Part shown: piece by piece, positions 1 to 64,000 of the stretch
Layout: every line of letters starts with the position of its first letter
Numbering within the stretch: the stretch's first letter is position 1
Assembly: GCF_003334405.1 (NCBI RefSeq)
Contig: NZ_QOWM01000004.1
Strand: one strand, 5' to 3'
From: Escherichia coli
GTDB lineage: Bacteria; Pseudomonadota; Gammaproteobacteria; Enterobacterales; Enterobacteriaceae
DNA length: 64,000 bases
Program-made: the position numbers and the translations under genes
The notes under the pieces: generated by a model
What the model saw: the letters and a program-made list of their open reading frames with translations, nothing else
Databases searched by the model: none
What the model was told of the DNA's origin: nothing

Positions 1-783
<783 letters not shown>

Positions 784-835
784 GGCTTAACCGGTGGCAG
801 GTTCACCGGTTTACTGATTTTTGAAGATGATAGCC

Positions 836-1534
836 ATGCAAAAAAACGCTGCGCATACTTATGCCATTTCCAGCTTGTTGGTGCTTTCACTAACCGGCTG
901 CGCCTGGATACCCTCCACGCCGCTGGTGCAGGGGGCGACCAGTGCACAACCGGTTCCCGGTCCGACGCCCGTCGCCAACGGTTCTATTTTCCAGTCTGCT
1001 CAGCCGATTAACTATGGCTATCAACCGCTGTTTGAAGATCGTCGACCACGCAATATTGGCGATACGCTGACCATCGTGTTGCAGGAGAACGTCAGCGCCA
1101 GCAAAAGCTCCTCTGCGAATGCCAGCCGTGACGGTAAAACTAATTTTGGCTTTGATACTGTGCCGCGCTATTTGCAGGGGCTGTTTGGTAACGCTCGTGC
1201 CGATGTCGAAGCCTCCGGTGGTAACACGTTCAACGGAAAGGGCGGGGCCAATGCCAGCAATACCTTTAGCGGCACGTTGACGGTGACGGTTGACCAGGTA
1301 CTGGTCAACGGCAACCTGCATGTGGTGGGTGAAAAACAGATTGCCATTAATCAGGGTACCGAATTTATTCGCTTCTCTGGCGTGGTTAATCCACGCACTA
1401 TCAGCGGCAGCAATACCGTACCGTCTACTCAGGTGGCGGATGCGCGCATTGAATACGTAGGCAATGGCTACATTAACGAAGCGCAAAATATGGGCTGGTT
1501 GCAGCGTTTCTTCCTTAACCTGTCGCCAATGTAA
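836..1534 (+). CDS. flgH: flagellar L-ring lipoprotein FlgH
   Basis: ORF 821..1534 trimmed to internal ATG giving 232 aa; lipoprotein signal ending LTGCAW. Confidence 0.9.
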
Positions 1535-1545
1535 GTGAGGCTGTG

Positions 1546-2643
1546 GTGATTAAATTTCTCTCTGCATTAATTCTTCTACTGGTCACGACGGCGGCTCAGG
1601 CTGAGCGTATTCGCGATCTCACCAGTGTTCAGGGGGTAAGGCAAAACTCACTGATTGGCTATGGTCTGGTGGTGGGGCTGGATGGCACCGGTGACCAGAC
1701 AACCCAGACGCCGTTTACCACACAAACGCTTAATAACATGCTCTCACAGCTGGGAATTACCGTTCCGACGGGCACCAATATGCAGCTAAAAAACGTCGCT
1801 GCGGTAATGGTGACAGCGTCACTTCCTCCGTTTGGACGTCAGGGGCAAACCATCGATGTGGTGGTTTCTTCCATGGGAAATGCCAAAAGCTTGCGTGGAG
1901 GTACGTTGTTGATGACACCGCTTAAGGGCGTTGACAGTCAGGTGTATGCGCTGGCGCAGGGCAATATTCTGGTTGGCGGCGCAGGAGCCTCCGCTGGCGG
2001 TAGCAGTGTTCAGGTTAACCAACTGAACGGTGGACGGATCACCAATGGTGCGGTTATTGAACGTGAATTGCCCAGCCAGTTTGGCGTCGGGAATACCCTT
2101 AATTTGCAACTTAACGACGAAGATTTCAGCATGGCGCAGCAAATCGCTGACACCATCAACCGCGTGCGTGGATATGGCAGCGCCACCGCGTTAGATGCGC
2201 GGACTATTCAGGTGCGCGTACCGAGTGGCAACAGTTCCCAGGTCCGCTTCCTTGCCGATATTCAGAATATGCAGGTTAATGTCACCCCGCAGGACGCTAA
2301 AGTAGTGATTAACTCGCGCACCGGTTCGGTGGTGATGAATCGCGAAGTGACCCTCGACAGCTGCGCGGTAGCGCAGGGGAATCTCTCAGTAACAGTTAAT
2401 CGTCAGGCCAATGTCAGCCAGCCAGATACACCGTTTGGTGGTGGACAGACTGTGGTTACTCCACAAACGCAGATCGATTTACGCCAGAGCGGCGGTTCGC
2501 TGCAAAGCGTACGTTCCAGCGCCAGCCTCAATAACGTGGTGCGCGCGCTCAATGCGCTGGGCGCTACGCCGATGGATCTGATGTCCATACTGCAATCAAT
2601 GCAAAGTGCGGGATGTCTGCGGGCAAAACTGGAAATCATCTGA
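1546..2643 (+). CDS. flgI: flagellar P-ring protein FlgI
   Basis: ORF trimmed to second GTG ([19 protein letters not shown] signal peptide), 365 aa. Confidence 0.9.
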
Positions 2644-3584
2644 TGATCAGCGACAGCAAACTACTGGCAAGTGCGGCCTGGGATGCGCAATCACTCAACG
2701 AACTAAAGGCGAAAGCGGGCGAAGATCCGGCGGCAAATATCCGTCCGGTGGCCCGTCAGGTGGAAGGGATGTTCGTGCAGATGATGTTGAAAAGCATGCG
2801 CGACGCTTTACCAAAAGATGGCCTGTTCAGCAGCGAGCACACTCGCCTGTATACCAGTATGTATGACCAGCAGATTGCCCAACAGATGACGGCGGGCAAA
2901 GGTCTGGGGCTTGCAGAGATGATGGTTAAACAGATGACGCCAGAACAACCATTGCCAGAGGAGTCCACGCCAGCAGCACCGATGAAATTCCCGCTCGAAA
3001 CTGTGGTGCGTTATCAAAATCAGGCGCTTTCGCAGCTGGTGCAAAAGGCCGTGCCACGTAACTACGATGATTCGCTGCCGGGTGACAGTAAAGCATTCCT
3101 CGCGCAACTCTCGCTGCCCGCCCAACTGGCAAGCCAGCAAAGCGGTGTGCCACATCATTTGATCCTCGCTCAGGCGGCACTGGAATCTGGTTGGGGGCAA
3201 CGGCAAATCCGCCGCGAAAACGGCGAGCCGAGCTATAACCTGTTTGGTGTCAAAGCCTCTGGCAACTGGAAAGGGCCAGTTACTGAAATCACCACGACTG
3301 AATATGAAAACGGCGAAGCGAAGAAAGTAAAAGCGAAGTTTCGCGTCTACAGCTCGTATCTGGAAGCCTTGTCGGATTACGTTGGGCTGTTAACGCGTAA
3401 CCCGCGCTACGCCGCCGTGACGACCGCCGCGAGTGCGGAACAGGGGGCGCAGGCCCTACAGGACGCGGGCTATGCCACCGATCCTCACTATGCCCGCAAA
3501 CTCACCAACATGATTCAGCAGATGAAATCGATAAGCGACAAGGTGAGCAAAACCTACAGTATGAACATTGATAATCTGTTCTGA
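2643..3584 (+). CDS. flgJ: flagellar rod-assembly protein / peptidoglycan hydrolase FlgJ
   Basis: ORF 2613..3584 trimmed to ATG overlapping flgI stop (TGATG), 313 aa; C-terminal glucosaminidase-like region. Confidence 0.88.
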   Translation: MISDSKLLASAAWDAQSLNELKAKAGEDPAANIRPVARQVEGMFVQMMLKSMRDALPKDGLFSSEHTRLYTSMYDQQIAQQMTAGKGLGLAEMMVKQMTPEQPLPEESTPAAPMKFPLETVVRYQNQALSQLVQKAVPRNYDDSLPGDSKAFLAQLSLPAQLASQQSGVPHHLILAQAALESGWGQRQIRRENGEPSYNLFGVKASGNWKGPVTEITTTEYENGEAKKVKAKFRVYSSYLEALSDYVGLLTRNPRYAAVTTAASAEQGAQALQDAGYATDPHYARKLTNMIQQMKSISDKVSKTYSMNIDNLF

Positions 3585-3585
3585 A

Positions 3586-3616
3586 TAACTCAAGTCCGGC
3601 GGGTCGCTGCCGATAA
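3586..3616 (+). promoter_or_regulatory. sigma-28 (FliA) class-3 promoter-like element for flgKL
   Basis: TAACTCAA - 15 bp - GCCGATAA located 34 bp upstream of flgK ATG; -10 is exact sigma-28 consensus GCCGATAA. Confidence 0.55.
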
Positions 3617-3649
3617 TACTCTGTAATTGAAGGCTTATAAGGAACCTCC

Positions 3650-5293
3650 ATGTCCAGCTTGATTAATAACGCCATGAGCGGACTGAACGCGGCCCAGGCG
3701 GCGTTAAATACGGCAAGTAATAATATCTCCAGCTATAACGTTGCCGGATATACCCGCCAAACCACTATTATGGCGCAGGCCAATAGCACGTTGGGCGCTG
3801 GCGGCTGGGTTGGCAATGGTGTCTACGTTTCTGGTGTGCAGCGTGAGTATGATGCGTTTATTACCAACCAGTTACGTGCGGCGCAGACGCAAAGTAGCGG
3901 TCTGACTGCCCGCTATGAGCAGATGTCGAAAATCGACAATATGCTCTCCACCAGTACCTCTTCGCTGGCAACACAGATGCAGGATTTCTTCACCAGCCTG
4001 CAAACGCTGGTGAGTAACGCGGAAGACCCGGCAGCGCGCCAGGCGCTGATTGGGAAATCAGAAGGATTGGTGAATCAGTTTAAAACCACCGATCAATATC
4101 TGCGCGACCAGGACAAACAGGTCAATATCGCGATAGGTGCCAGCGTTGATCAGATCAACAACTACGCTAAACAAATTGCCAGCCTGAACGATCAAATCTC
4201 GCGCCTGACAGGCGTGGGGGCAGGGGCGTCACCTAACAATCTGCTGGATCAACGCGATCAACTGGTGAGCGAATTAAACCAGATTGTTGGTGTAGAAGTC
4301 AGCGTTCAGGATGGCGGCACTTATAACATCACGATGGCCAATGGTTACTCACTGGTTCAGGGAAGTACGGCGCGGCAACTGGCGGCAGTTCCTTCCAGCG
4401 CTGACCCTTCTCGTACGACTGTCGCTTATGTTGATGGGACGGCAGGCAATATTGAGATCCCGGAGAAATTACTGAATACCGGGTCGCTGGGCGGCATTCT
4501 GACATTCCGTTCTCAGGATCTGGACCAGACGCGTAATACGCTTGGACAACTGGCGCTGGCATTTGCCGAGGCTTTCAACACCCAACACAAAGCCGGATTT
4601 GATGCTAACGGCGATGCCGGTGAAGATTTCTTTGCTATCGGTAAGCCCGCGGTTCTGCAAAACACGAAAAACAAAGGTGACGTTGCGATCGGTGCCACGG
4701 TAACTGATGCCTCCGCGGTACTGGCGACAGATTACAAAATCTCGTTCGATAATAATCAGTGGCAGGTCACCCGCCTTGCCAGCAATACCACTTTTACGGT
4801 GACGCCGGATGCCAACGGTAAAGTGGCATTTGATGGTCTGGAGTTGACGTTTACAGGAACGCCTGCCGTTAACGACAGCTTCACGCTGAAACCAGTAAGT
4901 GACGCCATCGTCAACATGGATGTATTAATCACCGACGAAGCGAAAATAGCGATGGCGAGCGAAGAAGATGCGGGTGATAGCGATAACCGCAACGGTCAGG
5001 CCCTGCTGGATCTGCAAAGCAACAGTAAAACGGTGGGCGGTGCGAAATCCTTTAACGACGCTTATGCCTCGTTAGTGAGTGATATCGGTAATAAAACCGC
5101 GACGTTGAAAACCAGTAGCGCCACGCAAGGTAATGTGGTGACGCAGCTTTCCAATCAGCAGCAGTCGATTTCCGGTGTCAATCTCGATGAGGAGTACGGA
5201 AATCTGCAACGTTTTCAGCAGTATTACCTGGCGAATGCGCAGGTTCTGCAGACGGCAAACGCGATTTTTGATGCGCTGATTAACATTCGCTAA
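3650..5293 (+). CDS. flgK: flagellar hook-associated protein 1 FlgK
   Basis: 547-aa ORF; N-terminal MSSLINNAMSGLNAAQAALNTASNNISS motif typical of hook-associated proteins. Confidence 0.92.
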   Translation: MSSLINNAMSGLNAAQAALNTASNNISSYNVAGYTRQTTIMAQANSTLGAGGWVGNGVYVSGVQREYDAFITNQLRAAQTQSSGLTARYEQMSKIDNMLSTSTSSLATQMQDFFTSLQTLVSNAEDPAARQALIGKSEGLVNQFKTTDQYLRDQDKQVNIAIGASVDQINNYAKQIASLNDQISRLTGVGAGASPNNLLDQRDQLVSELNQIVGVEVSVQDGGTYNITMANGYSLVQGSTARQLAAVPSSADPSRTTVAYVDGTAGNIEIPEKLLNTGSLGGILTFRSQDLDQTRNTLGQLALAFAEAFNTQHKAGFDANGDAGEDFFAIGKPAVLQNTKNKGDVAIGATVTDASAVLATDYKISFDNNQWQVTRLASNTTFTVTPDANGKVAFDGLELTFTGTPAVNDSFTLKPVSDAIVNMDVLITDEAKIAMASEEDAGDSDNRNGQALLDLQSNSKTVGGAKSFNDAYASLVSDIGNKTATLKTSSATQGNVVTQLSNQQQSISGVNLDEEYGNLQRFQQYYLANAQVLQTANAIFDALINIR

Positions 5294-5304
5294 GGGGAGA
5301 TAAG

Positions 5305-6258
5305 ATGCGTTTCAGTACACAGATGATGTACCAGCAAAACATGCGTGGTATCACCAATTCTCAGGCAGAATGGATGAAGTACGGCGAACAGATGTCGACG
5401 GGTAAGCGAGTCGTTAACCCTTCTGACGATCCCATTGCTGCATCACAAGCCGTAGTTCTCTCCCAGGCACAGGCGCAAAACAGCCAGTACACGCTGGCGC
5501 GTACTTTCGCCACTCAAAAAGTGTCACTGGAAGAGAGTGTACTTAGCCAGGTCACCACTGCTATCCAGAATGCTCAGGAAAAAATTGTCTACGCCAGCAA
5601 TGGCACCTTGAGTGACGATGACCGGGCCTCGCTGGCTACGGATATTCAGGGGCTTCGTGACCAGTTGCTGAATCTGGCAAACACCACTGACGGTAACGGG
5701 CGCTACATTTTTGCCGGTTATAAAACAGAGACTGCGCCGTTTAGCGAAGAGAAAGGGAAATACGTCGGTGGAGCAGAAAGTATTAAACAACAGGTCGATG
5801 CTTCGCGTTCGATGGTGATAGGGCACACGGGTGACAAAATTTTCGACAGTATTACCAGCAACGCGGTAGCGGAACCAGACGGTAGCGCTTCTGAAACCAA
5901 TCTTTTTGCCATGCTGGATAGTGCCATCGCAGCCCTGAAAACGCCGGTCGCGGATAGCGAAGCGGATAAAGAAACCGCCGCTGCGGCGTTAGATAAAACC
6001 AACCGCGGACTGAAAAACTCGCTGAACAATGTGCTGACTGTTCGCGCGGAATTAGGCACGCAGCTGAACGAACTGGAGTCGCTGGATTCATTAGGTAGCG
6101 ATCGCGCTTTAGGGAAAACGCAGCAGATGAGCGATCTGGTTGATGTGGACTGGAATGCAACTATTTCATCTTACATCATGCAGCAAACGGTATTGCAGGC
6201 ATCGTATAAAGCATTTACCGATATGCAGGGATTGTCGCTCTTCCAGCTCAGCAAATAA
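5305..6258 (+). CDS. flgL: flagellar hook-associated protein 3 FlgL
   Basis: 317-aa ORF immediately downstream of flgK with RBS GGGGAGA. Confidence 0.9.
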   Translation: MRFSTQMMYQQNMRGITNSQAEWMKYGEQMSTGKRVVNPSDDPIAASQAVVLSQAQAQNSQYTLARTFATQKVSLEESVLSQVTTAIQNAQEKIVYASNGTLSDDDRASLATDIQGLRDQLLNLANTTDGNGRYIFAGYKTETAPFSEEKGKYVGGAESIKQQVDASRSMVIGHTGDKIFDSITSNAVAEPDGSASETNLFAMLDSAIAALKTPVADSEADKETAAAALDKTNRGLKNSLNNVLTVRAELGTQLNELESLDSLGSDRALGKTQQMSDLVDVDWNATISSYIMQQTVLQASYKAFTDMQGLSLFQLSK

Positions 6259-6299
6259 TTTCGCTTTAAAACATATCATGAAACTGGGTATGTTTTGTC

Positions 6300-6336
6300 T
6301 GCCTGCTCTGGGATCGCTGGGGCGGGCATTTTTTTG
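6300..6336 (+). terminator. intrinsic terminator downstream of flgL
   Basis: stem TGCCTGC/GCGGGCA followed by T8 run at 6329-6336. Confidence 0.5.
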
Positions 6337-6402
6337 CCTATTTTGCATTGTTGGTTAGCAAGGATGCCATTCGATGAATTTTAATATGTTGATTCAAAGA
6401 TG

Positions 6403-6432
6403 AAATAAAAAAGCCCTGGCAGTTACCAGGGC
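6403..6432 (-). terminator. intrinsic terminator downstream of rne
   Basis: hairpin GCCCTGG-cagttac-CAGGGC; on minus strand followed by T-run (plus-strand A-run 6403-6412); 20 bp after rne stop. Confidence 0.6.
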
Positions 6433-6453
6433 TTGATTACTTTGAGCTAATTA

Positions 6454-9400
6454 TTACTCAACAGGTTGCGGACGCGCAGGAGCGGCAGAGGCATGATGTG
6501 TTGCCGTATGACCACCTGCGGCACCTTTACCTTCGAAGGCAAAAGTAGGGCGCTGCCAGTCACTGTGACGCGGTGCCTCCGGAACATATTCCGGTGCTGG
6601 AGCGCGCGTCATTGGCGCGGTAGCGTGGTTATGCTCAACGGTGACCTCAGGTTCGACCGCAGCTACCGTTTCAACTTCTGCTGCGACTTCAGCGACTACT
6701 GGCGCGGCAGGTTGAGCAACAACTTCAGGTTCAGCAACTACAACCTCAGCAGTTTCGACAACTTCTTCAATATCTGCCGTCTCTTCCTGCGGTTCAACCA
6801 CCGGTTCTGCTTGTTCTGCAACTTCCTGGGCTACGGCAACATCAGACTCGGTAATCACCTGCGGCTGTTCAGTTACCGCGGCAGCGATCACTTCAGGATG
6901 CGTCGTTTCAACCACTTCCGGTTGCGGTTCGGCAACCTGAACGGGGGCTTCTACGACACCGGCCACTTCTTCAACAACTGGCGCGCTAACAACCGGTTCG
7001 ATAGCGGCGGCGACAGGGACCTCAGTCACCATCGGCTGCACATGTACTTCTTCCTGTTCGCGCTGCTCTTCAACCTGTACATCTTGCGGACGTACAATTG
7101 GATAGCGGATCCAGACTTTGCCAGAGGCCAGTTCCGGAGACGCGCACGCTACGGTCAACGGCATTGGCGACTGGGTTGGATAACGCTCGTCACGATAGCG
7201 ACGACGACGCTGACCACTTACGCGCAGGTGACGAGGCGAGCGGCGAGAACGACGCGGCATGCCACCGTTGTCACGGTTATCAGCATTGTTCTCTTCTTGC
7301 TGTTCTGGTGCAGTTTGCGCTACGACTGGCAGCGGGACTTTCACCAGTTCTGTGCGTGGAGCTGGCGCTTCCTGAACAATTGGTTCGGCAGCGACAGTTT
7401 CTTCAACCACCGGTGCGACTACCGCTTCTTCGGCTACGCTTTGCTCGTAACGCACTTTCTGATTGAGCTGACGCTGTTTACGACGCGGCTGAACCGGACG
7501 TACACGTTCTTCCTGTTCGGTTTCCTGAACAGATTGCTCTTCAACATTCAGCGCCTTCGCTTCTTGTTGCGCCTGACGTTTATCATCATTACGGCGGCGG
7601 CTACGTTCACGACGCGGCGCTTGCTGCTCGTCGGCGGTACGCGCTTTTTCCGTTACCTCAGCCTGCTGACGGCTCTCACGCGTCTCGGCAGTCTGCTGCT
7701 GTGCCTGGCGACGATTACGACGGTTTTCTTCGCGATTATCGCTGCCTTCAGTACGTTCACTACGGGTGTCGCGGCGCTCATTACGGTCACGGCGGTTGTT
7801 CTGACGAGGCTTGCGACGATCCTGTTGACGTTCCGGTTTCGCTTCTGCTTTCGGTGCTGGTTGCTCGGTCGGTTTGGTTTCTTCACCACCGCTGAACAGC
7901 GCTTTCAGTGCGCCGAAGAAGCGGCTCAACAGCCCAGGTTGTGCAGGAGCTGCTGGTGTTGCCGGTGCAGCTTTCGGTGCTGGAGCTACAACAGGCGCGG
8001 CAGGTTCAGCTGGCGTTGGCGCAGGCGGCACATCCGGCATGGCAAAGGTTGCCAGCGCAGGTTGTTCCGGACGCTTACGTTCAGCGAACTCTTCTTCAGA
8101 CGGCAGCGCCATCGCTTCTTCATGCAGCTTCGGCAGCATGTAGCTTAAGGTTGGGGTTTCTTCCCCTTTACGCACGCGCAGCACGTGGTAGTGCGGGGTT
8201 TCCATCTGATCGTTTGGCACAATTACACAGCGCACACCGTCCTGACGAGTTTCAATGGCATTTACCGCAGAACGTTTTTCATTCAGCAGGTAAGAAGCGA
8301 TTGGCACAGGAACAATGGCGTGAACTTCCTGGGTGTTCTCTTTCAGCGCTTCTTCTTCGATCAGACGCAGAATAGAGAGCGACAGCGATTCGTTGTCACG
8401 CACGGTGCCAGTACCAGAACAACGCGGACAAACGTGATGACTGGATTCACCCAGTGATGGGCTCAGGCGCTGACGGGACATTTCCAGCAGGCCAAAGCGA
8501 GAAATATGGCTGATTTGAATACGCGCACGGTCCTGACGCACCGCTTCACGCAGACGGTTTTCTACCGCACGCTGGTGGCGTACTGGCGTCATGTCGATGA
8601 AGTCGATAACAATCAGGCCGCCGAGGTCACGCAGGCGCAGCTGACGAGCAATCTCATCGGCAGCTTCGAGGTTAGTGTTAAACGCGGTTTCTTCGATATC
8701 GCCGCCGCGGGTCGCGCGTGCGGAGTTGATGTCGATGGCCGTTAACGCTTCGGTGCTGTCGATAACAATGGAACCACCAGACGGCAGACGAACTTCACGC
8801 TGGAAGGCGGACTCGATCTGTGACTCGATCTGGTAGTGGCTGAACAGCGGGATCTCGCCGGTGTACAGTTTGATTTTGCTGCTGAAATCCGGGCGACCTA
8901 ATGCAGCGATATGCTGACGTGCCAGTTCGAGCACTTTCGGGTTATCGATAAGGATTTCGCCGATGTCCTGACGTAAGTAATCGCGGAATGCGCGAACGAT
9001 TACGTTGCTCTCCTGATGAATCAGGAACGGGGCCGGGCGGCTTTCAGCGGCTTTTTTGATGGCTTCCCAGTGTTTCAGACGGAAGCTTAAATCCCATTGC
9101 AGCGCCTCAGCAGATTTGCCGACGCCAGCGGTGCGCACGATAAGCCCCATGCCTTCCGGCAGTTCAAGGCTTGCCAGTGCTTCTTTTAATTCGGTACGGT
9201 CGTCGCCTTCGATACGGCGAGAAATGCCACCCGCGCGCGGGTTGTTCGGCATCAGAACCAGATAGCTACCCGCCAGACTGATAAAGGTGGTTAATGCCGC
9301 GCCTTTGTTGCCGCGCTCTTCTTTATCGATCTGAACAATGACTTCCTGACCTTCACGCAACACATCTTTAATGTTGGGACGACCATGAGCACTGTAGTTA

Positions 9401-9639
9401 GCAGGGAAATATTCGCGGGCAATTTCTTTTAGTGGGAGGAAACCGTGACGTTCAGCGCCGTAATCAACAAAAGCAGCTTCCAGACTCGGTTCAATGCGGG
9501 TGATTTTACCTTTGTAGATGTTTGCCTTTTTCTGCTCGTGCCCTGGACTTTCGATATCCAGGTCATACAGACGCTGCCCATCTACAAGGGCAACGCGCAA
9601 CTCTTCCTGCTGAGTTGCGTTGATTAACATTCTTTTCAT
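6454..9639 (-). CDS. rne: ribonuclease E
   Basis: 1061-aa ORF; N-terminal catalytic domain [30 protein letters not shown]... and Arg/Pro/Glu-rich low-complexity C-terminal scaffold. Confidence 0.95.
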
Positions 9640-10005
9640 CGTAACTTACTCATTATTCTTACATTGACGACTAAGCTGCGGGCAAAGTAACGCCTTTCCG
9701 GGTGTGAACCGATGGCCTCGTGTCTAGTCGCGTCGCCAACCTCACGGTTATCGTCAGCTCAAAGAGGCGCAGAGTGTCGGTTGCCCGTTTTTCATGCGGA
9801 AAAACAGCGCAATTATCAAAGAAACAGACTGGGTATTACTCTCCAGAAATATTTCCATCTACCGGTAAGGACTGCAACCCGCAGCCCGCTAACTGCCTGA
9901 AAGATCAATACGTCTTACGCCATTGCTGCGTGGATGATCGGTCGGGCAAAATGGGTTATTCCGTAAAATTTCTTGTTTTAACAAGGATGGACACGGAAAC
10001 GGCCT
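9640..10005 (-). promoter_or_regulatory. rne long 5-prime leader and promoter region (autoregulatory leader)
   Basis: about 570 bp non-coding gap between divergent rne and rluC; established knowledge that rne carries a roughly 360-nt structured leader; exact ends not determined here. Confidence 0.6.
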
Positions 10006-10211
10006 CATTATTCCACTGCAAGCCTTGTTATAGCAAGATGACTTTTACCATTTATCACCCGCTTACTCACAGTTTTTTCACTTCTTGCTGGTGATTGGTT
10101 TAATAACCATCAATAAAGTGATCACGCAGTGAAGTAATAAGGTGCAAAAGTAAATATAAGCATAGAAAAATGAGTGGCGCGAATCCTGTTGGCTAATTAG
10201 AATCGCCAACC

Positions 10212-11171
10212 ATGAAAACAGAGACTCCATCCGTAAAAATTGTTGCTATCACCGCTGACGAAGCGGGGCAACGTATCGATAACTTTTTGCGTACCCAATT
10301 GAAAGGCGTACCAAAAAGTATGATTTACCGTATTTTGCGTAAAGGCGAAGTGCGGGTGAACAAAAAACGTATTAAGCCTGAATATAAACTCGAAGCGGGT
10401 GATGAGGTGCGTATTCCACCGGTTCGCGTTGCTGAGCGGGAAGAAGAGGCGGTTTCGCCACATCTGCAAAAGGTGGCGGCGCTGGCGGACGTCATCTTAT
10501 ATGAAGATGATCACATCCTGGTGCTGAATAAACCTTCCGGTACGGCGGTACATGGCGGCAGTGGTTTAAGCTTCGGCGTTATTGAAGGTTTGCGGGCGTT
10601 GCGCCCGGAAGCGCGGTTCCTTGAACTGGTTCATCGTCTTGACCGGGACACCTCAGGTGTTTTGCTGGTAGCGAAAAAACGCTCGGCGTTGCGTTCTCTG
10701 CATGAGCAATTACGTGAAAAAGGGATGCAAAAAGATTACCTGGCGCTGGTGCGCGGTCAGTGGCAGTCGCATGTGAAGAGCGTTCAAGCACCGTTACTGA
10801 AAAATATTCTGCAAAGCGGCGAACGTATCGTGCGTGTGAGTCAGGAAGGCAAACCGTCGGAAACACGCTTTAAAGTGGAAGAACGCTATGCATTTGCCAC
10901 CCTGGTGCGTTGTAGCCCGGTAACAGGGCGTACTCACCAGATCCGTGTGCATACACAATATGCGGGTCATCCGATTGCCTTTGACGATCGCTACGGTGAC
11001 CGTGAATTTGACAGGCAGCTCACTGAAGCAGGCACGGGATTAAATCGCCTGTTCCTGCACGCTGCAGCGTTGAAGTTTACTCATCCGGGGACCGGTGAGG
11101 TGATGCGTATCGAAGCTCCGATGGATGAAGGTTTGAAGCGTTGTTTGCAAAAGCTGCGTAACGCGCGCTAA
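10212..11171 (+). CDS. rluC: 23S rRNA pseudouridine synthase RluC
   Basis: 319-aa ORF with S4-like N-terminus and RluA-family catalytic motif HRLDRDTSGVLL. Confidence 0.9.
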   Translation: MKTETPSVKIVAITADEAGQRIDNFLRTQLKGVPKSMIYRILRKGEVRVNKKRIKPEYKLEAGDEVRIPPVRVAEREEEAVSPHLQKVAALADVILYEDDHILVLNKPSGTAVHGGSGLSFGVIEGLRALRPEARFLELVHRLDRDTSGVLLVAKKRSALRSLHEQLREKGMQKDYLALVRGQWQSHVKSVQAPLLKNILQSGERIVRVSQEGKPSETRFKVEERYAFATLVRCSPVTGRTHQIRVHTQYAGHPIAFDDRYGDREFDRQLTEAGTGLNRLFLHAAALKFTHPGTGEVMRIEAPMDEGLKRCLQKLRNAR

Positions 11172-11203
11172 TACAAGCATATAAACCTGATAATGGGCGG
11201 TTG

Positions 11204-11274
11204 GCCTGATAAGGCGTTTACGCCGCATCAGGCCGCCAGCACCGATTGCCGGATGCGACGTAACCACATCCGGC
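11204..11274. repeat. REP/BIME palindromic elements
   Basis: GCCTGATAAGGCGTTTACGCCGCATCAGGC and GCCGGATGCGACG...CACATCCGGC palindromes between convergent rluC and yceF. Confidence 0.75.
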
Positions 11275-11282
11275 GCAAAAAA

Positions 11283-11867
11283 CTATCCCATCAGCGGGTT
11301 TTTCCCTTCCCGACGTAACATCTGACACAGCGCGATTAGCGGTAAACCAACCAGCGTGTTAGGATCACGCCCCTCTAAACGCTCAAACAGCGTAATGCCA
11401 AATCCTTCACTCTTAAAGCTACCCGCGCAGTGCAGGGGATGCTCTTTACGCACGTAATTATCAATCTCCGCCTCGCTCAGGTGACGGAAATGGACGTCAA
11501 AAGGCTCCACTTCTGTTTGCAGATGCCCATTCGCCGAATTAAACAACGCCAGTCCAGTATAGAAGGTGACGATATTGCCGCTGGCTTTGCGTAATTGCAG
11601 ACGGGCATTTTCTTCCGTTAACGGTTTACCGGTGATTTCGCCATCAAGAACACATACCTGGTCTGAACCAATAATTAAATGATCCGGATAACGTGACGCC
11701 AGAGATTGCGCTTTTTCTTGTGCCAGTCGAAGCACCAACTGTCGCGGTGATTCGTCGCTGCGTGGGGTTTCGTCGACCTCTGGTGCTGCACATTCAAAAG
11801 AGATTTGCAGTTTTTCCAGAAGAGCGCGACGCCATGGCGAGGTGGAGGCTAAAATAAGTTTAGGCAT
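11283..11867 (-). CDS. yceF: Maf-family nucleoside triphosphate pyrophosphatase YceF
   Basis: ORF 11283..11906 trimmed to [20 protein letters not shown] (194 aa), Maf-like fold. Confidence 0.85.
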
Positions 11868-12036
11868 ATTTTTTTCCATCAGATATAGCGTATTGATGAT
11901 AGCCATTTTAAACTATGCGCTTCGTTTTGCAGGTTGATGTTTGTTATCAGCACTGAACGAAAATAAAGCAGTAACCCGCAATGTGTGCGAATTATTGGCA
12001 AAAGGCAACCACAGGCTGCCTTTTTCTTTGACTCTA
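11868..12036 (+). ncRNA. sraB: small RNA SraB region (yceF-yceD intergenic)
   Basis: 199-bp gap upstream of yceD; weak hairpin AAAGGCA-N9-TGCCTTT with T-run at 11991-12015; placement from established E. coli map, ends approximate. Confidence 0.45.
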
Positions 12037-12053
12037 TGACGTTACAAAGTTAA

Positions 12054-12587
<534 letters not shown>

Positions 12588-12626
12588 TTGGTGCTCCCCG
12601 TTGGATCGGGGATAAACCGTAATTGA

Positions 12627-12812
<186 letters not shown>

Positions 12813-12892
12813 TCACGCATCTGCGTGATGAAGCTTAGTGAGGATTTTCCCCAGGCAACTGGGGAAAGACCAAACCGGGCGGCGACGATACC

Positions 12893-26823: not shown

Positions 26824-27156
26824 TTGAAATCTCTTGGTTTATGTTGTCGTCAGGCTCATGCCGGAGGAGGGTGATGAGCGATTATATTTAGTGTGCGAAT
26901 AATTTTGTTTGTAAATGCAAATGAGAAATATACGCATTCATATTTGTCATGTAAACCAAACAGAGAATGTCTTTTCAGCGCATTCGCAGGCAGAAATGGG
27001 AATAATGGCGATATATACGGCAGCAAAACGATTTTTTGCTTAAGAAATCGTGAGTTAAGGTTGAAAGAGCAGGTTTAACTCGACCATACTCTATACTCGC
27101 AGTGTGGCGCGGCGTAGCATGGCGCAACGCATGGCTATTTGAAAAAGGAAAATGTC

Positions 27157-27516
27157 GTGGCAGAAGAAACTATATTCAGCAAAATTATTCGTCGTGAGAT
27201 CCCCTCCGATATCGTCTACCAGGATGATCTGGTAACGGCGTTTCGCGATATTTCGCCGCAAGCGCCAACGCATATTCTGATCATTCCGAATATCCTCATT
27301 CCGACTGTGAACGACGTCTCAGCTGAGCATGAGCAGGCGCTGGGACGCATGATCACCGTAGCGGCAAAAATTGCTGAGCAAGAAGGTATTGCCGAAGATG
27401 GCTATCGTCTGATCATGAATACCAACCGCCATGGCGGACAAGAGGTTTACCACATCCATATGCACTTGTTGGGTGGCCGTCCGCTGGGACCAATGCTGGC
27501 GCATAAAGGTCTGTAA
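27157..27516 (+). CDS. hinT: HIT-family purine nucleoside phosphoramidase HinT
   Basis: ORF 27139..27516 trimmed to GTG ([16 protein letters not shown]..., 119 aa); HIT motif HIHMHLLGG. Confidence 0.88.
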
Positions 27517-27518
27517 CG

Positions 27519-27896
27519 ATGAGAAAAGGATGCTTTGGGCTGGTGTCTCTGGTGTTGTTACTGCTGGTGGGCTGTCGTTCACATCCGGAAATTCCGGTGA
27601 ATGATGAGCAATCGCTGGTGATGGAGTCATCTTTATTGGCTGCGGGCATCAGTGCAGAAAAGCCCTTCCTTTCGACGTCTGATATTCAACCTTCAGCATC
27701 CTCAACGCTTTATAACGAAAGGCAAGAACCCGTTACCGTTCATTATCGTTTTTACTGGTATGACGCCAGAGGGCTGGAGATGCATCCTCTGGAAAGGCCA
27801 CGCAGCGTTACCATTCCCGCACATTCGGCGGTAACGCTGTACGGCAGCGCCAATTTTCTGGGGGCGCACAAAGTCAGACTTTATCTATATTTGTAA
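27519..27896 (+). CDS. ycfL: lipoprotein YcfL
   Basis: 125-aa ORF with lipobox LLVGC. Confidence 0.8.
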   Translation: MRKGCFGLVSLVLLLLVGCRSHPEIPVNDEQSLVMESSLLAAGISAEKPFLSTSDIQPSASSTLYNERQEPVTVHYRFYWYDARGLEMHPLERPRSVTIPAHSAVTLYGSANFLGAHKVRLYLYL

Positions 27897-27909
27897 GGGG
27901 TGAATCTTG

Positions 27910-28531
27910 ATGACAAAAATGAGTCGCTACGCCTTGATTACCGCGCTGGCGATGTTTCTCGCCGGGTGTGTGGGGCAACGTGAACCTGCACCGGTAGAAG
28001 AAGTGAAACCAGCGCCGGAACAACCAGCCGAGCCACAACAGCCTGTCCCCACAGTGCCCTCGGTGCCGACGATCCCGCAGCAGCCAGGCCCAATTGAGCA
28101 CGAAGATCAAACTGCACCGCCTGCGCCGCATATTCGCCATTATGACTGGAATGGCGCAATGCAGCCGATGGTCAGTAAGATGCTTGGGGCTGACGGGGTG
28201 ACTGCGGGTAGCGTCCTGCTGGTTGATAGCGTTAACAACCGTACTAACGGTTCGCTGAATGCCGCAGAAGCGACCGAAACGCTGCGAAATGCGCTGGCTA
28301 ATAACGGGAAATTTACCCTGGTTTCCGCCCAGCAACTGTCGATGGCGAAGCAACAGTTAGGTTTGTCGCCGCAGGACAGTTTAGGCACCCGTAGTAAAGC
28401 CATAGGCATTGCCCGCAATGTCGGCGCTCATTACGTGCTGTACTCCAGCGCCTCTGGCAACGTTAACGCTCCGACCCTACAAATGCAGCTGATGCTGGTG
28501 CAGACGGGCGAAATTATCTGGTCAGGTAAAG

Positions 28532-28551
<20 letters not shown>
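27910..28551 (+). CDS. lpoB: penicillin-binding protein activator lipoprotein LpoB
   Basis: ORF trimmed to ATG ([20 protein letters not shown] lipobox), 213 aa, Pro-rich linker. Confidence 0.85.
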
Positions 28552-30392
<1,841 letters not shown>

Positions 30393-30414
30393 CCCTGGCT
30401 TATGTGAGGAAGCG

Positions 30415-30957
30415 ATGATTATCTATTTACACGGTTTTGACTCTAACAGTCCGGGTAACCACGAGAAAGTCTTACAATTGCAGTTTATTGACCCGGATGT
30501 ACGCTTGATAAGCTACAGTACGCGGCATCCGAAACATGATATGCAGCATCTGCTTAAAGAAGTGGACAAAATGTTGCAACTGAACGTTGACGAGCGTCCG
30601 CTAATTTGCGGCGTTGGCTTGGGCGGATACTGGGCGGAACGGATTGGTTTTCTTTGCGACATCCGCCAGGTGATCTTCAACCCTAATTTGTTCCCTTATG
30701 AGAACATGGAAGGCAAGATTGATCGCCCGGAAGAGTATGCCGATATTGCCACTAAGTGTGTGACCAACTTCCGTGAGAAGAATCGCGATCGTTGCCTGGT
30801 GATTTTGTCGCGTAATGATGAAGCGCTTAACAGCCAGCGGACATCTGAAGAGTTGCATCATTATTACGAGATTGTCTGGGACGAAGAGCAGACGCACAAA
30901 TTCAAGAATATCTCCCCGCATTTACAGCGCATTAAAGCGTTCAAAACCCTCGGGTAA
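30415..30957 (+). CDS. ycfP: UPF0227 family esterase-like protein YcfP
   Basis: ORF 30358..30957 trimmed to [14 protein letters not shown] (180 aa). Confidence 0.8.
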
Positions 30958-30963
30958 ATGCCC

Positions 30964-31097
30964 TCGTCGCATCAGGTAACCTTGCCGGTACCTGATGCGC
31001 TCCGAATTCTGTGGGTCGGATAAGGCGTCCACGCCGCATCCGACAGTCGAGCATCAATGCCTGATGCGCTTCTTATCAGGCCTACCGAACGCCCTGC
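30964..31097. repeat. REP/BIME cluster
   Basis: several imperfect palindromes of REP type (CGCATCAGG...CCTGATGCG, GTCGGATAAGGCGTCCACGCCGCATCCGAC, GCCTGATGCGCTTCTTATCAGGC). Confidence 0.75.
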
Positions 31098-31206
31098 ATA
31101 CACCCCTCACTCTATATCACTCTCACAAATTCGCTCAAATAATAAACAATAAACTCTGTTTTTTGATCTCACCCGGTAAAGTCGCCTATCTTTTCAGCAA
31201 CAAAAC

Positions 31207-31220
31207 TTGATTAACATCAA
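31207..31220 (+). promoter_or_regulatory. FNR-box-like site upstream of ndh
   Basis: exact TTGAT-N4-ATCAA (TTGATTAACATCAA) about 140 bp upstream of ndh start; ndh is known to be FNR-regulated. Confidence 0.55.
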
Positions 31221-31356
31221 TTTTGGTATGACCAATGCACCATTCATGTTATTCTCAATAGCGAAGAACATTTTCATTGCTGTAACCTGTTGTTAATTAA
31301 GAGCTATGTTAATAACCATTAATTAACAATTGGTTAATAAATTTAAGGGGGTCACG

Positions 31357-32661
31357 TTGACTACGCCATTGAAAAAGATTGTGATTGTCGGCGGCGGTGC
31401 TGGTGGGCTGGAAATGGCAACACAGCTGGGGCATAAGCTGGGACGCAAGAAAAAAGCCAAAATTACGCTGGTCGATCGTAACCACAGCCACCTGTGGAAA
31501 CCGCTGCTGCACGAAGTGGCGACTGGCTCGCTTGATGAAGGCGTCGATGCGTTGAGCTATCTGGCCCATGCGCGCAATCATGGTTTCCAGTTCCAGCTGG
31601 GTTCCGTCATTGATATTGATCGTGAAGCGAAAACAATCACTATTGCAGAACTGCGCGACGAGAAAGGTGAACTGCTGGTTCCGGAACGTAAAATCGCCTA
31701 TGACACCCTGGTAATGGCGCTGGGTAGCACCTCTAACGATTTCAATACGCCAGGTGTCAAAGAGAACTGCATTTTCCTCGATAACCCGCACCAGGCGCGT
31801 CGCTTCCACCAGGAGATGCTGAATTTGTTCCTGAAATACTCCGCCAACCTGGGCGCGAATGGCAAAGTCAACATTGCGATTGTCGGCGGCGGCGCGACGG
31901 GTGTAGAACTCTCCGCTGAATTGCACAACGCGGTCAAGCAACTGCACAGCTACGGTTACAAAGGCCTGACCAACGAAGCCCTGAACGTAACGCTGGTAGA
32001 AGCGGGAGAACGTATTTTGCCTGCGTTACCGCCACGTATCTCTGCTGCGGCCCACAACGAGCTAACGAAACTTGGCGTTCGCGTGCTGACGCAAACCATG
32101 GTCACCAGTGCTGATGAAGGCGGCCTGCACACTAAAGATGGCGAATATATTGAGGCTGATCTGATGGTATGGGCAGCCGGGATCAAAGCGCCAGACTTCC
32201 TGAAAGATATCGGTGGTCTTGAAACTAACCGTATCAACCAGCTGGTGGTGGAACCGACGCTGCAAACCACCCGCGATCCAGACATTTACGCTATTGGCGA
32301 CTGCGCGTCATGCCCGCGTCCGGAAGGGGGCTTTGTTCCGCCGCGTGCTCAGGCTGCACACCAGATGGCGACTTGCGCAATGAACAACATTCTGGCGCAG
32401 ATGAACGGTAAGCCGCTGAAAAATTATCAGTATAAAGATCATGGTTCGCTGGTATCGCTGTCGAACTTCTCCACCGTCGGTAGCCTGATGGGTAACCTGA
32501 CGCGCGGCTCAATGATGATTGAAGGACGAATTGCGCGCTTTGTATATATCTCGCTATACCGAATGCATCAGATTGCGCTGCATGGTTACTTTAAAACCGG
32601 ATTAATGATGCTGGTGGGGAGTATTAACCGCGTTATCCGTCCGCGTTTGAAGTTGCATTAA
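31357..32661 (+). CDS. ndh: type II NADH:quinone oxidoreductase NDH-2
   Basis: ORF 31330..32661 trimmed to TTG ([20 protein letters not shown]-binding motif), 434 aa. Confidence 0.9.
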
Positions 32662-32870
32662 TCGACGTACACTGGCGGATGTGGCATAAACGCCTCATCC
32701 GCCCTTGAGGAACAGCGCGATCGGCAGCCGCGTTGTATCAGGCATCCTTTCAGACTCCTCCGAATCCTTAAGTATTTCCAGCCATTCCCGCGCTTTTCAT
32801 CTTCTGTCTGATAGCTGCTTTTCTCCTTCGCTTGCATGATTGGCATAACTGCAAAGAAGGAGGTGTTCCC

Positions 32871-33410
32871 GTGAATAAATCAATGTTGGCGGGTATCGGG
32901 ATTGGTGTCGCAGCTGCGCTGGGCGTAGCGGCAGTGGCCAGTCTGAACGTGTTTGAACGGGGCCCGCAATACGCTCAGGTTGTTTCTGCAACCCCAATCA
33001 AGGAAACGGTTAAAACACCGCGTCAGGAGTGTCGCAACGTCACAGTGACCCATCGTCGACCGGTGCAGGATGAAAATCGCATTACCGGGTCGGTGCTCGG
33101 CGCTGTTGCTGGCGGCGTGATAGGGCATCAGTTTGGTGGTGGTCGCGGTAAAGATGTCGCCACTGTTGTGGGGGCGCTGGGTGGTGGATATGCCGGTAAC
33201 CAGATCCAGGGCTCTCTCCAGGAAAGCGATACTTACACGACTACGCAACAGCGTTGTAAAACGGTGTATGACAAGTCAGAAAAAATGCTCGGTTATGATG
33301 TGACCTATAAGATTGGCGATCAGCAGGGCAAAATCCGCATGGACCGCGATCCGGGTACGCAGATCCCGCTAGATAGCAACGGGCAACTGATTTTGAATAA
33401 CAAAGTATAA
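32871..33410 (+). CDS. ycfJ: glycine-zipper outer-membrane protein YcfJ
   Basis: ORF trimmed to GTG (MNKSMLAGIGIGVAAALG...), 179 aa, Gly-rich. Confidence 0.8.
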   Translation: MNKSMLAGIGIGVAAALGVAAVASLNVFERGPQYAQVVSATPIKETVKTPRQECRNVTVTHRRPVQDENRITGSVLGAVAGGVIGHQFGGGRGKDVATVVGALGGGYAGNQIQGSLQESDTYTTTQQRCKTVYDKSEKMLGYDVTYKIGDQQGKIRMDRDPGTQIPLDSNGQLILNNKV

Positions 33411-33432
33411 CAAGGCTGTACTCTGCAATTTG

Positions 33433-33466
33433 GCCCCTCATTCGCTCAGGCTGAGGGGCTTTTTTT
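33433..33466 (+). terminator. intrinsic terminator after ycfJ
   Basis: GCCCCTCA-loop-TGAGGGGC hairpin followed by T7. Confidence 0.65.
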
Positions 33467-33471
33467 GCGAC

Positions 33472-34104
33472 TTATTTCACCAGTTCGGGCCATAAACGCA
33501 AAGTCGTTCCGGCAATCTGCATCAGTTTTTCCAGCGATGCACCTTCGCGTGCGCTGATCGACATCCCCTGAATAATACAATTAAGGAATTCTGCCAGATG
33601 TGTCACGTCACAGTGGGGCGGGATTTCCCCGCGCGCTTGTCGTTGACATAAAAACTGCTGCAAAGTGCGCTCTTGCATCGCATGGCGTGATTTCAACGTA
33701 TTGGCGATATCTCCTGAATCTGGGGAGAGGGTGGTGCAGTTGTTGATCATGAAGCAGCCTGCCGGGGTGTCTTTGCTGGTAAAGCAGTTGGCGATGGCAG
33801 CAAAATAGTCAGCCAGCGCAGACTCCACGCTTTTCTCTTCACAAAACAGCTGTGCTTCATGCTTAGCGGCAAAACGATCGATATAGCGGTCGAGAACGGC
33901 ACGAAATAACCCCTCTTTGTTGGTAAATTCCGCGTATAGCGTGGGCGCTTTGGCTCCGGTCGCTTCGACGAGGTCCGCAAGAGAAGTCGCTTCATAACCG
34001 TGTTGCCAGAACAATTTCATGGCCTTATCAAGCGCGGCATCCCTGTCGAACACTTTTGGGCGGCCACGGCTTTTTTTTACACATTGTGTTGAGTCAGTTG
34101 CCAT
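33472..34104 (-). CDS. comR: TetR-family transcriptional repressor ComR (YcfQ)
   Basis: ORF 33472..34182 trimmed to MATDSTQCVKKSRGRPKVFD (210 aa); TetR HTH. Confidence 0.85.
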   Translation of the reverse strand: MATDSTQCVKKSRGRPKVFDRDAALDKAMKLFWQHGYEATSLADLVEATGAKAPTLYAEFTNKEGLFRAVLDRYIDRFAAKHEAQLFCEEKSVESALADYFAAIANCFTSKDTPAGCFMINNCTTLSPDSGDIANTLKSRHAMQERTLQQFLCQRQARGEIPPHCDVTHLAEFLNCIIQGMSISAREGASLEKLMQIAGTTLRLWPELVK

Positions 34105-34259
34105 GATGCCGTTGTACCTGGTGACTGTGAATGAAAGGTTATTATAAAAATAATCACCTCCGTTCACCAGTCCAGATCCCATAAAAATAATTGCTTTCTA
34201 TTTAACTGAAATTTAAAGATTTTTAAATTAATTAATGATTGTTATAAAAAATATCTTGT

Positions 34260-34277
34260 ATGTGATCCAGATCACAT
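34260..34277. promoter_or_regulatory. perfect palindromic operator (CRP-type core TGTGA-N6-TCACA) in comR-bhsA intergenic region
   Basis: ATGTGATCcaGATCACAT, 8-bp arms exactly complementary, about 70 bp upstream of bhsA start; binding protein not established (CRP or ComR). Confidence 0.5.
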
Positions 34278-34344
34278 CTATCATTTAGTTATCGATCGTT
34301 AAGTAATTGCTTGCGACGTCATTCATCTGCATAAGGCCACTATT

Positions 34345-34602
34345 ATGAAAAACGTAAAAACCCTCATCGCTGCGGCGATTTTAAGCTCCATGTCATTTGC
34401 CAGCTTTGCGGCTGTCGAAGTTCAGTCAACGCCAGAAGGCCAACAAAAAGTCGGTACAATCAGTGCTAACGCGGGGACAAATCTGGGATCGCTGGAAGAG
34501 CAGCTGGCGCAAAAAGCGGATGAGATGGGCGCAAAATCTTTCCGTATTACTTCTGTAACCGGTCCGAATACCCTCCATGGAACAGCAGTAATTTATAAAT
34601 AA
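34345..34602 (+). CDS. bhsA: stress-induced outer-membrane protein BhsA (YcfR/ComC)
   Basis: 85-aa ORF with signal peptide, YdgH/BhsA family. Confidence 0.88.
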   Translation: MKNVKTLIAAAILSSMSFASFAAVEVQSTPEGQQKVGTISANAGTNLGSLEEQLAQKADEMGAKSFRITSVTGPNTLHGTAVIYK

Positions 34603-34641
34603 GCATTAACCCTCATTAATGCCTGCTACTGCTGATTTTTT

Positions 34642-34674
34642 CCCCGCGACATGCCGTGTCGCGGGGATTTTTTT
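34642..34674 (+). terminator. intrinsic terminator after bhsA
   Basis: CCCCGCGAC-loop-GTCGCGGGG hairpin followed by T7. Confidence 0.65.
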
Positions 34675-34683
34675 ATCCGGGCT

Positions 34684-35646
34684 TTACAGCGTTTGTGGGC
34701 TCACTTGATGACGGCGGACATCCACCGGCATCCCGGAACGGACATCCATCACATGTTGCATCACTTCAGCGTCAGTTTGTGCTGCATCTTTAAATGATTG
34801 CATTGCGCTATTCAGCGTAATTGGCAGCAGCTGCGGATCGTCATCAATCTTCTCTGACAGCGGCTGATGTACTTCAACCAGACGCGCACCGTTTGGTTCG
34901 GCAGAGACTTTTATCGGAGTGTTGATGATATTCACTTTGGTGCCTGGGGTGACCTGGCTAAAGAGTGTTTTGATATCGTCATCCCGCAGACGAATACAGC
35001 CAGAACTTACCCGCATGCCAATGCCGAAATCGGCGTTCGTACCATGAAGCAAATAAACGCCGCCATAGGCCGCCAGACGAATCGCATGATGGCCCATTGG
35101 GTTATCCGGTCCAGCCGGCACTACCGCAGGCAACTCAATTCCCTGTGCTTTATAACGGGCGCGGATGTTTGCCGTTGGCGTCCAGGTTGGGTTTGCACGT
35201 TTGTCTGAAACGGTGGTCACCATTGTCGGTGTCAGCGTGTCACCACCTAACTGACCAATACCTATTGGATACACGGTTACCGAATTTTTACCCGGCGGGT
35301 AGTAATAGAGACGCAGCTCCGCAATGTTGATCACAATGCCTTCGCGCGGCGCATCTGGAAGTAGGGTTTGCAACGGGATCGTTAACACGCTGCCCGCGCG
35401 CGGTACGTAAGGATCAACGCCGGGGTTAGCCTGTAACAGAGCGAGAAAGCCGACGTTGTATTTTTTGGCGATGGCTTCCAGAGAACCACCGTCATTTTCC
35501 ACCACATGAAATTTGTTTTCGCCAACCAGACGACTGCCCGCTGGCGGCAGCGGCCAGGTGTTGGCTTTTGCCGGTAGCGCCAGCGCCACGGCAGCGGCGA
35601 ACGTAAAAAACGTTAGCCAGCGAGAAAAACGCGTTTTGATCATCAC
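34684..35646 (-). CDS. ldtC: L,D-transpeptidase LdtC (YcfS)
   Basis: ORF trimmed to GTG (320 aa); signal peptide, LysM-like region and YkuD domain with SGCIRL catalytic Cys. Confidence 0.85.
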   Translation of the reverse strand: MMIKTRFSRWLTFFTFAAAVALALPAKANTWPLPPAGSRLVGENKFHVVENDGGSLEAIAKKYNVGFLALLQANPGVDPYVPRAGSVLTIPLQTLLPDAPREGIVINIAELRLYYYPPGKNSVTVYPIGIGQLGGDTLTPTMVTTVSDKRANPTWTPTANIRARYKAQGIELPAVVPAGPDNPMGHHAIRLAAYGGVYLLHGTNADFGIGMRVSSGCIRLRDDDIKTLFSQVTPGTKVNIINTPIKVSAEPNGARLVEVHQPLSEKIDDDPQLLPITLNSAMQSFKDAAQTDAEVMQHVMDVRSGMPVDVRRHQVSPQTL

Positions 35647-35789
35647 CAAAAATCCATAATAAATATAAGGTTATTGTAATAAACAGATAAGCCTGAATTA
35701 TGGATGGTGACAGTGTCGGATAGTGCAGGGAAGTGCAAAGAATTTGTAAATGTTGCAGATGGGGGCGCAGAAACGCCCCCGATTTACCA

Positions 35790-38700
35790 TTAAGCGATCG
35801 CGTTCTCTTCCAGTTCACGCATAAACTGGCGTACCCATTCGATACGCGTTTTCCGCTCACTCAAATCCTGAATAAATTTCAGGCGCGTCGGACCATCAAG
35901 GCGGTAATGCTGCGGCTGTTTTTGCAGCAAACCAATCAACCAGGCCGGATTAACGTGATTCTTCTCGGCAAATTCGATCACCCCGCCTTTCTCATTACCT
36001 TCCAGCTTCCTGATCCCCAGTTTCTGCGCTTGCTGGCGCAGACGGGCAATATCCAGCAGGGTACGCGCCGGATCTGGCAGCAGGCCGAAGCGATCGATAA
36101 GCTCGACTTTGATCTCTTCCAGTTCGTTTTCCGTTTTGGCGCTGGCAATACGTTTGTAGAACGACAGACGCGTGTTCACGTCAGGGATGAAATCATCTGG
36201 CAATAGCGACGGCATCCGCAGCTCGACTTCTGTTTGCTGGCTGGTGAGATCTTCCAGCGACGGCTCGCGTCCGGCTTTCAGTGCATCGACGGCGTTTTCC
36301 AGCAACTCCATATACAGCGAGAAACCGATGGTTTCCATTGAGCCGCTTTGTTCTTCGCCAAGCAGTTCACCCGCGCCGCGAATCTCCAGATCGTGCGTTG
36401 CCAGCGCAAAACCTGCCCCGAGATCTTCCAGCGAGGCAATTGCTTCAAGACGTTTTTGTGCATCGGTAGTCATCGCTTTTGGATGCGGTGTCAGCAACCA
36501 TGCATATGCCTGATGATGCGAACGTCCGACGCGACCGCGTAACTGGTGCAGCTGCGCCAGACCGAAGTGATCCGCGCGTTCAATGATAATAGTGTTGGCT
36601 GTCGGGATGTCGATCCCGGTTTCGATAATGGTTGTACAAACCAGCACGTTGAAACGTTGATGATGGAAATCATTCATCACCCGTTCCAGTTCGCGCTCGC
36701 GCATCTGCCCGTGACCGATGGCGATCCGCGCTTCTGGCACCAGTTCTGCCAGCCGTTCGGCGGCTTTCTGAATGTTTTCCACATCATTGTAGAGATAATA
36801 AACCTGTCCTCCGCGCAAAATTTCACGCAGGATCGCCTCCCGGACCACCATGCTGTCATACTCACGGACAAAGGTTTTAACTGCCAGACGACGGGCGGGC
36901 GGCGTGGCGATAATCGACAGGTCACGCATTCCGCTCATTGCCATATTCAGCGTACGTGGGATCGGCGTTGCAGTAAGCGTCAGAATATCCACGTTCGCGC
37001 GCATCGCTTTAATGCGCTCTTTATGACGCACCCCGAAGCGGTGTTCTTCATCGACAATCAGCAGGCCTAAATCTTTAAACTTGACGTCACTTTGCAGCAG
37101 TTTGTGCGTACCGATCAGAATATCGATTTTCCCTTCCGCCACTTCCGCAAGGATTTGCGTCTGCTCTTTGGCGCTGCGGAAACGGGAGATCATTTCGATA
37201 CGTACCGGCCAGTTGGCGAAACGGTCGCGGAAGTTGTCGTAATGCTGCTGCGCGAGAAGGGTGGTAGGCACCAGCACCGCCACCTGCTTGTGGTTATCTA
37301 CTGCCAGGAAAGCTGCGCGCATCGCCACTTCTGTTTTACCAAAGCCAACATCGCCGCACACCAGACGATCCATTGCCAGCGGCTGACACATGTCGCTAAG
37401 TACCGCATTAATGGCCTGCGCCTGATCCGGCGTGGTTTCAAACGGGAAGCTGTCGCAGAACAACTGATACTGCTCACGATCGTGTTTAAACGCGAAGCCC
37501 TCTTTGGCGGCGCGTTGCGCGTAGATATCCAGCAATTCCGCCGCCACATCACGCACTTTTTCCGCCGCTTTCTGCCGCGCGCGTGACCACGCATCGCCGC
37601 CAAGTTTATGCAGCGGGGCGTTTTCTTCCGCGCCACCTGCGTAACGGCTAATCAGATGCAGTGACGACACCGGAACATACAGTTTGGCGTCGTTGGCATA
37701 GGTGAGCATCAGATACTCGCCAGTAATGCCACCCGCTTCCAGCGTGGTCATTCCGGCATAACGACCGACGCCGTGCTCCAGATGGACCACCGGCTGACCA
37801 ATATGCAGTTCCGCAAGGTTACGGATCAGTGTATCGGGGTTGATGGTGCGGCGAGAATCCTGACGACGACGGGCAACGCGTTCACCGAGCAGATCGCTTT
37901 CGCAAATCAGCGCCAGATTACGCACCGTATCGACAAAACCATGTTCGGCAGCGCCAATCATCAGATAACGCCCACGGTCGCTGGCTTCATCAAGACGCAT
38001 AATGCGTTGCGGAGCAATTTTAATTCGTGCGAGCAGTTCACCCAGCGCTTCACGGCGACCTTCACTTTCTACCGAGAACACCACCGGACCGTCGAAAGTC
38101 TCGAGGAACTTACGCAGCGCATCCAGCGGCGCTTTTTGTTGTGCCTGAACGGCCAGGTCTGGCAGTTTCTGGAAACCTAAATTGGCATTCGCGGCTTTTG
38201 TCGGTAAATGTTCAGTTTTTAGCTGCACCCGGGGCCAGTTTTTCAGCTCTGAGAAGAGCTCGTCCACCCGCAGCCAGAGCGATTGTGGTGGCAACAGCGG
38301 GCGCATCGGATCGACGCCGCGATTCTCAAAACGCGCCAGCGTGTCAGCCTGGAAACGTTCGGCACTGGTTTCCAGATCGCCAGTATTCACGAGCAAGGTA
38401 TTGGCAGGGAAATAACTGAACAGCGGCGGCAGTGGTTCGCTGAAGAACAATGGCTGCCAGTACTCGATCCCGGCAGGTAATGTGCCTTTACTCACTTGCT
38501 GGTAAATATGTTCTGGATCGCGCTTCACTTCGAAGGTATCGCGCCACTGGCTGCGGAACAGTTCAATTGCCGCTTTATCGGTCGGAAATTCGTGCGCGGG
38601 CAGCAGATTGATCGCTTCTACTTCCTCCAGCGTGCGCTGGCTGTCGACGTCAAACACCCGCAGGCTGTCGATTTCATCATCAAAGAAATCAAGACGATAA

Positions 38701-39236
38701 GGCAGCTCACTCCCCATCGGGAAGAGATCCAGCAACGCGCCGCGCGTGGCGTATTCGCCGTGCTCCATCACCTGGTCAACATGGCGATAACCGGCGCTGT
38801 CCAGTTGGGTTCGTAATGCATCTCGTGACAGGCGCTGACCTTTTTTCATCACCAGCGCATGACCGTGGAGAAAACTGTGTGGGCAAACGCGCTGCATAAG
38901 CGTATTCACCGGAACAATCAGTACGCCACGCTGCATCGTCGGTAGCTGGTAAAGGGTGGAAAGGCGCGAGGAGATAATGTCCTGATGAGGCGAAAAACTG
39001 TCGTAGGGAAGAGTTTCCCAGTCCGCCAGATTCATCACCATTTGATCGGTAAACTGGCTGATTTCATCATGCAAACGCAGAGCATTTTGCATATCTGGTG
39101 CAATGAGTACCACCGGACCGGCGTGACGTTCGGCAATTTCCGCTACCAGCGTTGCACAGGCTGCGCCGGTTAACTCGCCCAGCAGACGCTGCTCACCCGC
39201 TTTGACGGGCAGCGTATAACGATATTGTTCAGGCAT
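35790..39236 (-). CDS. mfd: transcription-repair coupling factor Mfd
   Basis: ORF 35790..39299 trimmed to MPEQYRYTLPVKAGEQRLLGEL (1148 aa); helicase motifs GDVGFGKTEVA and DEEHRFG. Confidence 0.95.
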   Translation of the reverse strand: MPEQYRYTLPVKAGEQRLLGELTGAACATLVAEIAERHAGPVVLIAPDMQNALRLHDEISQFTDQMVMNLADWETLPYDSFSPHQDIISSRLSTLYQLPTMQRGVLIVPVNTLMQRVCPHSFLHGHALVMKKGQRLSRDALRTQLDSAGYRHVDQVMEHGEYATRGALLDLFPMGSELPYRLDFFDDEIDSLRVFDVDSQRTLEEVEAINLLPAHEFPTDKAAIELFRSQWRDTFEVKRDPEHIYQQVSKGTLPAGIEYWQPLFFSEPLPPLFSYFPANTLLVNTGDLETSAERFQADTLARFENRGVDPMRPLLPPQSLWLRVDELFSELKNWPRVQLKTEHLPTKAANANLGFQKLPDLAVQAQQKAPLDALRKFLETFDGPVVFSVESEGRREALGELLARIKIAPQRIMRLDEASDRGRYLMIGAAEHGFVDTVRNLALICESDLLGERVARRRQDSRRTINPDTLIRNLAELHIGQPVVHLEHGVGRYAGMTTLEAGGITGEYLMLTYANDAKLYVPVSSLHLISRYAGGAEENAPLHKLGGDAWSRARQKAAEKVRDVAAELLDIYAQRAAKEGFAFKHDREQYQLFCDSFPFETTPDQAQAINAVLSDMCQPLAMDRLVCGDVGFGKTEVAMRAAFLAVDNHKQVAVLVPTTLLAQQHYDNFRDRFANWPVRIEMISRFRSAKEQTQILAEVAEGKIDILIGTHKLLQSDVKFKDLGLLIVDEEHRFGVRHKERIKAMRANVDILTLTATPIPRTLNMAMSGMRDLSIIATPPARRLAVKTFVREYDSMVVREAILREILRGGQVYYLYNDVENIQKAAERLAELVPEARIAIGHGQMRERELERVMNDFHHQRFNVLVCTTIIETGIDIPTANTIIIERADHFGLAQLHQLRGRVGRSHHQAYAWLLTPHPKAMTTDAQKRLEAIASLEDLGAGFALATHDLEIRGAGELLGEEQSGSMETIGFSLYMELLENAVDALKAGREPSLEDLTSQQTEVELRMPSLLPDDFIPDVNTRLSFYKRIASAKTENELEEIKVELIDRFGLLPDPARTLLDIARLRQQAQKLGIRKLEGNEKGGVIEFAEKNHVNPAWLIGLLQKQPQHYRLDGPTRLKFIQDLSERKTRIEWVRQFMRELEENAIA

Positions 39237-39363
39237 AACGGTTGTCAGATTCTCGTTAGGATATGCCTCAACATATGGGGGCATATCTCTGATAAGCAAT
39301 GCTGTTCATTATCCGTAATCGACATGGTTTAGCAAATTGAATCGCCCCGGCTGGGGCGATGGC

Positions 39364-40437
39364 TTAGCGGGAGTAACTGACGGCAGCGGGCAGTGAAGGC
39401 GGGGAGAACAACAGATCGCTGAATGCACGCTGTGAAAGTTTTCTTACCAGCAAGCCCGCAACAGTACAGATGAACAAACTGACAAAGGGATAAACCAGCA
39501 GGAGTGTCAGTTCGACTTGCGGCGACCAGCGTGCTGCGTTCATTTGCGCAAGCAGAGTTAAGCTGAATATTTCAACCAGAATGCGATGGGTGGTGTAGAT
39601 AGCAATGGTGTTGGAGCCAATCACATTCAGCAGGCTGGTGGAGCGCATACCGAATCGTTGCTCGTATTGATAAAACAGCTTCATGATCACCACAATCGAT
39701 ACCAGCGACAACAGCAGCGAGATAGTAAACAACCAGGCACCGACCGCCAGAACGGTAAGCAAAGAAGCCATCAGCAGATGGCGGCGCAACGGCACCTCTT
39801 TAACACAGGTCATTATTGTTGCGCCAAACCATGCGCCAAGGCTGTAATAAGGCAAATTGCGGATCACACTGTTCATTCCCCACCACGGCGTGGGAACGAA
39901 ATTAACCGCCACACTCAGCAGTACAAACAAGGCGAATAGTGGCAGCGCCAGACGGCTAAAAATTTTACATACCACGAAATAGACAATTAACGCATACAGA
40001 TACCACAAGCTGGTGCTGGCGGTGATCATCCCGTGCAGGAACTCACCGGTGGAATCGGCATAAGCGGCATTGGAGGCATTGCTTAAATCGCGCTCAGGTG
40101 CCAGCCACTGGTTCAGCGCACTTAACGCCAGCCACTGCACCACGCCCCAAAGCGCCAGCACCCAGAAGATGTTCCAGATCCGTTTATCGAGACAATTTCC
40201 CCACGGTACGCTGTCGATATAGCGGCGAATCAAATAGCCGGATATAAAGAAAAAAACCGGCATACGAAAGGGGGCAAGGTAAAGATTGAAATAGATCCAG
40301 CATTTGCTCAGGACTTCCGATAACGGATGCTGAAAAGTGGTCAGATGCGGATAAAAGGTAATGACCGAGTGATAAATCACCACCAGACAAATACATAACC
40401 CTTTGATCTGGTTAATCCATAGCTCTTTTTGTTTCAT
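39364..40437 (-). CDS. ycfT: inner-membrane acyltransferase-family protein YcfT
   Basis: 357-aa polytopic membrane ORF. Confidence 0.8.
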   Translation of the reverse strand: MKQKELWINQIKGLCICLVVIYHSVITFYPHLTTFQHPLSEVLSKCWIYFNLYLAPFRMPVFFFISGYLIRRYIDSVPWGNCLDKRIWNIFWVLALWGVVQWLALSALNQWLAPERDLSNASNAAYADSTGEFLHGMITASTSLWYLYALIVYFVVCKIFSRLALPLFALFVLLSVAVNFVPTPWWGMNSVIRNLPYYSLGAWFGATIMTCVKEVPLRRHLLMASLLTVLAVGAWLFTISLLLSLVSIVVIMKLFYQYEQRFGMRSTSLLNVIGSNTIAIYTTHRILVEIFSLTLLAQMNAARWSPQVELTLLLVYPFVSLFICTVAGLLVRKLSQRAFSDLLFSPPSLPAAVSYSR

Positions 40438-40587
40438 CAGGACAACACGCTCTTTTTTAATTTACATGCGGTTGATCCTGCGGGTTATGACCCGAGGTGT
40501 AATGGGTATCTGTCTGTATTGGATGATTTTTCAGATTAAGATCAGGCGGCAAGATTGATGATAAAACATGGCAATTTAGCCGATTGA

Positions 40588-43836
<3,249 letters not shown>

Positions 43837-43864
43837 AGGCAGTACATTAAAACAAGGAGCGGCA

Positions 43865-44776
43865 ATGTATTACGGGTTTGATATTGGTGGAACAAAAATT
43901 GCGCTTGGCGTGTTTGATAGCGGTCGGCAGTTGCAGTGGGAAAAGCGGGTGCCGACACCGCGTGACAGCTATGACGCATTTTTAGATGCAGTGTGTGAGC
44001 TGGTAGCTGAAGCTGACCAACGTTTTGGCTGTAAAGGTTCTGTCGGCATCGGTATTCCGGGAATGCCGGAAACAGAAGATGGTACGCTGTATGCCGCCAA
44101 TGTCCCCGCTGCCAGCGGTAAACCGCTGCGTGCCGACCTGAGCGCACGTCTTGATCGCGATGTACGCCTTGATAACGATGCCAACTGTTTTGCCCTTTCA
44201 GAAGCCTGGGATGATGAATTTACTCAATATCCACTGGTGATGGGGTTGATTCTCGGCACCGGTGTTGGCGGCGGGCTGATTTTCAACGGCAAACCGATTA
44301 CCGGTAAAAGCTACATTACCGGCGAGTTTGGCCATATGCGTCTGCCGGTTGATGCGTTAACCATGATGGGGTTGGATTTCCCGTTACGCCGCTGCGGCTG
44401 TGGTCAGCATGGCTGCATTGAAAATTATCTGTCTGGTCGCGGTTTTGCGTGGCTGTATCAACACTATTATCATCAACCGTTGCAGGCTCCCGAAATTATT
44501 GCGCTTTATGATCAAGGCGATGAGCAGGCAAGGGCGCACGTTGAGCGTTATCTGGATTTATTAGCGGTTTGTCTGGGAAATATCCTGACCATCGTTGACC
44601 CTGACCTGGTCGTCATTGGTGGTGGCTTATCGAATTTCCCGGCAATCACAACGCAACTGGCGGACAGGCTGCCTCGTCATCTCTTACCTGTAGCTCGTGT
44701 TCCGCGCATTGAACGCGCGCGCCACGGTGATGCGGGAGGAATGCGTGGTGCGGCCTTCCTACATCTAACCGATTAA
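43865..44776 (+). CDS. nagK: N-acetyl-D-glucosamine kinase NagK
   Basis: ORF trimmed to [18 protein letters not shown] (303 aa), ROK family. Confidence 0.9.
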
Positions 44777-44791
44777 ACAACAGAGGTTGCT

Positions 44792-45631
44792 ATGCTGTCG
44801 CGTCGGGGTCATCGGTTAAGTCGTTTTCGTAAAAATAAACGCCGCCTGCGCGAGCGTTTGCGTCAGCGTATTTTTTTCAGAGATAAAGTGGTGCCGGAAG
44901 CAATGGAAAAACCAAGAGTACTCGTACTGACAGGGGCAGGAATTTCTGCGGAATCAGGTATTCGTACCTTTCGCGCCGCAGATGGCCTGTGGGAAGAACA
45001 TCGGGTTGAAGATGTGGCAACGCCGGAAGGTTTCGATCGCGATCCTGAACTGGTGCAAGCGTTTTATAACGCCCGTCGTCGACAGCTGCAGCAGCCAGAA
45101 ATTCAGCCTAACGCCGCGCATCTTGCGCTGGCTAAACTGCAAGACGCCCTCGGCGATCGCTTTTTGCTGGTGACGCAGAATATCGACAACCTGCATGAAC
45201 GCGCAGGTAATACCAATGTGATTCATATGCATGGGGAACTGCTGAAAGTGCGTTGTTCACAAAGTGGTCAGGTTCTCGACTGGACAGGAGACGTTACCCC
45301 AGAAGATAAATGCCATTGTTGCCAGTTTCCGGCACCCTTGCGCCCGCACGTAGTGTGGTTTGGCGAAATGCCACTCGGCATGGATGAAATTTATATGGCG
45401 TTGTCGATGGCCGATATTTTCATTGCCATTGGCACATCCGGGCATGTTTATCCGGCGGCTGGGTTTGTTCACGAAGCGAAACTGCATGGCGCGCACACCG
45501 TGGAACTGAATCTTGAACCGAGTCAGGTTGGTAATGAATTTGCCGAGAAATATTACGGCCCGGCAAGCCAGGTGGTGCCTGAGTTTGTTGAAAAGTTGCT
45601 GAAGGGATTAAAAGCGGGAAGCATTGCCTGA
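44792..45631 (+). CDS. cobB: NAD-dependent protein deacylase CobB (sirtuin), long isoform
   Basis: 279-aa ORF; Arg-rich N-terminal extension then GAGISAESG Rossmann motif; a shorter isoform from an internal Met is possible. Confidence 0.88.
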
Positions 45632-45721
45632 TGCACTACGCTTATCAGGCCTGCAAGGGGACGCAATTAATTGAATTTGCGGGTTTTGTGGGCCGGATAA
45701 GGCGTTCGCGCCCCATCCGGC
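45626..45721. repeat. REP/BIME elements
   Basis: GCCTGATGCACTACGCTTATCAGGC (overlapping cobB stop) and GGCCGGATAAGGCGTTCGCGCCCCATCCGGC between convergent cobB and ycfZ. Confidence 0.7.
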
Positions 45722-45750
45722 ATAATACACGCGCACTTTTCCGGCCTCTT

Positions 45751-46539
45751 TTATCGTTTACTCGTCAATAACAATGCGGCAATAAACGTACAGACACCAA
45801 TTAGCCCTGCCCAGAGTGGCGATATTCTGGTAATCGCAAAGCTATTATCGATATACAAACATAAAGCCTGATAACCCATATTGGCAATAGTCATCGCCAC
45901 TGCAAATTTTAACGCATAAATAAAACGAGTCGTGTAGTAAAAGATCCTGGAAAATAAGATAAACGTCGCAGCCCAGGCGATAAAACCTAATGTGTTGGTG
46001 CTGCCGGGGGGAGCATTTTCATGCTGTTGTCCTGGATGCGGATAATACGTTAGTGGCGGCGTCGATTGTTTTAATATCTGTGCTTGTAGAACAGCCAATG
46101 CATTATTGATTCCCTGATACCAGAGATCTGCATTTAAATAAGCCAGCGTGTGATTTTCTATCAGAAGGCCGAGATGTTTATCGTCCAGACCACTTTCAAC
46201 CTGGCCGTTGGTGATCATAATTAACCGTGGTTCGCGGGTAGTAAATAGTAACAGAACACTTCCTTTTACATCACTCAATGAAGATGACGCATGCGCCAGC
46301 ATCGCTTTACCATTTTGTCTGAGACTGGCTTCATTATTAATGTCGGGTAAAACCACAATAAACGGTGCAATTCCCGTTTGTTGGCGAAAAAGCTCGGCTT
46401 TATGCGCGATCTCTTCAGCATCTGGTACAGTACCGGTAACGTCCGTAAAAAGTGTCTTCATTATTGGAATTAATGGCTTGCTGGCTGCTGTCAGAGGCAG
46501 GAGTATCAGTAAACTGAGCAGTATAATGAATTTTTTCAT
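45751..46539 (-). CDS. ycfZ: inner-membrane protein YcfZ
   Basis: 262-aa ORF with signal/TM segments. Confidence 0.78.
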
Positions 46540-46997
46540 GGGCGGGACTTCCGTTTCCTGCGTGATTTTTTAGAGGAGGGCATACTTATTAATAAACCGA
46601 CGGCGATAAAAATAACGCCCATAATGCCGATAAACCCCCATTTAAAAAAATTAACCCACGGGTTATTTATCTCAGCCTTTTCAGGATGCCCGGGAGAATA
46701 ATAAACATTAACTTTATCGCCTTCGCTGTCTTCATAAAAATCGCTGCCGATACTCGAATTGAAAATTAGCGTGTAATCTGGCGTCGGTCGAAAGGCAACG
46801 ACGGGATACCACGAACCATCTTTACCCGTGCGATGAGAATGACTGGAGTGCCAGACGGTATCAACAATGACGCCTTCGGTATGAATCGCGTCTTTGCTAT
46901 AGGTGAACTGGTTATAAAAGACAACAACAGAAATGAGGATCAGTACCAGACCGATACCGAGGAATATACGAAAGAAAACTTTACTGTCCTGACTCAT
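46536..46997 (-). CDS. ymfA: inner-membrane protein YmfA
   Basis: ORF trimmed to [14 protein letters not shown] (153 aa); stop overlaps ycfZ start. Confidence 0.78.
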
Positions 46998-47054
46998 TAG
47001 CCACATCCTTGCTAACTAAAAAACGGGCGGTAATACCACCGCCCGCTTGCTGAA

Positions 47055-48101
47055 TTAACGTCCTGCTTTCAGCTTCTGATAATACTCTTCATAAATGCTG
47101 CTGGCTGCGCCAACGTCATTCTGCCATTCGCCATTTTTAATGGTTTCAGCATCCGGGTAGAGTGTTTTATCGTTCGCCACTTCTGGACTTAACAGCTTAC
47201 GCGCCGCAAGGTTTGGCGTTGGATAACCGATAGTTTCAGCAACCTGTTTTGCCACATCCGGGCGCAGCAGGAAGTTGATCAATTTCAGCGCGCCTTCTTT
47301 GTTTTTGGCATTTGCCGGGATCGCCAGGCTGTCCATCCAGAAAATGCCGCCTTCTTTCGGCCACACCACGTCAATTGGCGTACCCGCCTGGCGTGCAACG
47401 AAAGCAGAACCGTTCCAGATCATGCCGAGGTTAACTTCGCCTTCCATGTACGGGTTCGCCGGGTTATCGGAGTTAAAGGCTGCCACGTTTGGCATCAGTT
47501 TTTTCAGCTCGTTATATGCAGCTTCAATCTCTTTCGGATCGGTGGTGTTACCGGAGTAGCCCAGCTTACGCAGCGCCATCTGGAACACTTCACGGGCATC
47601 GTCGGTCAACAGCAGGCTGCCTTTGTACTCTGGCTTCCACAGATCGGCCCAGCTGGTGACAGATTTCGGATCCACCGCATCACCGTTAACACCAATCGCC
47701 GTCGCACCCCAGATATACGGAATGGAGTAGTCGTTATTCGGGTCAAAAGGCTTGTTGAGCATGTCTGGATCGAGATTGCTGAAGTTTGTTAACTTCGACT
47801 TGTCGATCTTCTGGATCATCCCTTCTTTACGCATTTTATCAACGTAATAGGTTGAAGGAACCACCAGATCATAGGCACCGTCTTTGTATGTTTTCAGCTT
47901 GGCGTACATGGTTTCGTTCGACTCGTAAGTCGAATAGATAACCTTAATACCGGTTTCTTTGGTGAACTGTTCAAGCAGTCCTGGCGGCACGTACTCGGTC
48001 CAGTTGTAGAAATACAGCGTGTTGTTGTCATCGGCGTGAGCGGCGCTCATGCCCAGTGCCAGAGCACCCGCCGCGAGCAGGTGGCGTGACCATTTTTTCA
48101 T
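47055..48101 (-). CDS. potD: spermidine/putrescine ABC transporter periplasmic binding protein PotD
   Basis: 348-aa ORF with signal peptide. Confidence 0.92.
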   Translation of the reverse strand: MKKWSRHLLAAGALALGMSAAHADDNNTLYFYNWTEYVPPGLLEQFTKETGIKVIYSTYESNETMYAKLKTYKDGAYDLVVPSTYYVDKMRKEGMIQKIDKSKLTNFSNLDPDMLNKPFDPNNDYSIPYIWGATAIGVNGDAVDPKSVTSWADLWKPEYKGSLLLTDDAREVFQMALRKLGYSGNTTDPKEIEAAYNELKKLMPNVAAFNSDNPANPYMEGEVNLGMIWNGSAFVARQAGTPIDVVWPKEGGIFWMDSLAIPANAKNKEGALKLINFLLRPDVAKQVAETIGYPTPNLAARKLLSPEVANDKTLYPDAETIKNGEWQNDVGAASSIYEEYYQKLKAGR

Positions 48102-48892
48102 TTAACGTCCCCTGTGTTACCTTTCGTTTTATCACGAGCAATAAGCTGGCTGGCAATAACCATCACCAGCGACAGCACCAGTAATATGGTTGCCAGCGCG
48201 TTAACTTCCGGCGATACGCCGACTTTGACCATCGAATAAATTTTTAACGGCAGAATTTCATAACTTGGTCCGGTGACGAACGAAGAAACTACCACATCGT
48301 CCATCGACAGGGTAAAGCTTAACACCCAGCCCGCCGCCACCGCTGGCATTGCCAGTGGCAGAATGATTTTTCGCAGAATGGTAAATTCGCTGGCACCGAG
48401 ATCTTTCGCCGCTTCCAGCATTCGCACGTCAAAACCTTTCAGGCGCGAATACACCGTCACCACCACAAATGGCAGGCAGAAGGTGATATGCGAGAACAGC
48501 AGCGACCAGAAGCCAAGCTGAATACCCAGCAGCATAAACAGCACCAGCAGCGAAATCGCCATCACGATATCTGGTGACATCATCACCACAAACAGCATTC
48601 CGCTAACGAACGGCTTACCACGAAAGCGATAACGGTACAGCGCAACTGCCGTCAGTGAACCGATAAGCGTAGCAAACGTCGCCGAAAACACCGCCATTGT
48701 TAGTGAATGCTGCGCTGCCTGTAACAGGCTGTCGTTGTTCATCAGCAGGCTATACCATTTGGTGGTAAAACCCTGCCAGTTGATGCCAAAGCGCGAGCTG
48801 TTAAAGGAGTTCACAATCAAAATAATGATTGGGATATACAGGTACGCGTAGATAGCGGTCATAAAACCGCCGCGAAGCAGTCGACCGATCAT
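48098..48892 (-). CDS. potC: spermidine/putrescine ABC transporter permease PotC
   Basis: 264-aa ORF with ABC permease EAA-like loop. Confidence 0.9.
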   Translation of the reverse strand: MIGRLLRGGFMTAIYAYLYIPIIILIVNSFNSSRFGINWQGFTTKWYSLLMNNDSLLQAAQHSLTMAVFSATFATLIGSLTAVALYRYRFRGKPFVSGMLFVVMMSPDIVMAISLLVLFMLLGIQLGFWSLLFSHITFCLPFVVVTVYSRLKGFDVRMLEAAKDLGASEFTILRKIILPLAMPAVAAGWVLSFTLSMDDVVVSSFVTGPSYEILPLKIYSMVKVGVSPEVNALATILLVLSLVMVIASQLIARDKTKGNTGDVK

Positions 48893-49716
48893 TCGAGTTC
48901 CACCTTCTTATTCAGCAAACGAGAAGCGCGCCAGTAAACCAGCAACATCAGGCCCATTACGATAGTCAGCGTAATGCTGGTAGCTGCACCAAACGGCCAG
49001 TCACGAATATTAAGGAACTGGACCTTGATGACGTTACCGATCAGCAGGTTTTTCGCACCGCCCATCAGGTCGGATACATAGAACAGGCCCATCGCTGGCA
49101 GCATCACCAGCAGACATCCGGCAATAATTCCCGGCATCGTCAGTGGAATAATGATACGGATAAAAGTCTGTAACTTGCTGGCACCGAGATCGCGCGCCGC
49201 CTCAAGCAACGGCTTATCCAGTTTTTCGATACTGGAGTACAGCGGCATCACCATAAACGGCAGCAGAATGTAAACCAGACCGATAATCACCGCACTGGGC
49301 GTGAACATGATACGGATTGGTGTGTCGATAACGCCCAGCCAGAGCAAAAACTCGTTGAGATAGCCTTTGGTGCTGAGGAAAATTTTCAGCCCGTAGATAC
49401 GAATTAATGAGTTGGTCCAGAACGGAACAATCAGCAGAAACAGCAGCAGCGGACGCACCTTGTGTGGCAACTTCGCCAGAAACCAGGCAAACGGGTAGCC
49501 CAGCACCAGGCAGGCGAGGGTGGCGATCAGCGCCATATTCAGCGAGTGCAATAGCACTTCAAAATAGAGCGGATCGAGCAGACGCGTGTAGTTATCCAGC
49601 GTAAAGACCATTTTGACAAAACTGGCGTCGTCGCGGGTCAAAAAGCTGGTGCCAATGATCATCAGGTTGGGCAGAAAGACAAACAACACAAGCCAACCGA
49701 CAATAGTGACAATCAC
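48889..49716 (-). CDS. potB: spermidine/putrescine ABC transporter permease PotB
   Basis: ORF 48889..49746 trimmed to GTG (275 aa); the upstream ATG at 49746 (285 aa) is the alternative. Confidence 0.85.
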   Translation of the reverse strand: MIVTIVGWLVLFVFLPNLMIIGTSFLTRDDASFVKMVFTLDNYTRLLDPLYFEVLLHSLNMALIATLACLVLGYPFAWFLAKLPHKVRPLLLFLLIVPFWTNSLIRIYGLKIFLSTKGYLNEFLLWLGVIDTPIRIMFTPSAVIIGLVYILLPFMVMPLYSSIEKLDKPLLEAARDLGASKLQTFIRIIIPLTMPGIIAGCLLVMLPAMGLFYVSDLMGGAKNLLIGNVIKVQFLNIRDWPFGAATSITLTIVMGLMLLVYWRASRLLNKKVELE

Positions 49717-49729
49717 TACATTCTGGAAC

Positions 49730-50866
49730 TTACTTGTGTTCTTCATCAGCCAGTACGACCTCCCAGCTTTCTACCCAATTAATGGCCATTTTTTGGTCGA
49801 GAGAGTGGTCAAAGTCAGGATCGTCTTCATTGAAGAATTCGCTGACCATCACCATCTTGCCATTTTCCAGTTCAACAACCGACTCCAGCGTCATGCCTTT
49901 GTAGTTACGCTCGCGAACGTAACCAATCAGCCCTTCAGCGTGGTTGTCGTCGTTAATCTCTTCAACACGTAAGTCTTCCGGGCGCAGCAGAACATGCAGT
50001 TTTTGCCCCGGTTCAACGGCGAAGTTAACGTAGATATTACATTCGCGGCCTTCAACGTTGGCGCGTACGCGCTGCTCGTCTAGACGTTCGATGACAGTGG
50101 CGTTAAACATATTGATTTCGCCAATGAAGCCGGCAACAAACAGGTTTTTCGGCTCTTCGTAGATTTCACGCGGCGTGCCGTCTTGCTCAATGCGACCATC
50201 GCGCATCACCACAATCCTGTCTGACATGGTGAGTGCTTCTTCCTGGTCGTGAGTCACAAAGACGAATGTAATGCCAAGCTTACGCTGTAACGCTTTCAGC
50301 TCGTTCTGCATTTGCTTACGCAGTTTGTAATCCAGCGCTGAGAGCGACTCATCCAGCAACAACAGACGAGGCTTGTTAACCACCGCGCGAGCAATGGCGA
50401 CGCGTTGCTGTTGACCACCAGAGAGCTGATGCGGTTTGCGTTGAGCGAAGGTTTCCAACTGCACCATCCGCAGGGCTTCCATCACGCGGGGCGTAATTTC
50501 AGCAGCGGGGGTTTTTTGCATGCGCAACCCAAAGGCCACATTTTCGAACACGGTCATGTGGGGGAAAAGTGCGTAGCTTTGGAAAACAGTGTTCACATAG
50601 CGGTTTTCCGCCGGAACGTGGGTGATGTCCTCGTTATCCAGCATGATGCGTCCGGAATCAACAGTTTCCAGACCTGCAATCAGGCGAAGAACGGTTGTTT
50701 TACCGCAGCCAGAAGGGCCAAGCAGCGTGAGGAACTCGCCATTGTTGATAGTCAGATCCAGCTGGGGAATGACCTCTTTACCATCAAAGCATTTGCGAAT
50801 TCCCGCCAATTGCACCAGCGGTGAAAGCGAACTCGGTTGTTTATTCAATTTTTTACTCTGTCCCAT
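49730..50866 (-). CDS. potA: spermidine/putrescine ABC transporter ATPase PotA
   Basis: 378-aa ORF; Walker [10 protein letters not shown], signature LSGGQQQR. Confidence 0.93.
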
Positions 50867-51115
50867 GTAAACGCAACGGATGGCTTACCGATGCGGGGTT
50901 TGTGGTTAACCACCTTGGTGACTCTTAATGAGGGCGGTAATTCTACGGCAAACCGCTTGAATCGCCAATCTTTGTTGTGAATTACTGGCTTAGCTTTATA
51001 TTCATTAAGGTAATGCTGATAAATATTCCCGCTTGCAGGGGTAAAAGTGACCTGACGCAATATTTGTCTTTTCTTGCTTCTTAATAATGTTGTCACAAAA
51101 AGTGAGGGTGACTAC

Positions 51116-52342
51116 ATGGATAAACTACTTGAGCGATTTTTGAACTACGTGTCTCTGGATACCCAATCAAAAGCAGGGGTGAGACAGGTTCCCAGCACGG
51201 AAGGCCAATGGAAGTTATTGCATCTGCTGAAAGAGCAGCTCGAAGAGATGGGGCTTATCAATGTGACCTTAAGTGAGAAGGGCACTTTGATGGCGACGTT
51301 ACCGGCTAACGTCCCTGGCGATATCCCGGCGATTGGCTTTATTTCTCATGTGGATACCTCACCGGATTGCAGCGGCAAAAATGTGAATCCGCAAATTGTT
51401 GAAAACTATCGCGGTGGCGATATTGCGCTGGGTATCGGCGATGAAGTTTTATCACCGGTTATGTTCCCGGTGCTGCATCAGCTACTGGGTCAGACGCTGA
51501 TTACCACCGATGGTAAAACCTTGTTAGGTGCCGATGACAAAGCAGGTATTGCAGAAATCATGACCGCGCTGGCGGTATTGCAACAGAAAAAAATTCCGCA
51601 TGGTGATATTCGCGTCGCCTTTACCCCGGATGAAGAAGTGGGCAAAGGGGCGAAACATTTTGATGTTGACGCCTTCGATGCCCGCTGGGCTTACACTGTT
51701 GATGGTGGTGGCGTAGGCGAACTGGAGTTTGAAAACTTCAACGCCGCGTCGGTCAATATCAAAATTGTCGGTAACAATGTTCATCCGGGCACGGCGAAAG
51801 GAGTGATGGTAAATGCGCTGTCGCTGGCGGCACGTATTCATGCGGAAGTTCCGGCGGATGAAAGCCCGGAAATGACAGAAGGCTATGAAGGTTTCTATCA
51901 TCTGGCGAGCATGAAAGGCACCGTTGAACGGGCCGATATGCACTACATCATCCGTGATTTCGACCGTAAACAGTTTGAAGCGCGTAAACGTAAAATGATG
52001 GAGATCGCCAAAAAAGTGGGCAAAGGGTTACATCCTGATTGCTACATTGAACTGGTGATTGAAGACAGTTACTACAATATGCGCGAGAAAGTGGTTGAGC
52101 ATCCGCATATTCTCGATATCGCCCAGCAGGCGATGCGCGATTGCGATATTGAACCGGAACTGAAACCGATCCGCGGTGGTACCGACGGCGCGCAGTTGTC
52201 GTTTATGGGATTACCGTGCCCGAACCTGTTCACTGGCGGTTACAACTATCATGGTAAGCATGAGTTTGTGACTCTGGAAGGTATGGAAAAAGCGGTGCAG
52301 GTGATCGTCCGTATTGCCGAGTTAACGGCGCAACGGAAGTAA
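51116..52342 (+). CDS. pepT: peptidase T (tripeptide aminopeptidase)
   Basis: ORF trimmed to [18 protein letters not shown] (408 aa), M20 family. Confidence 0.9.
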
Positions 52343-52350
52343 GCGAAAAG

Positions 52351-52375
52351 GGATGCGGCATGTGATGCCGCATCC
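52351..52375. terminator. palindromic hairpin between convergent pepT and roxA (probable bidirectional terminator)
   Basis: GGATGCGGCA-tgtga-TGCCGCATCC 10-bp stem; weak flanking T/A runs. Confidence 0.4.
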
Positions 52376-52390
52376 GGCTTAAATCCAAAC

Positions 52391-53512
52391 TTACCCTTCG
52401 AAGAACCAATACCCGCTATTGACCAGCGCCGCGAGCATCGCGAGGAATGACGGATCTTCCAGCGCATCGCCAAAATTCTCCGCAGTCAGCGCAATGTTGC
52501 TGGCGAGTGCATCCAGTGCCGGACGGTGCGGGGAATCGATCTTCTCACCATTGGCATACACGTCGTCGCCAATGCGCAATACGCGCAGACCACCCAGGCG
52601 CACCAGCACTTCACCTTGTTTCAGCGCATCGTAGATTTCATCCGGCTGATAAGGCGGCTCTGGCGGCGCGATATCCAGTTCATGACGTGACTGGGATATA
52701 AACTCGCCAAACCATTGCTTAAAGTGTTCCGGCTGGTTGATCAATTCGAGCATCATCTCACGCAGTTTATCCATCTCTTGCGGCAGAACATCCGCAGGAT
52801 GAGCGCGAGGTGGAACATCCGGATCGCTGTAGTAGTTGCCGCCCAGTTCACGTTGCAGCACATAATCGGCAAATCCACTAATCAGTTCCCGCGTATTTGG
52901 CGCGCGAAAGCCCACGGAATAGTTCATCGCATTTTCCAGCGCGTAGCCTTCATGCGGGAATCCTGGCGGAATATAAAGAATATCACCAGGCTCCAGCTCT
53001 TCATCGATGATGGCTTCGAACGGATCGACCTGTAACAGATCCGGATGTGGGCAGTGCTGTTTCATTTGCAGCTTTTCGCCCACTCGCCAGCGACGACGTC
53101 CGGTACCCTGAATGATAAACACGTCGTACTGATCGAGATGCGGACCGACGCCGCCGCCGGGTACAGAAAAAGAAATCATCAGATCATCAATACGCCAGTC
53201 CGGTAGTTCACGGAACGGTCGCATCAGCGCGGCGGTCGGCTCATGCCAGTGGTTCACTGCCTGTACCAGTAATGACCAGTTGGTTTCACCGAGATGATCG
53301 TAGCTTTCGAACGGGCCGTGGCTGACCTGCCATTTGCCATCCTGGTGACTGACCAGTCGACTGTCAACTTCGCTTTCCATCGCCAGACCCGCCAACTCGT
53401 CTGGAGAGATCGGGTCAATAAAATTATTAAAGCCGCGTTTTAACACCACCGGGCGTTTCTGCCAGTGACGTTCAAGAAAATCGGGCCAGTTAAGAGTGAG
53501 TTGGTATTCCAT
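52391..53512 (-). CDS. roxA: ribosomal protein L16 Arg81 hydroxylase RoxA (YcfD), JmjC/cupin
   Basis: ORF trimmed to MEYQLTLNWPDFLERHW (373 aa). Confidence 0.85.
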   Translation of the reverse strand: MEYQLTLNWPDFLERHWQKRPVVLKRGFNNFIDPISPDELAGLAMESEVDSRLVSHQDGKWQVSHGPFESYDHLGETNWSLLVQAVNHWHEPTAALMRPFRELPDWRIDDLMISFSVPGGGVGPHLDQYDVFIIQGTGRRRWRVGEKLQMKQHCPHPDLLQVDPFEAIIDEELEPGDILYIPPGFPHEGYALENAMNYSVGFRAPNTRELISGFADYVLQRELGGNYYSDPDVPPRAHPADVLPQEMDKLREMMLELINQPEHFKQWFGEFISQSRHELDIAPPEPPYQPDEIYDALKQGEVLVRLGGLRVLRIGDDVYANGEKIDSPHRPALDALASNIALTAENFGDALEDPSFLAMLAALVNSGYWFFEG

Positions 53513-53587
53513 GTTAAGCATCCACAGGCTGGTATCTGCAACCGATTATAACGGATGCTTAACGTAATGCGTGAAGTATGGGCATAT

Positions 53588-64000: not shown

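Follow-up and report, generated by a model that had tools for sequence, protein, structure and literature searches.

Stop/start overlaps between adjacent genes in a 64-kb segment of the Escherichia coli chromosome and their relation to translational coupling

Eleven pairs of adjacent genes overlap in the segment of the Escherichia coli chromosome analyzed here (64,000 nucleotides, referred to below as the window), and we interpret these as ordinary intra-operon stop/start overlaps at which translating the upstream gene promotes initiation of the downstream one, a reading to which we assign a probability of about 0.75. Short overlaps of this type and the translational coupling associated with them have been textbook material since trpB-trpA, and those described here are a known, genome-typical operon feature; nothing about them departs from known biology. 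The analysis establishes the overlaps, their non-random spacing and conservation, and a lower level of independent initiation at the downstream starts; we infer that coupling occurs at these junctions and by which route.

The window extends from flgG to bluR and is collinear with K-12; all 5,426 complete E. coli genomes match its first and last 20 kb, several of them at 100% identity. Gene coordinates follow the RefSeq annotation of strain 1303 (positions 1-32000, 4 mismatches) and of FDAARGOS_1337 (positions 32001-64000, 0 mismatches). Relative to the published K-12 start table there is a constant offset from flgG to icd, with the window position equal to the NC_000913 coordinate minus 1,134,728. 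The e14 prophage, which follows icd in K-12, is absent from this strain.

The 62 annotated genes form 46 adjacent same-strand pairs, and in 11 of these the genes are co-directional, adjacent, and physically overlapping (Table 1). An earlier note on this DNA had listed ten overlaps, from flgI/flgJ to ycfZ/ymfA, and all ten are present in the RefSeq annotation at exactly the length it gave, among them the TGATG in which the flgI TGA occupies positions 2641-2643 and the flgJ ATG positions 2643-2645. Missing from that list was the eleventh, potA/potB, which overlaps when potB begins at its RefSeq ATG. The note had named the upstream gene second in minus-strand pairs (potC before potD, and ymfA before ycfZ).

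Table 1. Overlapping gene pairs of the window and the state of the same junctions in other species. Spacings are in nucleotides, with overlaps negative and the number of loci in parentheses.
Junction	Coordinates	Strand	Overlap	Loci with overlap across species	Spacings across species
flgI stop / flgJ start	2641..2645	+	TGATG, 1-nt overlap		
mltG (yceG) stop / tmk start	20396..20406	+	ATGCGCAGTAA, 11-nt overlap		
tmk stop / holB start	21034..21037	+	ATGA, 4-nt overlap		
lpoB stop / thiK GTG start	28532..28551	+	20-nt overlap		
lolC stop / lolD start	41891..41898	+	ATGAATAA, 8-nt overlap	17/17 (11 genera)	all -8
lolD stop / lolE start	42590..42594	+	TAATG, 1-nt overlap	18/20	all -1
ymfA stop / ycfZ start	46536..46539	-	ATGA, 4-nt overlap		
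potC stop / potD start	48098..48101	-	ATGA, 4-nt overlap	27/87 (short overlaps)	-4 (26); otherwise gaps of 0 to ~350 nt
potB stop / potC start	48889..48892	-	ATGA, 4-nt overlap	109/114	-4 (100)
potA stop / potB ATG start	49730..49746	-	17-nt overlap	103/105	-17 (85), -14 (5), -11 (1), -8 (12); always ATG
phoP stop / phoQ start	55046..55050	-	TGATG, 1-nt overlap	17/20	-4 (10), -1 (7)

The spacing of these genes is non-random, as is already known for all prokaryotes. Among the 25 same-strand pairs spaced between -20 and +30, seven lie at exactly -1 or -4, where approximately one would be expected if spacing were uniform (P = 4e-5, or 1e-4 once impossible spacings are removed). Eight of the overlapping pairs fall within the range of efficient coupling of about -8 to +6 (flgI/flgJ, tmk/holB, lolC/lolD, lolD/lolE, ymfA/ycfZ, potC/potD, potB/potC, and phoP/phoQ), and mltG/tmk (-11), potA/potB (-17), and lpoB/thiK (-20) lie beyond it. 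Judging from the annotated products and general knowledge, we take five of the eleven pairs (lolC/lolD, lolD/lolE, potA/potB, potB/potC, and potC/potD) to encode subunits of one complex; the products of mltG/tmk, tmk/holB, and lpoB/thiK presumably share no complex, and those of phoP/phoQ and flgI/flgJ are presumably functional partners only. Genome-wide, 30% of short-distance pairs encode subunits of one complex (Huber 2023). All four of the longer overlaps, at -8, -11, -17, and -20, share a single phase, which is unable to shorten to -1 or -4, and the phase of -8, -11, -14, and -17 is the commoner one among long overlaps (Huber 2023). Such overlaps are widespread only in the sense of the genome norm. 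The window is not enriched in them and we reject that possibility: 11 of its 46 pairs (23.9%) are spaced at -8 to +6, compared to 707 of the 2,987 unidirectional pairs counted in E. coli (23.7%; Huber 2023).

Whether a start can be used without translation of the gene upstream is addressed by published cell-free data (INRI-seq), in which initiation is recorded on synthetic fragments beginning 30 nt upstream of the annotated start. Of the 11 overlapped downstream starts, 6 are detected and the median is 5.9 CPM, compared to 35 of 47 and 22.1 CPM for the other genes in the window (one-sided Mann-Whitney p = 0.015) and to 13 of 14 for closely spaced starts that do not overlap (p = 0.010), although these are small samples and about 30% of all E. 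coli genes are without a peak anyway. The signal is zero for holB, thiK, lolE, and phoQ, at none of which do the published start-site data show a Ribo-RET signal either, and also for potB, where the assayed start was the K-12 GTG only. It is weak for flgJ (5.9 CPM), lolD, and tmk, and clear for ycfZ (21 CPM), potC, and potD. Of all the overlapped starts, that of potD is the most active without upstream translation (52 CPM), and its junction is the least conserved across species.

Among the four starts without signal in both data sets, phoQ has no SD pairing (dG +0.1), and lolE, thiK, and holB show the greatest structure around the start of any overlapped gene (MFE of -13.7, -10.0, and -8.4, respectively); the SD of holB is good (dG -7.8), and that of flgJ is weak (dG -3.3). 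As groups, overlapped and non-overlapped starts are not separated by SD strength (mean dG -5.8 vs -5.4) and are alike in the accessibility of the start region (p = 0.64). Their MFE (-30 to +15) differs marginally (p = 0.047), because of the higher GC content of coding sequence, and neither MFE nor accessibility correlates with the INRI-seq signal across the window. With a difference that is marginal, explained by GC, and uncorrelated with initiation, we rejected local structure as evidence for the unfolding model.

To follow the junctions across species, species-representative genomes were searched using a degenerate nucleotide pattern that encodes the PotB peptide NIRDWPFGAA, situated about 120 nt away from the closest junction, yielding 120 loci with 43 genus-level labels, mostly Enterobacterales; for each junction, the spacing was read from the start codon closest to the homologous counterpart of the E. 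coli start position. Counted by genus label, the overlap is kept in 41 of 42 for potB/potC, 37 of 39 for potA/potB, 11 of 11 for lolC/lolD, 12 of 13 for lolD/lolE, and 11 of 13 for phoP/phoQ, with all such counts referring to mutually related species and not to independent events. For flgI/flgJ, metagenome contigs were scanned with a FlgJ motif approximately 130 nt downstream of the start, giving 103 loci with flgI directly upstream, in which FlgI is 37-92% identical to that of E. coli. Of these, 40 have the in-frame flgJ start at -1, 13 have it at 0, 11 at +1 or +2, and three at -4, which places 67 of the 103 within -4 to +2; by chance the -1 form would be expected in about 1 in 16 (P ~ 8e-22). 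By these comparisons six junctions (potB/potC, potA/potB, lolC/lolD, lolD/lolE, phoP/phoQ, and flgI/flgJ) are conserved across genera. The ymfA and ycfZ genes are found together in only two of the cross-species loci.

The potC/potD junction behaves differently and drifts freely, with gaps of +15 in Salmonella, +18 in Citrobacter, and +100 to +350 in Proteus, Providencia, Serratia, and Xenorhabdus, whereas phoP/phoQ over the same time span toggles between -1 and -4 yet stays overlapped. Because the lability of potC/potD shows that junctions can drift, the stable ones are probably under constraint.

Although the potB/potC overlap is the best conserved between species, direct coupling from potB to potC is dispensable in about 30% of E. 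coli strains. A 12-bp att core (48903-48914) within the last 25 nt of potB, 11 nt upstream of the potB/potC ATGA and overlapping the potC SD, carries an integrated prophage in strain 1303 as well as in seven viral contigs. A 401-bp query spanning this site is split at it in 1,626 of the 5,426 complete E. coli genomes (~30%), the insertion being a prophage in the examples that were examined. In occupied strains potB ends in phage-supplied codons (...NKKATEIDD-stop) and potC is no longer preceded by potB, and direct coupling between the two is therefore dispensable there. A phage-supplied mini-ORF ends at the potC ATGA in lysogens; we considered and rejected this as an adaptation preserving coupling, the simpler account being that attP represents a diverged version of the 3' end of potB.

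An overlap is only as secure as the start codon that defines it, and it is possible in principle that some of these are annotation artefacts, with the true start further downstream and the genes not overlapping. We consider this very improbable. In nine of the eleven genes the next in-frame start is 10-28 codons downstream and is usually without an SD, and the annotated start is supported at many of the junctions. An N-terminal peptide of LolD was observed in the TRAINSPOTTER N-terminomics table, in which lolD is the sole overlapped downstream gene covered, and Ribo-RET in vivo peaks and INRI-seq peaks coincide at the annotated starts of both lolD and tmk; INRI-seq peaks alone are present at those of flgJ, ycfZ, potD, and potC. 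NCBIfam profiles align from position 1 for HolB, PhoQ, PotC, and PotB (the PotB model has 285 positions, aligned 1-285), several delta-prime profiles align from residues 1-4 of HolB, and TIGR00041 aligns from residue 2 of Tmk. Points in favor of an artefact concern four genes. In lolE, the exception to the distant next start, a second ATG (42598) lies two codons downstream with better SD spacing, but it is a start codon in just 2 of 20 loci, the conserved one being the first ATG, and we rejected it. The thiK GTG is the least-supported start of the eleven: neither INRI-seq nor Ribo-RET gives a signal there, and alignment to TIGR02721, the broad ThiK model, begins only at residue 26; the next in-frame thiK start is a TTG 13 codons downstream, without an SD. 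The remaining two are potB, for which the databases conflict, and potA, whose own annotated ATG is contradicted by N-terminomics, with published evidence that this start is 6 codons too long.

The earlier note also argued that the overlaps favor trimmed starts over longer ones in the open reading frames, and proposed ribosome profiling or N-terminal proteomics as a check. Such a longer start exists only for flgJ (2613 rather than 2643) and lolD (41750 rather than 41891); in the other nine downstream genes no in-frame start codon precedes the annotated one. For these two genes the trimmed starts stand. The lolD peptide begins at the trimmed start, contradicting the longer ones, in agreement with the Ribo-RET and INRI-seq peaks there, and the trimmed flgJ start has an INRI-seq peak together with a conserved ATG at -1. 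The longer flgJ start at 2613 is without an SD and was rejected, long-overlap start candidates being almost absent from the diverse flg loci, a set of metagenome loci rather than the enteric relatives in which this particular ATG could be compared. The start calls of flgJ, lolD, and lolE are confirmed. TRAINSPOTTER N-terminomics confirms the trimmed start for three further genes, hinT, comR, and pepT.

As a general rule, however, the argument from overlap to trimmed start is circular, and it is not valid for potB, because the conserved start there is the longer, overlapping ATG. The K-12 annotation places the potB start at a GTG at 49716, ten codons downstream and leaving a gap of +13, and RefSeq places it at the ATG at 49746 (-17). 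Only 49 of 106 loci have a start codon at the position of the GTG, and the ten extra PotB codons upstream of it are conserved as protein; from these comparisons the K-12 potB start is probably 10 codons too short.

The overlaps in the window have close parallels among systems studied previously. The trpB-trpA pair of the E. coli trp operon has the same TGATG geometry (-1) as flgI/flgJ and phoP/phoQ, shares the -1 spacing with lolD/lolE (TAATG), and is likewise co-directional and within one operon. It differs in that its coupling has been shown experimentally, with a ratio of approximately 1.7 in a reporter (Saito 2020), whereas the pairs described here are known from their sequence, and in that trpBA encodes one heteromeric enzyme, which flgI/flgJ and phoP/phoQ do not. 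The tmk/holB, ymfA/ycfZ, potB/potC, and potC/potD pairs share an ATGA overlap and an SD inside the upstream gene with hyfH-hyfI, astD-astB, ydbH-ynbE, and menD-menH, native pairs that couple by termination-reinitiation (Huber 2019); those were tested with premature stops and SD mutants, whereas the ATGA pairs of the window are likened to them by geometry only. Four of the five native E. coli -4 pairs in that study were coupled, and the natural ATGA pair bioB-bioF was not, indicating that this geometry alone is no guarantee of coupling. The lolC/lolD, mltG/tmk, potA/potB, and lpoB/thiK overlaps belong to the 'phase 1' class (-8, -11, -14, -17, ...) of Huber 2023, and across species potA/potB moves solely among the phase 1 spacings -17, -14, -11, and -8. 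A literature search on the pairs recovered no coupling experiment on any of the eleven, and mention only of trpBA and of an engineered P. putida tmk-holB TGATG junction.

In genome-wide work -4, -1, and -8 are the dominant spacings, and coupling is most efficient at -4 to +3, decays as the overlap lengthens, and in one study was no longer seen at -25. Because of this decay, the overlaps of -11, -17, and -20 cannot simply be read as coupling signals; phase 1 spacings other than -8 fall outside the range of -8 to +6 that is predictive of termination-reinitiation, and any coupling at them is expected to be weak or to proceed via structure melting. The claim that overlaps indicate coupling consequently needs to be divided. 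It is an accepted general inference, favored here by the weaker independent initiation, by the SD-less phoQ, and by the six conserved junctions, and the eight junctions spaced at -1, -4, or -8 may plausibly be coupled, with the qualification that potC/potD is labile; at the three of -11, -17, and -20 coupling is doubtful.

In the mechanism that we propose, the pairs would lie within the operons flgB-J, pabC-mltG-tmk-holB-ycfH, hinT-ycfL-lpoB-thiK-nagZ-ycfP, lolCDE, ymfA-ycfZ, potABCD, and phoPQ. Since the genes overlap, no terminator or promoter is possible between the members of a pair and they are presumably co-transcribed. Each downstream start, with its RBS inside the upstream coding sequence, would be within the footprint of the ribosome terminating on the upstream gene, and it is because of this position that upstream translation would promote initiation downstream. 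Two routes can be envisaged. One is re-initiation by the terminating ribosome itself or by its 30S subunit (termination-reinitiation), which is how Huber et al. read coupling; in the other, the terminating ribosome would melt local mRNA structure such that a free 30S subunit can bind. Depletion of RRF was without effect on coupling in E. coli (Saito 2020), a result that favors de novo initiation aided by structure melting and makes it doubtful that re-initiation is the main route. The dependence on upstream translation is likely to be strong for phoQ, which has no SD, and for lolE, holB, and thiK, which are structured and do not initiate independently in vitro; it may be partial for flgJ, lolD, tmk, ycfZ, and potC, and weak for potD, whose start is efficient in isolation and whose junction is uncoupled in many species.

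The principal alternative is that compact genomes and mutation dynamics produce the overlaps as neutral by-products, with the downstream genes initiated de novo and coupling not selected. Loss of a stop codon would extend a gene to the next stop, an ATG followed by A yields TGA, and purifying selection would then maintain both the start and the stop codon. This is compatible with several of the observations: 6 of the 11 downstream starts initiate independently in vitro and most have a usable SD, with a mean dG close to that of non-overlapped genes; the potC/potD spacing varies between genera from -4 to beyond +300; an insertion (a prophage where examined) parting potB from potC is tolerated by 30% of E. 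coli genomes; bioB/bioF is uncoupled despite its ATGA; Saito 2020 favors de novo initiation; and -8, -11, -17, and -20 are all in the phase predicted by the mutational model (Huber 2023). We nonetheless regard it as unlikely. It does not explain how phoQ, which must be made, is translated with neither an SD nor independent initiation, nor why overlapped starts initiate independently less than closely spaced non-overlapped ones. Neutral drift also accords poorly with a phoP/phoQ junction that swaps -1 and -4 but is overlapped in 17 of 20 loci, with a flgJ start within -4 to +2 in 67 of 103 distant loci, and with experimental coupling of 4 of 5 native -4 pairs. Promotion of downstream initiation by upstream translation is thus the reading that we prefer.

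A stronger form of coupling is conceivable, in which the only ribosomes to translate phoQ are those that have just completed phoP, and lolE, holB, and thiK may be similar. We put this forward tentatively and think it rather less likely to be right than wrong; it is suggested by the lack of SD pairing at phoQ, the lack of initiation on the isolated fragment, and the -1 or -4 overlap in 17 of 20 species. If phoQ were obligately dependent in this manner, the PhoQ:PhoP ratio would be hard-wired by the efficiency of re-initiation, and E. coli would have natural obligate termination-reinitiation junctions, using a route that the RRF-depletion work called not major. Such junctions would then be clean test cases for the dispute over re-initiation.

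The overlaps carry little weight as a discovery, as the window contains them at the genome-average rate. The ranking of junctions by their dependence on upstream translation is nevertheless useful for engineering or deleting genes in these operons, and polar effects are predicted on phoQ, lolE, and holB.

The K-12 annotation of potB (NC_000913) probably begins ten codons too far downstream. It places the start at a GTG at 49716, 13 nt after the potA stop, and predicts a product of 275 aa, whereas RefSeq/PGAP begins the gene at an ATG at 49746, giving 285 aa and a 17-nt overlap with potA. The GTG has no Shine-Dalgarno sequence (SD) and zero INRI-seq (in vitro initiation) signal. The ATG is kept in all 105 species-level loci, and under half of them have a start codon at the GTG position; the ten additional N-terminal residues, MK(N/K)(T/S)(S/R)K(L)FQN, are conserved.

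Coordinates of the start regions, RNA elements, antisense open frames and prophage attachment core in the window
Feature	Window coordinates	Strand	Evidence or sequence
potB start region	49716-49746	-	K-12 and RefSeq disagreement
potA start	50846-50866	-	published N-terminomics
mltG start region	19384-19395	+	INRI-seq
RNase E 5' UTR autoregulatory element (rne5)	9664-10000	-	Rfam, 260 bits
SraB small RNA	11861-12029	+	Rfam, 211 bits
ORF antisense to rne, 560 aa	6466-8148	+	long open frame
ORF antisense to ptsG, 374 aa	23447-24571	-	long open frame
ORF antisense to icd, 393 aa	60311-61492	-	long open frame
Prophage attachment core	48903-48914 (16903-16914 in locus L002; also in viral contigs L004-L010)		gene-strand sequence TGAATAAGAAGG

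Published N-terminomics data place the start of potA at a TTG six codons 3' of the annotated ATG, a position also backed by Ribo-RET, INRI-seq and REPARATION; the first base of this TTG is at 50848, and INRI-seq signal is absent at the annotated ATG. For mltG, INRI-seq signal is absent at the annotated ATG, which lies 2 nt past the pabC stop, but present at an in-frame GTG at 19393, three codons downstream. The tmk fragment also shows strong in vitro initiation at an internal GTG in the mltG frame, which precedes the tmk start by approximately 16 nt. For cobB, on the + strand, RefSeq uses an ATG at 44792 and K-12 an in-frame ATG at 44903, 37 codons downstream, with a weak INRI-seq peak recorded at the K-12 start; the two starts may correspond to long and short isoforms of CobB.

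Six of the 46 same-strand gene pairs in the window (13%) are separated by +9 to +12 (flgH/I, flgK/L, fabD/G, holB/ycfH, thiK/nagZ and rluE/nudJ). This interval is a small E. coli-specific spacing peak that accounts for 6.8% of pairs genome-wide (Huber 2023), and the excess in the window over the genome is not significant (p=0.13).

Both rne5 and SraB score above their Rfam gathering thresholds, and both are already known from this chromosomal region. RefSeq annotates none of the three long frames opposite rne, ptsG and icd, which are probably 'shadow' ORFs of codon-biased genes on the other strand. At 61646-61750 iraM lies directly 3' of icd, and the window lacks the e14 prophage, which in K-12 is located where icd ends; the window is therefore not from K-12, though it is collinear with K-12 as far as icd.

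The prophage attachment core lies within the final 25 nt of potB, where it overlaps the SD of potC. Of 5,426 complete E. coli genomes, 1,626 have this site occupied. PotB ends in ...NKKVELE* where there is no prophage, but in ...NKKATEIDD* or ...VSELDD* in lysogens. On the potC side of lysogens, the potB frame is held open by phage DNA (...KVSRLMNKKVELE*) and ends in the same ATGA.

Follow-up and report, generated by a model that had tools for sequence, protein, structure and literature searches.

The finding is set in the spacer between ycfP and ndh of Escherichia coli, which lies in a stretch of 64,000 nt that was analysed at its full length and is referred to here as the window. A 601-nt query matched all 5,426 complete E. 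coli genomes, in which the genes under it are annotated as ycfP and ndh, and positions 31122-31422 of the window were 100% identical to positions 1,165,850-1,166,150 of MG1655 (NC_000913.3). U00096.3 coordinates were converted to window coordinates by subtracting 1,134,728. The product of ndh is NADH dehydrogenase II, a non-proton-pumping enzyme. The features of the region are given below in their order along the window.

31163-31176, unstranded: FNR II, a TTGAT half-site (TTGATctcaCCCGG) read from the sequence, 44 bp upstream of FNR I, which would place it at -94.5
31207-31220, unstranded: FNR I, exact consensus TTGAT-TAAC-ATCAA (TTGATTAACATCAA), centred at -50.5 (Myers 2013)
31221-31237, unstranded: PdhR box (ttTTGGTatgACCAATg), centred at -35 and overlapping the -35 hexamer (Anzai 2020)
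31223-31264, plus strand: core promoter Pndh, with the -35 hexamer TTGGTA (31223-31228), a 21-nt spacer, the -10 hexamer TATTCT (31250-31255) and the start at 31264 (ROSE paper)
31283-31307, plus strand: left arm of an inverted repeat (TAACCTGTTGTTAATTAA) with the ArcA-type box TTGTTAATTAAGAGCTAT (31290-31307, +27/+44), from matches to WGTTAATTAW and to the PWM
31283-31336, plus strand: 54-nt quasi-palindrome of two facing ArcA-type boxes, a potential RNA hairpin from +20 to +73 (inverted repeat, RNA fold)
31309-31340, minus strand: ArcA site of three direct repeats (+46/+77; Park 2013), with its core box TTGTTAATTAATGGTTAT at 31312-31329 and the right arm of the inverted repeat at 31319-31336
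31345-31351, plus strand: Shine-Dalgarno sequence AAGGGGG, read from the sequence
31357-31359, plus strand: ndh start codon TTG, from the RefSeq annotation (ndh at 1,166,085, window 31357)
31357-32661, plus strand: ndh CDS (NADH:quinone oxidoreductase II), from the ORF and the E. coli genome annotation

For the comparison between species, 80 Enterobacteriaceae ndh loci were fetched with one genome per species, and the window was added to give 81 promoters. TTG was found as the ndh start codon in 66 of the 80 loci (position 1501 of loci L001-L080), with ATG in 7 and GTG in 6. In the mechanical list of open reading frames the ndh frame begins at a further TTG (31330) that differs from the annotated start. 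The E. coli ycfP-ndh spacer also carries REP/BIME-like repeats (window 30960-31085) as an insert that is absent from other genera. When positions 30900-31500 were scanned against Rfam at E <= 1, the only match was a sub-threshold one to naRNA4/REP at 31014-31082 on both strands (56.5 and 52.5 bits, for a gathering score of 59.5), and the promoter and leader were empty.

The ndh promoter and its FNR and PdhR sites

The transcription start of ndh was assigned to window position 31264, because three independent published coordinates agree on it, namely the FNR site at -50.5 (Myers 2013), the ArcA site at +46/+77 (Park 2013) and the Pndh promoter at 1,165,992 of U00096.3 in the ROSE study, where it is described as TTGGTA-21-TATTCT and its start was confirmed in vitro. 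The 5' leader of ndh is then 93 nt long. A simple sigma-70 scan gave no match at Pndh because the spacer of 21 nt is non-canonical, so this result does not count against the promoter, and the -10 hexamer was invariant across the Enterobacteriaceae loci.

Across both strands of the 64 kb window, TTGATTAACATCAA was the sole exact match (10/10) to the FNR consensus TTGATNNNNATCAA (TTGAT-N4-ATCAA), an operator of CRP/FNR type. The expectation from dinucleotide shuffles was 0.07 such matches, and at least one was found in 7 of 100 shuffles. An earlier note, made from the letters of this DNA, had described an exact FNR consensus upstream of ndh at 31207-31220, and the box was found there as described. 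The gene had been named correctly, and the reading of the box as a real site was borne out by Myers (2013), who list a single FNR site for ndh, at -50.5 (window 31213.5, the centre of the box), with a ChIP-seq peak at 1,165,151 that maps to window position 31200, 14 bp from the box, and who present ndh as their example of direct FNR repression.

The FNR box, which is placed just upstream of the -35 hexamer, was perfect and without mismatches in 78 of the 81 promoters, with 12 different forms of the spacer between its half-sites. Identity across the Enterobacteriaceae was 1.00 and 0.99 for the two half-sites, compared with 0.45 for the 4-nt spacer. Invariant half-sites around a free spacer bear the signature of selection for recognition by a protein.

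The candidate half-site FNR II behaved differently from FNR I across the family, in that TTGAT at a spacing of 44 bp was present in only three Escherichia species or loci among the 80, and the mean identity of this region across the Enterobacteriaceae was 0.32. In genera other than Escherichia, the terminator hairpin of ycfP occupies the place of the half-site. Two FNR sites are reportedly needed for repression of ndh in E. coli. The position at -94.5 fits that of the second FNR site reportedly described by Meng, Green and Guest (1997).

Directly adjoining the FNR box is the PdhR box, which had been absent from the earlier note. Anzai (2020) gives exactly ttTTGGTatgACCAATg for ndh, at genome position 1,165,180 (window 31229). 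This sequence follows the palindrome AATTGGTnnnACCAATT of PdhR, a GntR-type operator, with a perfect GGTnnnACC core, and it was the only TTGGT-N3-ACCAA in the window. Across the 80 Enterobacteriaceae loci the identity of the box was 0.99; outside them, it was decayed in Erwinia, Pantoea and Mixta, and kept in Winslowiella and [Pantoea] beijingensis. The leader sequence AATTGGT was considered as a second PdhR half-site and was rejected, as in Erwiniaceae it is retained irrespective of whether the main PdhR box is kept or lost.

The TTAAT repeats lie in the transcribed leader

Downstream of the start, the string GTTAATTAA...GTTAATAACCATTAATTAACAATTGGTTAATAAA extends over positions 31292-31343 and includes GTTAAT (31308-31313) followed after 8 nt by ATTAAC (31322-31327). 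TTAAT or ATTAA was found seven times in the 52 nt from 31288 to 31339, the maximum of the window, the next densest place having four. In dinucleotide shuffles of the local 61-nt segment, of which 79% is A+T, 1.24 copies were expected (P of about 4e-4). The strongest symmetry was an 18-nt inverted repeat made of TAACCTGTTGTTAATTAA at 31283-31300 on the plus strand and TAACCAATTGTTAATTAA at 31319-31336 on the minus strand, with arms of the form TAACCnnTTGTTAATTAA that agree at 16 of 18 positions, a level never reached in 2000 local shuffles.

Several overlapping inverted repeats built on TTAAT, among them GTTAAT-N8-ATTAAC, are therefore present at the striking density that had been noticed earlier. 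They had been placed upstream of ndh, which holds with respect to the coding sequence but not to the promoter, as the cluster lies at about +20 to +80, downstream of the start at 31264 and in the transcribed 5' leader. They had also been attributed to the FNR, Fis and IHF sites of the ndh promoter. In this attribution FNR does not stand, since the repeats are without the G and C of the FNR half-sites; IHF-like cores are present, and a scan with a crude Fis consensus found nothing. The stretch is overlain by a published ArcA site. The motifs did not fall outside the protected regions, which would have told against the earlier reading, but within published binding regions.

A candidate that was tried and rejected was TTAAT-N4-ATTAA at 31309-31322 as a degenerate FNR site, given that it is without the G and the C of TTGAT/ATCAA and shows no conservation of its left half. 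Next in density among the TTAAT/ATTAA clusters of the window was the one at 34215-34266 (AAATTAATTAATGATTGTTATAAAAAATATC...) in the divergent comR-bhsA spacer, which may relate to a ComR or other operator.

The repeats coincide with ArcA boxes on both strands

The reverse complement of positions 31309-31340 was identical, base for base, to the three-repeat ArcA site TTATTAACCAATTGTTAATTAATGGTTATTAA that Park (2013; Tables S1, S3, S4 and S7) reports for ndh at 1165260-1165291 of U00096.2 (+46/+77; 18.7 bits). In the same work ChIP-chip and ChIP-seq peaks lie over the 18-nt ArcA box ttgttaattaatggttat (18.7 bits) at ndh, and the three repeats score 3.6, 12.5 and 8.0 bits (Table S4). The summits of the ArcA ChIP peaks map to +13 and +25, off the centre of the boxes.

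To score the leader with ndh left out, the ArcA PWM was rebuilt from the 114 other published boxes. With this matrix the segment 31312-31329 on the minus strand reached 18.7 bits, among the top three in 64 kb, while an overlapping adjacent box scored 13.1 bits and the box on the plus strand 11.5 bits. The leader thus contains at least two TGTTA-like repeats at a distance of 11 bp with the score of an ArcA box, which is what an ArcA-P operator, built of direct repeats of the OmpR/PhoB type, is expected to show. Exact matches to WGTTAATTAW, the classic 10-mer of ArcA-P, occurred twice in the window, both of them in the leader and facing each other, one at +32.5 on the plus strand (31291-31300) and the other at +60.5 on the minus strand.

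The box published for icdA (TTGTTAATGATTTGTAAT, 60284-60301, minus strand), which lies in the same window and also scores 18.7 bits, served as a positive control for the mapping of coordinates. The best match to the matrix in the window was TTTTTATAAATATGTTAA at 62557-62574 (18.9 bits), which falls within the coding part of ymfD in e14, a cryptic prophage rich in A+T, and is probably a chance match.

Previous predictions are in line with these results. Rolfe (2012) predicted ArcA sites at -57, +36, +52, +57, +66 and +68 of ndh, and our own matches were centred near -57, +36, +57, +66 and +68; conserved FNR and ArcA sites at ndh were also predicted by Ravcheev (2007). Phosphorylated ArcA (ArcA-P) represses transcription of ndh in vitro (Rolfe 2012). 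The sign of ArcA control at ndh in vivo is disputed: Park (2013) note that arrays had pointed to activation, although repression is seen in vitro with ArcA as the only regulator.

The reiterated TTAAT palindromes are the GTTAATTAA cores of the ArcA repeats on both strands: two ArcA boxes face each other and are therefore read as overlapping palindromes. The earlier note had not named ArcA for these repeats.

Conservation of the leader

In the Enterobacteriaceae, conservation over 73 distinct leaders was 94% for the left arm of the inverted repeat and 99% for the right arm, the right arm containing a conserved run of about 16-20 nt, and TTAACAATTGGTTAAT was invariant. By comparison, identity at the third codon positions of ndh was 0.57, and the longest run with at least 97% conservation in the first 600 nt of the coding sequence was 5 nt. 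These non-coding blocks are better conserved than the ndh gene itself. The stretch between the arms, which includes the GTTAAT at 31308-31313 of the GTTAAT-N8-ATTAAC palindrome, was unconserved (identity 0.66), and E. coli strain E69 already differs there.

The search was widened to 87 leaders by the inclusion of six loci found through protein homologues, five of Erwiniaceae type plus Shimwellia. The ArcA box on the minus strand was present in all 87 with at least 12.1 bits and a median of 19.4 (99th percentile of the background, 12.4 bits), and in the examples listed it was 26-31 nt from the start codon. Both arms of the inverted repeat were conserved, Erwiniaceae included. The score of the box on the plus strand rose from 11.5 bits in E. 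coli to 17.3 in Enterobacter and 21.5 in Salmonella. A near-perfect palindrome of 20 bp or more is formed by the facing ArcA boxes of Salmonella, Enterobacter and Shimwellia (L005 1430-1475; L051 1430-1475; L083 630-680).

For DR1, the outermost of the three repeats, Park (2013) give a score of only 3.6 bits, but DR1 and the adjoining AACAATTGGTT were invariant in the 73 distinct sequences. ArcA alone may not be the full explanation of the constraint on DR1, and overlapping constraints from IHF and ArcA may be enough to explain the invariance of this repeat and of AACAATTGGTT.

IHF, Fis and other proteins at the leader

IHF-like cores were found within the cluster. With one mismatch allowed, cores of the TAACAAnnnnTTA type occurred in each of the arms, with their centres at +26 and +67, against 0.29 expected from their density. 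The core at +26 (TAACAAcaggTTA, one mismatch) is on the minus strand, and others lie at +67 on the plus strand and at +70 on the minus strand, all of them judged by the short core WATCAANNNNTTR, which usually has an A/T tract upstream. Footprints at ndh are reported at +26, -17 and -58 for IHF, and at -123, -72 and +51 for Fis. The core at +26 agrees with the IHF site reportedly mapped by Green et al. (1997).

A search of positions 31140-31360 for the Fis consensus GNNYAWWWWWTRNNC with up to one mismatch gave no match, this pattern being a crude rendering of a very degenerate 15-bp G-N13-C motif. A scan with a crude NsrR consensus gave nothing useful either. In the literature IHF, Fis, HU, NsrR and Fur are also described as acting at ndh, and in the IPOD-HR paper the main occupant, in rich as well as in minimal media, is named as likely to be IHF.

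These observations bear on the alternative that the TTAAT repeats are chiefly sites for Fis and IHF (with HU) in AT-rich bent DNA, ArcA being incidental. The IHF-like cores in both arms, the footprints and the literature on IHF, Fis and HU speak for it, and an attribution to Fis and IHF is plausible for part of the stretch. The conserved bases, however, point elsewhere, as they are those of the ArcA repeats, which reach up to 19-21 bits in all lineages, whereas the segment that would hold the Fis footprint at +51 (approximately 31301-31311, with the GTTAAT at 31308-31313) is the least conserved of the cluster and the one that differs in strain E69; no Fis-type sequence was found there at one mismatch or fewer. 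As the sites overlap, the two views are not exclusive, and only the strict form of this alternative, with ArcA incidental, is judged unlikely.

A possible RNA hairpin in the leader

The 54-nt quasi-palindrome could also be read mainly as RNA, the hairpin from +20 to +73 controlling the stability of the ndh mRNA or translation from the weak TTG codon, with DNA binding as a secondary property. The potential of the leader to fold was examined with RNAfold and RNAalifold, by counting pairs in the 73 sequences, with Erwiniaceae as outgroups and by comparing the energies of sense and antisense strands. A stable hairpin was predicted for the leader (minimum free energy of -23.4 kcal/mol, z = -2.2), and a consensus helix of 23 pairs could be formed in every one of the 73 leaders from Enterobacteriaceae, 97% of the cells being paired. 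This fraction, however, was the same as the mean of the shuffles (97.2 against 97.2). At columns 36/61, changes from U-A to C-G were seen with U-G intermediates in Leclercia and Pseudescherichia, but this was the only pair with changes on both sides, and the same pair was unpaired in 12 sequences. Except for this one pair, covariation was thus no better than in the shuffles, and neither covariation nor a known family (the Rfam scan being empty in the leader at E <= 1) marks the segment as a structured RNA leader.

The sense strand folded better than the antisense strand by 7-14 kcal/mol in Salmonella, Enterobacter and Shimwellia, a difference that comes from G-U pairs, whereas the antisense strand folded better in E. 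coli and Erwinia, so that no consistent bias was found. In the Erwiniaceae several pairs were broken without compensation while the ArcA repeats were kept. The hairpin stops 8 nt short of the Shine-Dalgarno sequence, which it does not sequester, and a search of the literature for control of ndh through its mRNA, sRNAs or Hfq found none. Any two facing protein sites would produce such a hairpin automatically. The evidence does not favour selection for the hairpin, and a reading of the segment as mainly RNA appears very unlikely.

The broader proposal that the quasi-palindrome has some extra function beyond ArcA, IHF and Fis, be it as an mRNA hairpin acting on stability or on translation from TTG or as the target of an additional DNA-binding factor on the TAACCnnTTGTTAATTAA arms, is slightly less doubtful than the hairpin taken by itself, and still improbable. 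What speaks for it is the right arm, in which about 20 nt are invariant in the 73 distinct sequences even though one part is the ArcA repeat of only 3.6 bits.

Finally, a functionless cluster arising by chance in AT-rich intergenic DNA, for which the 79% A+T of the segment and the slight excess of TTAAT in the window at large (175 copies, where 134 would be expected) could be invoked, has next to no probability and is refuted by the conservation of the arms (94-99%, against 57% for third codon positions) and by the published ChIP occupancy (Park 2013), with neither the seven repeats nor the 16/18 agreement of the arms being accounted for by the local shuffles.

Discussion

The region is best read as the regulatory region of E. 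coli K-12 ndh, with FNR I, PdhR and ArcA sites and a start at 31264, and a probability of about 0.88 is given to this assignment. The coordinates, the motif matches, the ChIP occupancy, the repression by ArcA-P in vitro and the deep conservation on which it stands were established here or in published work. This is a real and functional feature that had been described before.

The sites suggest how several signals converge on the promoter. Under anoxia, [4Fe-4S]-FNR occupies FNR I and, in Escherichia, would also bind the half-site 44 bp further upstream; from its position at -50.5, just upstream of the -35 hexamer, it represses instead of activating. PdhR, a repressor that senses pyruvate, has its box beside the FNR box and over the -35 hexamer. 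ArcA-P, formed when the quinone pool is reduced, would sit on the transcribed leader, immediately beyond the footprint of the polymerase, and lower transcription of ndh, using the box with a third repeat on the minus strand (+46/+77) and a second, weaker box on the plus strand (+27/+44). We infer that ArcA-P acts as a roadblock or by occlusion, and that the plus-strand box is used in E. coli. IHF and Fis sites would overlap the same AT-rich stretch as the ArcA repeats.

The locus is the same as the E. coli K-12 ndh promoter, being identical to that of MG1655, and the published positions for FNR (-50.5), for the PdhR box, for ArcA (+46/+77) and for the start (1,165,992) all map to it. This promoter is the subject of Green and Guest (1994), Meng, Green and Guest (1997), Green et al. 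(1996/1997), Jackson et al. (2004), Ogasawara (2007) and Park (2013). The additions made here are comparative only, and consist of a conserved facing pair of ArcA boxes, of a plus-strand box whose strength in Salmonella and Enterobacter contrasts with its degenerate form in E. coli, and of the restriction of the FNR half-site at -94.5 to Escherichia.

As an ArcA operator, the ndh site shares with the multi-repeat operators of icdA, sdhC and lon (Park 2013) the direct repeats of TGTTA type with 11 bp between their centres, the three repeats and the long AT-rich site, with the same PWM score as that of icdA. In contrast to these operators, it lies well downstream of the start (+46/+77) and not over the promoter, and it has a partner in a second box on the other strand, so that it takes on a palindromic look that is unusual for direct-repeat operators.

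With FNR-repressed promoters that have tandem or distal FNR sites, such as yfiD (FNR at -93.5) and the category 2 operons of Myers (2013), ndh has in common a consensus site placed where activation is impossible and a second upstream FNR site involved in repression. It differs from these promoters in that its promoter-proximal FNR site is at -50.5, that it has no activating class II site, and that its second FNR site is only a half-site and specific to one lineage.

FNR I, the PdhR box, the -10 hexamer and the facing ArcA pair make up a module that is conserved across the Enterobacteriaceae and mostly in the Erwiniaceae. That this control region was found again from sequence alone indicates that real operators can be picked out in this way, although no new biology follows from it. 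As ndh sets the oxidation of NADH without proton pumping, its control by oxygen, redox state and pyruvate is a textbook example of how signals are integrated at a single promoter.

What the first reader, a model, noticed from the sequence alone, without database searches (positions are those of the whole stretch)
34255..34282. Exact 8+2+8 palindrome with a perfect CRP core in the comR-bhsA divergent promoter region
ATGTGATC-CA-GATCACAT has fully complementary arms and contains both consensus CRP half-sites TGTGA and TCACA with correct 6-bp spacing, about 70 bp upstream of bhsA and about 160 bp upstream of comR. Such an exact site is unusual. It could be a CRP site or the operator of the adjacent TetR-type repressor ComR.
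Basis: seen in the sequence. Interest (0 to 1): 0.4.

Follow-up and report, generated by a model that had tools for sequence, protein, structure and literature searches.

The report
Known CRP site repressing bhsA promoter
The palindrome is a real, near-consensus binding site for the global sugar-starvation regulator CRP, sitting inside the core promoter of the E. coli stress gene bhsA; it is already recorded in databases and ChIP data, so it is ordinary.

Summary
The window is the E. coli K-12 ndh-ycfJ-comR-bhsA-ldtC-mfd region. ATGTGATC-CA-GATCACAT lies at 34260-34277, and its core TGTGA-N6-TCACA is the only exact one in 64 kb. It is a known CRP site. A published CRP ChIP-seq in ETEC lists exactly this motif for ycfQ/bhsA. 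A paper built on EcoCyc/RegulonDB puts CRP, ComR and bhsA in a type-2 incoherent feed-forward loop, and its cAMP dose-response array shows bhsA falling steadily to log2 -1.94. Among 107 motifs under ChIP peaks it scores highest.

In 72 Enterobacteriaceae comR-bhsA spacers, GTGA and GATCACA are nearly invariant. The central bases and the outer palindrome positions vary. That is the CRP pattern, not that of an 18-bp operator.

The bhsA start site, inferred from published nanoRNA-priming work (TTAT), is A34291. This puts the CRP centre at -22.5, between the -35 (TTGTAT) and the -10 (TATCAT), a geometry that gives repression by occlusion.

The ComR operator is more likely the invariant TATCGATCGTTAA box at -1 to +12, but this is inferred.

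Verdict: observation confirmed, CRP reading supported, already known, low interest.

The parts
34260..34277 (.). Exact 8+2+8 palindrome ATGTGATC-CA-GATCACAT, the finding itself
   Evidence: Identical 60 bp around it in 5272 of 5422 E. coli genomes.
34258..34279 (.). 22-bp CRP site GTATGTGATCCAGATCACATCT with core TGTGA-N6-TCACA at 34261-34276. The centre, 34268.5, is at -22.5 from the bhsA start site.
   Evidence: ChIP-seq motif TGTGATCTGGATCACA (its reverse complement) at ycfQ/bhsA. Top matrix score. GTGA and GATCACA carry about 2 bits across 72 species.
34256..34261 (+). bhsA promoter -35 hexamer, TTGTAT in Escherichia and TTGACG in most other genera
   Evidence: Conserved block 17 bp upstream of the -10. 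Inferred.
34279..34284 (+). bhsA promoter -10 hexamer TATCAT (TATGAT in some genera)
   Evidence: Conserved. Lies 6 nt upstream of the inferred start site.
34291..34291 (+). Inferred bhsA transcription start (A within TTAT)
   Evidence: The bhsA promoter uses the UpA primer and has T at TSS-2 and TSS+1. TTAT at 34289-34292 is the only such tetramer downstream of the -10.
34290..34302 (.). Box C, TATCGATCGTTAA, an 11/12 match to the palindrome TAACGATCGTTA, at -1 to +12. Candidate ComR operator.
   Evidence: Exact in 69 of 72 spacers, centred 26 or 27 bp downstream of the CRP centre in all 72. Function inferred.
34233..34244 (.). Box B, TAATGATTGTTA (a perfect palindrome TAACGATCGTTA in 8 species), at -58 to -47. 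Possible second ComR site, or part of an UP element with the A-tract at 34245-34250.
   Evidence: Present 29-31 bp upstream of the CRP centre in all 72 spacers (30 bp in 66). Function inferred.
34345..34602 (+). bhsA (ycfR/comC) coding sequence, 85 aa
33472..34104 (-). comR (ycfQ) coding sequence, 210 aa, TetR family
   Evidence: The ORF list extends it to an upstream ATG at 34182; the annotation uses 34104.
34141..34146 (-). Conserved TATAAT on the minus strand, the likely comR -10
   Evidence: Block ATTATAAAAATAA conserved at 95% or more. Retained in loci that have lost bhsA. Inferred.

Best explanation
The palindrome is a very high-affinity canonical binding site for cAMP-CRP. It lies in the spacer of the sigma-70 promoter of bhsA: -35 TTGTAT at 34256-61, -10 TATCAT at 34279-84, start at A34291, and CRP centre at -22.5 covering about -33 to -12. 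When cAMP is high, a CRP dimer on this site blocks RNA polymerase and lowers bhsA transcription. When cAMP is low, for example with glucose, the promoter is free and is then controlled mainly by the copper-responsive TetR-type repressor ComR. ComR most likely binds a separate conserved box over the start site. Shown: the sequence, CRP occupancy in vivo in a close E. coli strain, cAMP-dependent decrease of bhsA mRNA, and conservation of the half-sites. Inferred: the exact start site, the occlusion mechanism, and the location of the ComR operator.
For: The sequence is an exact TGTGA-N6-TCACA. Its score is the highest of 107 CRP motifs under ChIP peaks. A CRP ChIP-seq peak in ETEC H10407 carries exactly this motif between ycfQ and bhsA, and its peak value of 4 is above most others shown in that supplementary table. 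A paper built on EcoCyc/RegulonDB classes CRP, ComR and bhsA as a type-2 incoherent loop, in which CRP acts as a repressor, and RegulonDB 8.5 has CRP and ComR sharing one promoter. bhsA mRNA falls steadily with added cAMP: 0, -0.24, -0.42, -0.96, -1.09, -1.66, -1.74, -1.94 log2. A secondary citation says an EMSA showed CRP binding upstream of ycfR. In 72 comR-bhsA spacers from Enterobacteriaceae the core is kept with 0-2 mismatches at the same place. GTGA and GATCACA carry 1.75-2.0 bits and the four central bases 0.5-0.8 bits. The conserved -35 and -10 flank the site with 17-bp spacing. The TSS context TTAT matches the published bhsA promoter description.
Against: No footprint or site-directed mutant of this site was seen in the papers I could read. 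The primary papers were not held (Zhang 2007, Mermod 2012, Deng 2011), and I never located Zheng 2004. The start site is inferred from a verbal description, not from a printed coordinate. The cAMP effect could be partly indirect. The simple promoter scan did not call the TTGTAT/TATCAT pair. The ChIP-seq was done in ETEC, not K-12, although the 60 bp around the site is identical in 5272 of 5422 E. coli genomes.
Confidence: 0.85

Rival explanations
1. The palindrome is the operator of ComR, alone or shared with CRP. ComR would bind it to repress bhsA and leave when copper is present.
For: ComR is encoded divergently. It represses bhsA and binds the bhsA promoter region in vitro, as reported in a review of Mermod 2012. 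TetR-family operators are usually palindromes that overlap the target promoter, and this is the most perfect palindrome in the spacer. I could not read the primary paper to see which sequence it proposed.
Against: The 18-bp symmetry is confined to Escherichia. The outer left A is G in 59 of 72 species, and the centre varies freely. The conserved positions are exactly the CRP contacts. The review places the ComR site '60 bp upstream of comC', whereas the palindrome spans 68-85 bp upstream. An invariant, partly palindromic box lies at 43-55 bp upstream. ComR (YcfQ) ChIP-exo gave no peak here, and its three weak sites resemble neither motif.
Confidence: 0.07
2. CRP bound here activates transcription. 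It could act as a class II activator of a second bhsA promoter starting near 34310, or as an upstream activator of comR.
For: Most CRP sites activate. A start about 41.5 bp downstream (near 34310) would still lie in the bhsA leader. One array study listed ycfQ as up-regulated under glucose limitation and in stationary phase.
Against: bhsA falls steadily with cAMP, and the database-derived sign is repression. No acceptable -10 lies at 34298-34305: GTTAAG and TAAGTA lack the key -11A and -7T pattern. The conserved comR -10 puts the site near -134, too far for classical activation.
Confidence: 0.06
3. The palindrome is a chance match with no function.
For: Perfect 8+2+8 inverted repeats are not rare: the window holds 4, against about 1 expected.
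Against: An exact CRP core is expected 0.07 times per window. It is conserved in position across about 70 species and is bound in vivo.
Confidence: 0.02

Closest known systems
Canonical CRP (CAP) sites of E. coli, consensus AAATGTGATCTAGATCACATTT, including the synthetic consensus site ICAP
   Same: Identical TGTGA-N6-TCACA core with 6-bp spacing. It differs from the 16-bp consensus at one central base (TCCAGA against TCTAGA). It is bound by CRP in vivo and scores highest among the ChIP motifs.
   Different: It lies at -22.5, inside the core promoter, rather than at the usual activating positions near -41.5, -61.5 or -92.5 (text). It therefore represses rather than activates.
CRP-repressed promoters where the site overlaps core promoter elements, listed in EcoCyc/RegulonDB (this point rests on my own knowledge)
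   Same: Promoter occlusion by a single CRP dimer, with expression falling as cAMP rises.
   Different: Here the same promoter also has a local TetR-type repressor, which gives the type-2 incoherent loop coded in the databases.
TetR-family operators of divergent regulator-target pairs such as tetR/tetA and acrR/acrAB
   Same: Divergent gene pair, and a palindrome in the shared spacer that overlaps the target promoter.
   Different: The conservation pattern of this palindrome matches CRP contacts and not a full-length operator. A separate invariant box is the better ComR candidate.

Membership tests
Canonical CRP binding site | Two half-sites TGTGA and TCACA separated by 6 bp within a 22-bp symmetric site | tested here: met
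   Exact core at 34261-34276. Score 21.3 of 21.9 bits on a matrix built from ChIP motifs.
Canonical CRP binding site | Occupied by CRP in vivo or in vitro | not testable with these tools
   Published evidence only. There is a CRP ChIP-seq peak with this motif at ycfQ/bhsA in ETEC H10407. An EMSA is cited second-hand.
Canonical CRP binding site | Expression of the adjacent gene responds to cAMP-CRP | not testable with these tools
   Published array: bhsA falls to log2 -1.94 with rising cAMP. The database-coded sign is repression.
Canonical CRP binding site | Across orthologous promoters the half-sites are conserved and the central spacer is free to vary | tested here: met
   In 72 spacers GTGA and GATCACA carry 1.75-2.0 bits and positions 6-9 carry 0.5-0.8 bits. 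The core has 0-2 mismatches everywhere.
Canonical CRP binding site | Position relative to the start site fits a known CRP mechanism | tested here: met
   The centre is at -22.5 from the inferred start A34291, between the conserved -35 and -10. This is an occlusion geometry and matches the observed repression. The start site itself is inferred.
ComR (TetR-family) operator | The whole palindrome is conserved wherever the regulator and its target are conserved | tested here: not met
   The outer position A34260 is G in 59 of 72 species. Centre positions are variable. The 8+2+8 symmetry occurs only in Escherichia.
ComR (TetR-family) operator | Bound by ComR and released by copper | not testable with these tools
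   A review reports that ComR binds the comC promoter, with the site '60 bp upstream'. This does not coincide with the palindrome. ChIP-exo showed no ComR peak at bhsA. The primary paper is not held.
ComR (TetR-family) operator | Palindrome overlapping the promoter of the divergent target gene | tested here: inconclusive
   This is true of the palindrome, and equally true of Box C at -1 to +12, so it does not discriminate.

The most novel reading that the evidence does not exclude
The CRP site and two flanking palindromic boxes form one conserved repression module. Box B (TAAYRRTCRTTA) lies about 30 bp upstream of the CRP centre and Box C (TATCGATCGTTA) 26-27 bp downstream, in all 72 species. 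The sharp DNA bend made by CRP at -22.5 would bring ComR dimers on the two boxes together. Carbon status would then set how tightly the copper and stress repressor closes the bhsA promoter. This would be a CRP-assisted repressor loop, loosely like CytR with CRP but built with a TetR-family protein.
Probability: 0.08. Interest if true: 0.45.

Novelty: already known. Interest (0 to 1): 0.1.

Why it matters
It matters little as a discovery. The CRP site at comR/bhsA is already in ChIP-seq tables and in EcoCyc/RegulonDB-derived networks. The modest added value is a clearer picture of the promoter. One of the best CRP sites in E. coli acts as a repressor site at -22.5 on a stress and biofilm gene. 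The ComR operator is probably a separate invariant box over the start site. Together these explain how glucose status and copper or oxidant stress combine to control bhsA.

Tried and rejected
- The consensus promoter and terminator scan of 34050-34400 gave only two weak hits, neither relevant, and missed the conserved TTGTAT/TATCAT pair.
- An Rfam scan of 33900-34700 found nothing in the spacer. The only hits were sub-threshold ones on the bhsA terminator.
- I tested whether the invariant Box C reflects an RNA structure in the bhsA leader. RNAalifold gives only a weak 4-bp helix (-0.8 kcal/mol) with wobble changes and no compensatory changes, so that idea is not supported.
- I fetched the three published YcfQ (ComR) ChIP-exo sites (cspA, metR, uxuA) after converting coordinates. 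They contain neither a Box-like motif nor a good CRP core, so they say nothing about the operator.
- Three primary papers were not held: Zhang 2007, Deng 2011 and Mermod 2012. I never located Zheng 2004, which I expected to be the source of the database entry.
- I considered a distal comR promoter using TATAAC on the minus strand at 34241-34246. I set it aside because C at the last position of a -10 is unfavourable, and the A-tract there fits an UP element of bhsA better.
- Several literature and collection queries failed for lack of capacity and were repeated.

Full report
**Locus.** The window matches E. coli K-12 at 100% identity over the region tested. The local genes are ycfJ, comR (33472-34104, minus strand), bhsA (34345-34602, plus strand) and ldtC. 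In NC_000913.3, comR is 1168200-1168832 and bhsA is 1169073-1169330, with a 240-bp spacer. The palindrome therefore sits at 1168988-1169005.

**Observation.** ATGTGATCCAGATCACAT is at 34260-34277. The arms are exact complements and the central CA is not. The core TGTGA-N6-TCACA is the only exact one in the window. Shuffles give 0.07 exact cores per window. Palindromy alone is not remarkable, since the window holds four perfect 8+2+8 inverted repeats against about one expected. The notable feature is the match to the CRP consensus. On a matrix built from 107 motifs under CRP ChIP-seq peaks, the site scores 21.3 of a possible 21.9 bits. It ranks first among those motifs, and the next site in the window scores 12.0. 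The matrix includes the site itself, which is a small circularity.

**Already known.**
- Haycocks et al. 2015 list a high-confidence CRP ChIP-seq peak in ETEC H10407 with the motif TGTGATCTGGATCACA for ycfQ/bhsA. This is the reverse complement of the site here. The supplementary table gives it a value of 4, where most peaks shown have 1 or less.
- A study built on EcoCyc and RegulonDB classes CRP, ComR and bhsA as a type-2 incoherent feed-forward loop and says CRP acts as a repressor in that type.
- That study's cAMP dose-response array shows bhsA at 0, -0.24, -0.42, -0.96, -1.09, -1.66, -1.74 and -1.94 log2.
- RegulonDB 8.5 holds one ComR site and one promoter shared by CRP and ComR.
- bhsA was among the CRP-regulated genes profiled in another study.
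- One paper cites Zhang 2007 for an EMSA showing CRP binding upstream of ycfR. I could not read that primary paper.

**Conservation.** A scan of one genome per species returned 80 comR loci. Seventy-one of them, plus the window, have the divergent comR-bhsA pair with a spacer of about 240 bp.
- In every one the CRP core is at the same place, 76-84 bp from the bhsA ATG, with 0-2 mismatches.
- Per-position information is 1.8-2.0 bits for GTGA and 1.75-2.0 bits for GATCACA. The four central bases carry 0.5-0.8 bits and the first T carries 0.6 bits.
- The outer palindrome position A34260 is G in 59 of 72 species. Most genera read TGTGAC...GGATCACA, so the 8+2+8 symmetry is specific to Escherichia.
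- This is the pattern expected for CRP contacts, not for an 18-bp operator.
- Within E. coli, the 60 bp around the site is identical in 5272 of 5422 genomes.

**Promoter geometry.** The alignment shows a conserved TTGACG (TTGTAT in Escherichia) at 34256-34261, followed after 17 bp by TATCAT at 34279-34284. The CRP site fills the 17-bp spacer between them.

Work on nanoRNA priming uses the bhsA promoter as a natural UpA-primed promoter with T at TSS-2 and at TSS+1. The start context is therefore TTAT. The only TTAT downstream of the -10 is 34289-34292. This puts the start at A34291, seven bases after the -10. That is an inference from a verbal description.

With this start the CRP centre is at -22.5 and the 22-bp site spans about -33 to -12. 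CRP bound there should exclude RNA polymerase, which agrees with the cAMP-dependent fall in bhsA. A class II arrangement would need a -10 near 34298-34305, and none is acceptable there.

**The ComR question.**
- The alignment shows a 13-mer, TATCGATCGTTAA (34290-34302, -1 to +12), exact in 69 of 72 spacers. It is an 11/12 match to the palindrome TAACGATCGTTA.
- A second, more variable copy, Box B, lies at 34233-34244. It reads TAATGATTGTTA in E. coli and is a perfect palindrome in 8 species.
- The two boxes sit about 30 bp upstream and 26-27 bp downstream of the CRP centre in all 72 spacers. Indels are rare in this spacer, so the fixed spacing is partly trivial.
- A review of Mermod 2012 says the ComR site is 60 bp upstream of comC and that ComR does not regulate itself. 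Box C with its flank TTAGTTATCGATCGTTAA starts 59 bp upstream of the ATG. The palindrome spans 68-85 bp upstream.
- I therefore assign ComR to Box C, as an inference.
- YcfQ ChIP-exo gave no peak at bhsA, and its three weak sites carry neither motif.
- An RNA-structure explanation for Box C is weak.

**Loci without bhsA.** Four loci (L058, L062, L072, L073) keep comR but have lost bhsA. They also lack the CRP site and Boxes B and C. They keep the comR-proximal block with the TATAAT on the minus strand. This ties the CRP site to the bhsA promoter rather than to comR. It does not separate CRP from ComR as the binding protein.

**Comparison and verdict.** The site meets the sequence, conservation and position criteria for a canonical CRP site. 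Published data supply occupancy and the cAMP response. It fails the full-length conservation expected of a ComR operator. It is already recorded, so novelty is 'already known' and interest is low. The least ordinary reading still open is that CRP bending cooperates with ComR bound at the two flanking boxes. I give that a probability of about 0.08.

Noticed in passing
window 34290-34302: The 13-mer TATCGATCGTTAA over the inferred bhsA start site is exact in 69 of 72 Enterobacteriaceae spacers. That is more conserved than the CRP site itself. It is the likely ComR operator but is not established as such.
   Followed up: partly
window 34233-34250: There is a second palindromic box: TAATGATTGTTA here, and TAACGATCGTTA as a perfect palindrome in 8 species. 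It is followed by a conserved A-tract at -50 to -41 of bhsA. It could be a second ComR site or an UP element.
   Followed up: partly
window 34130-34158: The comR-proximal block (consensus TTGAATAACCATTATAAAAATAAT) resembles the Box B region (TTTAACGATCGTTATAAAAAT) and contains the minus-strand TATAAT. It matches the palindrome well in some genera and is degenerate in E. coli. That would fit the report that E. coli ComR does not autoregulate.
   Followed up: partly
window 34256-34266: Escherichia differs from other genera in two linked ways. The -35 is weaker (TTGTAT against TTGACG), and the left CRP half-site is closer to consensus (TGTGAT against TGTGAC).
   Followed up: no
L058, L062, L072, L073 (upstream of comR at 1501): Four species keep comR but have lost bhsA together with the CRP site and Boxes B and C. 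In these loci comR lies next to the ldtC homologue.
   Followed up: partly
L076 and L080 (Kosakonia): Kosakonia sacchari and K. arachidis carry a second comR-bhsA module, with ComR about 69% identical. It has its own CRP-like site with one mismatch, so the whole unit was duplicated.
   Followed up: no
window 60089-60104: ATTGAACAGGATCACA is the motif listed for the (rluE)/icd CRP ChIP-seq peak in ETEC. It is the third-best CRP score in the window.
   Followed up: no
window 34264-34297: Three GATC (Dam) sites fall within 35 bp: two inside the CRP site and one inside Box C. The right-hand GATC and the Box C GATC are conserved in essentially all species. CRP or ComR occupancy could affect their methylation.
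   Followed up: no
window 34296-34316: There is a conserved short inverted repeat, TCGT...ACGA, in the bhsA leader. Pairing is kept in 66-71 of 71 sequences, and the variant pairs that remain paired are G-U wobbles with no compensatory changes. It could extend the operator or form a weak RNA hairpin.
   Followed up: partly
window 33522-33568 (inside the 3' part of comR): A ChIP-exo table for another candidate transcription factor lists a site at 1167473-1167519 (older coordinates) assigned to ycfQ. I did not identify which factor.
   Followed up: no
window 34104-34182: The mechanical ORF for comR extends to an ATG at 34182 (236 aa), whereas the annotation starts at 34104 (210 aa). The conserved TATAAT at 34141-34146 lies inside the longer ORF, which supports the shorter gene.
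   Followed up: partly

Follow-up and report, generated by a model that had tools for sequence, protein, structure and literature searches.

The window analysed here, a 64,000-nucleotide stretch of an Escherichia coli genome (contig NZ_QOWM01000004.1), carries the gene order lolE-nagK-cobB on the plus strand, followed by ycfZ-ymfA-potD on the minus strand. The cobB coding sequence (44792..45631, + strand, from the list of open reading frames) encodes a Sir2-family deacylase of 279 residues in its K-12-type allele, identical to MG1655 b1120, and converges with ycfZ (45751..46539, − strand). The window is collinear with MG1655 over the 12 kb compared and differs from it only at 45721 and 48770; it is thus a close relative of K-12, not MG1655 itself. 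At the first of these positions the window has a C that completes the palindrome of the second REP described below, and MG1655 has an A.

A sequence-only reading of this DNA had placed a REP-type palindrome at 45626-45650, beginning 3 nt before the cobB TGA so that the last codon and the stop lie in its stem, and had noted a second canonical REP downstream. We find all of this to be correct, and its coordinates and description of the palindrome to be exact. The palindrome, GCCTGATGCACTACGCTTATCAGGC, has two 7-nt arms, GCCTGAT (45626-45632) and ATCAGGC (45644-45650), which are 100% complementary and separated by 11 nt. The coordinates of the reading frame put the functional stop codon (45629..45631, + strand) inside the 5′ arm as part of the REP consensus GCC-TGA-TG; the GCC of Ala279 occupies 45626-45628, and the arm holds only this last sense codon and the stop. 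Together with the foot CTGC that follows it, the palindrome makes up REP1 (45626..45654, + strand), which has the features of a Z1-type REP: an imperfect palindrome in the range of 20-40 nt that fits the consensus GCCKGATG...CTTATCMGGC. REP1 aligns column for column, over its whole length, with the Z1 REPs of other BIME-1 loci. The multi-copy Z1 REPs of E. coli (Bachellier/Gilson nomenclature, summarised in PMC3333891) have the same consensus, GCCTGATGCG-CTA-CGCTTATCAGGC-CTAC, and likewise form an imperfect palindrome with an internal mismatch. It differs from them in its foot, which is CTGC and not CTAC, in a G-to-A change in the upper stem, and in that 6 of its nucleotides are coding or stop, so that its location is not extragenic in the strict sense. 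Palindromes of the form GCCKGAT-N6-25-ATCMGGC occur five times in the 64-kb window, compared with a mean of 0.035 and a maximum of 1 in 200 dinucleotide-preserving shuffles, and are therefore not a product of chance.

REP1 is accompanied by a Y-type REP in inverse orientation. This second element, REP2 (45688..45721, − strand), consists of a foot, GTGG (45688-45691), and the palindrome GCCGGATAAGGCGTTCGCGCCCCATCCGGC (45692-45721), and ends 29 nt from the ycfZ stop. The approximately 33 nt between the two REPs (45655..45687) align with the L linkers of four other loci of the composite element known as BIME-1, which by definition pairs a single y REP with a single z1 REP inverted relative to it, has a long conserved L linker between them and occurs in single copy (Ton-Hoang et al., 2012; PMC3333891). 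Each part of this definition is found at cobB: the Z1 REP lies on the plus strand and the Y REP on the minus strand, the long conserved linker separates them, and the gap between cobB and ycfZ holds only these two REPs and hence a single copy and no tandem array. Such elements are also called RIP/RIB elements.

Read on the minus strand, the segment 45735..45615 aligns end to end with elements at four other E. coli loci, one of them beside gyrB. All have a common layout of a Y REP, GCCGGATGCGGCGTGAACGCCTTATCCGGCCTAC, a linker, and an inverted Z1 REP, GTAGGCCTGATAAGCGTAGCGCATCAGGC. The linkers at cobB and the four other loci follow the pattern ACAAAACC...GCAAATTCAAT..ATTGC, and the invariant core across the aligned loci, on the minus strand, is ACAAAA..GCAAATTCAAT..AT.GC. 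Searching with an L-linker consensus, we found the linker family in every one of the 5,426 complete E. coli genomes; the median is at least 25 places per genome, and K-12 strains have 40 or more. A BLAST search of all E. coli genomes with the locus's own 41-nt linker returned only the orthologous site, and had been a reason to consider that the locus might not be a BIME-1 at all; we rejected that reading, since the result reflects the limited sensitivity of so short a query at the roughly 75% identity that separates it from the other copies.

The cobB element also resembles other BIME-1 copies in lying between the 3′ ends of convergent transcription units and in carrying an IHF-type motif; it differs from them in the part of the linker beside REP1, which has diverged (GT-CCCCTTGCAG versus AGGAAACACGTAG), and in that both of its GTAG feet are mutated. 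The motif, ATTCAATTAATTG (45664..45676, − strand), was recovered by a pattern scan, matches WATCAANNNNTTR at 12 of 13 positions, and falls within the stretch of the L alignment where conservation is highest; by our own estimate chance alone would yield about 0.1 matches of this quality in the region. IHF sites are frequent in the L linkers of BIME-1 (PMC3333891), and at the DNA level the cobB BIME-1 is probably an IHF site. A comparison with Rfam returned, apart from a noise match, only the naRNA4/CssrE family (RF02564), on REP2 alone and at 32.4 bits, below the gathering score of 59.5. This resemblance would follow from the REP-derived origin of the naRNA4 RNA family.

We conclude from these alignments that the palindrome at the end of cobB represents the Z1 half of an old, single-copy BIME-1 that fills the gap between the convergent cobB and ycfZ genes. 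What the sequence-only reading had missed is that REP1, as its partner and linker indicate, is one half of a BIME-1 and not a palindrome standing alone.

The element appears to have lost its capacity to be mobilised. The GTAG/CTAC foot, which is needed for binding and cleavage by TnpA-REP (PMC3333891), is intact in neither REP of the window copy, reading CTGC in REP1 and GTGG in REP2. The family conserves this tetranucleotide, although descent, and not the foot, decides whether a copy is a REP. Among the other alleles read, from E. coli strains and E. albertii, the REP1 foot is CTAC in 6 of 7; strain PCN061 has CTGC, and Z226-1 has CTGT. REP1 is therefore probably a REP by descent that bears a point mutation in its foot and is no longer a substrate of TnpA-REP, and since both feet are mutated the cobB copy as a whole should be inert to the REP transposase by the requirements given in PMC3333891.

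The overlap between the stop codon and REP1 has a separate and more recent origin. Alignment of E. coli alleles with that of E. albertii gives the ancestral gene end unambiguously as GGA TTA TAA agcaggaagcatt GCCTGATGCG..., with the REP beginning 13 nt after this stop in Escherichia. The window instead reads GGA TTA -AA AGC GGG AAG CAT TGC CTG A, which in frame is TTA AAA GCG GGA AGC ATT GCC TGA. Between 45610 and 45611 the window lacks a single T, the one with which the TAA began, and in the nucleotide alignment it is missing only from K-12-type alleles; TAA, ending a CobB of 273 residues, is present in all eight of the non-K-12-type E. coli alleles read. As a result of this loss, six lineage-specific codons encoding KAGSIA (45611..45628, + strand) have been added and translation ends at the TGA of the REP, 18 bases downstream of the original stop; all Z-type REPs have this TGA in the 5′ arm. 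A REP that in the ancestral allele was wholly extragenic thus overlaps the last codon and stop by 6 nt in the window allele. Since the ancestral arrangement is found in both species, the REP was in place before E. coli and E. albertii separated, and the end of the gene moved into it. We conclude, by alignment, that the overlap is secondary: a 1-nt deletion in a lineage that includes K-12 and the window removed the TAA and moved termination into the REP. The overlap is accordingly no original design feature, a point that had escaped the sequence-only reading. For this account of the identity and origin of the element and its overlap, which is drawn from comparison of sequences, our confidence is very high.

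The K-12-type gene end is common. An exact-word search with its 44-mer matched 1,708 of 5,426 complete E. coli genomes (31%), a lower bound for this allele; ancestral-type 45-mers matched 2,156 and 475 genomes, counts that may overlap, and at least about 1,100 genomes carry other variants of the flanking sequence. Three changes are tightly linked in this allele: the deletion, an A-to-G change close by and the G-to-A change of the upper stem. For 1,697 of the 1,708 matches, identity over the 44-mer is 99% or higher.

We also compared 80 loci encoding CobB relatives, taking one genome per species and reading each frame to its stop. In approximately 40 of the 80 loci CobB ends in ...LLKGL-stop after 272-274 residues, with varied stop codons; these include the GTDB representative of E. 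coli, E. albertii, all Citrobacter, Salmonella diarizonae, Enterobacter spp. and many other Enterobacteriaceae. The KAGSIA tail was not found in the more distant genera among the 80 loci, where C-terminal ends differ in other ways. REPs near the cobB stop are more widespread. In Citrobacter youngae, C. werkmanii, Citrobacter sp. Cu233, Salmonella diarizonae and Pluralibacter (loci L007, L008, L061, L012 and L014) a REP in the same orientation begins 6-8 nt past the stop and is followed by an inverted REP. Judging from these loci, a REP near the cobB stop is a recurrent or old feature of the clade, and the overlap is particular to one lineage of E. coli.

Among K-12 structures, the newer PDB entry 6rxj matches CobB residues 39-279 and so takes in the terminal ...KAGSIA, and the 1s5p construct ends at residue 274. 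In archaeal Sir2 structures the alignment extends no further than CobB residue 273; the tail is beyond the conserved Sir2 fold. The 279-residue K-12 CobB used in structures such as 6rxj thus carries a six-residue tail that is missing from many or most natural E. coli and from all sampled sister genera.

In RNA form REP1 is a modest, even weak, hairpin. Folding energy had been suggested as a check on the palindrome, and the result is divided: the isolated 25-mer folds with −10.3 kcal/mol, significantly better than its shuffles (z = −3.9; none of 200 as good), but in a 45-nt context the signal drops to z = −1.1 and is not significant. The G-to-A change in the upper stem, which is particular to the K-12-type allele, weakens the hairpin from −12.4 kcal/mol in the ancestral form to the −10.3 kcal/mol of the window allele. 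REP2 is more stable, with −20.0 kcal/mol on the plus strand and −24.9 kcal/mol on the minus strand. Stems as weak as REP1 are melted routinely by ribosomes.

One published data set points to termination on the cobB strand well beyond the BIME. Adams et al. (2021; PMC7815308, Supplementary file 2) list a Rho termination region on the cobB strand at MG1655 position 1,180,809 (Rho score 3.35, p = 8.2e-6), which we mapped through the collinear locus to window position 46081 (+ strand), 450 nt beyond the cobB stop, where it lies antisense to ycfZ. The curated Term-seq tables of the same study, covering three growth conditions, contain no 3′ end in or near the BIME, from MG1655 1,180,3xx to 1,180,5xx. 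The sequence-only reading had proposed that the stem might affect mRNA 3′ stability or ribosome release, and had named transcripts ending well downstream as a point against it; in this one data set the Rho region some 450 nt downstream and the empty Term-seq interval do count against processing at the REP. The missing 3′ end may be due to low expression of cobB. From the downstream Rho region together with the absence of a 3′ end at the BIME, we conclude that transcription on the cobB strand passes the BIME and that the REP is not the terminator.

Two classes of REP described previously offer models for how the element might nonetheless act on cobB mRNA. REP hairpins resist 3′-to-5′ exonucleases, and stems of this kind are where the trimming of many Rho-terminated transcripts stops (Dar and Sorek, 2018; PMC6061677). 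cobB is similar in having stable hairpins in its 3′ UTR and a Rho region further downstream, and differs in having no steady-state 3′ end at the BIME in the one Term-seq table searched. According to the summary in PMC12306157 of work by Liang, Rudd and Deutscher (2015), ribosomes are stalled by REPs that lie no more than 15 nt from a stop codon, which leads to mRNA cleavage, rescue by tmRNA and less protein. Both cobB alleles fall within this distance, the REP beginning 3 nt before the stop in the window and 13 nt after it in the ancestral form. As that class is summarised there, the window allele departs from it in that its stop lies inside the stem and not upstream of it, and in that its hairpin is comparatively weak. 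A full-text literature search combining cobB with REP yielded nothing but typing papers on other subjects and no report of stalling, cleavage or tmRNA rescue for cobB; a search with the REP sequence string gave nothing useful, and the RepRanger supplements mention neither cobB nor ycfZ.

By analogy with these classes, we suggest that REP1 (about −10 kcal/mol) and REP2 (about −20 kcal/mol) would form hairpins in the cobB mRNA, that transcription would run past them until Rho ends it hundreds of nucleotides on, inside the antisense ycfZ, and that the hairpins would slow 3′-to-5′ exonucleases as REPs generally do. Both alleles would further belong to the class of REPs that impede ribosomes at the stop, with cleavage, tmRNA rescue and lower yield to be expected. 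When the UGA of the K-12 allele occupies the A site, the ribosome would enclose the entire 5′ arm of REP1 and most of its loop, so that REP1 would be fully melted at every termination event. REP2, 61 nt downstream, would remain outside the ribosome and, as the stronger potential barrier to exonucleases, could still protect the 3′ end. The effects on mRNA stability and ribosome release proposed in the sequence-only reading in this respect match published REP biology, as described in PMC6061677 and as summarised in PMC12306157. We nevertheless hold this functional part, the hairpin effects on cobB mRNA and translation, only tentatively, with rather more doubt than conviction; the combined account of identity, origin and mechanism we consider reasonably probable.

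The position of a hairpin right at a gene end, between convergent genes, could also suggest that REP1 or the whole BIME terminates the nagK-cobB transcript, and some REPs have indeed been reported to take part in termination (PMC3333891, PMC6061677). We disfavour this reading and give it hardly any credence. REP1 is followed by CUGCAAGGGG, and there is no U-run after either REP; a terminator scan of the intergenic gap (45632-45750) returned no hairpin with a U-run, and we reject an intrinsic terminator at the BIME; and the Rho region and Term-seq tables described above also stand against it.

Far more weight, though still less than even, attaches to the possibility that the overlap is a neutral accident, in which a DNA-level or selfish repeat happened to supply the nearest in-frame stop that rescued a frameshift, and the stability, termination and activity of cobB are unaltered. 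The weakness of the REP1 hairpin, weaker than its ancestor, fits this possibility, as do the lack of a mapped 3′ end at the REP, the position of the tail past the residues shared with archaeal Sir2 structures and the 1s5p construct, and the prevalence of both alleles in natural E. coli (1,708 versus at least 2,156 genomes); the mutated feet of both REPs suggest a decaying element. It is harder to reconcile with the lowering of translation reported generally for REPs within 15 nt of a stop, as summarised in PMC12306157, and with the conservation of the arrangement: a REP is kept near the cobB stop in Escherichia, Citrobacter, Salmonella and Pluralibacter, and REP1 itself in 5,425 of 5,426 E. 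coli genomes, even where the neighbouring ycfZ-ymfA is deleted. We find very little to recommend the opposite proposal, that the stop-loss is adaptive and that the stop in the stem or the KAGSIA tail tunes CobB abundance in the K-12-like lineage through stalling and tmRNA tagging or a C-terminal degradation signal. The allele is frequent and its three changes are tightly linked, but common descent alone predicts such linkage, and the tail is short and outside the fold. An outside chance, in our estimation, is that in the K-12-like third of E. coli the placement of the stop in the stem and the exchange of a strong TAA for a weaker TGA set CobB output, and with it global lysine acylation, differently from most natural E. 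coli, whether by stronger REP-dependent stalling and tmRNA tagging or by the six-residue tail; if so, laboratory CobB biology would rest on an atypical allele.

Returning to the account we favour, an old BIME-1 with a secondary stop overlap and possible effects on the mRNA, its overall significance is small. Few repeats of E. coli are as well catalogued as REPs and BIMEs, earlier publications cover both the proximity of REPs to stop codons and what it does to translation, and REPs, BIME-1 and the 15-nt rule are all established, so the element at cobB is of a catalogued kind. New here, and modest, is the recognition from the aligned alleles that the overlap is a lineage-specific stop-loss and that the K-12 CobB is six residues longer than the form in sister genera and in all the non-K-12-type E. 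coli alleles read. The pair of cobB alleles, with the stop either 13 nt before the REP or inside it, provides natural material for studying the 15-nt rule with a stop in the stem.

The region downstream of cobB is itself variable. Approximately 590 of 5,425 E. coli genomes, including O157:H7, have neither ycfZ nor most of ymfA, so that cobB is directly convergent with potD; the loss spans window positions 45662 to about 46975 (loci L002:2732-2870, L003:2714-2870 and L087). The junction, ...caaggggac/cacaataccga..., lies just past the REP1 foot and keeps the first approximately 19 codons of a diverged ymfA, and this remnant identifies the absence as a deletion. The same junction is found with both K-12-type and ancestral cobB ends, which suggests one event spread by recombination. 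The remnant ymfA frame (L002:2745-2830, − strand) stops at the TGA that this same REP presents on its minus strand (GCCTGATAA), so that the Z1 palindrome gives a stop codon on both strands. In most Enterobacteriaceae the convergent potD follows cobB directly (loci L006-L083). Among the 80 loci, ycfZ-ymfA homologues lie between cobB and potD only in Escherichia and Phytobacter massiliensis, so the pair looks like a variable insert at the cobB-potD site; Entomohabitans has distant homologues of the pair downstream of cobB.

An open reading frame of 46 residues (45631..45771, + strand) begins at the ATG of the TGATG overlap with the cobB stop. It is very unlikely to be coding, since it crosses the repeats of the BIME and a 1-nt indel disrupts it in the E. 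coli representative (L004). Between REP2 and ycfZ, the sequence CTTTTCCGGCCTC (45736-45748), with a U-rich stretch after it, looks like the 3′ half of a REP and shows 91% complementarity to the REP2 5′ arm. The K-12 and S3 alleles have this sequence, and the other full-length alleles read have CTTTACT-GCCTC. Elsewhere in the window, a solitary Z1-like REP with an intact CTAC foot, GCCTGATGCGCTTCTTATCAGGCCTAC (31059-31085), lies approximately 100 nt after a reading frame ending at 30957. A second BIME, with a short linker (11204-11274), sits between the convergent reading frames 10212..11171 (+ strand) and 11283..11906 (− strand); a distance of 8 nt separates the end of its second REP from the stop codon of the minus-strand frame, so that this REP, too, falls under the 15-nt rule.
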